A stretch of 63,886 nucleotides of DNA, from positions 1 to 63,886 of the forward strand of contig DF237473.1 in NCBI GenBank assembly GCA_000708835.1, read 5' to 3'. Below are positions 1-63,886 of the stretch, piece after piece. The translations under genes were made by a program, and so were the position numbers. Position 1 is the first letter of the stretch. Every line of letters starts with the position of its first letter. The notes under the pieces are model-generated. The model saw only the letters and a list, made by a program, of their open reading frames with translations. It did no database searches and was not told the DNA's origin. Source of the DNA: Klebsormidium nitens (lineage: Eukaryota > Plantae > Klebsormidiophyceae).

Positions 1-134
1 AATGAGCTGTAGCATGATCTTCATACTTCAGTATTTCCTGGCTTCGCAGCAGATCTAGACTTGGTTTCAAAATACTCGGGGCACAAACTTTGGTTCGGAG
101 TGGTTCGAAACCCCCAACCCGATTCCTAACTTCC

Positions 135-390
135 CGTTTTTTGGCGCAGGCGTCTCGCGCAAGCTGACTGACGGCCCGCGCGGCGTCGCGGTCGCGTGGG
201 CGAAACCCATAAAAACCCAAAAACGTCTACTACTATTGAACAACAACGTCAAAACATTGACCCATACTAAACCCGGTTCTTGACGCAGGCGACTCCCGCG
301 ATCTGATCGACGGCACGCGCGGCGTCGCGGTCACTCGCGTGGGTCGTCCCGACCACGTACCACGCCCGCCGCGCTGCGCGCCGCGTGGGT
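135..390 (+). repeat. Two intronic echoes of the acceptor plus 5' part of kinase exon 473-690
   Basis: gcgcaggcg...gacggcccgcgcggcgtcgcggtcgcgtggg at about 144-200 and 284-390 vs the true exon at 467-570. Confidence 0.85.
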
Positions 391-472
391 CAAACAAACC
401 CTCAAAATAACCCAAATACTCAATATTACACATTGATAACAACCATAGTAAACTCATGTTTTTTTGGCGCAG

Positions 473-3311
473 GCGAGTCGCGTGATCTTATCGACGGCCC
501 GCGCGGCGTCGCTGTCGCGTGGGTCGTCCCGACCACCACGCCGGCCGCGCTGCGCGCCGCGCTTAAGCGCACGGGTTTCCCGACCATCGTCAACAAACCG
601 CTGTACGAGTCGAAGCTCCACCGGCTTCTGCACACCCTGGCCGGGGCGCGCGACGAGGACCTGCCATGCGCTGGCTGCAAAAACTGCCCGGTGAGGGATG
701 TCACCATATGTACAACTCTTCTCGACAAAGCTGCCATCGAGTCTCAAGTGCTCCGAGCATCTTTCCTCGCTTCCTGCGTCTGTTTCGGGTTTGTGATTGT
801 TCCATCTTGAAATGAATTTCGTGTTTGTCTACAAATTCAATGGGCGTGGAAAAGGCGCTATCATACAACTACAAAAGACTGCCAGGCAAAACAGCCGCAA
901 TCTCAGCGGCCAAATCACCGGTGCAGCGGTGCTGCATACACCTACGAACGATGTTTTAGTTCCTTGCGACATGGTATGCTTTCGGTCGCATACATTCAAA
1001 GCGTTCAAAATTCTGCAGGGGAGCCGAAAGGAGGAGGGGAAAGGCAAAGCCCCTCTCACCCGGCCCACCCCCCGGTTATCCGAACAGGTCGGTAATTACC
1101 GGTCGGGTTATGGGGACGGCGGCGGTACTCTAATGCGGACACAGAGCGCGCCTTTGGAGATGGGCTGGGATCGGGAGGAGTGCCACGTGGCAAACAATGA
1201 TTGCATCGTGGCTGAGATGGGCGACCAGCCGCTGCGGGGGATGGTTGTTTTGGTCGCCGAGGACAACCCGGTTTTGCAAATGGTCGCCGCAAAAACTGTG
1301 ACGAGGCTCGGGGCGCAGGTATTCCCTGCTCACATCTCTCAGTACTGAAATGAGAAAGAATTGAACAATCATGCTTATCGAAACAGGTTTTCAGTTTTTA
1401 GCGCTTTCCTTCTTTTCACCCAATCTTCTTTCTTCTCAGGTTAGCGCCTCTATCTCCTTCCCTGCACATCCATTCGCAGCAACAACCTCACTTCGACGAC
1501 GGATGCCGTTTAGCATTCCCTCTGTCACTTTTTCCGTTGAAGCGAAGTCTTGGAGAAGCCAAAGTTATCCTCATAATCTTCTCTACTTCTGACAAAAAGA
1601 TTCTCCGCGGCCACATCGACACCCTCTCGGATCTGCATGTTCAAAAAGGCTTGAGAGTCTATACACCCAATCACTAATCGATCTTAAACAAACTCCCTCC
1701 GAGGGGGAACGACTCATTGATCCCCGGCATATCAGTTAGCGGAAGTTGTCCAGCTTCGAACCGTCTCAAAACCACCCGTTTCATTGCCCCGCTTTTGCGG
1801 TATGCAAGTCCGCAAACTCCATCTGATGACCTGCGTACGGCCAGATTGTAAATCACAAGATAAGGTGACGGAGCTCGGGGCGCAGGTTGTGACGGCGAGT
1901 GACGGCGGCGAGGCGATGGAAGCGATCGTGCGACGGCGCGAGTCGACGAGCCAGATGTTTGATTTCATTTTGCTCGACTGCCAGGTAAACTTTCGTTCTC
2001 TAAAATAGGTATAGAAAGCTCAACTTATAGTAACTGGGACAGGTAGGGTTATTATGGGTGGTTAAAGTGGGTACGGGTGCGGAGCGGGTGATTATTTGGG
2101 TTTATGGTTAAATGGGCAGATCGGTATCAACAACACGAGCCCCTCATACACATTGGACGTGACTGGAACCGTAAGAGCTACAAACACGGTGATGGTTAAA
2201 GTGTTAGCTTCGTTCTTGAATTCACAATAAGTTTTGAAAGTCTTATGTCGCCGGGGCGCACGGAACTCTCGGTTAAAGGGTTCGGTTAAACGTCTGGTCA
2301 TGATTGTTAACCCGGTCTTACTTCATCCAGGTAGGAATTCATTCAAAACATTCCTGTTGGTCTTAGCGGCCATACTCCCCTCTTGTTCACGCGGTAGATA
2401 GACAGCTTTGATCAGCGTCTTCGTTTCCTTTTTTGAACCGGAGGTTTGGGATCAACGCATTCGATCAGCTTCTTCGTTGGGCAAGCCTGTGATCCTTATG
2501 CCTTTCTACGAATCCTCCCGTCATGGTGCGAGGGAACAGAAGCGCTGATTGGATCACAGAAAGGGTTTGTAGAGTCGACCAAGAGAAACTGTCGGGTTGT
2601 ATCCTGGCGATCTGAGTGCGAGAGTCGCAGCCAAAGCGCTCCTCAAAACGGCAGGAGGCTCTACTTGGCAGCCGTGCTGTGCTGCAACAAGAGAGGGCTC
2701 CTTTCGATTCGCCAATTGCCGTTCAGATACGTTGCCGCTCTCACAGGCGAAAGTGGCTGCTCTGCTTGGTCGGATTGCGGAAGCCAGTCTTGGATCAGCG
2801 TTGCCAAATCTGATTGTCTGGAAGAAGGCCGACAATCGACCAGAAGATAATCAGTAAGGTTGCGCGTCGACCGAAAACCTACTTGGCCTCCAGTGTTGCC
2901 TTTGTAGGACCGACAAGTAGGAGGTACGATACTTTTCAAGGCTTATTACTCCTGTGGTATGTAACTTGGGTTACCACGTGGATCTGAAAAGCCATCGATC
3001 CGATTGGCTGAAAAACCTGGAAAGCGTTTTGCAGCTTTTCGGTCGAGGCGCACCCTAAGCAGTTTGCTCCGATTCTACAGATGCCCGTGATGAGTGGTCT
3101 CGAAGTGACGCGCCGCCTCCGCGAACTAGAGGCGGCCTCTCGGGAGCACACCCCGGTCGTGATGCTCACAGCCAGCGCCACGCCCGGGGAAGACCCCCGG
3201 GCCTCCGAAGAGGCGGGGGTGGATTTGTACCTTACGAAACCCATAGATGCTCGCTCGTTTGTTCAGAACGTTACGGCGATCCTTCGGGAAAAAGGAGAGC
3301 CGAGAAATTAG
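473..3311 (+). CDS. Hybrid histidine kinase, AHK1/CKI1-like, 3' part only (pseudo-receiver plus C-terminal receiver domain); 5' part lies upstream of the window
   Basis: Phase-consistent exons 473-690, 1019-1318, 1886-1984 and 3081-3311, all GT-AG. The joined protein has VNKPLYESKLHRLL (recalls the AHK1 degenerate receiver), then a full receiver: VLVAEDNPVLQM...FILLDCQMPVMSG...VMLTAS...YLTKP, with phospho-acceptor Asp and Lys intact. Subfamily assignment is from recalled motifs. Confidence 0.85.
2036..2110 (+). repeat. Solo copy of the same ~70-bp arm in a kinase intron
   Basis: ggtagggttattatgggtggttaaagtgggtacgggtgcggagcgggtg aligns to 40956-41005 at roughly 75% by eye. Confidence 0.55.
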
Positions 3312-4712
3312 AGTGGGTGGGCTCGGACAAGACGGCGCACAGTTGCGGGGCTAGAAAAAGACGCATGGATGTCCGCACGTTTGCTCAGAACGTGATAACC
3401 GCGCTCCTTCAGGAGAATACGAGGAATTGACCGAGGAGTTAACCGAGGAGTTAGTTAAGCGAGGAATCACTTGAACGAGGAAACACTTAATGAGAGTGGT
3501 GGGCTAATACTGTGGCGCACAATGATTAGCGCAGCTAGAAGGCAACGCGGCACCAAAAGCAGGGTGGACGAGTTGAACGCCGTGCCCAGGGATCCCTCCA
3601 GCTGACGCCAGCTGACCATCATCCTGGTTGGCTAACAGGTAATCAGGTTATATTTGAAACCTTTTCGTAAGTGCGGCAGATCCTCTGGTCTTGGGGAAGG
3701 TTGGTCGTACCTGCTCGTAAGGTTCTGAGCAGGTAATAAGTAGACGATACCGCGGAAAAGGTTGCATGCCGTCAAAACTTTTGCAGACTAACGTAGAATC
3801 TGCATCATTCATTAGGTGTACTTTATTACAAACGCTTGTTAAAACTAGGACAGACAAAACTGTACTGATATATCATACACAGGACGGAGTGGGATTTAGG
3901 CAATCATTAGGAGGTGCATGGAAAGTGGAGGAGCACTCTCAAAGTCAAATTGAACGTTAGGAAGGCAGGACTTCAAGCGACTGTGGTCAAAATGGACACA
4001 AATTGGTACGCAATCAACTTATATCTAGGTTGATTTTGAAGTTTGGACATTGAATCGATTCTCCAAGGCGGCTCGAGGTTATTTTAATTGGCCCACATCT
4101 GAAATTAAATTGAACCATTTCGAGCCCTTTTCGAGCAGCATAACGTTTGCTAGCGGCCACATTTCCGGTCAGATTTGCCTAGCTGCCGGAAAATCCGTCG
4201 GTGAAGTGCACGGACCCGGCCGACCCGGGCACGTCTCGCCTTTCCTGGGATCACTGGACTACAGGCTGTCCAGTGATCTCAGACTAGATCACGTACAGGC
4301 TTTAATATGATTGCACACTGATCGACATCAGCGGATATATGGATAGTAGATCATTGGCATCGCCAAAACAAATTTATTATTCAGTCGCATCAAATTTATG
4401 AGTCGGACATATAATTGGACATATTGGCCCGCGGCCCGCCATTAAAGCTTGCTGGATCAAATAGACAATCCAATCATCAAAATACTTGGTTGGGTCGGAC
4501 GTAGATGCGGCCATAAAGTGGCCCCGTGGCAACCGGCCATGGCGCGTCCGCGTCCCAAGTCTTGCGGACTGCAGTGCACGTGCAAGAGTGAATATATCAT
4601 TGGTGCACTGCCAGAGGTATTGATTTATGGCTCGATCGTGCACAGTGCACAGGCTGCAGCTAGAGAGTTGGGAATTAAAGGTGTCAGGAAGAATTCTGAG
4701 CCGGCCGGGGCG

Positions 4713-4785
4713 GGCCGGCGGCCCACACAGCGGTGCACAGTGCACATGTACCTTCCACGTGCCACGCTGTGTCCCGCCGCCGGCC
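4713..4785. other. GC-rich interrupted hairpin
   Basis: ggccggcggc (4713-22) pairs with gccgccggcc (4776-85), and acacagcg (4725-32) pairs with cgctgtgt (4765-72). Confidence 0.55.
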
Positions 4786-7700
4786 GGGCCGCGCGCTTCC
4801 TGACAAGGCCAGACAAGGCGACCGCAGAAGCAACTTAGGCCTGATCATTCGGATCACATGGACCATACGCCAGGTTCATTTTATCGAAGAACATCAACAC
4901 TAGGACTAAAATCAAGCATGCAATGTGAAGTGCATGAACAGACCCTCTGCTTGTGAAAACATAGTACAATCAACTGTCCCGCAATCATACTAAGAACTTG
5001 GAACCATAATTCTCGCGGCGCCTCTATCTGCGATCGGTACAGAGGAGCTAATCTTCATGAATACAGAACTGCATATAGCTCATGGTGCCGCGCGCCCCGG
5101 CATGCATCATTTGTGCCACGCTCCGACCGTCAGCTGGCATCGTGTCAAAACATAAAAACACCTTTATAGCGGTGCACTGAACTCCGCTTTTTCGAAGTCG
5201 AGGGGGGCATAGAAGCCGGTTTTGAGTAAAACCCGAATTTGCCCGAGAGGGTATGGAAGCCGGTTCTGCTTTTCCCTCTCCAACTTCACTTCTGGGGCGG
5301 GGTTATGGAAGTTGGTTCAAGGCGTTGCAGTTGTTGGAGGGGGGCTGTTTCAAGAAGAGCGACGTTTCCATGGGGTCGTTTTTCCCGGCAACGTAGACCC
5401 CCAACAAGGATCCCGTGTCTACGGAGAGAAAAACAAACGCGGACATACGAGCTGTTTTTTGAAGGTTTTAGGGCTATACGTATGTGTCTAGTTCTTGAAG
5501 GGCACATGGTTCTAATAATCTGAGTGGTTCTAATAACAGCTGAGTTACAGTAAAACCTGATTAAAGCGTTTTGCAAGCCAGAGCAAAGGTAGAGGGGGGG
5601 GAAGCGGTCGGTGCCGATGTTGTACTACTAGGGGTCAAAACTCGATCGACTAGAGAGCCCCCCCCCCTGGAGGTCGCGCGGTTTTAGATGCTTATGGGCC
5701 TTCAGTTGGACCCCCTGGAATTGCCGGTTTTTAAACCGGAGTTCGGTGCACCACTGCAAAAGTATATTGACACGATGCCGCAGCCTAGCTGGGCCGGCGC
5801 CTGCGCGCGCTGGCGTGCTGGCACTAGGAGTATACGTGGCAGCCATGACGGGGCGGCCTGCATGCACGGCCCATGACCCGGCCGGACTCACCGATGTTTT
5901 TAATGGAAGCGCATGCGCATGCAACGGTCGGACTCCTCGAAGGTTCGAGTGGCTATCATGCGTAAACCATTCCAATGGAGGTATACCATCGTTATATGCA
6001 TGAGAAGCCCCAGTGGCGAGTGTGGCAGGCCGCCTACTCGGCTATACGGCGTATTAATTGTCGAGAAGAGACCATCATCGGCCGACCTGCTAGTTAAAGT
6101 AAGCTCTCCAAGGACTCCGACGAGCCAAATGATTAAGTTAGTGCACTCAGTGATTCAAAGAAATCATGCACAGCCTGCGATCCCAGAGTCACTCAGTAGC
6201 TAGCTGATTCCGACCATTCAGCTTTCTTCGTTCAATCAAGCAACTTATACGATAAATTGATCGACGCCGGTTGAGCTTGATGAGCGGGCTGAGCAATCGA
6301 TTGGACCAGAGTCGGACACCGGACAAGGATATGATTATAAGGAAACCGTAAATAATTGTCAACTTATGAATGCAATCCCTAACGTACCAGAAAACCTAGC
6401 TAGCAACTAAAACAATGATTGTCTTAATGTCAATCGATTTATTCCCCCTACCCAGCGATCTTACAACCGGAACTCGAAAGTCGCTGCAAATACAACGCAT
6501 GCTCAGGCTTGTACGTGATCTCTAACAGTGCAATGACAACTTGGAATTGCCTTTGCCTATTTCGTAGGTGCTTGCGCTTCTTTGCACTGTCTATTGAGGT
6601 AGTAAACCCGAAATGCGGCTGCTAGTACCCCTGTCCAAAATAAGATTGCAAAAAACGCTAGTGCTAATCTTAACGCAACAACAACAGAGCAACACCAACC
6701 AAGGTCAAGTGGAGGTGGATTCTTCCCATGCTGAGTTGAGTCACCATGTAAAATGTCAAAATAGTAAGAACCCACCTATCAGATACACAACCACCGCTGA
6801 ATGCTCCAACAATGCTTAGACTCGCGGCCTTGCACCTAACTTCTCGCAAGACGCACAGAAAATCTTCGTAAACCTCCTAACCCCACATGTTAACCCCACA
6901 ACGAGCCACGTGGCACCCCCGAAACACCGCCCCTTGAGCTTGCGCCATCCGCCCCCATGCACTGCGTCACGTCGGCCCCAGTAAAAACCTCAGTCGTACC
7001 ATACTCTTTGCACGCGTCTGCACTATGCGTATTGGCCCGTTGCTTGCGATGCGCGTCTGCACACTATGTATCAATTACAAGGGAAGCGACGCCGACTGAT
7101 CAACACCTCATGACACGGGAAGCCCTTCTTGACTGCCCCGTGCCAACACCCACCGATCTCGGTTCCAGTTTCAGTGACCGACAGTAGCCGCAGCACGATC
7201 TCGTTACGCCAGTCCTTCTTCCGCTCTCCGTGCAACTCTCCAGCCACGCGTCCAAAACACCCGCCGTTTTGTTCACCACTCGTCAACCTACCGCTCTCAC
7301 CGACTTTTCGGTCAGCTCTAACCAGAACACCCTCCTCTCCCAAACCTCTTTTCCCCTCCGGCCACCGTTTTCCCGGTTTCCGAGCAGAGTCCAGAATAGT
7401 CGTCAACGCAACAACCGTTCGACCCCACTACCGCTCCCCTTCCCCGAACATCGAAGCTTCACTACAACACTTCTTTTTGAGCACAAACATTCAATGTACA
7501 CAATCTTTCGTCAACAATAGTCCTTAATGCACAAGAGCATTGACACCTCGTCATCTGACAATAACCTCCCCAAACCCAGCCCCTCAACCCGCCTCACAAC
7601 GGCGGGTCAACTGTCGACCCTAGTCCAGGTAACCCTGCTGGTAAAGACCCCCCATACTTCCCTCCAACCCCGTTAGCAGACATCACCCCACCCCCGGAAA

Positions 7701-7883
7701 CCCCCCCCCATCGACGAGGGGTTCTGGAACCCCCCACGGCGCTCCTCCGCGCCCCACCCGGCTTCAAACCGCTTCGCCATGGTCTCCGCCGCCGCCCCAC
7801 CCGAGAAGCCGCCAGACGACCCCCCCGAAATGAAACCGTCCCTCTCGCCCGGATGCGAGAAACTCCAGTCCGCACTGCCGAGG

Positions 7884-10800
7884 CTAGTGGTGCGGCGGTA
7901 CTCCCCCTGTTGTGGGGGGGGCACCCATTCCCGTCACGGAGCTGCCGTACTCGCGGGCAAACTTGCTGACGTTGCTGTGGCCCCTGCTGGCGTCAGCGAC
8001 GGCCCTGCTGACGTCACCCCCCGCGAAGCTCTGCGCGCGCGCGAGGTCGCTGAACCCCTGGTGGTCCATCCCGTAGTGGGGGGGTCCGCTGCGCCCGGAC
8101 TCCGCCCCCCCGGAGAGAAACACCTCGCTGCTGACGCGGTTCCCGCTGAGCGTCCTCAGCGTCTCCTTGCGCAGCGACATCAGCCCCCCGTCGCGCGGCT
8201 CCTCGTACCGGGGGGGTGGCATCGCTTGGGGCGTGTACCCCCCCGCAGCGGCGAAATTCCCATCTTGAGGGAGGCACGTGCGGCACCGGGGGGGCTGCCC
8301 GTTGATGACCGGTTTGAACGGAACAGTACTCTCACGACCGCACATCGAACACGGGCCACGGTACAGGGGTTTCCCGAGGCGCGTGTCGGTCCCGGTGTAT
8401 TTCCAGTCGGGGCGGCACGGGAGGCCGGAGGAAGGCCCCGAACCGCTGCGCAGCATCTTGCTCTGCTTGTCCTTGTGGCGGCGCACGTAGACGTCCTCGC
8501 CGTCTGCAGGAAATCGGACGGTTCAGAGAAAAGAAGAATGGACAGCAATGAAAACGAAGCGCACGAAAGCTCGAGGCAGAAACGAAAAAAGAAGCCCTAA
8601 AACGGTGTCCATTGCACTTCTTCGTGTCTCGGTATCACTGTCGTCTCGCGACTGTTTCGCAATTGCCATAAAGCGATCAAAGGAGGCAGGGCCGCATAAC
8701 TGACGCAACACACAGAAGGCGAACTGGACACTATCGATCGAGCCATGGAGAAGCTAGCGAAACGGAGAAAAACAAGAGGATAACAAAGAAGGGCAACCTT
8801 ATCCAACAAGTGGGCAAAACGAATCTGCTTTCCGTCCACCAGCCTTTGCGCACTTCTTTTTTTGGTTGACGAGCAACCAACGAGAAAAACGAGCAGATCG
8901 AAAAAGAAGGGAAGGAAAACGGAGGAAACTCGATCTGTTCTGAGATAACAGAAGCGAGCAGAACAGAGGAAATGAAAACGGGAACCGTGGGAAAGGAACT
9001 GACCAAAGAAGTTGGCGAAACGAATCTGCTCGATCTCCAGCCACCAGCCTCTGGCGCACTTTCAAATTTGGTCAACGAGCAACGAGAAAAGCTAGCAGAC
9101 CGAGAAAAGAAGGGAAGAAAAACGAAGGGAAACTCAGTCTGCTCCGAGAGGGAAGAAGCGAGCAGAACGGAGGAGAAAGGAATACGGTGAGCAAAGAAGG
9201 TTACCAGAAAAGTAGGCTAACCATCTGCTCTCTGGCCACCAGCATTGACGCACTTGTTCGGCTGTTGATAACCGGATTATGAGAAATGGAGAACTAAGAA
9301 GAAAAGGGGAAAGCTCACCGAAGAAGTTGGCGAACCGAATCTGCTCTCCAGCCACCAGCCTCTGACGCACCTCCTCGTTGGTCCAGTAGCTAAACTCCAC
9401 GATCGCGAACCACTTGCCGGGGTGGTTCTTGTTCTCGCGGACGAGCGTCTTGGAAACAGCGCCGTAGCGGGAGAAGAGCTGTTCTGCGTACTGTTCCGCG
9501 TTGCTGCAAAGGGGAAAAGTGCCAATAGGGTTACAAGTGAAAGGACCAGGATTTCGGGCTTTCAAGGTAGTTAAAGGTGTTGTGGAGGTTTCTGCCTCGA
9601 GGGTCTTCGTCGCCAGTACTGAATCTCCCTTTTGGATTTGCCCTGGAAGCAGCGCCAAAGCGCGAGAAGAGCTGTCTGCGTACTGTTCGGCATTGCTGCA
9701 AGGGAATAATACGTGTTGATAAGAGTACACCCTTGACTTCTTCCTCGAATATCTTCGTCGCCAGTTTCAGATTGCCCTTTTGAATTTGCCCCAGAAACAG
9801 CACCGGAGGAAGTGCAGAGCTGTTCTGCGTACTGTTCAAGACAGGTGAATCACTAAACAGATTCTGGCCGGTTCAAATCGTCCAATAAGACAAACACATT
9901 GATCAAGCAATTCAACACTATGATCCTGGCGAATTCACTACCTGGCGAATTCACTCCCCTGGAAAGTTTTGCAAAGGTAACTCACTACTCGAATCCTGGC
10001 CGGTTCGGATCCCGAACAAAGCCAAGAATATCCGAAAAGAGTCAACCCTATAATCCTGGCCGGTTGACGTCACTGGGAACATTTGAGCAGGTGACTCACT
10101 ACTCGAATCCGGGCCGATTCGGATCCCCCGACAGGAACGTCGCGACAAACTTCGCCGGCAACTGGCTGATGTTCACTTTCGGGCACAGGTCGTCCTGCGG
10201 CGAAAATTCGACGAAGATGGAGTCGTCCTTCTCCGAGCGGTGTTCCAGCGCCTCGGGGGAGAACCCTGCGTAATCGCGAGCCCAAGGGTCGTGGGCTGCC
10301 AGGCGGGCGGGGGGCTTGACCGGTAGGGCCAGCTGCTGAGACCGGTAGAACTGCAGCCAAGAGACGCATTGTTTTAGCAAGACAATGGAGTGATGAAATC
10401 AATATCCGTAACGTCAAAGTGTCGAACGAGGTGGCAATCAAGGCGGAAGGGGTCGCATTCTGCAAGGCGCGCGGGGGGCTTGCCCGGTAGAGCCAACTGC
10501 TGGGTGCAGTAAAACTGCGCACAAACAAAATTGCTCTTAGCAAGACCAGTGAAGCGATGGATTCTACTTTTCGCCCGTTGAGAAGTTGTACGAGGTTGCA
10601 ATTGATAAGGAAGGGGTCGTGGGCTGCGAGGACAGACCCCCAAAAGCATCCTCGAAAATCAGATAACACAGCATCAAGAGATGGCTGTTTGCTCAAGAAA
10701 GCAGAACAGACCCTTGGTTCTTTCCGGAACAAGGAAAAGACATGCAGCAAGCATTCAACCTGCGATTCTGCCCCCACTCCACTTGACGCAGTATTCTGCT

Positions 10801-13800
10801 GCTTTTGGGAGGCTCTCTCACAAAGTCTCCATCCGTCCTCTAAACTTCTGAACTCAACAAAAATAACCAGAGAAATTGCATGTACTTCGCATAAGCAGTT
10901 TTTAAAGTCGTTTCAGAGTACTTTCGGGGGGCGTAATAAAGAAAGAGAACACCTCACCTCCAAATGCTGCGCAGAGTCCCTGTCCAACTCGCTCCGCCGC
11001 TCTTGCTCGAACGCCAGGCTTAGCCGCGCACCCTCGTCCTGTTTCGCGATCCACCCGTCCGGAGCCCTCGAAAACGCGTTCATCAAATGACCGCCGTTGC
11101 TGAGCTGGGCTTCGCGGAGCGCGCTCACACTGTCCCGGGGCACGCTCACAACGTCGCGGGGCATGTTCACACCCTCGCGGGGGCCGTTCACACCGTCCCG
11201 GGACACGTTTGTGACGTCGCGGGCAACGTTAGCGCCCTCGCGAGCCGCATTCAAAGCCTCACGCATCGCGCTTTCGTCCCGGAATCCTCCGTACATTCGC
11301 ATGAAGCTGAGCTCCTCGGCGCGTCCGGGAACGTCCAACCCGGAATCGGACCCCGACGCCTTCAAACTTGCGAGGGATCCCCCCGAAAACCCGCTCGAGA
11401 ACGAGGCTGCCGCTAGTGCCGCGCTGGAGACCTGCGGCTCTTGGGGGATATTCACACCGCTGCGGGGTCGGTTCTCCTCGAACCGCGGGGCCATCTCGCG
11501 GTACATCTGTTCCGCCCGCGCCTCCTGGTGGGAATACGCCCGAGGATCCTCCGGGTGGGAATACGCCCTGTGCTCGTCCAAGGGGGGCGAGCGGCGCAGA
11601 GGCGAGAGGCATTGCCCCGACTCACTGCTCGGCCCCGAACCAAACATGGTGGTGTTAAACGGCCCCCCCTGCCCGAGACTACCCGTGATCCAGGCGTCGC
11701 TGCTCCCCCGACTACCCGGATGCGACTGGCCCTTCTCCCCGTCCTCGGGATTCGGCGGGTTTACGAGGTCGGGGGGGTCAATGTGGAGCCCGGACAGCGT
11801 CGGGATCAGCTTCGGGGGGGATGCCACGGCGTTGTCTGCGAAGCGGGGATCCCCGGAGGCGAGATGTCGGTTGCCCCCGGAAATAGTTGAGTGCCCGGAG
11901 TACTGCTCCGGGGGGGACAAAGGCCAGGCGTTTGTGCCCGGGGGAGACGAACCGAGGCAGGCACGGAGGATCCATGGCTGGTGCTGGGGGGTGAGAACGC
12001 GGGCGGCAGAGTACGCGGAGGGGAGCGGCGCCAGCTGTCGGGGCTTAAGCATTGTTGCACTGCAAATGGAACCGACAAAACGGGTGGGTTTATGAAAGGG
12101 TTTGCAATTGAGTTGGATTGGGAGGACAGACGATTGGAGACACGTGGACACAAATTTTGGAAGAAAACGGATGAGCGCCGGGGCAATCCAAACGGCGGAA
12201 GAAACGGATGGGTTTAAGAGAGGGTTTGCGCCTGACGGACAGGCAATGTGTAAGAAACGGAGGACGTGGACGTGCCGAAACACTGCAAACGGCGGATAAA
12301 GCCGATGGTCTTCGGCCTTCGATCCGTTGCAAGACTTATCAGAGATGGCTTGACCGTGATTACGACGCCAGACCATGTCAGTCGAACGGCGACGGAAGAG
12401 GGTGAGCATTTAGGGTGAGCATTTATAGCGATGAAGACAGTGGGCGGAAATACGTAGTGGGCTTTGCCTTCGGCCCCGAGGGAGTTTCGAATTGAAGTAC
12501 TTAGCAAACGCCTCGAGGATGGACAGAACAGAACAAATGCCCATGGTCATGACCCGTTGAAAGATGGCGGAATTGTGCGATTGGGGAACAAGGAGCTTGA
12601 CAGAGACGGAAGGATAATAAGGCCACGAACAAACGAACCGCTGGTATGCCAAAACCGGCACGTATTGGCCACATCTTTGATTCCCTCACCCCAATCTCTC
12701 AAAGTGTGGCGTTTTTCAAAAGCGTATGCAACAAAAACTGAGGTCTTAACAAAAGATGGTATACGTAGAAGAGCGGTCCCATTGACCCTCTCGGCCGGCT
12801 TGAAGGTCCTCGACTGGGTTTCCATGCTTTGACAGACATTTAAGCAGCACTTTTGATGAGGAACAGAAGCATGGCGGCATCAGTGACAAATCGAAGAACC
12901 CTTGTTGCCTATAAGTGGCAAATGGACTAAATTTCAAGCAAACGGAAAGCATTCATCTGGCTTACCTAGTATCGCTCCTCTCGACATCCAACACCAGCGC
13001 TACAGTGACCTCGCCCTCCAATTCCAACGGCAACAACGCCTGTCAATCATGGAAATTGGCATCACATGAGATTTACTGATAACGTTGTCCACCTTACTGA
13101 CCGCAAATAACACTGAACCCAGAAGAGAGAACGGATAGGAGAACGGAAGAGAGACTGAACGGAACGGATATCACATTGAACGCGAGTGTACGCAGATTTT
13201 GGGATGCAGGGTCGGAAGACATCGTTTCCTAGGAGGTTATACGCGATTCACCGAAAGTAGCGGGACTTTGCATAAGTAGCCAAAGGGTCTTTTCAGATAC
13301 TCAGCGGAATGAATGGAATCAAGGTAGGTTCGAGAAGGAATCCGAGAGCTTGAACGAGAAGCGCAGACATTCATGGCAAATGATCTGACACGCTGATTCG
13401 AGGGGGACTCTTAGAGTGAAGCACTCAAGCAGCGCTCTAAGGAGGATCAACAAAAACTGTTACTTCGAAAAGTGTACCTGAATCTTGCCGGCGCTTCTCT
13501 CCCGCACAAACTGCGGCACCATCTGGAAGGGGTCGACCCGGGCCCTGTTCACACTCCTCTTGGCAGCTGCACTCAGGGCCTTCTGAAGGAGGTGTGAATC
13601 GGCGTCTTGGAGAGAGCGGGGAAGCCAGGCCCTCACGGAGTCTAGGGAAGTCCAAACCTGCAGAGAGGAAGCCGATGGTTGCGAAAGCCGGAGATACAAT
13701 GGTAACGGAAAGGCGACTCGGGGTCGGATTGAGAATCGAATCTGACGGTCACGGTCGGACCTGGGAATTGGGAAACGTGCTTGGCGACACGTCAACACAA

Positions 13801-16800
13801 CGAGCAGATATCGATTGACATCGGGAAGCTAAATTACAAACTCGCTGCCTCTCAAAGAAAGCCAGGAGCAGATGTACAAGAGCCAAGGTGGCGATGACGA
13901 GTCCGTTTCCAGTCATGGTCACAGGTCTTCAGTAAAACTGCGTGACAAGAAGCGGTTCAAAGTCCGGCCTCAGAAATCTTTCGAAAAGGAAAGGCGTCAA
14001 GAGGCCCGGCAATAGTACCACATAAGCCTGGCCGTACAAACGACCAGTGAAGACAGACACCGTCCAACTACTCGGCGTCCTGCCAATGACTGAAAGTAGA
14101 AATGATACTTTGAAACCTCTCCTTAGGCTCCCTTAACCGACTGTGCTGACTCAAAGCTGCCAACATACGAGCACACTCATAACTTTCATCACGGATAAAA
14201 TCTGTCTTCAGAACAACCAAAGATCCAAAATGCAAAAAGCCGTGGTTCTTTCTGCTCTGCAGAAGCGTAAACGCACCTCGGAATCGGCGTCGACCTCGCC
14301 AGAGAAGCTCCTGATGTCGAACACTAGGTCCGATACTGATGCAAAGAAGGTTGCCTGCGCAAAAGAAAAAGGGTTTGTAAACGAAGCAATCGTTGAAGGG
14401 ACGTGACTGCTTGACGTTGTCAGGGACGTGGTTGCTACATCGCAACATCAAAGGGACGATGATTTTGGGTCAGCGCCAGTAGCGTAGTAAGTAGGGACTA
14501 CAGCTTCATCAGTAAGAGGTGCTCGATGCTCACGTCTTTTCAAAAGGATTCCATTCAAACAACAAGACTGGCCTTGAAGTGAGGTCACAAACAAGGTGCA
14601 GAGGCACGAATGATAACACGAGATGGCAATGATTAGGGAGCGTTTGAAACAGCACAATGAACAAACCTTGATTCAGCATGACTTCAGCTCGGATACACAG
14701 CCGAAGGAGAACGATCATACAAAGCGGGCTCTCACAGATTCCCACTTACAACAGAGCAACATGAACTTTCTCAAATCTCAAGAATGTCTGATTGGAGCCT
14801 GCTCAACGCTTTTTTAACACGTTGATGGTTCACAAAATAACCCTCCCAGACCTGGAAAAAGCGTGACAAGGAAAAGAGCGTACCTTGCTTGGGGCCCGGA
14901 TGACGTCACAACCCTGATTCCATAACTGGCCGCCGTCCTGGAGCTTGCTCGCAGTCACGAAAGCGTGTAGGAGCCAGGCGGGGGAAGCTCCATCCTCAGC
15001 ACGCTGCAAAGTTAAGAACGAGCATTGAACCACTTCTCTGACTGCCCTCTTAGAGGATGGAACACACCAGAAGCGACTGAGTCAGACATTGTGAATTTTC
15101 ATGCCTTCTTGTCACCGGGTTTCTGCAGACAAAGGGAGTCTTCGCCTGCCCATGTCGTCTTGGTGCACAAACCAGACGAGACCTTCCAGCGTCAAGTCGA
15201 TCGGTTTCTTTCCTTAACCCCAAAAGGACCTTTCAGCCTGTTTCCGACCCCGTTTCTAGATTTCCAAGAGAGGACCCTCCAGAAAAATATAGCTCGACTC
15301 GGTTTCTTGCTGAAAAGAGAGGACCTTACAGCATGATCTCGAATCAGTTTCTAACCTTAGCAATGCAGTAGGTTTGTAATCTAACAAGAGAGGATCTTCC
15401 AGCATGATCTCAATTCAGTTTCTTACCTTGGCGATGCAGTAGAGAAGCTCCCCGCTCTCTTGAGAGAGCAGCCCCGTGCAGAAGCATGCCCAGGTGGCAC
15501 GTCCAGATTGGTCGACCCGTTCAACCACCTTCCCTTCATCAACCTGCACTCACAAATTCTGAGCTTCAGGAACGCAAAGCATCACTAGGAGCAGATTTTC
15601 GCACTAAACAAGTTCTTATTCAATCACTACCCTAGGACGAGGTTTGCACATTTACTGTGTTTGGAAAAGTACATCTGACCTGCACTCAAACTTTACGCTT
15701 CAGGGAACCTACTTTGTACAAACTTGGTTCGTACCCTTCGCAATTTCGAGACTCCAGGCAGCTGCGACCGATTCCCAAGTAAGAGGTTTCATTCCTCTTA
15801 CAGCTCTAGGCCGAGCAATCACCGTCACCTCTGATTTCAGGGATGGATTAAAAAGTGCCACACAAGCTTAAGTTTTTCCTTCTTTGATCTGTCCAAGTCA
15901 AGGGAAGAAGAACAATCTCAAAGAAACATTCTTGTCCAAAGCAGAAGGAATTGCGTTCAAGTAGCACCAAGTAACAGACAGCTCCGCGAAACCACTCTGC
16001 TGGTCAGGCGCCAGATCAGACGAGAGATTTTAGAAAATTCACCCAAGGGTTAACCAAGCGGGTTGAGCAGACCCTTACCAATTGCAGGAACTGTTGGTCG
16101 AGGTAGGTTTGGAGACAACCCAGGTACTGATTCTCAGGTCGCCCCCTGAGAGTCCACTCTTCCTTCTGTGCGGAGAAGAAAGACAAGAGTCAGCCAAGAG
16201 CGCAGAATAACCAGACTGGGTTGAGAACTCGTTAAGGGGACAGCTCTCAGCTGTGAGAAGTGAAGAAAGATAACCAGTGTTGTTATGGGAACAAACTTGA
16301 AGGACAGAGTCACCAATCTTACCTTTCAAAAGATAACCAGTGTTGTTACGGAACAAAGGGTCACCAATGTCACCTGTCACATCCGAAACCTCTTGACCAA
16401 ACCCTGTCACATCTAAAATCCTCTTGACCACAGAACCGACGGGAGTGAAACAAGGACAGAGTACTTACTTTCAATGATTGAAAGCTCTAGAGACAAGAAC
16501 ACCCCCTTGCCCGGGTGTGCCCCACAACATCTGCTTCGGATTCATCTCAACTTCGGAAGAGAAAATCACTAGCATACGAAATGCTGAATAGTGATACTTC
16601 TCAGAGCATTAGAATCTTAGAAGCCCTCAGCGCTGCGTTCCTATGGTTCCTACATGGTTGCATGCATGCAAGCACCAAAGCAATGACTCGAAAAGTCCTA
16701 ATCCGCTTTTCATGGAAATAGTTGCATCCGTGATTGAGAAAGGAAATCACAATCCTGGTAACACAATCGAGCAACGCCTTTCTGTCGTCAGAGCCAACAG

Positions 16801-17233
16801 GCTACTGCAATGACCAGAATCAAAGGATGACAAGTTGAGTCCTAGTAATGGCTTAGGTGCGCGACTCCAGATTAGACAAGCCAACTGAGACTTACCAACC
16901 GCAAATGGAAGACAAGACATTGTTGTTCACAGGGAAACAGAGACAATGAAAGGTCAAAGAACGACAAGATCTTGGTTCTCGAACACTCTCGACCCTCTTA
17001 TACAAGAGTCCTACTAAAGACAGGGCTTCAATCAACAAGGACGTAAGCTGAGATGAAGCAACCAACGCACGAAAGCAAAGCCAAAGCAAAAGCAGAGGGA
17101 CTTCCTCAAAAAAACAAACGGAAGTCTTTGTCTCACCTCGGCCAATACTGCCAGCAGCTCAAGCCCGAAGCGGCGCTCGCTCGGGGGCCTATTCACACAC
17201 GCGATGGAGAGTGCAGTGTCTATGTCCAATCCC
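7884..17233 (-). CDS. Multi-exon RNA-related protein: DUF3825-like domain, long low-complexity linker, RRM, CxxC-x18-CxxC zinc ribbon, Gly-rich tail; N-terminus unresolved
   Basis: Phase-consistent exons (minus strand): 17233-17137, 16165-16079, 15543-15427, 15003-14884, 14354-14277, 13657-13478, 13039-12966, 12059-10958, 10350-10100, 9503-9319, 8503-7884 (or to 7673 if the G8 run at 7914-7921 is really G7). The join reads LELLAVLAEKEEW...LQTYLDQQFLQLVDEGKV...WACFCTGLL...WLLHAF...ATFFASVSDLVFD...WLPRSL...MVPQF...GKIQALLPLEL...VALVL...ATML...AYSAARVLTPQHQPWI, which follows the recalled DUF3825 motif order. RRM: VNISQLP...LFSRYGAV...WFAIVEF...VYVRRH. Zinc ribbon: CSMCGRESTVPFKPVINGQPPRCRTC. Confidence 0.8.
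8800..10630 (-). repeat. Echo stacks around the RRM exons 10350-10100 and 9503-9319
   Basis: Degenerate copies at about 8805-8855, 9005-9065, 9190-9260, 9555-9700, 9745-9840, 9975-10065 and 10440-10530 (e.g. repeated ctgcgtactgttc, actcactactcgaatcc, ccagccaccagcc). Confidence 0.85.
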
Positions 17234-18260
17234 CTGTTCAGAAGAAGCGCGTGTTAGGAGGATGTAAGTTAACCGTGCTGGGAGAGGAAGGGTCGCAAAT
17301 TCTGTACCCATGGACAGCGAACCTTACCCCTTGTCAGAAGGATCCGTCAATTCGTGCCCTCCAAAGTAAAGTAAAAGAAGACCTTCTCATCAGGATAGGC
17401 AGGAACGCTGTCGTATGTTAGCAAGAACAAACAAGAACAAAGGATTTGCAGGGGGGTTCAAGAACCACCAGGCTGGTGGGGGCACTGCCCAAGAAACGTA
17501 AAATCTGAACCTAACCAAAGCTGGGGCAGTGCTATTCAGATCTTCAGTCCTGGGCCTAGGTAAACGTGAGTAAGCTGTGATTGGAGGAAACCCAGGGATA
17601 CACCAAACCAAACAAGAAACTATTGCAGCGAAGTCGGTGTGAGATGCGGGTAGCCTGCTAACATACAGCGGGTTAAAGTATAACAGCCAGCGACTCTCCT
17701 CCTTCCTTCCAATCTTAAAGACTTTGAAGGTTTCCTTTGCCCCTCAGCCTGTATGCATAATGCAGGGGGTAAAATATTGTGTGATACAAGGATTATAACA
17801 CTGCTTCTTGTAAAAGCAGAGACAACCCCCCACCCCTTGTGTGACACTCCTAAGCTCCACCCCCTCTCTCTCCTTTGAAAAGCAGGGCCCCAGTTTTAAG
17901 GCTTTAAGGGGATCAGAAGCTCCAGGTTAGGAACAGGTTGGCAACGCACTCATATCAACTCTGCATCAGAGACGTTCGCTGTCCTGCAAAGTCGCCAAAC
18001 CTAATTGCAACCGACCGAAGCAGAAAGAGGGAGGGCCGGAAAAAGACTGGGTCTAACTCTGCACCAACTGCTCTTGACACTTGGAGAACCGCAATTGAGA
18101 ACGAGGGCTGATAGGACTCACTTCAGTAGCTCTTGGAAGAGCGGACTCTCGCAGACCCCCCCCTGTTGTTTTTTCCCCTGCGCCTGTGCCTGTAAAGAAG
18201 GGGCACGGGCAAGATTCAGCATCAGATTTAGCTCTAAATGCAAGAGAATTATCATTCGTG

Positions 18261-18363
18261 TGTTGCCACTTTAAAGCTTTTGGCTGGTTTGCCCAATGAC
18301 ACACAAACTTGATGTTGCCACTTTAAAGCTTTTGGCTGGTTTGCCCAATTAATGACACACAAA
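18261..18363 (+). repeat. ~52-bp near-perfect tandem duplication
   Basis: tgttgccactttaaagcttttggctggtttgcccaat at 18261 and 18313; the second copy has a 4-bp insertion before gacacacaa. Confidence 0.9.
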
Positions 18364-20080
18364 ATTGGTGTTTCCCCTTTCCCCACCCCCTAGGCAGGAC
18401 AGGAACCTTCCCCACCCCCTTGCGCCGAAGCTTGGCGTACGTTCCTGGCGTTTCAATCCGCGCAGATGCTCCCCTCAGAATGAGTTCCTTGCAGCAGAAG
18501 GCAGCTGAATCTGACACCGGCAAGTTGACTGACACGCAGATTCGCATCACAACAGATCGCCCTGACCCAAGAAAACTGCACTTTCTGAAACCCCTGCCCA
18601 AAATAGCAAATGCCCCACAAACAACTGACGGGACTCCAATTCACACTGTGTGATTGACTGTGACCACGGCAATCGTGCGCTTGCAAATCTGACGCATATC
18701 CAAGGGGAGTCCTCACACTGCATAAATTCAGATAGTAAAATTTGCGGGGATGTCTCGAACTAGAGGCTGCAGCGGCCAAAGCACAAGAGACAAGAGAACG
18801 TGGAGCACCATGGTCGGGACCATGTCAGAAGGATGGGTTTTGCGCAGATAGAACCCCCAATGATGCAATTCAAAAGGGGGGAAAGTGCCTGGTTTGGCAA
18901 TTTCAAACAGGCCTGATGCGTCATAAAATCTTGAAACTTTTTCCAAATAAAAGGCACTGACGCAAAGACTGGCCTTCGTGAATCAGTGCCCTCCGAGCCT
19001 CTAGCTGCAATACCGTCTCAAGGGTCAGATTCTTTCGTGCGAGACACATCAACTAGACGTGATATTGTAAGCGGGTTGAAAGGACGTTGACTCCGAAACA
19101 ACTGAAAGCATAACACCGTACTATGCATTTGACTGGGGAAAGGGCCAACGGCTCTCCGAAAGATTGGACAAGGGGGCAGTTCGGGGCCATTCGTGTTTAA
19201 AAAGCTTTAAGCAAAGGTGTGCTTGGCCACCTCGATTGGCATGTACTTGAACCAAGGGGGGACTACACTATGATACAATGAGAAGCAGCTCCAAAAAGAC
19301 CAGCTCCAAAAGAACAACAAACAAGAACCGGACAGAAAGGACCAGCACCGAAAGGTCAACAGCCAAAAAGTCTGGCCAATCCCCAGCGCTCCCTCTTAGG
19401 GCAGGCTACAACCACAGCATTAAGCAAAAGTACTTCAGGTAAGTCCTCAATTTGTTCTCTCAAAATACCTCCAAGATCTCGCTTCTCTTTTTGCTTTTTG
19501 CTTTTCACATCATGCAGTTCAAACACTACATTCAGCTCCTCCAAGAAGTCAATACCAATCTAGCCTAGTCCACAACTTCATGAGCATGGTATAGACAAGG
19601 CATGTGGGAAACCCTGTAAGCCTTGGCCTGCCGGTGGGTCTAAGCAAGGGGCAATTGGGGTGCAGAGAAGCATTGAATAAGAACAGTTTGCAGAATCTGC
19701 AAATTGCTCTCGTTTCTCAGTTCGGAGTATGCTAGATGAGCTCATTTGAATGCTAGCAACCCTTCGCTTTGACAGCCCCATCAGAAGATGGTACTGGTCT
19801 TTACATTTCAAGCGCAATCGTACAAAATAATGGGGCCAAAAGTGATGGGACATGACACAGAAGGTTCCTGGTACCACTACTGCGGAGAATCGCTAGCTTA
19901 GAAGTACGCTCGTTGAGTAGGACTACCCAGATCGGAACTTGAGCGACTCACCCCGGGCTGAAACCCCCCCGGGATTTCCAACACGAAACACAACATACTA
20001 CCCTAGCCCTCCACTAAATCCTTCATCGAAAGGATGGGACATTCTAGGATTTGAAAGATGTGTGTAAAGGTAGTACTCAC

Positions 20081-20483
20081 CGTACACGATTGGCACAGCT
20101 CGGGAAAACGCACTGAGCTGAAGAGGCCGCCAGACATGTCACCTCGCAACCCTTCCAGCATCACACCCTTCCCTCCCTCAACTGACCACATCACGTTGTC
20201 ACCCAACCCCGTGCCCGGTTCATGACACCACCCTCCCATTGCCCCCTCCTGCTCTCTGCTGGTGTCAATGTTTGGACGAGCTTGAGAAGGGTCTGTGACT
20301 AGGGTGGGTGCAGCTGCATTTGAGCTGGCCTGTGAAAGCGTGGCAAGGGAAACTGTTGTAAGGGTACTGCAGAGTGCATCAGAAAGGGCGGAAGGGGGAA
20401 GGGCTTGCAGGGGCTTGCTAGAGCAAGTCCCAGGCCCCATAACGCTCATCATGCCTCTGACCTCTAAGCAGGGTGCCACCGTC
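20081..20483 (-). CDS. Candidate upstream exon of the DUF3825/RRM gene (Ser/Ala/Thr/Pro-rich)
   Basis: Open frame within ORF 20003-20479, bounded by acceptor ctcgcag (20484) and a strong donor ACG|gtgagt (20080). Not linked by phase to the downstream exons. Confidence 0.3.
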
Positions 20484-21199
20484 CTGCGAGTTTGAGCTCA
20501 GGTTGAGGGCTACAAAGGCTTTGCTCACAGCAACGGCAGCCAGAATCACCTGGTATCGACGAGAACCTTGTGATACCTTTAACAACCAGCTTAGTCAGAT
20601 CTTCCATGAAACTTTGGGATTATTCTTGGAGGGTTGTAAGCAGAGGGTTGTTCCTGGAGGGACACGCCTTCATCTTTGACCTTCTACAGAACGCAAGCTG
20701 CCCGTATGCTCCAGAGACCCTACTTGACTCTTTTCCCATGAGCTTTCTTGAGCTAGTTCCTTCTTCGCACTTTGACGCCGAGCTCTGCAAAGCATAACGG
20801 CTTCTCAACCAGATTCTCCCAGCTTTCCTTTTTCACCGCCCAGCTCATCCAAGCGGAATGAAGCCAAGCTATGGGTCACAACTTCGGAAGTCTGAATGAC
20901 GAATCTTGATTCTTGGAGCTCGCCGCCATGTTGCCAGCTCCTACGAGAAGCTGGTCACATCTGGTCACCCACTCATGAAAGGATGAATGTCTTTTCCGGA
21001 GCCAAAAGAATTGAAAAGACTCGGGTCGCGACGAGCCTAATTTAATTCATGAAATGTTAAACGGCCCTTACTGTGATATAATCGGTATTACTAATGGGTA
21101 ATTTCCGACATGCGGGCTTCTTCACACTGACTTTCGGCCGGATGTCCTCTCTTCCATTTTTTCCAACCGCCGCCTACTGTTACCGACCGGTCGGGAACG

Positions 21200-21990
21200 G
21201 TCACCCGGGCAGCCCAGTTGGTTTGCACCCGGGTACGGTTCGAGGTACCTACCATGGGTTCGCCCGGTACGTGGACTTGGCACAAATGGTACGCACCTTC
21301 CACCATCGAAACCCAGCATAACGAATTTGAAACCCAACTTGCTTGGATGGCGCCTCGGTTCCGAGTCTCTTCCGACAAAAAGTGATTTGACACAACGTAG
21401 TTCGCCCCAAGTTCAATGTGTTGAAATTTTGGGTATTTATCGCTCCTGCCGACCCAATTTAGAGTGTCAAACGTGCAACAAGCACGCAAGATGACTGACT
21501 ACTTTGGTTATCAAAGCACAAATCTTTAAAACGATGACGTCGGCGGTAGGTACGAGGTAGGTACTTTCTCCGATAAGCGGAGTACCGGTAAAGTTGGCCG
21601 GTTGATGCGGTGGGGAATAGGCACCTAGGTGGTAGGTGGGTAGTAGGTACCGTAGGATAGCTTATGGACCCTATGCCCGGTTTGCTGGAGTGCGCGGCTG
21701 TGCCTCACTCGCCCGACCGCGCAATGCAACCGCAGAAAGCAGCCCAGCTTGCTCATGCACCGGGCGTCGTTTCCATTACCGACATGTCGCGCATGCCTTC
21801 CCGTGTAGGTTATTCGGGCGGCTGGAGCCTACCAGGGCCCAGGCCCCAAGGCCCAAGGTCGAGAGCCCGGGCAGTTTTGTCTTTTCTCCGAAGTCCAAAT
21901 ACCAATACTACGTGGCAGAAAATGCCGTAGAAGGCCGGCTAGGTACCTAAAAGTACCGGCGTGGTACAGACCCAAGAGTCAAGACTCAAG
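21200..21990. mobile_element. Possible non-autonomous DNA-transposon remnant with dense GGTAC/GTACC subterminal-like motifs
   Basis: More than ten GGTAC/GTACC/TACCG motifs clustered at 21230-21300, 21545-21660 and 21940-21970. No TIR or TSD identified. Confidence 0.25.
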
Positions 21991-24900
21991 TGCACATTTC
22001 TCTGTGCACTCTGCACGGGCTGGATGTACGGTATAACCTGCCGAGGTATGAACAGGTCACGGTATGATTGATGTCCCGGCCCCCACCACAAGTGACTCGT
22101 GAGTCGTGCTAGGTGGCTGGTGGAGGAGCTTCGGCTCACCGCCCGGTCCGGACTCCCGGGCAGTTCTACACTGTTCTAGCCGCCTGCTCAGCCTTGATTC
22201 CTCGCGCAAAATCAAAAACGTTGTCAATCAAAGCCCTCTGCAGTTACTATGCTTCCCGCTTAGGAGCCAATCGGAGGCTTGCATTAATCACATGGCTAAG
22301 CCATGACACTACAGATCCCGGAATAATCGGAAAAAGATCTGCAAAGTTGGGACGATCTTTCAAGGACTCGCTTTATCCAACGGTGCTGAAGCCTTCACCC
22401 GATTCTTGAGCAGAAAACAATTTTCAAAATCAGGCCACGTGGAAAAGTCGGAGCTCATCAAACAGGTTGCATGAATGCCATGTGGCACACATTGGCACAT
22501 AAAGAGGTGGTAAAGTAAAAGCAAACGTACCGTGCACGTCGCCGTTGAACGTGCAAGACAAATGATGATGCCATTCCTAAAGACATGGAATAAAAGTTCA
22601 CTGAGGTTCTTCTGAGTCAGGCTCGGCCATCGACAACTGGCAATGCACAGGATCCGTTACTAGGTACGTACAGAGTACAGACGAACAGAGGGCGGAGAGG
22701 GCGAACAGACCGCTGGTGCTGCAGCATTCATGCATTGGAGCATCGGCCCATTGTGTTGAGCGCCGAGTCCCATAGCTGGTGACTAGTAGACTAGCTGCGC
22801 AAAGCCGAAAGCCGAACCGTTCAGCAAGCGTTCAGCAGGAAGTCCGCGACGGAGACGTGTGCACGTTACAAGGAGAAAGTTGGAAAGTCACCACTGGCCT
22901 GAAAGCTACGGTATGTGTGAAGTTGTGAAGTGCATAACCTCGAGGTATGCTTCATGATTTGCGGAGGCCGGTACTCCAGTATGCTTCACAAATGCGGAGC
23001 TAGTGATGTAGGTAGTGAGCTACAGAGCTAGGCCCTCAAGATAACCAAGTATAACTCAAATCGTCAGTATCGTCCGACACCCCGCGGCTAGCTGCTTAGG
23101 CTAGGCAGCCCAATGATGGGATGTAGATGGAATGCCACCTTCTTGATCAGGCTACAATCGTTGAGATCTCAATAATTCTCATATTGCATGATAATTATGC
23201 TGCAATTATGCTGCATGATCAAATATATAACTTGCTCGGCATTCTGGCATTCAATAGCCTCGCCGTCGCCGGTATGTAATAATGTAAGGTAGAGCACAGG
23301 TAGAGTGGGACATCAGTGTGCATCGATGCATAAAAAGCGTCAAAACTATACATGATGCAATGATTGCTGAGTGGACAATATGTATTGGAAAACATACTTA
23401 GTAGCCGAAGTACGTATTCCATACATGCAATGAGCCACTGCATCGACGGCCCTTTGAGCCCCGTTTGAGCTTTCAGTTGCGCCCCCATTGCGCCAATATC
23501 ACGGGCTCATACTAATATATCATAATCAGCACATAATTAGTTGCCAGCGCCTAGCTTGCTTAGTTTGCTTGATGCACCTGGCACGATGCACTGCCCTTAA
23601 TGGCCCTCAGTGATTGCAGGTTATTCTCTTATTCGTTCCAACTAGTAGCTCTTGAATGTTGAGCATCTTCGGATTGTTCCCGATTCCCCGATTGTTTGCA
23701 CCCCGTTTGCACATTGAGCGCGTTGCAGCGTCGAGAGTCGATTCGACCGTCGAGAGCCAGACTCGAATTTGCCAGATACGGAGGCCGGATGAGGCCGCCA
23801 TCATAAAAGTGCGGCCGCCGGCCGCCTACACTGATCCTCATATCTCCTACAAACTCAGTCGCGATACAGAGTCGACGGTTGAACCATTGAACGGTTGTCA
23901 GCAGTAAGACTACGTCTCAAAAGCCAATTCATCATTATGAACGGTATTGTACGGTTAGGAGTATACTATCTCACACCTTGTATAGAGCTGACTCATAGTA
24001 CGTAGAGCTGCGCCGAGCCTGCCTGGCCATGCACCGGATCAGCGCTATCATTGGACAGCACTGGCATATTTTGCAATTTTGGACATGCAAGTCTTGAAGT
24101 CTATAGCCCCCGGGCCGGCCGCTTGCATTGATTGTGGCCGGGTCCGGTAAATAAGTTCGGATCAATCGCCGGCTGTATGCCAACGAAACTGTTAGAGTCT
24201 CGTATATATATACAATTGCTGCTATAGCCATCATGGCATATGACCGGGTTTTGACGTGAGTCTGGTCACGGACAGTGACCAACACTGACTCAAGTGACTA
24301 GATTGTATATACTAAATGCTCGATCGATGAGTTGATCGGAGCCGCCCGTGCCACTGCACGGTAATATGTGGCCCACTGACTTCAACATCTTCAATACGAT
24401 TGGACCGCCAGATTGGGCGGCCGCCAGCGCACTGCCTTTGACAATGATAACAATAGCATTAAAGCTATAAACTTCTGTAATTCGTACACTTGTATTTGCA
24501 TGGCTATATTAAGAGTTCCGACATTGTTTCATTGCTAGCCTAGGAGTTCTTGTTTTCAAAAGCTGTGATCACTCTTGCAATTGCAATCTCAAGAAGCTAC
24601 TTTGTAGAACAAGAATTTAAGCATTCAGGACTCAGAGACTGCATGGCCGGGGCGGCCCCGGGAGGGTCCGATAAGTCACACCCAAGATCCTCAACTTATT
24701 CGGTTGAGTTATGAGAAGCTGGCGCGGGGAAGGACCTCACTGTCATAATCCAGTCAAACACTGACAATGGCAGGCTGGCAGTACTCATTTGATTCGACCG
24801 CCAGCTACTCGCAAATAAGAATAAATTGCTTCTGGACCACTCGAGTTGCGACACAACACGATGCCAAGCTAACACATCAAGCATGCTTGATACGCACCAG

Positions 24901-25170
24901 CTGCATTTGTTTTCCAAGGGACAGTAAGACGTATGAACCAACCTGTATAATACATTGAGACCAGCTGAAATCTAGAATCGGAGTCGTTGAAAGCTCTGGG
25001 GATCCCAACTCAACGCTGTCGTTCTGCCTTGCTCTGCTCTACAGATCTATTCAATTCAGCAGTCACCTTTGTCAGTGGCGCTAGCTATCATTCTTCACCG
25101 GTCTCAAACACTCAGAAGATCAATTGTAGTTCGTCATCAACGCGCGGCGTGTGCATTTGTCACTGTGCGC

Positions 25171-28100
25171 TCACGGCTCTTGCTTCCCCTCTTCCCGCAT
25201 GGGGCTCATAGGTAGGAGCTTGTCGTCTTCAACGCCGCTGTACTCTCCGTTTGCCTTGCCGGCTTGCCTGAACAGTCGCCTCCATCCAAACCTCTCGTTC
25301 CATGAACTTGGCCCGTGCACCGTGGTCTCGATAGGTAGGCTATCCTTGTCGCCCTCCTTGATCTCCTTCTCCTTGTTGTCAGCAGCTTCCTAAAACAGTG
25401 AAACCATGCAAGTTGTTTACGTGCTCCATGACATGCACGTCTTCTTGTCGCATCACTGGCCGTTTTAGAAGCGGGGCAGAAAGGGACTGATGTCCAGACG
25501 CAGACAGAGCTAAGGTTTCCAAACTGGTCGTGCGATCCAGATCGTAGGTTCGAATAAGTGAAGCGTTCAGATGCACAGGTTGCAACAACGACGTGTCGCT
25601 AATGAACGGCCAAACAAATAGCCAAACGCCAAACTCGCTTTGAAATGTATCTTGATTTGCAGAAGCGGTCTGCTTATGATGAAGTTGACTCTTACAAACA
25701 GGGACCTAAGAATGGAAGGAAGGGAGCAGGAGCGACACAATTGTATCGAGGAAATAGAGATGTGGTTGTTCCCAAGCCAGGACCCACCCTCTCCTTCTTG
25801 ACCGCGCGCTCGTAAAGCACCCCCCCAAGGATGCACAGCAGCAGGGCGCCGATTCCCACCACGCTCGCGTGCTTGTCCCATATCATGATGTTAACGAGCA
25901 CCGTGATCAGCTTGTTCATCACGCCGAGGACTGTGAACGCGGTCGGGGAGAGCGCCTGGCGGCACGAGAAGCCGAAGTAGGAAATTGCGACGCCAAACAG
26001 GCACGACGCGACAATGGGCACGATTTGGGTCCACCACGCCTGCGAGTCTTGCGCGATGACTCCGCGGAATTCGCCCATTCCGTAGAGCACCGGGGGGGAG
26101 AGGAGGAACGCGGTGAGGTTGTTGTAGTAGACGAGGCCCCACGTGGGGAGCCCGATGTGCATGACCACGTGCTTGATGTAGATCATGTCGAACGTGATGA
26201 CGACCAGGTAAGCGAACGCCCACGAGTACGCGCGCACCTGTGAGATGACGTCAGCGAAGACGTCAGCAACCTGATGATGTGGAACGCGATGACGACCCGG
26301 TCTGCAAACCTTTACGAGCACGCGCGCACCTGTTGCCCGAGAGATGATGAGATGGCGTCAGCTCTGATGTCAGCAAAGTGGTTATGTCGAACGTAATGAC
26401 AAGCAGAATGTCGCTGACAATGCGTCCATGAAGGCCCCGTAAACAAAGGAGCAAGGCACTGACAAGTCGCAAAGAGACACAGGCAACGCCCCTGTGCCTG
26501 GAGTGTATGCGAAATTTGGGCCAGACACTAAAGAAATTCGAAGAAGCTCCAGACTCAGCAAACGGCAAAAAATCCTCTTAATCTGGGTGCAACACGTTCA
26601 AGCGCCGCTTGGACGTGAATTTAATGATCAGTAGCTCATCACTTCAAAGAGCGACCTCCGAACGAGCCTTCGAAGGACTGCAGTTCACTAAACTCGAGAC
26701 GCCATTTATCAGATTTCTGGGAGGAGGCGGCCGACTCTGGAACCGTAGAATTGAAGCGCAGTCACTGCTTGCACCGCACCCAATCGGATCCGAGCTGTTC
26801 CCCCAAACAAAGAGTCAGTCATTATGCACTGACTGCCCCCACGAAGCCGGATTGCAGATGACTTCAGCGTAGTCGAAAGGCTCTCCAAACGCGTGAACAA
26901 AACGGATTAGGTATCGGAAGTAAAGACGAGCTCTGCACCAAACGGGTATCAAAGGTAGTCCCTCGCCGTGACTTCTCAGTAAGCCATGTAGGCTTGCTTC
27001 GAAGCCGTCACTCTAAGCAGGTCATCCACCGCTGACGTCAAGTCCGCCGACTCGTAGATGGTTCCCTGAAATTACTGATGGGTTCCCAACTACGTTCGAA
27101 GTACACAGCATGTGCTTAGAGCGATCCAGGCAAAGACAGACTCATACAAGAAGGCAAGGACTCATCCGAGCAGACACGAAATTGGAAAGCGTTGTCTGTG
27201 TTGCTTGTCTTGAAGATAGGTTTGATCCCTCACCATGAAACCGAGTCCGAAAACGCAATCCAAATCCTTGCCGTAAATACCGAGTCCTTCGATATGTACG
27301 GGAATCCCCTCATCAATATGACCCCCAGACTACCGGTCTGAAGTCGGAGTTAAGAATGCTCGTGATCGTTTGGGCACAGACTCAAAAGCGTACCTTCAAG
27401 ATGCTTACTTTCATATCGTGGACTTCGTCCACCGTTAGTCTCACCGTGAATGCAGAGTCCGTTATCATGTACGGGAGTGCCCTGAAACGAAGACCCCCAG
27501 GCTACCATTTTGAAGTCAAATTCAGAATCCTCGAGATTTTTCGGGCAGGCCCGGACTCAAAAGCGTACTTACAAGAGGCTTACTTTTATATCGTGGACTT
27601 TTTCCAAGCGTTATTCTCACCGTGAATGCTGAGTCGATTATCATGTACGTAATCGCCCCATGAAGATGACCCCCAGACTATTGCTCTGAAGTCAGAGGTT
27701 CAAAATGCTCATAATTGGTTGGGTGTACACAGACTCAAAAGCGTACTTACAGGATGCTTACTTCCGCTATATTGACTATTTCCAACCGCTACTCACCGTG
27801 AATGCAGAGTCCGTGATCATGTACGTGATGGCCCCCATGAAGATGACCCCCAGGCTCGCAAACGCCGGGAGGCTGGGCCACGCCCGGCCGGTAAACAGCG
27901 AGTCACAGATGGCCACGAGGATCGGCGTCGAGCTCCGGAACACTATGAACGTCTCCACGTTTGCGTACTGGAGTGGACGCAAAAGGTGGTGTCAATATAA
28001 AAGTGCCCTTCAGCTGTCAACACTCTGTACTTTGCATAGGTTTGCAACACTCTGAACGTCTCGACACTTGCGTACTGGAATGGCAGCCGACGACGGTGTC

Positions 28101-30247
28101 AAGATTGGTGTGCGTTCAGGCGATAAACACCCTAAGCACCTGCGTTGCCAAGAGAAATGGACAGAAAGATAAAGGATTCAGCTTGCGGAAGAGCTTCAAG
28201 TTCCGGTATACTCGGATTTGGCATCCTGCAGTCCGAAGAAAATTGTGGAGTCAACATAAAATGTGACTATGTCCCAGCGAAAAAGCAGGTCTCCCTTCTG
28301 AGACCTGCACTGATTAGAAACTTTTGCGTGAGTTCCGAGTGATCAAATAAATGATTTGCTTCGAAACAACACAATGGCCACTAGGTTCTGCAGCCGGTCC
28401 TTAAAGCCGACATGGTCGAGAGAACAAGACGTGGAATAGAAACGAGAACAATTGCTGCTGACGCTCTTTTCGGTTTTGAGTAACGTTTCGATCAGAAAGT
28501 GGGTAAAGAGCTCTCGAGCCAGACTCAGCAGATGCGGTATGGCTGTTTGTATGCTTTTGATGGAATCGCTTTAGAAAATCGAGACCAACAGGTGGAAGAA
28601 AGGAAACTGGAGGATCTCGATGTGCAAGGGTATGCAGATAAAGTAGGTGACCGGTGCAGGAAAGAAGGCTTCAAAGCGCCTCGGGGAGAGCGTGACTGTT
28701 CTGTGGAACTGGGACTCTGAAAGAGAAGGCGTTGACAGGCTATCATCGTAGCTAGGGTATCGTGGTTATTGTGAAAGAGCAGATGATTCAGGTCAGAAAC
28801 GCAGGGTAAAAGGATTGGAAATTTGTTTTGGGAACGAGAATCCTCATTGTTGAGACAGGAACCTGACTTCTCTGAGAATGAAAGAAGTCACAGGCTGCGT
28901 TTTTACCTGGAGGATCTTCGTATTGGTGAATATGCAGATGAAGTAGGTGAGTGCCGCAGGGAAGAAGGCCTTGAAGGTGCCCCATGAGAACCAGCTGGAG
29001 TCGCCAAGGACCCCTTTCACGCTCCCTTCGCTCTTTGGCTGAATCACAGCTTTGGTGACCACAAAGAGGACAGAGCAAAGGTATTGGAGCATCTGCAAAA
29101 TGAACGAAGCAGTCAGGTAACAGTCAAGTTCCAGACTGTAGCTGCCGAGAGTTTCTTGAGGCAAGGGTAAAAAGGGATGTATCACAAACGTAGGATCAGC
29201 TCAGGGAGTAGATACCAGGACAGCGACTGGCAACTGATCCAGAGAATGAAACAAGGAAAAAAGATCGAGACAGATGCAGGCATCTCAAAGGAGGAAGTGC
29301 AGATGTGAGGACTGGTGATGACGTGGATTATGTTCAGTATCCTATAGCCGAATGTTTACGATCATTTCAGGTCATCAATTGCAAAGCCTTCTGCAAAACT
29401 CAGTATGGCAAAGTACTACTGACTCCCCTTGAACAGACTGGCGAAAATGAAGTAAATATTGTTGCTCTGCACACTCGCTACAGTTGCGTAGAAGGTTTGA
29501 AGTACTAGTTTAGGCAGGCCTTCTGACCACTTGACTTGTTGGTCAGAGAAACTTTGCTGAGAAGATTACGGATCCGAGCAAGAGCAGCAAAGCTCTGATT
29601 GAGACAACAATGAATCTCTTAACACAAGAACAGATTGAGATCCATGAACTCGGTACCACAAGAGCAGAATAAGTACACAATCTGGCCCAACGCGTTGTCT
29701 GTTCTCTGCATTTGATTGCCTCATATAAAAGCCTCTCAGAGAGTCTAAGTTTTTGAAGCCTAGAAAAAGTCAATCATCAATGTTTCTGCACAGATGGCAT
29801 ATGGCCCCTGAATCGACATGAATTGCCGGTTTAGTTGGTCTCAATGATTCAAAAAGCAACCTGAATATGCGAAGTATGGTACCTAAAGGTAGGTCAAAAA
29901 AAGTATCCGCATAAGCTGTAGCTTTGTCAAGCCAGAGCGGGACATCAGCTGGCAAGGTTCCCTACTTTGATGAAGCATTCTGGAACTATCAATCAGCTCT
30001 CCAGGTACTCTTATGGCCCGGAAGAGGTCAGAACCTTTACACCAAAGTGAATGACTTTTCAGGGTATTGCTTGAACCCCCACGAAATTGATTTCTCCATT
30101 CAGCAGAAAAGGGTTTTCACAATGCATGGGTCTCACCGTCAGGATTGCAGGATAAGGGAATGCAGTCACGGCCACCTTGTTGATGATGACCAGTATGGAC
30201 GACGATAATGTGTAGCCAGCAACAATGCCGGCCACTGGAACCCCCAT
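25171..30247 (-). CDS. Golgi GDP-sugar transporter, GONST3/GONST4 (GGLT1/GFT1) clade
   Basis: Exons 30247-30137, 29092-28907, 27967-27797, 26237-25788 and 25389-25171, all phase 0. Motifs: YTLSSSILVIINK, FTNTKILQYANVETFIVFRSSTP, TWGLVYYNN, FGVAISYFGFSCRQALSPTAFTVLGVMNK, IWDKHAS. Confidence 0.93.
26290..28720 (-). repeat. Echo stacks around the GDP-sugar transporter exons
   Basis: Copies of the exon-3 3' end and donor (gactcaaaagcgtac...caccgtgaatgc...gatgacccccag) at about 27260-27330, 27375-27500 and 27550-27680; acceptor copy at about 28055-28085; exon-2 tail copy at about 28610-28690; exon-4 acceptor copies at about 26315-26410. Confidence 0.85.
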
Positions 30248-32153
30248 CTTTCTGCTCGGTAGAGCGCACTTACGCAAACACCACAGCTACGAGGCGCAGA
30301 CCTTAGGCTCGTCAACGCAACCAATCTCCTGTCTGCTTACTTTATGCGTCGTTCAAAAATATTCATATCTCGAAGCAAAGCTGATACTTGGAGGATGAGT
30401 CTGTAGGAGTGGTGCTGAAAGGGCAGTCTATGCAGTAGCTTGATGGTGAAAGGAAACTTTCAGATCCCACAGCCTGGCTTGATGGATGGTCAATCACCAG
30501 GTTAATCAGCTGGGTTAATCACCTGTGCATTGATGCGCCAGAGATGGTTTCAACCTCATAACATTCATCTGCCTGCCCTTCTATATTATGGTCAGCATTA
30601 TGCCTGCTTTTTTAGATGCAGAGTTTGGCGGAGGATACAACTCCAATCGTTAAAAGCAACTACAGCCTACAGGATCATCTCCTCGCAGGGCCACTTTTCA
30701 TTTGACTGTCAGCATGACTCCAATGCAATCTGTACAAGCAGAATTATTCCAACAGCGCCCTGCTCGCTGAAACGTCCTCGGACTTTTGCCGTCCAATGTG
30801 GGGGAAGGGGCATCAGATCTCTGGTCAGAGAGACCTCTGGTAGACGGTTCGATCACGTAAAAGTGACCAGTGCTGAAATGGGATAAGACCGCAATATGCA
30901 ATGCTGCTTTCTAAATGGAAGCCCTGCTCAGGTGATCGAGTCGTCTTCGGAATGGAAGTTTGTTTCTTTGCATGATACCAGTGCTCGAAACTACCGGTAG
31001 TCCAAGAATTCGAAACGGCGAAACCCTTGAATGTTTATGGTTAGAAGAGAACCTTCTGACCGGTTTGACACTGGATTTGCCTATCTTATGGGCCGGAGAA
31101 ATATGCTACCGGGCACTCCTCTGCTGACTGTGCGGTGCCCGGCTCAACTCCTACCACCGAGCGCGGCAAATTAATTGAATCGACGCTACGGTACGCACCG
31201 GGAGTCAGTCGGGGGTTCGCTTTAGGCTCTGCGTCGATGGGACTTGGATCCAACCATTACCGCTCTCTGTGTCCTACATACCGTTGTTTTCCTCGGGCCG
31301 GGGTGGTCATGGGTCAACCAGATCAATATTTAGTCAACGGGGTCAGATCGCTCTGCACGGGACCGCCTAGAGATCTTTGTAACAGATCTAAACCCAGGGG
31401 AAGCGTTTGACACTATAGTAAGTAAAAGAGCCTATTTAAACCATCTCTTTACCGGGAGGAGTTTGGATTCCAACCACCCCTAGTTGGAACCTTGCAGTTG
31501 CCCCACGCGCATTTTTCGGCGGCGGGCATCATGGCGCTGCACAGAGCACGGCAGCAGCTAAAACAAGAAGCGCGAAAACAGCTGAAATGGTCACTGCAAG
31601 CTGAGCAGGTGATAAAGATGATGAGTTCAATGGCAAAAGCACTTGCTCGAGCTTCAAATATTAGCTCCTGCGGTCAGTACAAGGGCCCCTCACATTCACA
31701 GGGAGCTGAGACAAAGAGGGAGGCAGTTTGAGCTGGGATCGCGCTTGTGCGGAACCCTAAGCAACGGATCTTCGATTCAAGCAGCATTTTGAACGCATAG
31801 AAGCTCCAAATTTAGGATCTTGACGGAAGGTTTTGCTGTTGCGCACACTTTGCTCAGGGATGGTGTTCTCGCTCAGCTGCATTGATGGGCTGCCTGCTCA
31901 CTTGAATACAAAGTGCCTTTCTGATTGTTGATCTTAGGCCAATCCTGATTTACTACAGCTAGGTCCAAGGTTTCAAGTGCCTCGAAGTGAGGCCCCTGGA
32001 TCACAGTCGACCTCTAACTTTCATCAGCATTCATTCTGCCCTACTCCAGTCACATCATACACTCCATCTAGTCCACTTCTGTCAGATTCTACACTTAAGG
32101 TCTACTTGAGGGGACCATAAAGGCACCGCTCGCGGAAGTTTCTCGCAACTAGT

Positions 32154-35100
32154 ATGAGGAAGCTCAAAACACGGGCGCCCGCCCTGCCGGCCGTCGCAGT
32201 GTGCCTCCTCATCTTCCTCATACTGCTCGAGATCTTCCGTTTCATTCAACCATCCCCCCCGACGACGATCTATGCCGTCTCAGGACGCGCAACCTTCTTC
32301 TCCGACCTCGATTTCGTCGAGCTGGATACTGCTCGGCATAATGTAACTAGGAGCGAGTGGAAATCGGATCACAAGGACCTCTACCACAAGCATCCGTGGA
32401 AGATCCAAGCAGAGTTTCTGCACGAGCGGGTGCGGAAAGCGGGGCTGCCACTGGTGCAGGTAAGATCTTCATCCTTCTTGACTCGAGTTCCTGGTTCCTT
32501 CTTTCCTTTGTCATGTTTCTTGTTCATTCCTTCTTGCTTTTCGAACCTCATCTTTGTATTCCTTCTACTTTGATTGTTTTGGTGGTCAAGTGATTGAAGA
32601 TCTTGTCATTGAGGAAAAGGGTGGTGATTTCCCGTCAGTGGGGAGAGAGTGGTGGCTTTAGACGGCATATTACAGATTAGTCCGTACTGCAGGGGTTCTG
32701 ACATACCAATAATGTTGACTTTGCGTGTGTCATACCTTTTGGCAAGGAATCAGGCCCGTGTTCAAATGCAAACCCCGCAGCAGAGCCAAATACTTATGTC
32801 GTGTCACAAACCTACCAAGAAGTGGTCAACTCAACCAGTTTCAGTTATCAACGGCTGCTGTTTCTTTCACCCTTCTTTCCGGTGTAAAGAAACTGGCGGC
32901 GCCTTCCAGGAAGGACCATATGCAATGCCATCAGGGTGTAAAGAATGGCAGGATCCCTTTTAGGTTATCGAAGTACAAACTAGGCCATGGTCATGTGTTG
33001 CTACAGAGTACGGGGAGTTTTTATGAGCGCTGATTCATCTCAATGTCCAGACCTGTTTGCAAATCCTACCAAAAGACTTTGAGGGAGTTGATGTTAGACG
33101 AGGAATATGTAGGCTGTTGCAATGGTGATGTTTCGGACATTTGAACTGAGTGGTGCATCCAACACTTCTCCACTTTTCCAGCTAAGATGCACAATTGGCT
33201 GCAATTACTTGCGACTCCGTGAGCTTACCTGTGAGCTTTGTTTGTGCAGATCTCCCTCGAGCATCCGCGAGAACACTTCCCGACCCTGTTCTGTCACTAA
33301 TAAAGACTCCGCTGCAATCGATAATGTAACCGGTTCCTTCCACTCGTCTCGAACTCTTGGATGAAGCGGTGTCTTCCACAGGTCTCCCGGACATGTTTGG
33401 ATAACACTTTTCCGACTAAGATACATAATCTCGGCTGCAACCGGTCTCTACGAAACATCTTGTTGATGAACGCGAGCTGTCATTTGAACAGTTCTCCCCC
33501 GAAGATCCATGGGAAGATGTCATGACTCCGCTCTGCTAATTGCAGAGACTCTGCCGCACTTACTTATATGATTTGTCGTTCTTTTCACTGGTCTCAAAAC
33601 CCCCGACCGTGTCTCCCTCGTTCCTATCTTCGGATACCAATAATTACAATCTCGGCGGTATTCAGTCACTTAAAAAGGTCTTGTCAAGTAATGAGAGCTT
33701 TCGTTTGTGCAGGTGTCTCCCGAAGATCTTCGGAAAGAAGTCCAGAGCTTACTCTGTCAACTACAAAAGACACTGCTGTGATCACTTCCGCAAAGTGTCC
33801 TCCTTGTCACGCCTCTCGAACTCTTCAAGTAGAGAGTGTGTCCCCACTGCTCCCAATCTCCACTATTCACGATTCACTATACAGCTCAAACCCAGTTGGC
33901 CGCAACTAGTGAAGAAGGTTGTGAGCTTACGTTGACAAACGCGAGCTCTCCTCTCTGCAGTTCTCCCCGGAAGATCCACGGGAAGATGTTCCGACGCCGC
34001 TATGCCAGGCAAAGGACAAGACTCCGCTGCATTTACTCTTCAAATTTGTCGATTTTCACTGTTCAGCTCAAGTCCACTTGGCCGCAACTAGTGAAGAACG
34101 TTGTGAGCTTACGTTGACAAACGCGAGCTCTCCTCTCTGCAGTTCTCCCCGGAAGATCCACGGGAAGATGTTCCGACGCCGCTATGCCAAGCAACGGACA
34201 GGACTCCGCTGCTTTTACTCTTCAAATTTGTCGTTTTTCACTCGTCTTAAATCGTTCAACAGGGTAGTATATCTGGCGCTCTTCCCCCTCCGCTTTTTTG
34301 GCTACGACACACGCAGTGACGTAATGTCGGAATGTGTGTTGACAAACATCAGCTTTTCTTTGCGCAGTTCTCCCCCGAAGATCCACGGGAAGACGTCCCG
34401 ACGCCGCTATGCCAAGCAACGGACAAAGACTCGGCCGTAACCAATCTCAAAGTCGGCAGTTTCCAGCGAAAGGTGTACGACGTGTTTACGTTTTTGGACG
34501 AGTTGGACAGTCTGGAGATCCGGCTCCGGACGCTCGCGCCGGTCGTGGATAAGTTCGTGCTGATCATGTGCGAAAAGAGCTTCATGAACAACACCGTCGA
34601 GGTAGGCCGATCGAATATTTGTGGGTTTCCTGAGTTATTTCAGTCTCGATGGAACCGAGAGTAAACAGGTATGTGAAAAAACAAGCCAAAATCATTGGAG
34701 GAGTTTCGAAATTGGCTTCGGATGCTCGCGCCTGTGGTGGATAAAAGTGTGCTGATCACGTGCGAGAAGAGCGTATGACTAACACCGTCGAGGTGAGGGC
34801 CGCAGGAAAAGTTGATTGGTTTTCCAACGCTGCTCCTTCGGTGTTTCTGAAAAGAGGACTCTGGAGCATGAGTGACGGCTCCGAACGCTCGTGCCGGTAG
34901 TAGATAAGTTTCCGCTGCTCATGTGCGGAAAGAGCCTCATGAATATCACCGTCGAGGTGAGTCGAATCCTTGAGTTTCCCGAGTCTGCTTCGCTTTGGAG
35001 AGAATAGAGAAAGAAAGAGCGTTTGTCGAAGGAAGCCGAAACTGGACAAGGCGAAAAGAGCCTTATAAACAACATGGTCGAGGTGAGTGCCGAGGCAGAA

Positions 35101-37626
35101 TTCCATCACTTTCTGGTTCGAAACCCTATCGGATTGCTCCTTTTGGAGATAATCTGGCGAAAATGTGGGTTTATGTCGGACGGTCGCAGGCGTGGTCGAC
35201 AGTTTCGTGCAAACTTTGCGCGAAAAGAGCTCTCTAAAAATAACACGGTCGAGGTGAAGGTGACCGCGTCGTTTTCATCAGGTTCTGAGTTCTGTGCTTC
35301 GTATGTGCTTGAAGAGTGTACCCTGGAACGTGCTTTGCCGCTCGTCCTTTTTGGCCAACGGCCGAAAAGCTTGGTTGACTATTACAGTCAAGGTACGGAT
35401 TCCAAAGTCTGAAATCCTTAAATCCTTTCAATACAGTTGATCGACGTGACGAAGCTCCCGTGCTTTGCTGATTTCAAGGACAACATTCAGAACGTGTGAC
35501 TGACACGTGGCACCTCAACTTCCCACCCACTTGACATCTGGAAGCTCTCAGCGAATCATCAACCTTAAGTTCCTGTGTTATGCAGTTTGTTGACGTGACG
35601 AAGCTCCCGCGCTTTGCCGAGTTCAAGGACAAGATCGAAAGCGACCTCGTTACGTCGCCTCTCTACGACCCATCCCTTTGAAACCACGCAGACTCTGAAA
35701 TCCAAAACCCTGATGCCTCCAAACCCTTTTGATGCAGCTGATCGACGTGACGAAGCTTCCGCGCTTTGCCGCCTTCGCCGACAAGATCCAGAACGTCTAC
35801 TGCGACCTCGCCACGTGGCCCCTCTGCGACCCGTCCCTTTCAATCCACGAAGCCTCAAAAAATGCAAAACCTTATAACCTCAATCTCCTCCATTACAGTT
35901 GATCGACGTGACGAAGCTGCCGCGCTTTGCCGCCTTCGCCGACAAGATCCAGAACGTCTACTGCGACCTCGCCACGTGGCCGCTCCACGACCCGTCCCCG
36001 TGGAACCGCGAGGACCACATGCGCAACGTGACGATGGACGCGGTCGAGAAAATAGACGACGAAGATATTGCGATGATGGGCGATTTGGACGAGTTGCCGA
36101 AACCGGCGGTCGTGCACGCGTTCAAAACGGACGCGGAGCAAAAGTTCCCGCTCGTGCTGCACATGCCGCTCTACCGGTTCAGCTTCGGGTGCATCGAGCC
36201 GCGGTTCGAGGGGGAGGAGCAGTGGCCCGGGACAGTTGGTGAGGGTTTGCTTAACCCACTTGTCAAATATTTTATCTCAAAAGAACTCTGAGCTTAACCT
36301 GACCCGGTTCAGCTTCGGGTGCATCGAGCCGCGGTTTGAGGGGGAGGAGCAGTGGCCGGGAACCGTCGGTGAGGGTTCGCTAAACCCATATTTGTAGTGG
36401 ATTTAACCCAATGGTATCCTCGGGCTCTACCTGCCTTGCTTTAGCTTCGGGTGCATCGAGCCGCGGTTCGAGGGGGAGGAGCAGTGGCCGGGGACTGTCG
36501 GTGAGGGTTTGCCTAACCCACCTTCGTAACGAGATTATAGCAGAGGCGCCGTTTACCTCTGTTTCCCCCTTGGTTGGACCAATACTAGCCCAATCTTGAC
36601 CCTGGGCTTAACCTAGTTCAGTTTGGCATTTTCTGCATCATCTGCGGTTCGAGCAAAGAAAGTAGCAGTGATCGAGGACCGTTTGGTGAGGCTCGCGTTC
36701 GTTGAAAGTAAATGGACTTCAAATTTCCTCGTAAAATGACATGCTCGAGTCTCAATGCACCGTCTGTTTTCAGACGTTTGGGGGCATCAAGGCACTCGTC
36801 GAACACAAACGTATGGGTCGGTCTAAAATCCCTCTTTGCATACAAGACTGTGATCATTGAAGGAGATTGAGGTTCAAAGCAAGGGACGTCTTCTGTAGAA
36901 GGGCGCTGAATCTCAGTGCTGCTACGCTCGAGCAATCACATAGTTGCGACTCCAATTTGCTATCGGTGGGCGATGCACAACTCGAGACAACTAGTCAGGC
37001 GGGAATTCATGGTCCGAGATCTGTCTTCTTTGTTTCTCCCCTTTGTGTCGGTTTGCTGTAACGCTTCGGCAGAATCTTTGAAACGAACCCCTAAACATAG
37101 GATACTTCCAGACTCAGTTTCCTCACGTACAGTTCTCAAAAAGAAAACTCCTTCAAGGATGCCCATTAGGCGGGAAGGGAGGGACGTGCCTCACTATCCA
37201 ACCTCGGTTACCTAGCAGCCCCGGTAATCAGTGGGTTAATCAAACATGGTGACCTTAACCTTCTCCCTTTCGTTTGCAGTTACACTCGGCAAATATATTC
37301 GCGACGGCCACCCAGACGAGCACATCCGGAAGATGCACAAGTCGGGGCAACTAGTCAGGCGGGAGCTCCGCAACCACGCTGACGTCACCATCAAGTGCGG
37401 CGGGTGGCACTGCAGCTCGTGCATGCCTCTGCCCACGTATATCAACAAGATCACCCAGTACTCTCACGGCGGGGAGATTCCGAAGGAGTTTAAGGACCCC
37501 CGTTTGGCGCAGGATCAGATCGAGACCTGCTTGTTTGGGACGTTGTCTAGGACGCGGTCTCTCGCAGGGTTGCCGCCGGTGTTGTTCGAGGAGAAAGAGA
37601 AATTTGGGTATTTGCTGCCGCTTTGA
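32154..37626 (+). CDS. GT17 family beta-1,4-N-acetylglucosaminyltransferase (MGAT3-like), type II membrane protein
   Basis: Exons 32154-32459, 34368-34601, 35899-36238 and 37280-37626. N-terminal transmembrane segment. Motifs: RKVYDVFTFLDELDSLEIRLRTLAPVVDKFV, WNREDHMRN, MGDLDELP, GGWHCSSC, KITQYSH. Confidence 0.9.
33240..37015 (+). repeat. Echo stacks around GT17 exons 2-4
   Basis: Exon-2 acceptor copies at about 33245, 33490, 33710, 33957 and 34140; exon-2 donor copies (caccgtcgaggtga) at about 34785, 34950, 35080 and 35250; exon-3 acceptor copies at about 35435, 35585 and 35735; exon-3 donor copies (gcttcgggtgcatcgagccgcggtt) at about 36310, 36465 and 36640. Confidence 0.9.
33886..34250 (+). 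repeat. Young ~182-bp tandem duplication that itself contains an exon echo
   Basis: The unit starting gccgcaactagtgaagaa occurs at about 33899 and 34081; the two units differ at only about 10 positions. Confidence 0.9.
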
Positions 37627-39719
37627 GGTTTGGGACGGTTCGTTAGGGCGTTAGAGGGACTGCCGTAACGTCGAGCGCGCCTTGCAAAGACTAGAAGCCC
37701 TAATTGGGCTCAGCCTGTGAACAGTGTTCGGTTGACCGAGGTAAAACAGAAAAAGTGTCAGGCCGTATGGCCGTGTGAACTTTCAAGCCATGTCCCTTTC
37801 ATTATGGAGTAGCTCGATCGAAATACGGAGCAGGCTCGACTGCTGGTGCGCTGCGTTGTTTGCGGGCACCGTGAGCAGATTTTACGTGATTATCAAATCC
37901 TCAAAGAGGCCACCCACTGGTAACTTAGTATAGTCCTCCGTCCATACTAACCGTTGGTACTAGCTTGCGTCTACGAATTGTGTCACTGCGCCTTGGTCAA
38001 TCATGCATTCTTCCAATTCCGTTGATCGACGTGATCGGATCCAATCATCATGTGCGAGCATCGGTGGCCCCGGCCAGTGTGCGATCGATTGCGAGGGCCG
38101 GTGAGTACATAGGTCATGAACACGTTCAGTTTGCAGAAGTTGTTAAAGTTGAGAGATCAGTACGGGCCGGAGCCCGGCCCGGAATTCTGCAGGCATTCGC
38201 GAGCTAGTAAGTAGTGATCTGGGCTTACGGATCCCCAAGTTCATTGCATTCTCTATGTGCCGGCGCGCCTTACGTTCAACCGTCGGGACAAGGCGCAGCA
38301 GGCTCGATCCGACAGCATGCATGGGTCCGGCCGACAAGCGGGGCGCGCACTAACAACTGTGTCCCTTATATTCCGTACAGAGACTCCGAGCAAATTAACT
38401 AGCGGGCCCCTAACCCAGCATCTCATTACGCTTCGCCCCCTAACCCACGTTACCTTAACCACCTGGCCAACCCGACCCGTCCCTTGGGCGCTTGTCTTAA
38501 AAAACACCACGGTTAGGGCACAATAGAGTTACCCAAGTTGAAAATGGAGTTAGTGAGACGGTCCCTTCTGAGAGCTTGGATCCGCAGGGGACACCGTGAT
38601 CGACGTCGGAGAATCTGATGCATTAGCACCATTGTTCCGAGGTAAATAGAACCCGTTCGAGCTGTTCACCCAAAAGTCTGGTATCTTGATTCGAGGCCGA
38701 GATACAGTTTTCAACATCCAACGGCAACCGCATTAGAGTCACGAGGTGTACTCATGTTCGCTGGTTCCGATTCATGGGCGTATTTGTTGAAGGAACAGTT
38801 GGTAACCTGCATGAGCTGTCGCAGTTTCATTGCGACTTTCAAGGTCTTCTCTTGACGCTTGAATGCATGGAAGCGGCTATATCGACATGAAGATTCACGC
38901 CTGTTGCAGCTCTACGAATCTGCTCGAGCTTTTTCACTTAATCGAGGTCTAGCTCCCGTTGAGCTTAGGCTCATTCTCAGAAGCTAAGGGAAAAAAGGGC
39001 TGTGACTCAAATCGACTCAAGGACCTGAGTGCCTTCGAGGATGGGGTATGTTCTCTGAGGCTTTGCATTTTGAAGCTACTATCTAGCCTATATAAACAGA
39101 GCAAAATGAACGCATTGGATCAAAACACGCGAATCATCGGCAAGAATTGTCAAGAATTTCTGACATCCAACATTTCAAGCCTTTACCTCAAATAAGGCGA
39201 CAACACCAACCGGTCTTACGTCTCCATTCGACCAAGCACACGTACAATGGCCGCCAATACTGCGCCGAAGCTGATAATAAGTGATTCTCTTCTTCGAGAT
39301 GGTACAGTGTATGCATTCCCCAGAAGGAACTTGCGCACCCTTAAGGAATGCTTGCGTATGCTCCTTTGCAGGCCCGTTCCAATCGCTTTCTGAGTCCCAA
39401 CGAGTAGAGCTCATTGAATGAAAATAGATGCTGCCCCTAGAATAGACAGCTCGTGGATCTTTCTTCTATAGTTCTTCTTTGAGATTCCACGCCTCTCAGA
39501 CGTCTCGATTGGTTATTCTGGCTAATTATGCAGAACCGCTATACCGAACTCTTGTAAATGATAACACGAACTCATCTGTTCATCGATTTGGAATTGGTAA
39601 TTAGCGTAAGCTAGGATTACACTCATCCCGTTCGTTGCATTCAAAGGGATCCTCCGGACGTCTAAGCACAACCTAACGTCCGCTTATATGTGGAAATCTC
39701 TCTTTGCTATGACGACGTC

Positions 39720-39830
39720 ACATACGGGTGATGCTGACGCTCGCGTTCGCTCTTTTGGCGCGCGTGGAATCAGCTGGCAAAGTAAAGCTGGAGTGCACTC
39801 ATATATTTGACTTGCAGCTCATTGCTCCTT
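39720..39830 (+). repeat. Echo of the first dirigent-like exon
   Basis: atgctgacgctcgcgttcgctcttttggcgcgcg...gctggagtgcactc...tttgacttgcagct vs the true exon at 39858-39945. Confidence 0.8.
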
Positions 39831-39857
39831 CTGCTTATATGACATGATGTGCAGGTC

Positions 39858-41533
39858 ATGCTGACGTTGGCGTTCGCCCTTTTCGCACGCGCGCAATCCG
39901 CTGGCGAAGTGAAGCTGGAGTACACACAATTCGACTTGCAGCTGCGAGAGATTGAGACGCCTGAGACTGTGAACTCGACGGGCACTACTTTTGGGAGCGA
40001 TGTGGGACTAAAGTGAGCGATTAGTAACCAGCTCTTTTGTTATAGTATTGCTTCGGAGAAAGACTATTAAGCATGCAAAAAATCCCTTATGCAGGAGAGA
40101 CTCTTCCTAGGGACCCCAAGCTCAAAAGCAAAAGGTATCAAACTTGAAACTGTTCTCTAAGCATCAATACTATTCCATTTCAAACGTTCCAGTCCACTCT
40201 GAGCAGCAGAGCAGAAGACGTCCTCTTGACAACTAAAATACTTCCGTTTCCCGACAAGAACCGCTTTCTTAGAGTGTACGCTTCTGCTGAATCTGCGTGT
40301 TTGTCCCCCTGGTTTCGAAGCTACATCAGAAAGCAATCCACCCCTAACAAGCCTAGGATAGATGCCTTTCCGCTAGAAGAGATTGGTAATTAGCTGGTTA
40401 GCTGGTTAGCTGTGGGTTTGAAACCCTTCAACCTTTTGGTTGGGAGCGGAAACTTCGTGTGACGAGTCGAGGCACTCGTTTCATAACGTGAACCTGTTCC
40501 ACGTCTCTCAAAATCATGGCTAACGACGTCTGTATGTGGAGCTGTCTCTTGACGGTAGGAGTTTTGAGCATGTTATAGGGCCATCATGTCAACTGCGGAA
40601 CGTAGGGTTAACACTCTGGTCTGCCCGTAAGGCGGTGACGTCAGCATGACTTGTTGAAAATCAGTATATGGTTCGCGCTGGCCATCTGGTGTGACTTTGG
40701 CTCACGTCCTCTCATGTTTTTCCAACGTCACAGCAACGTCATCCAAGACTTCCGCACGAACGAGACCTTGGGTCGGCTCCAGGGCTTTTGCTTCGTGACA
40801 GCTGGCCTCACTGTGACGGGCCAAATACAGTTCGAGTGCCTCGGCACAATCATCTTCAGCGCGGACAACTCGTCCTTCTCCATCACGGTACGCACCATCG
40901 AACTCAAGAAAATAAATAATAAGCGGAGATAATAAGAAGGTAACCGCTCTGGACGGGTAGGGTTAGTCTGACGTGGTTAGGGTGGGTATGGGTGCGGAGC
41001 AGGTATCTTTTCGGGTAACGGTTTTGAGTGTTAGTTGAAGCTTGTTATGATTGTGGCTTATAACTACCTGTCGTGAGTTGTATGTACGCACCGGCCCCGC
41101 TTTAGAGGTTGCGTTTGAACTCCCAGTTCTCTAGAACTCAATCGGGCTCAAATTTCGATTAGAACGAAGCTGACATTAAAACTTAACCGCCACAAATCAC
41201 CTGCTCCGAACCTGTGCCCATCCTAAACTCCCTTCTTAACCCTACCCATCTCAGGGAGGTTATCTTGCCATATCTGGCGCTCGATTTTAAACTGTGCAAA
41301 AGATCATCTGAGTTAGGCGCCTTATTATTGCTCATGTGCAGGGCCCCTTCAACCCGATGATCCCAACCGACCAAGCCGTCATTGGCGGCACGGGCCGCTT
41401 CTCCGGCGCAACCGGTGTCGCTCGCCTTAGCACTCTCGTGAACAGCCCTACCGATGTGCCACCTTCGATCTTCGCCTTCAACGTCCGCCTTTTTGCGCTG
41501 GCCCGCCCCATCCAGTTGCCGGCACTTCGTTAA
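39858..41533 (+). CDS. Small secreted dirigent-like / allene-oxide-cyclase-barrel-like protein
   Basis: Exons 39855/39858-40012, 40734-40887 and 41342-41533 join in phase: MLTLAFALFARAQSAGEVKLEYTQFDLQLRE...GSDVGLNNVIQD...LGRLQGFCFVT...FECLGTIIF...SITGPF...AVIGGTGRFSGATG. Hydrophobic N-terminus and an AxxGGTGxFxGAxG motif typical of the DIR/AOC barrel. The start may lie in a further upstream exon (acceptor at 39854). Confidence 0.75.
40955..41247. mobile_element. MITE-like element: ~65-bp imperfect inverted repeats around a ~160-bp core, in intron 2 of the dirigent-like gene
   Basis: Left arm 40955-41023 (gggtagggtta...gggtgcggagcaggt) is an imperfect reverse complement of right arm 41185-41247. 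No TSD recognised. Confidence 0.5.
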
Positions 41534-42977
41534 CTACGCCTCCTGTTAGGTGAAGTTTGCTGGTCAAGTTTAATTCCTACAAGAACCGGGCAAGAACCTG
41601 ACTCTGAACACCGAAAGATTCGTTGTTTGTTTTCTGAACACCTCGCAATTCCCCGCAGGAATCAACGCAGTAAACGCACAAATGAAAGCTGTCGAAACAA
41701 AATACGATTGTTTGAGCCTCTTGAATGCCGCCCTCACTGAGTCATCCATGCAAAGTATTCCACGGCAACTTGGGTTAAAGTGCGCAGCTGCAATTAATGA
41801 AGTTCCCTCGACATAGTATGATTCGTTGAAGAGGGCGCATTACTGGTTCAATCGCCAAATGAAAGAGTTGAAGTCAGTGACATATTGCAGGCCTGCCGCC
41901 GCCAACTATTATAGTTTGTGAAATTTGTAGCTCGGCGCGCTGCATGGTTGGCTCATGGCTACCATGCACTCGTGAATGTATGATCGCGGATATCGTCGAG
42001 CTACACATATAGTTTGTGTGAATTTCGGAGAGCTATTAAAGTTCCGGCCTGCATCATTGCTGGCATGGTGCACCGTAAGTTATAGCGTTAGTCATTAGTA
42101 CGCATCATGCAACACGGTTCTAACTAGCAAACTTAAAGTGAATGAGCTGTTGTTCGATCAGTGACCGTGCATGAGAATTGCAGTTCATTAATTAGTCACC
42201 GACAAGTCACCGACAGCCATGCATGGCCGGCCGCGGAATAACCTGGTGACCAATTTAGCTATAGTAGGCCGCCCCATGGGCACTGCACATGCAGTTGATT
42301 ACGTTAACATCATGGCATACGTACCCACTGCATGCAACGATAAGTTTCGGTCTGATTACGCTTACTGCAGTACGGTAGATTCAGAGAATCAAGTTTTTCC
42401 AACCGTGGGTATAATCTCATGGTACTTACGGTGTTCAGTTCTAAGTGCGCTGGCAGATGATGGTGCAGCACATCATATGCGCGGCATGTGTCTGCATGGA
42501 AGCCGGCATGCAGCCGACGACCACTGGCAGACTGCGATCCGACACGGTCATCCGCATCGAACATGGTGTGGCCGGGCAAGTCCGAGTCATAATTCAGATC
42601 GGAATGATAGTGCCATCATTCAGAACTGATTACCATCGCGCAATTTCAGCAGCGCTGCACAAAGATATTGAATGCATGGGTGCAATTCACATAGAAGAAT
42701 CATAGCTGCGCATTGCTGACACTGATGTGCCTTGAGTGGTAAACGTGGAGAAGTTTGCAAAGGGCTTTGTTTCGCTACCAGCTAGCATAACCAACATATT
42801 GGTGGTCGCCACAAATGACTGTCGACACTAAGTATGTAACACCTCACGATACGCTCCAATAAAAGTAAACTCGCCATCAAAACCCGTCTACATGACTCTG
42901 TTATCTGCCATCAGGATATCACGTCGTCACATACAACTCCTGAGACACAAGGTTGCGTCTTCAGAACCCGCCGCTTC

Positions 42978-45900
42978 TCACTGCTTGTTCTCGCTCAAAG
43001 ACCCGGTCGTCAAGATCTCGTTCAAGCACCGCCGCATCTTCTCGAGCGAGATTGGCTTTAGCAGCACGCCATCCATTCCCAATTTCAGGCACTTCTCCCG
43101 GGTTCGCTTGTCCGTGTTCGCTGTTAGGGCGACCATCAACGGGCGTTCGTTCTTGCTGAGTCGCTCTTGGATACGCGTCGCGACTTCATACCCGTCCATG
43201 TCCGGCATCAGAACGTCCAAAAGGAGTACCTGAAAAGATGTCGGTTGGCAGTCTTGTCAGCAGATGGGAGCCTAGTATGTGTGTCTACGACAGTACATCG
43301 TGTTCAAGGCTTTCTAAAGCTTGAACCTAAACCAAAAACGAGCATCCTTGAACGAAGTGCTATGATTGGAAAGTAGAATGTGATTTAGTTTGAATACGAA
43401 GTGGGGGCCTAATTCAAAACTTGCTCTAAGGGGAGTGATGCCTGATACTGATACCAAGAATATGCCAACTTCTTCGGTGCTGCATTTCGTTCTTCATCCG
43501 CTAAATAGATCCTCGAAGGCTTGGAAAGGAATGCTGCACCACGCAGCGTAGACGAGAAAAAACAACAAGCAGAATCATCGTTCTGACCAGTTGTTGAGTT
43601 GTTGAACGACTTGAAAAATTTAAACGAATGAAACCAGCATTCCTACCTGGTACTTTTGGTCCGGTTTTGCAATTGCTGCCAGGCACTCCCGCCCAGAGCC
43701 CACCACCGTGACGTCACACCCCAGGCGGATGAGAAGACCACGTGTCACCATCCGGTTCACACTGCGTAGATCAAAGGGTTAAAGTTTGAATTAACGAGCA
43801 AACTGGCACCCCAGTACAACCGGACAGGTCTACTTGATAGCCGCGATTGTGAAGGTCCGGGTATGCAGCAGCAGCAAGCTTCTCGTGAAAGCGTTTCAGA
43901 GGGCTGTGCAGACAAGCTTCTCGTATGTGCGGAACACATAAGCGCGAGCAGACTTCTAGAAGGGTGGAAGGTCGGAGGCATTGAAAGGAAATAAAAAGCT
44001 GAACGTGGAAGTCCGAATTGCCAGCTCAATCCGCAAAGGGACTTCAGCCCACGACTGCCTCACATAGGGAAGGGAAGGAGCACACGAAGCTTTCGGTCTG
44101 TCCACAAGAATGAGTGTTCAATCTATCAACTAAGAGTCACTAAAAGCCACACCGCATCAGTCCCGGTTCGGTTTCCGAGGCTCACAGATAAAGTTTTCGA
44201 CGACCCACCTGTTATCATCCGTAACCAAGACCCTAACCCCCGCAAAGTCGGTCCGGTTCCGAAGCGAAGGGGGTGCGCTTGTGGCAGCGGCCTCGACCTG
44301 GGCTATGGGCAACCCCAGCTTAACCACGAAGGTTACCACGGAACCCCTCCCGATGCCCTCGCTCTCCAACCAGATGTGTCCGTCCATGAGGCTCACAAAC
44401 CTGGACAAGGTCAGGAAACGGGTTAAGTGTTTGTTTACACTCTTCTTGGACTCTATCGGAAAGCAATCAGGACGACTCTGAGCTTACTGAAAGAGCAAAT
44501 GCCGAGAGATGGGCGTGCCAACCGTTTGGTTAACAAAGAAGGTTCCACAAACCCCTTCTTGGTGCCCTCGCTCTTAAGCGAGATATGTCCGTTATGGGTT
44601 AACAGAAGTGGAGACACCAAACCGATTCAGTAATTGGATCGAACTGGTTGATGACCAAGAAACGGCTTAACCACACAAGTCAACACAAAACCTTTTTCGA
44701 TGATACGACCCTCACCGTTTGCAAATTGCGAGGCCCAGTCCGGTTCCCCCTCCGCTCCTTCCCCCGGTTCCGTCAGGCTGCGCAAACTTGTTGAACAGCT
44801 TCGGAATGGTGCTCGGGTCGACGCCCCGACCAGTGTCCTTCACCTGTTGATGACGTTAGTTGGGAGTCAGCACTGGTTTGCGATTTCACCACGGCTGATA
44901 TGGACTGGCGACGAGTCCGTAGTGGTCTGCAATGAGTAGCCCCACTTAGTGCCCTTTCTTGAAGTTCGGGGACTGAAACCAGAATCCCATTTCACAACAA
45001 GCCAGAGAAGCTGTATTTCGCATCGGTTACTGAGAGGCTTACCAAGTGGTTGTCGAGGAGCATTTACTTCAAAACATGGGAAGTGCCACCTTTACGGACC
45101 TTATTCCGGACGAAGTGGAAGACCGTTCACTTGGTTTCAAAAATAGATATTGGTTAGTGAAGTCTACAGTAGTTCGGAGAAACTTTCCCAGTGGGAGCTA
45201 TGAGGCAGAAAGTTCTTAACTGCACCTTACTAAAGCCGTGTCCGGTTGAAACCCAAAGCCAAACTAGACAACGGTCAAGCGAACCTGAGACGCTCGGAGC
45301 AATCAACCGGGCGTCGAATCTCACCTGAACCCTGATGTAAATGTACTCGGTGGTATTCACCGGTTGAAAGTCGGGGGTGTTTGGGTCCCGCTCTAGTTCC
45401 GGCCGTTCGAGGCAAACCGTCATGGAAATGGAGCCCTCTTTCGTAAACTTGACGGCGTTCCCGACGACGTTGAGCGCCGTCTGCATGAGGCGCTTGTCGT
45501 CCCCAGTGACGAGCTCCGGGACGTCGGCCGCGATTTGGTTAGTCACGACGAGCTTCTTGACCGAGGCGATCGGCTTGACCAAGTTGGTAACCTGCATGGA
45601 GTATGATTGGTATTGTTAAGGTCTCGTGAATATAAGATTCCGGGGGATGTAAAGCGGGTTTGCATGACGCACTTGTTGACTTGGTCACGAGTTCACGAAT
45701 GTCGGCAGCAATTTGTTGCGTCACAACGAGCTTCTTGACTGAAGCAATGGGCTTGACCAAGTTGATGACCTGCAGTAGAATTAGAACGGTATCGTTACGA
45801 TCTCATAAATGCATGTTGCTAGGGTATGTCAAAGCGGGTTTGCATGAGGCGCTTGTCGTCCGCGGTGACGAGCTCCGGAACGTCGGCCGCGATCTGTTGC

Positions 45901-48900
45901 GTTACGACGAGCTTCTTGACCGAGGCGATCGGCTTGACCAAGTTGGTAACCTGCATGAAGTATGCTTGTTATTGTTGAGCTCTCGTAACTACAGGATTCT
46001 GGGGGAAGTAGAACCGGGTTTGCATGGGGCGCTTGTCTTCCCCATTCGGGGATGTCGTAAAAAATGGGTGCGGCATTGCTATGTCGTTCACAACGTGCAA
46101 AAAAGATAGTCGACAGAAGCATCAAAAAATATAGTCATGCTCTTCAAAACATAGGGCGCGCATGTGAGCGCTTGTCATCCCCAGTCACAGGTTCAGAAAC
46201 GTCGGCAGCATTTTGCCGGCGTCACAACGAGCTTCTCAACCGAGGCTGTCAGCTTGACCGTCTCGATGAACTGCATGATGGATCGTGTCATGCTCAAGCC
46301 CTGTCGAACTGGGTAGGTTTTGGGTGGCATGAGGCCCTTGTCCTAACCCATGACGAGCTCTGCAAATGGCCGTACCTCGCTGTCTTCTCGAACGAGAACG
46401 GCTGAAAGCAACAAGCACCTGACCCACCTTCTTGGAATCTATGTGCGGATTGAAGCCTGGTAATCCTCAAGCTGTAGGGTCTTCGTATCTGACCACAAAA
46501 CTGACCAATCTCCAGACCAACTACAAAACCAGCGTCGGGTGATTTCTAAACCCACTCAGGACCAGCTTCAGATCATTTTCGATCCGCACTAATCGAACAT
46601 GATACGCTTAAACCCCTAACCCACCTCCTTAAACACCGTGTACAGATTGAAATCCTAGTCTCTTGCTGGCAAGCCCGATAATAATCTGAGCTCATAACCA
46701 ACTTGAGTCCAGTATCAGAACCAGAAAATCAAACCTTGGTTAACCCGTAACCCACCTCTTTGAAAACCGTGTGCAGCTTGAAATCCTTGGCCTTCGGTGT
46801 TTTGCTGGCAACCCAATGAAAGTCGAGAGCTCTAAATCGAGAACCGATTTGAGACCAATCTCAAACCAAGGATAAACAAGCCTCTGCTTGACCAGTAACC
46901 CACCTCCTTGAAAACCGTGTGCAGGTTGAAATCCTTCGCCTCGAGCTCCAGGCTCCCGTCCTCTAATCGAGACAGGTCAAGCACGTCGTTGATGAGTGTC
47001 GCCAGCAGGTTAGCGCTCTTGAGAACCGTCCCAGTCCAGGAGCGCTGCTCAGGGGTGAGCTCCGATTCTTGGAGAAGAGACGACAGCGCGATGATTGCGT
47101 GCATGGGCGTGCGCATCTCGTGGTTCATCACCTGCAGCAAGAACCTTCTTGTTAACCGCTTTTGATGAATTTGGGTTTGGAAATTTGAATTAGCTTAAAC
47201 ACGGTTCAGGAGCGCTGCTCGGGGGTGAGCTCCGATACTTGGAGAAGAGACGACAACGCAATGCTTGCGTGCATCGGTGTGCGCATCTCGTGATTCAATC
47301 ACCTGCAGCAAGAACCCTCTTGTTAACCGCTTTTGATGAATTGGGGTTTGGAGATTCAGTTTAGCTTAAACACGGTTCAGGAGCGCTGCTTGGGGATGAG
47401 CTCCGATTCTTGGAGGAGAGGCGACAGCGCAATTATTGCGTGCATCGGCATGCGCGTCTCGTGGTTCATTACCGGCAGACGAAAAAGTCTCTCGTTGGAT
47501 GCGTCTAGACGCTTAGGGTTTGAAAATCTGGGTATAAGTCGTAGCACTGACTTGGTTTAGGAAGTGTAGCTCGGAATCCCTTGTGCACACGACCTCTTAG
47601 GAGGCAACAACGAGCACAAGATGGTGCGCATGTCGATGCGCACCTCATGGATCTTGCCTGCAGATAGCAGCATCAAGACTGTACGAACTTCGAACTTTTC
47701 ACCAGCGGATTCTCTGAAGTTTAAGGGCTGAAATGAGGCAGGCTCCGATAGAGAATTGCAATGCATGAGCTTAGAAAGTTGCCAGTCCCCTGACCAGGCT
47801 TGATTGGGCTCGGGGGAATGGACCCACCAGTTACACGGGCCCACTTTGGCAGCTCCAACGAGGGTTTGGGTCCATACATATATTCTTGCTTAGTGAATCC
47901 GCGTTTCCTTTTCATGGCGATGCTTTCCATATCTTTTGTCAAAGGCAGAACCCAAAAAAGCGCACGCGCAGATACAAGCTTTCAAGTCGAAAGAACTGAC
48001 GCAGACAGGATGGGAAACTGCCGAAAGGTTGCTCCTTGCCGGGTGGACACAACAAGTGCGAAGGAAATTCTCGGCGCCAAGAAGTCGTTCTTCACTTGGA
48101 TCGCCTTCTCCACTCCCCGTCCAGTTTAGAGAAAATAGAAACTTAAATCAACAATTCGAGAACCAGCCGGAGTGAAACCACTGATTCGGAAAGTTTTCTC
48201 ACCGCCAAGAAGTCGTTCTTTGCTTGAATCGCCTTCTCTGCCTCGCGCCGCGCTCCGTCCAGGCTCGCGTTCTGCTCTTGTAGCTGGTCACATGCTCTCA
48301 GTGACTCTTCCAGGATCGCAGCGTGACTCAGCGCAACCGCAACCTGATCCGCAACAACTTCCACTATCTCCAGCTCGTGTTGGTGCCACCTGCACAAAGA
48401 GTACACTACGATCTTCAACGATAGGTGACTTTCTGAGAATGACCTCCCGAATTTGCTTTGATCAGTTTTACATGACCCCTCCAGCCTCGTGAAGCGACTC
48501 AGCACAATTGCAACTTGCTCCAGAATTACCTACAGAAACTTTTCCGCTCGTGCTAGTTCCACCTAGATACAAAACGAATTTCTGCTTCACTTTCAGATCC
48601 CCGTTCCTTAGGCTTCTTATCAACAAAATCTCGCATCCGTTACGTTCCCTCAACGACTTTTCTAAGGTCGTGGCGTGACTTAGTGCAACCGCAACCTGAT
48701 CCGCAGCCAACTCACAAAATCTTCAGCTCGTGTTGGTGACACCTGTAGAAGAAACCTGAATTCTAGAACCTTTCCTTAATAAAGCACCCACCTCCTGTCG
48801 CTGTTTCTTGGGAGCATGAACACCATAAGGGCAAACAGCTGGTTCTCCCCCTCTTAGTCGATTAAACATCAAAATCGCCCCACGAAGCAACCGCATAAGC

Positions 48901-51900
48901 AAACCCCAGAACATGAAGCTGCCAATAAAGCTGAAACCAAAACGTTTTTGAGAAAAGCACGCACCTTCTTGCGCTGTTTCCCGGGAGCATAAGCACCATG
49001 ATTGCAAACAGCTGGTTCTCTCCCTCTTCTCCATCGTTGAAGCTTGCCATGTGAAGCAGCGGAACGCGGATCGCGACAGCGTCGCCGAACTGGGGTTGCG
49101 CGGTAAGGGTCAAGGGGCCTTTGGTGAAGCCGTTTTGGGAGTGCGAGCTGCCGTCCCATTGGACCGGATACACATTCGCCGTGGCGGCAAGCGAGAGAGT
49201 GGAGGTCTGCAAAGAAGAGGTGGGAAGTCAGAGATCTGGTCATCGATCATCGACAAACATGGTCACGGTTTTGTAGAGGGAGAATACCCGCTTATTTCTG
49301 ACGCTATCTAGACAGGAACTGTCACCCACGATAGGGCCTCCGTTTTGAGGAAGCTGTTTGGGAAGAGGAAGCTGCCTTCCAGTAAGCAGGGGACAGGTTG
49401 GCGGTGCCCAATAAGCAAGGGAGCGGACGTCTACAAAAAGGAGGGAGAACCTTCACGACGAATCTTAGCTTTAATTTGATGGGTGATCACCCTAGCGAGA
49501 TCCTTATTTGATCCACACCAGGCCACTGCATCCCCCTCTATTCCTTCCACTTTCTTCTTCATGATCGCCATTGAGACTACATTCGGAATGGAATTTCCTA
49601 GTACTCTTCCAGATTGTGGGCTCAGAACCCTTGCAATTCTTGCATCGTTGACGCAACCCACTATCGTACAAACCCTGTTCACACTACTAATTGCAAGTCC
49701 CAAGGACTGAAGTGCAAACACTCATTTGCCCCGAGCCTTTGCATTAATTCCTGAATATTCAAATCATTCATTGCAAGCGTCTTGAGCACCAGCAACTGCT
49801 GCACCAGACAGAAACCAACACGCCCTAGAAAAACTCTCAGGATCCGCAGGCGCCTGCGGGAGAATCCTCGATCGCTCCGAGGTTGCATGACGTGCTGAAC
49901 AGTTGGGACGTTTATTGCGTGCACAAAGAGACACCGTTGACGTTTTTGGCACCACGATCTTCGGCAATAAAGAAACCAAAATCAGGGAATGCAAGCTCAT
50001 ATCGAAAACGCTTAAAGAAGAGGTCTCAATGCTCCGGGGCTCTGCATGACGTTCTAGGTCGGGTCGTTCATCGCGTGCACAAAGAGACATCGTTGCAGTT
50101 TCTGGCACCCGGCAGTGTTAGAAACTAAAATCAGGGACTGCAAGATCATATCGAACACACTTACGGGAGAAATCTCGATCGCCCCGGGGCTCTGCATGAC
50201 GTCCTGCACGGTCGGGTCGTTCATCGCGAGCGTGATGGGCACCAGCGAGGAGGGCGGGTGGAGCTGGTGTGTGAGCTGGAGGTCCGCCCCGCTGCGCTGT
50301 GGCATCCACAGCATACACTCCTCTAACTGCACGGTAACACTTCAATGTTTCAGAAACTTATCAAAGCCCCGAAAGAAGAGACGCAGATAAGGTTAACCCT
50401 TAACGAATCGAAGGTTGGTGGGGATAGTGTTCCGAACCGAAGCTGAACATCGAGACTTGTAGGTTCTGGGGAGGGTCGTGCATGTTCAGCAGATTCTAGC
50501 ATGATAACAAGCATAATGCAGTGTGGACGGAATGATCGCCGACTTGGTTGTGCTTTTCAGCGGTCTAGCACTAAGAATGACAACAACAACAGCTAACCCA
50601 TGTCCAGCATATGAAGCAGCCTAGAACTGGAGGTCTTTAATGAGCTGCGATCCTTTAAGGTGAGAAACCACCCAGAAGCGGAAATCTTCAGAACCTTGTG
50701 GATGTCAAAGTACCAAGTGTTTCGAAGATAGATGTCTTGCCTGCAGTGTACGCGCCAGCTCGCCAATGGTGGTCCGCAGGATCGTGTGTCGGTCCAAACT
50801 CGAGCGAATCTCGTGCGTCAGCATGCGAACGTGTCGCCCCGTCTCTTGCTGCAGGGTAAGCGAAATATGACGTCAGCATGGAACCTTCTGCAGACCTGTC
50901 TAAAAGCTCCAGGAGATATGAGGTTTGAGCATGCAATCATAACGCCCCAGTTCTTGCTGCAGGGAAGAGGAGTAAGAGACGTCAGCTCATCACGTCACTT
51001 AAACTATCATGAGTCCATTGGTCGACCTGTAAACTTATTGCACGCTTCAGGATCGATTCTGCTGTCAGAGCATATAGTATGCACCAGCATAAGCGGGTCA
51101 CCCTTCAGACAGGACAAAGCGGAATAGCAATCCCCACAACTTTGCACCAAACACAACATACTCACCGCTGCTTGACTCATGCCAGCACCCCCACCTTTTT
51201 CCGCACAGACTTCAGTGCACAGCAGAACCGAAGAAAGTGCACCAAAATCACCGCTATACATTCTGCGTAACCCCTAAAAACGGAACAAAGAACCCCAGAT
51301 TGAGGGCAAGATCCTCACCGCAGTCTTCATCATGCCCAGCTCTGAATCTAACTCCCCCGCCTTGTTCCGCAGCAACATCTCCCTGACATGAAGTCCATAG
51401 CAGATCCGAAGAAAATGCAACTAAAGGACAACTGTACGTTCTGCGTAGGCCCTAAGACGGAACAAAGAACGATAAAAATGCTCACCGCAGTCTTCATCAT
51501 GCCCAGCTCTCGGTCCAGCTCCCCCGCCTTGTTCCGGAGGAACATCTCTCTCACTTTGACCGACAGCAAGTCCGGTATGATGTGCACCAGCATCACGGCC
51601 GTTGCGCAGCTAACTATCGCTGTTAACCCTTTCGCGATCGTCATGATGACCGCGATCGAGCGGGAGTGAACCCCAAACGTCCAGAGGTTAATCATATGGG
51701 TTAGGCCGCAGAGGATGATGAACGCGCCGAACTGGACGAGGACCCAGCGGTACGGGAAGAAGGTGGCCTTCTTGACGAAATAGACGAGCTCGAGGGGGAT
51801 GGAGAAGTACGCCAGCGCAATGAAAGCGTCGCTGCAACGAGAGAGGGGACAAAATCAGGTCTGTGAGGAACATGAACTGTTTGAGTCGGGGTTGGAATCA

Positions 51901-52989
51901 ACGATTTAGAGGATGGAAAAGGTGGCCTTCTTGACGAAGTAGACGAGCTCCAGGGGGATGGAGAAGTAAGCCAACGCAATGAAAGCGTCGCTGCAACGAG
52001 AGGGAGGATGAATCCAGATCTGTGATGAAACAATTGAACTGTCTGCGTCGGGGTTGGAATCAACGAATTAGAGGATGGAAAAGGTGGCCTTCTTGACGAA
52101 GTAGACCAGCACGAGGGGGATGGAGAAGTAGGCCAGCGCAATAAAAGCGTCGCTGCAAAGATGAAGAAAGATTTTAAGGTTTCCCATGGGAAGGTGGTTT
52201 GCTTTGCGTTTGTCAGATCTGGTGGCCTTTTTGACGAAGTGAACGAGCTCCAGGGGGATGGAAACGTAGATGCCAGCGTAATGAAGGCATTTGCTCAAGA
52301 GAAGAGAAGCGTGTGATGTTGCTGGAACTGAGGGCGTCCCTAAGTGAGTTGAAGGGTTGTCAGATGCACGGGTGTCACCACTGCGTTGTTTCATTGGACA
52401 ATTTGACTTTCTGGCTACTTACATGAACCTTGAGGTGACAAAAAGACAAGCAAGCTCGACAAAACTAGTGCAAGTAATGACGCGGGGCGGATGTTCTTGG
52501 GTTTTACCAGGGCAAACATTGTCAATAGAGTACAGGTTGAAACTACCGGATTATACATCAGCAGACAAGCTCCACCAACAACCTCAAAGCCCAACAACGG
52601 CCTCTTCTGAAGAATGAATGTCGCATCAAACACCACTGTTCTCTGCCCATTCAGTTGCTGACCACATCTTAACTGGCTGGCGGACACTAGCTAGGTTGGA
52701 AATACCGCAAATGCTAACCAGCCAGTGCTAACCACTGTTCCGTCATGTTAACAACCCAGATTTACCAGCCTCGCTGGCAGACATTTGACATCAAGTTCAA
52801 CGTGCCGCCATGGCTAACCAGCCGATGCTAACAAGGACTCCATTTACCAGTAACCATTTACGATTTGAACTACCGTTGAGGGAAAGGCTAAAGAGACCAT
52901 AGTTCGGCTGCTCCTCACCTGACATACTGCCATTGGAGAAGACTATCGTCTGGGGGCCCAAAGCCCGGGAAGCATTCACAGTGGTCCAT
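42978..52989 (-). CDS. ETR1: Ethylene receptor, subfamily I, with receiver domain (ETR1-like)
   Basis: Twelve phase-consistent exons: 52989-52919, 51831-51486, 50848-50741, 50326-50165, 49206-48965, 48389-48203, 47131-46904, 45591-45325, 44843-44716, 44400-44209, 43761-43647, 43229-42978. Contains [19 protein letters not shown] and FIILCGLTH (Cu-binding Cys/His), a GAF domain, H-box NHEMRTP, N/G1/F/G2 boxes (GNAVKF, DTG, KLF, GTGLGL) and receiver LLDV...LLKP. Confidence 0.97.
45650..52300 (-). repeat. Echo stacks around ETR1 exons 2-8
   Basis: Exon 2: about 51910-51995, 52075-52157, 52218-52290 and 51312-51390. Exon 4: about 49840-49950 and 50010-50105. Exons 5/6: about 48780-48860, 48640-48745 and 48070-48115. 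Exon 7: about 47205-47310, 47375-47480, 46745-46800 and 46615-46660. Exon 8: about 45655-45775, 45819-45955 and 46150-46280. Confidence 0.92.
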
Positions 52990-53579
52990 TGCGCCTCTTT
53001 TTGATGCGGTGTGAATGCTCGCTAAACCCGCTGTATCCCCCGCTGTATACTCAATCTACTATAATAACAACTCCCTTGTAATCCTGCTTGAGGACTGGCG
53101 GTATGTGGCGAGCTGCAAGTTGGTCTATGAGCGGCTAATGTACCCAAAGACAGGAACTTGCTTGTGATGGAACAGATCTCTACTGACGGGACTGCTTAGG
53201 AAAAGGCTCACTGATTGGCTCGTTGATATGCTGGTAAGAGGCCCAGCGAAACGCAATAAGGGGCCACTTAGGTAACAACAGGCTGATAAGAAACCTCCGT
53301 TTGTTAATACGGCAGGGGACTAAGCGTGGCTCGAAACTGGCAGCGAAGATCTGCAGAAGAGAGGAGGGAAGCTTCAGATGGATTCTTGCATTCTGATTGC
53401 CGTCAGTTCATGGTTTGCGAGTCAGAGATTGGGAAAAGATCTGCCGGTGACAACTCGGTGGCTAAGCTGTTTGAATACAAACACTGGAGTGAGATATAGT
53501 GCACCACACACAGGATACCAGGCACCAGAAACCCCATCCTAAGTAGCGTACGAGGCTGCATTCCTCAATGCCAGAAACA

Positions 53580-54330
53580 ACCTCACACTGCAAACCTTCG
53601 ACACGGCCTCACACGATACGCCTTTTTTGAAATGCAAAACAAGAGGACAATGCAAAGTTCACCGTGTAAAGCCCAGAGTGGCTTGGCATAACGGAGGCCA
53701 AGAGTAAACCCTACAACTATAAAGGGCCAAATTGAAGACGAGATTACTGACCATGTTGTTGAAGGTGACTGCTTCCCATTCAAAATGTAAAATACAAGGA
53801 AGCAGAGGACAAACAACTAATGCGGCCTGATGTGTGATACATTGATTGATCAACAATATAAAGAGTGGTTCAATCAACAAAATCACCGGTTTATCAATAG
53901 CATTCACCAGTATAGACACTGAAAGAAAAGCATCAACAAAGGCCTGAGGAACTTCTTTCCAAGAAAGGCAAATGGTCGCTCAACGGCTGCACCACTCTCA
54001 CTTCAATGGCACCTTTTTTAAAACAATGCGGACCAAGAACTCAGAAAATTCTTGCTTATGCTTATCATATGCATGCATGCACGAGGTTTGCACGTCTTGC
54101 TGGCAAATATTATTGGGAAAGCAGCAAGGAGAAAGGAGATGAATACAGATTTGGAAAGTGTGAAACACAATCGTAAGTTTTTACAAAAGAATTCTGCATC
54201 AAATGTAAAATGGGGCATGAAGTGGACACATATATGCCAACACCTGCCAGACAGATATCTTTTTTGGGGTTCTCTGGTTTCAAACTCAACAATATCATGA
54301 TAATGAAGGAAGAAGCTGGCCCTTCTCCAT
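53580..54330 (+). pseudogene. Decayed ORF, possibly a CACTA/CMC-type transposase remnant
   Basis: One AT-rich reading frame of about 250 codons broken by several TAA/TGA stops but no frameshift. It ends in KWTHICQHLPDRYLFWGSLVSNST, similar to the recalled H..HL.....(W/F)G.L....S motif of CMC/tnp2-like transposases. Confidence 0.35.
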
Positions 54331-55872
54331 CCTTTTGCATGCCAATAAGGCTTCATAACCCTCTTAACAGGAGGTCTCAGTTAATCCTTCACGACTTTGA
54401 CAGTCACCTTTTGTATTCTCACACAATTGGATCTGAGGGTATCAACTTGTCTGACAGCTTTACATGATTGTTTGAACGGGCTTGAGCAGACCATTCTAAC
54501 CTCCATCGGCGTAGTCAAAAAGTTCCCCATCCTGGAGATTCCCAGGTTGAACAGAGTCATATCAGCGAACAAACCCCTTTGAATGAGCCGCCCTGACTTA
54601 TTCCAATGTAACCAACGAGCACAAGGGATTCAATAGAACTCACCCTGAATATGCAACTTAGCTGTGCGCCGTCAGACCTCTGGGAGACCCCCTGCCTGCT
54701 TGCCTGTGATACCTGATTGCGGCACAACGTTCTTGTAGCCTACCGTTTCTGCATGACCAGAGTCCACACAGTTTGAGACGCCATTGCCATTGGTTAGGCA
54801 GGAGCTGAGTCTAATACGTCTGAGTGCCTTTTCTGATCGACGAGGATCCTAGACTCAGAGCTAGCTAGAGCAGCCTGAGCTCTAGCCGCGCTGCGCGGCC
54901 GCCAAGAGAGAGGCGGCCACGGCCGCCGCCGCGGTTTGGCCGGCCGCGCCAAAGCCGCCCGCAAGCGCGTGACGTCGAGCCGGGCAATCAGGGTTTAAGG
55001 TGTTCTTTCAACTCTTCAAAACATTTCATTGTCCATGCAGCTTGTTGTACAACCAGGAACGGCAAATGCAGACGGCTTTCGTGTAGGTACCTACCTGTGT
55101 TCCCAATGTTCGAATCCCAACAGCCTGGTTGCGCGCAGCGCTGAATCGCTGCCGAACTTGATGTAGAAACGCCGCCTCTGTGCAGATAAAGTGCACACTC
55201 TGATCTCTTTTTGTCATGGGAGTTGGGTCAAAGAATGGGTTGACCCCTTTTAAGAGAGGATACTTACATTTGAAGCTAAAATCACGAGCTCAGGTGGACA
55301 ATGCTCAAGAAACGGTTGAAAAACTTCAGAGCTAACTACTAGGCTTGCCCATTCTTTTGGTGATATCAGCTTCCGAACACTTGCTGGGTGTAGGACTGGC
55401 AAAATGATAGGGCACATTTCTTTGTGCGTGTGACGCCTTGCGGCTATTTTGGGTGCCAGGCCTCACCCAATGTTCAATTTGGTGTCAATGAGATCCACAG
55501 TTGTAAGTGATCTCCAACGAGCACTTCAAGAAACCCCCTCAACAGTCCCCTGTCGCGGCCAGCCACAATCCCTCTTTGAGCGCTCTCACCCTCAGGCTTT
55601 ACCTCTGTCGATAGGTCCATGTCTTCAGGGGCGCGCCCCGCGTGTTTCCTGCTGGACTCCATGTGAGCTCCCGGCATAGCGGACCGCTGGGCGCAAGCTC
55701 GAACGCCTGTCTTGATGTCTCAAGTGCGCAGAAGGGGTCGTCCCTGTCCCCTGTCGAATAGCCAGTGAGTTGGCTGTGGTTGGGGGCAAGATTAGACATT
55801 GCGCCCTGAGAATTGAACCAGGCTTTATCAGGTCCAGATGTAGCGCCAACAGAGAATCTGCAGCTTTGGTCC

Positions 55873-58800
55873 ATGGCGAAGAGCTCTTCCTGGAAAGCCT
55901 ATCTTGCGGTCTGCGGGGTGGTGGCTTTCCTGACGCTGTTCATGCTGGGTAATGTGGGGTTACCCAGCATTAACCAGGAGGTTAAGGGTGGTCAAGAACG
56001 AGGAAGTGCGACGGGAGAAGAAGTAAGTCCTTTGCCACAGATTTCTCCGAGGACTTCTTCACTTGACTTCGTTTGATATGCTGGTGACATGATTCTGGTT
56101 ACCCAGTGTTGACCAGAAGGTTAAAGAGTGGTCAGGGAAGAGGAGAGGCGGCAGGGGAAGAAGGAAGTCTCATAGGACTTTCACTTAAATGACTTCTCTT
56201 CGCTAGCCTTTTCGTTACAGGCTGGTGAAACGATGTTTTGGTTACTTAGCACTAATCAGGAGGTTTAGGGGGGCCGAGGAAGCGGCGGGTGAGCCGGGAA
56301 GAAGCAAGTCCTCTGCCTACTCTCGAGTACACTGCCTCCAAATGGCACTTTTGTTGAAACTTGGTTACCCACTGCTAATGATTGAGTTAAGGTTGGTCAA
56401 GGAAGAAGTTGACCATTGGGGGGGGTAATGAGTTTATGCCCATATCTGGGTTAGAAAGGGTAAATCTGGATCAAGGAGGGCATCACGCTTGGTCAAGGAA
56501 GAGGACTTGCAGCAGGAAGGTGTTCCTTCTATTGCAACTCTGCATTTCTCAATGACTTTTCTTATGCATTGGATGTCGAGCCTGGGTTGGTAATTGTCGA
56601 TGACGGGGTTAAGGGTGGTCAACAACGAATGGGGCTGCGGTAGAATCCTCTGCCTAGTTTTGGTTCCGGATCATAGTGTGTTGTGCGCTGTATGATAAAC
56701 CTGGGATGCTCAATGAGTTTCGAAACGAACACCCTATGGTCCCTCCTTGCTTTCTGTGTTTCAGCCCGAACTAGGTCGCTCGAGATTTTTTTTTAGGAAG
56801 AAGCTACTCTAGGTGATCTGAAAACGGTGCGCTTTCCTCGCTCATGGGGGCAGTATCAAGCCTGAAGTGGGGGGAACCTTGTGCAAGTTGCTCAGTCTCA
56901 GGCGATGGAATGACCTCAGCAAATCTAGATTTATCGCCTTCAATCGGTTTTTGCAGACGGCCACTCGAGTTGGAGAAGCCATCAAAGGCGGTCTTTCGGG
57001 GTCTTCGAAGGGGACTGCCGTTGACCCCCAGTTTTCCAAGCATACCAGGCCCTGAGCCACTTCGATTTGAAACTCTACGCTTCAAGAACGTTTATTTTGC
57101 GTACAGTTGCATTCAACGTGAGAAGCTGCCCTTGAAGAACTCCAACCGATTCGAAGCTTTTCCCCCTTGCATACCTAGCATGCAAGGCTATTCTGGTCGA
57201 CACTGATTATCCTCTCACTTTGTTGCAGAATGCCACGTCCGTTGGACAGGTCGTCGAAGCCGCACTCGAAGACCTCCGGACGGATCTGAAGCTGTTCCCC
57301 TCCGAAGTGCGAGCCATATTTCGGGAAGAAGTCAACTCCCTGTTTCGGGACGAGATCCACAGAGCGACTGCCGCGCTCCAACAAGCCTTCCCACTAACCC
57401 AGGGTTCCGAGCTTAACCCAGATTCCCTATCAAGGCAAGGGTTTAAGGCAGAGAGCGTGCTAAAGCGGCGAGACCTAGGGCGGTTAACGAATGATAGGTT
57501 TGAGTTGACCGCGGAAGAAAAGGCGTGGGCTGTGAGGCCGGACTCGTTTTGCATCGGGTTGGGGGGGAACGTTACGGTGCTGACGGTAACCCCCGGTTTG
57601 GAAACGCACATCGACGAGTCGGAGATGAAGGAGCGAGGGAAAATGAGCAACTTGGGAGAGGTAAGAAAACAACCGTTCACAATGGAATAAAAAGTCGTAC
57701 AACCTGACCCTTAAGGTTTCTATTCTGCTTAAGGAGTTCATTTTGGCCGAGCAGACCCAAGCTTTTGACGTTCATCCAGAGCCTGAAGTTCGGTCCTGGT
57801 CAGAAAGGAAATACGAATCGAGTCGAGTTCAAAGAGTTGGTAGTACGTACTCGTCTGAGTATGCGAAATCGTGAGGCATAAGTACTCATACCCCAGAGTA
57901 TAGATATGCTGACGTCGAACTCTGAGAAACTGCAAACAGGCACGCTCTCGTTGCACTACAAGTGCAAAGCTTGTCTCTCATTCGCAGCTGCGTATGCACG
58001 TGCACTTCGCGCCGTCCCAAAGTGCAAACCTCAAACTGCACGGTGCACAAAATTTAAAACACGTATGACACTGTGCACACTGTGCACAACACATTAAACC
58101 AGCCTTTGGGCAATATTTGCTCCTGTCCTTCGCGCTTTCATGTGGTGCTTCGAAGCTGCCAGCAAGACTGCGCGGTGATAAGGTCTGATATTTCCAAGCG
58201 TTGGGGTTTCAAGGCGAACAAACTATGCATTCACCCAACGCGATTGTCATGCTTTCGCTTCTTGACAGCAGGGTCAACGTGCAAGAAATGCGGCCAAACA
58301 GGGTCCTGTACGTAAAAAACGTTGTGGCTATGGGTTCTGCGAGCTAGCTCGCATGAGTACAGAGCCCCGACAACGCACCTTTTGAAGTCAGCGGGCACGA
58401 ATACAACCTGCTTCCTTTGATGAAAAGCTGGAGTTAAAGAATGCGAACGTCAGCTGTCGCTTCTTATGCAGGCGTACGTGCAAAAGATGCGGTTTGATTG
58501 GATCCACATGAAGAAGCACGAATATGACTACTTGGAGCCAGCCCTTATATGTAGACAGCTCGAACATCTCAAAATTCACATTGAAGGGCACCATCACACT
58601 CTTCTTCCTATATGGAAATGTGAAAATGATCAATGTTGACGTCGGATATTGCTTCTCATGCAGGCGTACGTGCAGAAGATGCGGCGTAACAGAATCCTGT
58701 ACATAAAGCGTCACGGCTACGAGTACTGCGAACTCCAAGCGAAGACGGATCCGACCCGGCACGCGTCTTGGAGCAAGATTCCGATCACCATGCAGATTCT

Positions 58801-61800
58801 TCAAACCAGCCCCGCTGTGAGTATCTGGGCTAAGTGTCTTAACCTCGCACAGAAATCCAACATTCTGTGGATGAGTATGACCAAACTGCTGTTTTGTGTT
58901 TGGGTAAGTGTGAGGCTTTTGAGCGGTCCGCCCTTCTTTCCGACCAGACGTTTCCTGGTTTGAAGCTGAAAACAAAGTTGTCTTCAAAGCTGACGTCAGC
59001 GCTCCGGCGCTTCAGGCGAAGCGGAAGTTGCAGAATGGAGTCGTGCACGACTTTCGCCGGGGCAAAACTTTGGGCTGTTCCCTGTGGAGAACAAGCCGTT
59101 GCAGCGTTCCCGAGTCGCCCCGACCAGATTCGTGCACTGATACCTTTGAAAATTCAGAAAGCACGCCGGTATCGAGTACGGAGCTCTCTGGTTTGCACGT
59201 AGACCTCTGAGGACTAGAATCGTGTCGCTTGAAGGCCTCGGATCAACGTCATGTGGAGCTTCAGACTGATTTGTGCAAGGTCTCACCGCTTTACAGAGCT
59301 TCGAACAGCTCTAGCTTTTCCGGAAGGGCTTTCAACATGTTGGTCGGTTTGAGCCACTTTGATTTGCTGGGAGCGGTTTTGGTTTGCTGGGTATTGAATT
59401 TTGGGTCCGCTAACATGAGTGTGACGCTTTTGAGCGATTCTGCCTGTACTTCTGGGAGGCTTAGTCCAAGGATCAAGCTGTCCCCGCTCTTTTAAGGGGA
59501 GCTGTGCCAGAAAGAAGGTTTTTGGCTGTGTTGCTTCTGAAACCGGATGCGTTAGTGTAGCTAGCGTCTCAGTCTTTAATTGCACGTGAGGCTATCGTCT
59601 CACGCGGAGCTCAAGGAAGTTACTTTTTGCCTCTTCGATCCAACCCTTGTAAGGGGGCGGGTTTGCAGCTCCACCAGTGACTTCCGGATGGGTTTAAGTT
59701 ATGTCTTTGGACCAGAGTGAGCTTCGTCTTCAGCTCTGCCTAGGTTTGGACGGTTGATGACGTGGTTCAACGGCGTCACAACGATTTTCTAAACAGTCTA
59801 CTTTCGGACGGCTTCCGCTTTGGTTCCGGGCGGCTTCCGGTCTACTTTCGGACGGCTTGAGCTTTCACTTCGGACGGCTTCCGGTCTACTTTCGAACGGC
59901 TTCGGGTCGACTTTTGGACCACTTGTTTTTGTTTTGTTTTCTTAAAAGCCTCCGGATGTTTGACGGTTTGCTGTTCCTCAGTTGTATCTGCTCTCGATCC
60001 AGGAGGGATACCTAAAGTTTGTCCTTGTTGGTTGACAAGCCCCAGCTCAAACGCGCGCTGAGCTCACATATATCCCAGTCTCAGATGACTTTGCTGACGA
60101 CCATCACCTCCATCAATTTCCGGATGCTCTCCTCGCGAACGCTGATAGTAATTTCTGAGCACGAGTTGAGTGGTGGCACAAGGGTACATGAAACAAGGTT
60201 GATAGATTCAAACACACACTCGCTCTTCCCCCCCCCTTCCCCCCTAGCTCTCTCTCACTCTCACGCATGCGCAAGCTTATATCTAAGTTTGAACGCAAGT
60301 GCATTTCAACAATAGGCGCTCGATCCTTCGCACCAAGCGAGAAACAAGGTCCCTTTGTTTGTGACTACCGCTCGCCGATAACCCCACTTTCCTCGCATCT
60401 ATGTCACAAGGACGCTGACGCCATTCCCCGCTTCCATTGCTTACGAACATGCTATCCAGTCACTCACGACCGTCACTATCTTTTGCCCCGCAGGTTTTCC
60501 ACATGGACGCTGACGCAATCTTCGTCGACATGAAAAAGAGCATTGGCACGATGCTCAACGAAGCGGGCGCTTCCGACGCCGAGCTCGTATACACCAACAA
60601 TTACGATGGTGACATGACAGACAACCATTCGCCGATAAACGCGGGGGTTTATTTCGTGCGCGCCTCTGATTGGACGCTCTCGTTTTTGGAGCGCGTTTAC
60701 ACCGACTACCCGCAGGCCGTCGATCATGAGTGGCGGGAACGGAAGGCGATCCAGGATTTCCGGGACGAGCACTTTGAGGAGTGGGATAAGCACGCGCGAA
60801 TCATCCCGCACTGGTGAGCCGGAATGTTAATAACGGCGTTGGACCTGACGGACGTCATCCGTAAATGGTGATGACGTCAGCTTTTTGGCGATCATGATTT
60901 CTGACGGCACTGCGAGATGCCTAATTGTCTGCAATCGGACACGCTTGTCTTGCGCTCTTTTAGATTCGGGCCTTTCGAATATTTTCTTTTCGGATCGAGT
61001 TCCGTTTCTCTAAACCGACTCTCCTACGTGAGCGCTCAGCCACGGAAGTAGCTTGCTCTTATCGAGTCGCATCAAAGCGAATTGAAATTTATTTGAAATT
61101 TATACACGCTATTCTGACCGAGGGGCCTGTTGTTTTCTCTTCCAAAACTGCGAGTGCCTGAACCGTCGAGGTATGGGCTGCTTGTCATTCCTTGGTCTCG
61201 GAGCGTTCCTGATGCTGAACCGTAGAATAATGAAGTTCAACTGAGGGTGAAATAAGTCTGAGCTCTGGCATACTCGACTACCTGCAAACTTCCACTCTGG
61301 TCGGAGATCACCTTTAGTGTACCTTGCGATGAAAAGCCCTAAGCCCCATCTGCGATGAAAAGCCGTAAGCCCCATCGTCGTTCCATTCCTTTCTCGCAAT
61401 CAGCTGCGAAAGGTCTCTTTGTCAATGCCTTTCCAAAGAGTCATGCGCCGTACGCGTCGCCCACTTCTCGTTGCGTCACGTTGTCTTGTGCGCCTTTGCC
61501 GCGGACGTGCGATCAGTACGCTCGTATCAACAAGAAGTGCGTGCAAGGCTTTCAACGGACGGCATTCTCGGCGTGGCTTTCTTTGAACTTATCACAGGTT
61601 GGGGCGGCACCAGCCGTGTTGTACTGCAAAGTTAAAAGCCGTCCGACCGACATTGCAAGCGCGCTTGCTACGCCCACTGTGAATCGCGTTTCATATGCTC
61701 CGGGTCATTGAGAACTTGGTGTTGACATTCGCACTCTACTGTTGTGCAGGCGGATGAACTCTCGTCTCGACTGGTACAAGTACGGAGACTTTATTGCGCA

Positions 61801-61918
61801 CGGGGCAATGTCGCCGAAGCCTTGGCGATTTCAGCAACTACTGAAATACATGCTCATAAGCGATCCGGAAGGAGAAGGGTGGTGGGTCAGCGTCAGTCTC
61901 GGTCAATACGAGGGGTAG
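55873..61918 (+). CDS. GT34 family (GMA12/MNN10-like) glycosyltransferase, type II membrane protein
   Basis: Exons 55873-56022, 57229-57660, 58664-58816, 60494-60813 and 61750-61918. N-terminal transmembrane segment. Motifs: NRILYIKRHGYEY, SWSKIP, DxD motif HMDADAIF, INAGVYFVR...W...FLERVY, GDFIAH. Confidence 0.85.
56085..58570 (+). repeat. Echo stacks around GT34 exons 1 and 3
   Basis: Exon-1 tail copies (ggttacccag...ggttaa...tggtca) at about 56095-56170, 56240-56310 and 56365-56410; exon-3 acceptor copy (atgcaggcgtacgtgcaaaagatgcgg) at about 58465-58560. Confidence 0.8.
59796..59920 (+). repeat. Minisatellite with a ~21-23-bp unit (ggtctactttcggacggcttcc)
   Basis: About five to six degenerate units inside GT34 intron 3. 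Confidence 0.75.
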
Positions 61919-62829
61919 CTTGCAACGTTACGACGATGTCCTTTCTTCTCGGGTAACATTCTTCGCAGTCTTACGTTTGTGGACCATGCTACAGATGGCA
62001 GGCGTTCAGATTCTCCACAAAAATGGACTAGGCATTGAACCTTTATGGTATCAACCTCAATCCGAATCACCGGACAGCGGCGGAAAGGCGTACGTTATGC
62101 TGCACTGAAGTTTTGAAATAGCCGCTTGCAAGTCAGCGTATCGCTTTCTCACATTTGTTAGATAATCCGACATGTTCAATGCACACTTGCCTTGCCAGAT
62201 AGGCATGCCGCGCCGCTAATTGGGCAGGGCGGCCGCGTTGCTCAGTCGGACGCTGCCATGATGCGCGAGCTAGAGATAGAGATGTGGGCCCGATATGCCA
62301 CTGGATCGTACAAAGTTTGACAGGGATCGGTATCACTTCTAAATTGTATTCATGCATGCCTTTCCAGGCCGCCGGCCGGACGCCGGGTATGTTTGATCGG
62401 GAAGTGCCAGGCTCGATCGCACTTCCGAGCTGGCGGATATAGAAATCATTGACTAATGATGGTCAGGGTCAATCGTAAGGTGATTGACGGTGCAGACAGA
62501 GTGCATGTCTATGTGACTAGCTAAGATCGCGTGGCAGCTTATCGAACGCGGCCCAACGTGGTGACTAGTGTCACTTCAATGAAGCGAGCCAGTATGAAAA
62601 CCCGGCCAGGGGAAAGCCAGTTAACTCTGGTATTATTGCTACTTCTCCATTTTGTTACCCCGTTACGTTACAGGGGCGACACTTTGGGTGAAAATGGTAA
62701 TAAGTGAAAGGCACTGGAAGACATGTAAGACTTCTATATCCAAAGAAACGACATGCAGGGTTCGAAATATCGTACAAAGACCTACATGATTACTCGAAGC
62801 TGACACTACAAGCTTGTCTACTAAGGGCT

Positions 62830-63276
62830 TCTGCAGCTACTCCTTGACTCGTTTGAGTATCGCTCTCTCCACATCAGCTCAAAGTCAGCTCCCTTACTCC
62901 GACTCTCCTTCTTTCATGCCACCCGCTGTCCCCGTTTCAGGTTCCTTGCGAGCTGCCGCATGTCGATCATGAATTGCATCAAAGCTACCTCCTCGTCGAT
63001 CACCAGCTGCCGCACTTTGAGGGCCTCGCCCCATAACCTTCTCAATCCTGTCTGGCTCACCTTATGTTCTGTCACCAGCTGAATAAGCACCTTCTGAAAC
63101 GTATTCCAGATTGTTGTATTCTGGAGCCGCCAGACCCTAATCTGGAGCTGACAGAACTCATTCCGGAGCTGACAGCTCTCCTTCTCCCGCTCCTCTAAGA
63201 GCTTCTGCTCCCTTCCTAGCAACTCTGTTATCGAGGTACCCATTTTCGTGCGCCTTTGCAGCTGTTTAGCCGTCAC
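62830..63276 (-). pseudogene. Unspliced coiled-coil-like ORF of unknown origin, probably decayed
   Basis: 120-aa E/K/L/Q-rich ORF; the frame stays open for about 30 further codons past a single TGA. No family recognised. Confidence 0.2.
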
Positions 63277-63886
63277 CTAATGAAGCGAATTTGGATTCGA
63301 TTCCCTAGTAACATTGAAGGCGGATACTGATCGAATGTACTCGTGCTTGGGACAAGCCTTGAGCCCCAAATTCGACGTGATTCCAACGCACCAGTTAAGT
63401 GATAACTGCGCAGCTGCGTCAGTCCACACGTGGGATTACTTGGACAATCGGGGGCCAATCATTATCACTGTGAACTGTACCAATGATGAAACTACTCACG
63501 TGCGCTGATGTGGCTCAAGGAGTGGTAAAGGTACCGGAAACGGTATGGTATCTTATCTCACTGCAGAGCCTCGCAAACCCTAAAGCGAAATTATTTGTTT
63601 TTGGAAGATTTGATTTCCAAATGAAACCTGCCACGCGGCGCATTGTTAAAGGCGCCCTTAACAGTCAACAACGACTACGAAAAAAAATCAGAGTAAAAAG
63701 CTGTACATTTTCCAACCAGACAGGTTCAAAACAGTAGGTAGGGGGCTATATAAGCATTGCAACCATTATTATTATTTTATTTTATGTTTGGAATTGACGG
63801 AAAAAACCAGGGGGTCCGGATTTTGCAAGAATAAGGGACGCCTTCCAGAATGCACAACCATTCCGGACGAGCGTCCGAATTCATCC

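Follow-up and report, generated by a model that had tools for sequence, protein, structure and literature searches.

A spliced and expressed DUF3825 gene in Klebsormidium nitens, continued by RRM-like and zinc-ribbon-like regions

The DUF3825 domain occurs widely in bacteria and phages, has no known function, and is the subject of no paper in the literature searched. How does a eukaryotic copy, intron-bearing, expressed and selectively maintained, come to reside in an algal gene, and what might it do there? The window analyzed is a stretch of 63,886 nucleotides of the Klebsormidium nitens contig DF237473.1, in which an earlier note, made from the sequence alone, had joined eight short exons into a 'hidden' DUF3825 domain fused to an RRM and a zinc ribbon, an architecture that it did not recognize. 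The joined protein is that of the public K. nitens gene KFL_005240030 (GAQ89443.1; UniRef A0A1Y1IFP2; 1045 aa, 13 exons), automatically named "DUF3825 domain-containing protein"; the domain is therefore real, yet not hidden, and the architecture was already present in public databases as an identical 1045-aa protein. Searches with DUF3825, PF12873, the gene identifiers and the SRA runs found no paper in the literature covered, and thus no characterized plant family to which the gene would belong. Established views are unchanged by KFL_005240030, previously catalogued by automatic means; its existence was known, and what is new concerns the likely fold of the domain, how far it is conserved, and how it has decayed in the sister copies.

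Gene structure and domain content

The eight exons joined in the earlier note lie on the minus strand (exons 3-10, Table 1), all display AG/GT flanks, and together comprise 617 codons free of stops in one frame, against 17 and 22 stops in the two alternative frames. Spliced RNA contigs from four public runs, each from a different study, contain all seven junctions between these exons, with CT..AC joints in the contigs, equivalent to GT..AG on the minus strand, that coincide exactly with the exon coordinates given the ambiguity of the cut. The in-frame assembly through canonical junctions proposed in the note, as well as its call for confirmation by RNA-seq, are thereby answered in the affirmative.

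The first exon of the note is internal, since two further exons precede it. Exon 1 maps exactly to residues 1-53 of the KFL_005240030 protein and carries a GT donor, with indirect RNA support in the form of a 255-nt loose end past 17233 that could span exon 2 and 186 nt of exon 1; the consensus of the loose ends at 17233 in three RNA runs corresponds to 18122-18151 of the window, i.e., to exon 2. A start codon near 18254 was rejected in favour of exon 1, which agrees both with the canonical acceptor at 18189 and with the length of the RNA overhang (255 nt). At the other end of the gene, the junctions 10958/10350, 10100/9503 and 9319/8503 are based on the open frame, together with the public model, comparison with the ortholog and the lengths of the contigs, the frame being carried from exon 12 to exon 13 through a split GAC codon.

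Table 1. Features of KFL_005240030 in the window (exons 3-10 are the eight joined in the earlier note)
Feature	Coordinates	Strand	Remarks
Exon 1	20081..20239	-	annotated ATG at 20239; MGGWCHEPG...CQSCT; without recognized domain
Exon 2	18122..18189	-	AQAQGKKQQGGVCESPLFQELLK; AG/GT borders; translation agrees with KFL_005240030 protein
Exon 3	17233-17137	-
Exon 4	16165-16079	-
Exon 5	15543-15427	-
Exon 6	15003-14884	-
Exon 7	14354-14277	-
Exon 8	13657-13478	-	sixth of the eight
Exon 9	13039-12966	-	seventh of the eight
Exon 10	10958..12059	-	last ~29 DUF3825 residues, then Pro/Ser/Gly-rich disordered linker; continuous open frame
Exon 11	10350-10100	-	part of RRM-like region
Exon 12	9503-9319	-	part of RRM-like region
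Exon 13	7884..8503	-	to annotated stop 7886-7884; same as KFL_005240030 C-terminus
DUF3825 domain	11972..17154	-	protein residues 103-356, across exons 3-10
RRM-like region	8469..10155	-	exon 11, exon 12 and start of exon 13
Zinc ribbon, four Cys	8274..8352	-	exon 13; CSMC-x18-CRTC
Probable C-terminal continuation	7673..7924	-	other frame, after C8 run 7921-7914

The assignment of these exons to DUF3825 is firm, as the complete protein matches Pfam PF12873 over the full profile (1-238/238) with 129 bits (E 2.9e-37), above the gathering cut-off of 27 bits. Taken singly, the second, third and sixth of the eight exon pieces find PF12873 as their best Pfam match, in colinear profile segments (7-34, 38-67 and 136-186). 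The joined translation scores 79.1 bits with our own HMM, built from 118 bacterial DUF3825 members, while none of 2000 shuffled sequences exceeds 4.8 bits, and phrog_11623 matches the algal domain at E 5.7e-8. Every motif listed in the earlier note occurs in the bacterial consensus and in the algal alignment, with ExW, YLxxxF, FNTGL, W, F...L.YD, P, KR, VPQ[FY]...IQLLLPL, ALV and AYxNARL...W aligned in this order to the bacterial HMM. Deviations comprise FCTGL and AYSAARV, at two sites that the note had remarked upon, as well as IQALLPL. Of the 97 positions whose conservation reaches ≥90% in the sampled bacterial clade, a narrow one with 47-100% identity to the bacterial query, the algal domain keeps 45. 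Residues invariant in this clade but absent from the alga comprise H159, R180, Y243, T247 and N86; those retained include E38, Y57, E95, K192/R193 (according to the HMM alignment, the MAFFT mapping having N at K192 instead), Q215, Y255 and R259.

The linker that follows takes up ~340 residues of exon 10, with short (P/S)RDxVN-type repeats, and matched no Pfam family; the disordered linker of the whole protein amounts to ~380 residues. Beyond it, exon 12 alone matches RRM_1 (PF00076) with E 0.01 and 16.1 bits, under the gathering cut-off of 20.7, and the whole protein gave no RRM_1 match at E≤0.1. Among PDB sequences the region comes closest to RRMs from CIRBP, RBM3 and PABP (E 0.06-0.26), RNP-like strands can be read by eye (KFVATFL and KWFAIVEF), and the nearest Atlas feature cluster, to be taken only as a lead, combines RRM_1 with a RanBP zinc finger (score 0.76). 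The zinc ribbon, CSMC GRESTVPFKPVINGQPPR CRTC, shows the layout of its family with a VPF.P core between the CxxC pairs, its spacing of 18 being one above that in the family name CxxC-x17-CxxC. It matches TIGR04272 (CxxC-x17-CxxC) with E 7.6e-6 and 25.6 bits, below the cut-off of 36, and PF23477 (zf_Tbcl_2) with E 9.5e-5 and 22.5 bits, below the cut-off of 27; on the whole protein the score is 18.9 bits. Zinc binding by this domain type has been shown for Methanosarcina small proteins (PMC12704099). The fusion advanced in the earlier note thus holds as to a single reading frame shared with DUF3825, but both C-terminal assignments fall short of the curated thresholds.

Some bacterial DUF3825 proteins display a C-terminal CPxCG...C...C motif, distinct from the algal CxxC-x18-CxxC ribbon. 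After the C8 run, a second frame, shifted in the window by one base relative to the annotated one, encodes 83 aa that share 58-68% identity with the tails read in frame in the ortholog and in the two paralogs; it probably represents the true C-terminal continuation of KFL_005240030.

Conservation, sister copies and origin

An ortholog in a related alga, found in independent assemblies, preserves 13/13 exons with shared exon borders, and the introns do not align with those of the window. Identity to the ortholog varies along the protein, from 43% in exon 1 and 41% in exon 10 (dN/dS about 0.30) to 90% in exon 12, with the CESPLFQELLK stretch of exon 2 kept at 100% and the zinc ribbon nearly identical in the ortholog and in both K. 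nitens paralogs. By the Nei-Gojobori method, dN/dS against the ortholog is 0.325/1.68 for DUF3825, about 0.19 with dS near saturation, and 0.062/1.49, about 0.04, for the RRM-like region and the ribbon, on which selection is ~5x tighter. KFL_005240030 is under purifying selection and conserved in the second species.

The sister copies offer a natural experiment within the same genome, having dropped DUF3825 and kept the RNA-binding-type end. The K. nitens paralogs KFL_012070010 and KFL_001560080, the latter named 'Sel1 repeat-containing protein', share with KFL_005240030 the exon layout and a linker, RRM-like region and zinc ribbon that are 66-81% identical, with the C-terminal end intact. On the other hand, all that is left of DUF3825 is relics of exon 8, with in-frame stops at both loci and a frame break at one, and of exon 9, and earlier DUF3825 exons were not found at these loci; in addition, KFL_001560080 has gained C-terminal Sel1 repeats. 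DUF3825 has been lost in the sister copies.

Outside Klebsormidium algae, the databases searched contain DUF3825 only in bacteria and phages. The matches comprise (i) 303 bacterial proteins at E≤1e-3, with PF12873 in all 120 among the matches listed; (ii) 164 IMG/VR viral contigs encoding the domain, which corresponds to phrog_11623; and (iii) Atlas clusters, the nearest 30 of which are all bacterial or viral. When exon 6 was compared with 1.84 billion representatives, the sole match was a fragment from a Klebsormidium relative, the full protein having been missed probably because a paralog without exon 6 represents its cluster. An ESM Atlas search with exon 6 gave no usable match, tblastn of this exon against plasmids gave none, and the DUF3825 motif pattern found no match in viral contigs; in bacterial genomes the pattern returned six matches, comprising two true DUF3825 genes, two chance AIPR proteins and two junk sequences. 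A metagenome scan with the algal domain produced 49 pattern matches and no confirmed one, and missed the known ortholog as well, its exact 8-residue words being too strict for this domain. Atlas clusters with DUF3825 fusions include the cold-shock domain (70% of members) and OST-HTH (13%), the latter corroborating the link to bacterial OST-HTH mentioned in the earlier note. Bacterial DUF3825 members matched none of the PADLOC defence models, and the phage neighbourhood contained only a tail protein and unknowns.

This distribution suggests a likely bacterial or phage origin of the algal DUF3825. The acquisition from bacteria envisaged earlier agrees with a domain otherwise confined to bacteria and phages; nevertheless, the tree gives no donor lineage because a very long branch, of ~9-10 changes/site, leads to the two algal sequences from a point between the bacterial and viral groups. 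KFL_005240030 is an additional well-documented candidate for prokaryote-to-streptophyte-alga gene transfer.

Fold of DUF3825 and competing explanations

No solved structure of DUF3825 was found by PDB sequence search. A bacterial member, modelled with AlphaFold2 (pLDDT 87.9), comprises two helix-plus-antiparallel-sheet modules, a fold that the algal copy may share. Residues 150-260 of the model superimpose on PrpT, ParE and RelE with Z of 6.1-5.1 (88 of ~93 residues, rmsd 3.5-4.7 Å), the best 25 structural matches all belonging to the RelE/ParE superfamily, and the N-terminal module reaches Z 4.7 with the same fold; both modules lie below Z of about 8, the tool's caution level, under which a match may reflect a common arrangement. 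As separate evidence, Foldseek matches the second module to RelE toxins with probability up to 0.80, places Sm-like folds (E 0.09) ahead of RelE for the N-terminal module, and found no significant match for the bacterial model in the PDB and BFVD. Pfam searches of bacterial members (E≤0.01) returned PF12873 only, with no RelE/ParE profile similarity. Altogether, the model points weakly to a resemblance between the second module and RelE/ParE toxins. An internal duplication of the two modules was rejected (hhalign probability 0.2%), and so was a toxin-antitoxin pairing, a crude scan over 77 loci from bacteria and viruses having revealed no neighbour gene common to the groups: an ORF of 55 aa lies upstream at some loci, one of 58 aa lies downstream at others, and the rest have neither.

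The reading that we favour, with a probability of about 0.5, is that of an expressed 13-exon RNA-binding protein whose horizontally acquired DUF3825 acts on RNA or on an RNA-protein complex. The protein comprises a leader of ~100 residues, a complete DUF3825 and, beyond the disordered linker, an RRM-like domain followed by a four-Cys zinc ribbon. DUF3825 would have entered the Klebsormidium lineage most likely by horizontal transfer, and would then have gained introns and been joined to the RNA-binding parts; the RRM-like domain and the ribbon may hold RNA, and DUF3825 may act on the bound RNA or on a ribonucleoprotein complex, for instance the ribosome, with any nuclease activity of the algal protein being putative. 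A role in RNA processing or RNA defence, as conceived in the earlier note, is likewise putative. The algal gene represents a third independent pairing of DUF3825 with an RNA-binding module, RRM-like in the alga and cold-shock or OST-HTH in bacteria, which would narrow the function to RNA, and these pairings, together with the tentative RelE/ParE-like fold, provide a concrete and cheaply testable hypothesis. Counted against it are (i) the paralogs devoid of DUF3825; (ii) the loss of residues invariant in the bacterial clade; (iii) the sub-threshold RRM and ribbon, the Z values below 8 and the Sm-like preference of the N-terminal module; and (iv) the absence of a module-to-module sequence relationship and the donor-less tree. 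A bolder form, which we regard as doubtful, portrays DUF3825 as an RNA-cutting or ribosome-acting RelE/ParE-like effector, mainly of phages and soil bacteria, that might have been domesticated in Klebsormidium as the effector end of an RRM/ribbon-guided protein, a eukaryotic RNA-control or antiviral factor derived from a prokaryotic conflict system.

The residues replaced in the alga can also be read as the mark of a conserved, non-catalytic DUF3825, a binding or regulatory module in a protein whose core function would reside in the RRM-like and ribbon end, a possible alternative to which we give less credit than to the favoured reading. It accords with the modest share of conserved positions retained and the replacement of several invariant polar residues, with the dN/dS of the C-terminal end as compared with that of DUF3825, with the paralogs that keep this end while DUF3825 decayed, and with the behaviour of ParE, since, within the nearest fold class, members of the ParE type work by binding a protein (gyrase) and do not cleave RNA. 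Nevertheless, E38, Y57, E95, K192/R193 (HMM alignment), Q215, Y255 and R259 are kept, and the 'invariant' residues derive from one narrow clade and therefore need not be catalytic. The decay at both paralog loci and the very long algal branch might further suggest that DUF3825 is a functionless, decaying relic of an old transfer and that the RRM-like region and ribbon alone matter; this is improbable, given eight exons intact and stop-free in two species, splice sites kept and used, a dN/dS of about 0.19 (dS near saturation), and 129 bits across the full Pfam profile. As DUF3825 is otherwise bacterial or viral, one may finally suspect bacterial contamination or a misassembly that annotation joined to an algal gene, an explanation with hardly any probability left: seven GT-AG introns are spliced out in RNA contigs of four studies, these contigs extend into algal exons, and the split gene recurs in independent assemblies of the relative, so that RNA splicing and the 13-exon ortholog refute it.

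Comparison with known systems

The algal protein shares with bacterial and phage DUF3825 (PF12873, phrog_11623) a full-length domain and the order of its motifs, and with the bacterial cold-shock and OST-HTH fusions the pairing with a nucleic-acid-binding module. Nevertheless, identity to bacterial members is only 28-30%, the algal domain is interrupted by seven introns and precedes a long disordered linker, and its partners are an RRM-like region and a zinc ribbon instead of cold-shock or OST-HTH domains; in bacteria and phages the domain mostly forms a protein by itself, ~260-290 aa long.

Compared to the RelE/ParE superfamily (PrpT, ParE, RelE, YoeB, HigB and the CdiA-CT RNases), the second module of the bacterial DUF3825 model displays the same order of two helices, four-strand sheet and C-terminal helix, with a basic pair and the AYxxAR motif located on the flanking helices. 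It differs in belonging to a larger two-module domain and in having no sequence-profile relationship, Z in the range of chance arrangements, and no conserved antitoxin-like neighbour among the 77 loci scanned.

MARF1/limkain-b1-type proteins combine a NYN nuclease with RRM and OST-HTH/LOTUS domains (PMC2848206). Their effector is the NYN nuclease and LOTUS is present, whereas the alga carries DUF3825 and LOTUS is absent by Pfam; the comparison is one of logic, not homology, the algal protein being likewise a putative eukaryotic RNA-binding protein that would join RRM-type domains to an effector shared with bacteria.

Gene structure and identity of the DUF3825 domain

Each of the eight exons proposed in the earlier note (exons 3-10 of the gene model, minus strand) is flanked by AG and GT, and their joining gives 617 codons with zero stops in one frame, compared with 17 and 22 in the other two. 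This frame begins one base inside the first of the eight, which is therefore an internal exon. Contigs from four public runs, which belong to four studies and bear two organism labels, display all seven junctions (7/7) when mapped on window positions 11950-17900. The junctions appear as CT..AC joints, equivalent to GT..AG on the minus strand, at the proposed coordinates, and lie within individual spliced contigs 1864 to 3020 nt long. The molecule type on record for the four runs is only 'RNA?'; the contigs are read as transcripts because the introns are skipped exactly. The intact joint frame and the junctions recovered from the four runs confirm that the eight exons are spliced together.

The loose end of a contig at 17233 matches window positions 18122-18151, corresponding to an upstream exon, and the complete gene comprises 13 exons with canonical borders. 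Support for the junctions between exons 10 and 13 comes from the open frame, the public gene model, the ortholog and the extents of three contigs, which reach 2157-2192 nt past 11950, the model needing 2048 nt to its stop. The public Klebsormidium nitens protein (1045 aa; hypothetical protein KFL_005240030, GAQ89443.1; UniRef A0A1Y1IFP2, 'DUF3825 domain-containing protein') equals, letter for letter, 76 N-terminal residues plus the derived 969-residue model. Alternative 5' forms occur at 17137-17900. One, with a joint of 17833/17834 to exon 3, is observed in runs X9 and X13 (skipping 600 nt, at lower depth); in the other, contigs of X1, X13 and X16 continue from exon 3 without splicing as far as 17862-17900 and further. 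Within the stretch read, neither form provides an in-frame ATG upstream of DUF3825.

Coordinates of gene features in the window
Feature	Position	Strand	Remark
Exon 1	20239-20081	minus	canonical borders
Exon 2	18189-18122	minus	canonical borders
Exon 11	10350-10100	minus	in frame, downstream of the eight exons
Exon 12	9503-9319	minus	in frame, downstream of the eight exons
Exon 13	8503-7884	minus	in frame, downstream of the eight exons
Exon 11, occurrences of 3' edge	10089-10125, 9975-10011, 9843-9879		
Exon 12, occurrences of 5' part	9453-9496, 9646-9689, 9794-9837		
Exon 12, occurrences of 3' edge	9314-9346, 8999-9031, 8798-8830		
C8 run	7914-7921		
Shifted frame	7673-7924	minus	83 residues, open

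By profile comparison, the joined exons encode a DUF3825 domain. Single exon pieces give PF12873 as their top Pfam match at colinear profile positions, and the Pfam search with the full protein is significant, covering the whole 238-position profile at 129 bits (E 2.9e-37; cut-off 27). To find bacterial members, the pattern VPQ[FY]-x8-IQxLLPL was searched for in genomes of bacteria, which yielded two true members (226-228 bits, from assemblies labelled Actinomycetes and Actinomycetota) and, from these, at least 120 further bacterial proteins. With an HMM built from 118 of the retrieved members, the joined algal translation reaches 79.1 bits (positions 36-275 of the 285 in the HMM), against a maximum of 4.8 bits among 2000 shuffled controls, and the algal domain is 28-30% identical to single bacterial proteins over about 265 residues. 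The DUF3825 motifs given in the earlier note proved accurate against the bacterial consensus and the algal alignment. Two AIPR-family proteins from a Rhizonema sp. MAG (PF10592, 92.7 bits) match VPQF-x8-IQxLLPL by chance and are unrelated to DUF3825.

The annotated protein ends at 7884 after '...GMGAPPTTGGVPPHH' (minus strand). The frame shifted by one base after the C8 run (PPPQQGEYRRTTSLGSADWSF...GWGDVC) shares 58-68% identity with the C-terminal tails that the ortholog and the two paralogs encode in frame; either an assembly homopolymer error or a recent frameshift would cause this, and therefore the public protein probably lacks about 60-75 residues. The introns around exons 11 and 12 (8798-10125) contain decaying copies of exon edges together with their splice sites, and the paralog loci display similar repeated FYRSQQL pieces. 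Elsewhere in the window, the minus-strand ORFs 45154-45597 and 25692-26321 are, by eye, presumably the ATPase portion of a histidine kinase of the ethylene-receptor type and a nucleotide-sugar transporter, respectively.

Accessory regions and paralogs

The zinc ribbon reads CSMC-x18-CRTC and has a VPFKP core. Its profile matches are TIGR04272 at E 7.6e-6 and PF23477 at E 9.5e-5, neither score reaching the curated cut-off; zinc binding has been demonstrated for a CxxC-x17-CxxC-type domain in small proteins of Methanosarcina (PMC12704099). The RRM proposed in the earlier note scores 16.1 bits with one exon alone (20.7 needed) and gives no Pfam match at E<=0.1 on the whole protein. The top PDB sequence matches of the region are RRMs (E 0.06-0.26), and the ESM Atlas feature cluster closest to it is one of RRMs (0.76), graded by the tool as a lead only. 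Because of these values the region is best called RRM-like, the evidence being weaker than that for the ribbon. The Pfam search of the full protein disclosed neither OST-HTH/LOTUS nor any other domain in the first 100 residues.

The two K. nitens paralogs, KFL_012070010 (partial, 814 aa) and KFL_001560080 (706 aa), keep the linker, the RRM-like region and the ribbon intact. DUF3825 persists in their loci (L010, DF237105.1, 24997-52525; L011, DF238156.1) only as relics of gene-model exons 8 and 9, the sixth and seventh of the eight, the exon 8 relic carrying in-frame stops in both loci and an additional frame break in L010. No trace of the earlier DUF3825 exons was found within 8 kb upstream in L010, and the L011 contig ends too early to judge them. 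Among the three K. nitens copies, the window's copy alone retains the domain. In KFL_001560080, Sel1 repeats have been added at the C-terminus and the annotated start falls in the middle of the linker exon; a separate 319-residue gene model just upstream (3832-9809) spans the region with the DUF3825 relics; a Sel1 gene also occurs downstream on the L011 contig.

Ortholog, selection and origin

A search with exon 6 against 1.84 billion representatives gave an ORF fragment from a close relative as the sole match. In genomic contigs of this relative, gene-model exons 5-11 (the third to eighth of the eight plus the following one) are 39-79% identical with unalignable introns. All 13 exons, ordered and with intact frames, are present on longer contigs that come from two JGI samples (L012, L013), where exon 12 has 90% identity and the ribbon is nearly unchanged. 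Nei-Gojobori estimates against the ortholog are dN 0.325 and dS 1.68 for DUF3825, dN 0.062 and dS 1.49 for the RRM-like region plus ribbon, and dN 0.331 and dS 1.09 for the linker; the ratios are rough because dS approaches saturation and the sequences were aligned from BLAST segments, and despite this they show constraint on the DUF3825 domain.

DUF3825 is abundant among bacteria and phages. In a narrow survey (a 60-residue query and a metagenome scan requiring exact 8-residue words), eukaryotic DUF3825 was found only in Klebsormidium and the close relative. Contamination is excluded by the spliced junctions in RNA contigs and by the 13-exon ortholog. The algal gene has introns, is expressed and fuses DUF3825 to other parts, and in a tree the two algal sequences share a very long branch that falls between bacterial and viral groups. 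Horizontal transfer into the alga is the simplest reading and a probable one, limited by the narrow survey and the length of that branch.

Bacterial carriers, putative function and fold

Bacterial carriers span several phyla, with Gemmatimonadaceae, Acidobacteriota and Vicinamibacterales among the source names of the matches listed, and the domain (phrog_11623, function unknown) is also encoded on 164 IMG/VR phage contigs. In a locus labelled uncultured Actinomycetota bacterium (L009, 1-8000), the gene has gyrA/DUF3566 on one side and a tyrosine integrase plus a TrwC/AAA_30 relaxase-helicase on the other, which places it at the border of an integrated mobile element. PADLOC defence models gave no match to bacterial members. 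A bacterial subgroup of 339-357 aa (P0045, P0106, P0111, P0114, P0115, P0117, P0119) carries a C-terminal extension whose conserved motif, WRRVSxGDRCPxCGxxTKCAISADNHxxVC, has a zinc-binding look and no Pfam family on record, and differs from the algal CxxC-x18-CxxC ribbon.

The literature search found no papers naming DUF3825. The reading offered in the earlier note is partly supported: DUF3825 is truly present, in an unusual architecture without description in papers, but the protein itself is already catalogued under the DUF3825 name. The favoured reading of the algal product is an RNA-directed protein, in which RNA would be held by the RRM-like domain and the ribbon, and DUF3825 would serve as the effector or a second binding module. 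The main argument is three independent pairings with RNA-binding modules, the RRM-like region and, in Atlas fusions, a cold-shock domain (70% of one cluster) and OST-HTH (13% of another); the fold lead carries less weight. The replacement of H159, R180, Y243, T247 and N86, invariant in the sampled bacterial clade, speaks against a conserved enzymatic role in the alga, yet that clade is narrow and E38, Y57, E95, the KR pair, Q215, Y255 and R259 are kept.

A bacterial member modelled with AlphaFold2 (pLDDT 87.9, pTM 0.82) comprises two modules, each built of helices, then an antiparallel sheet of four strands, then a closing helix, and no sequence relationship was found between the two. The N-terminal module, folded alone (pLDDT 95.0), matches RelE/ParE toxin families at Z 4.7 or less, Foldseek favouring Sm-like proteins (E 0.09), and its toxin likeness is at most a lead. 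The C-terminal module (residues 150-260) matches PrpT, ParE, RelE, YoeB, HigB and CdiA-CT RNases (Z 6.1 to 4), with Foldseek pointing to RelE toxins (probability up to 0.80, E 0.16); all these values, for both modules, fall in the range that the tools describe as possibly reflecting a common arrangement. The resemblance of the modelled C-terminal module to the RelE/ParE superfamily is a lead, in which the match spans nearly the entire toxin.
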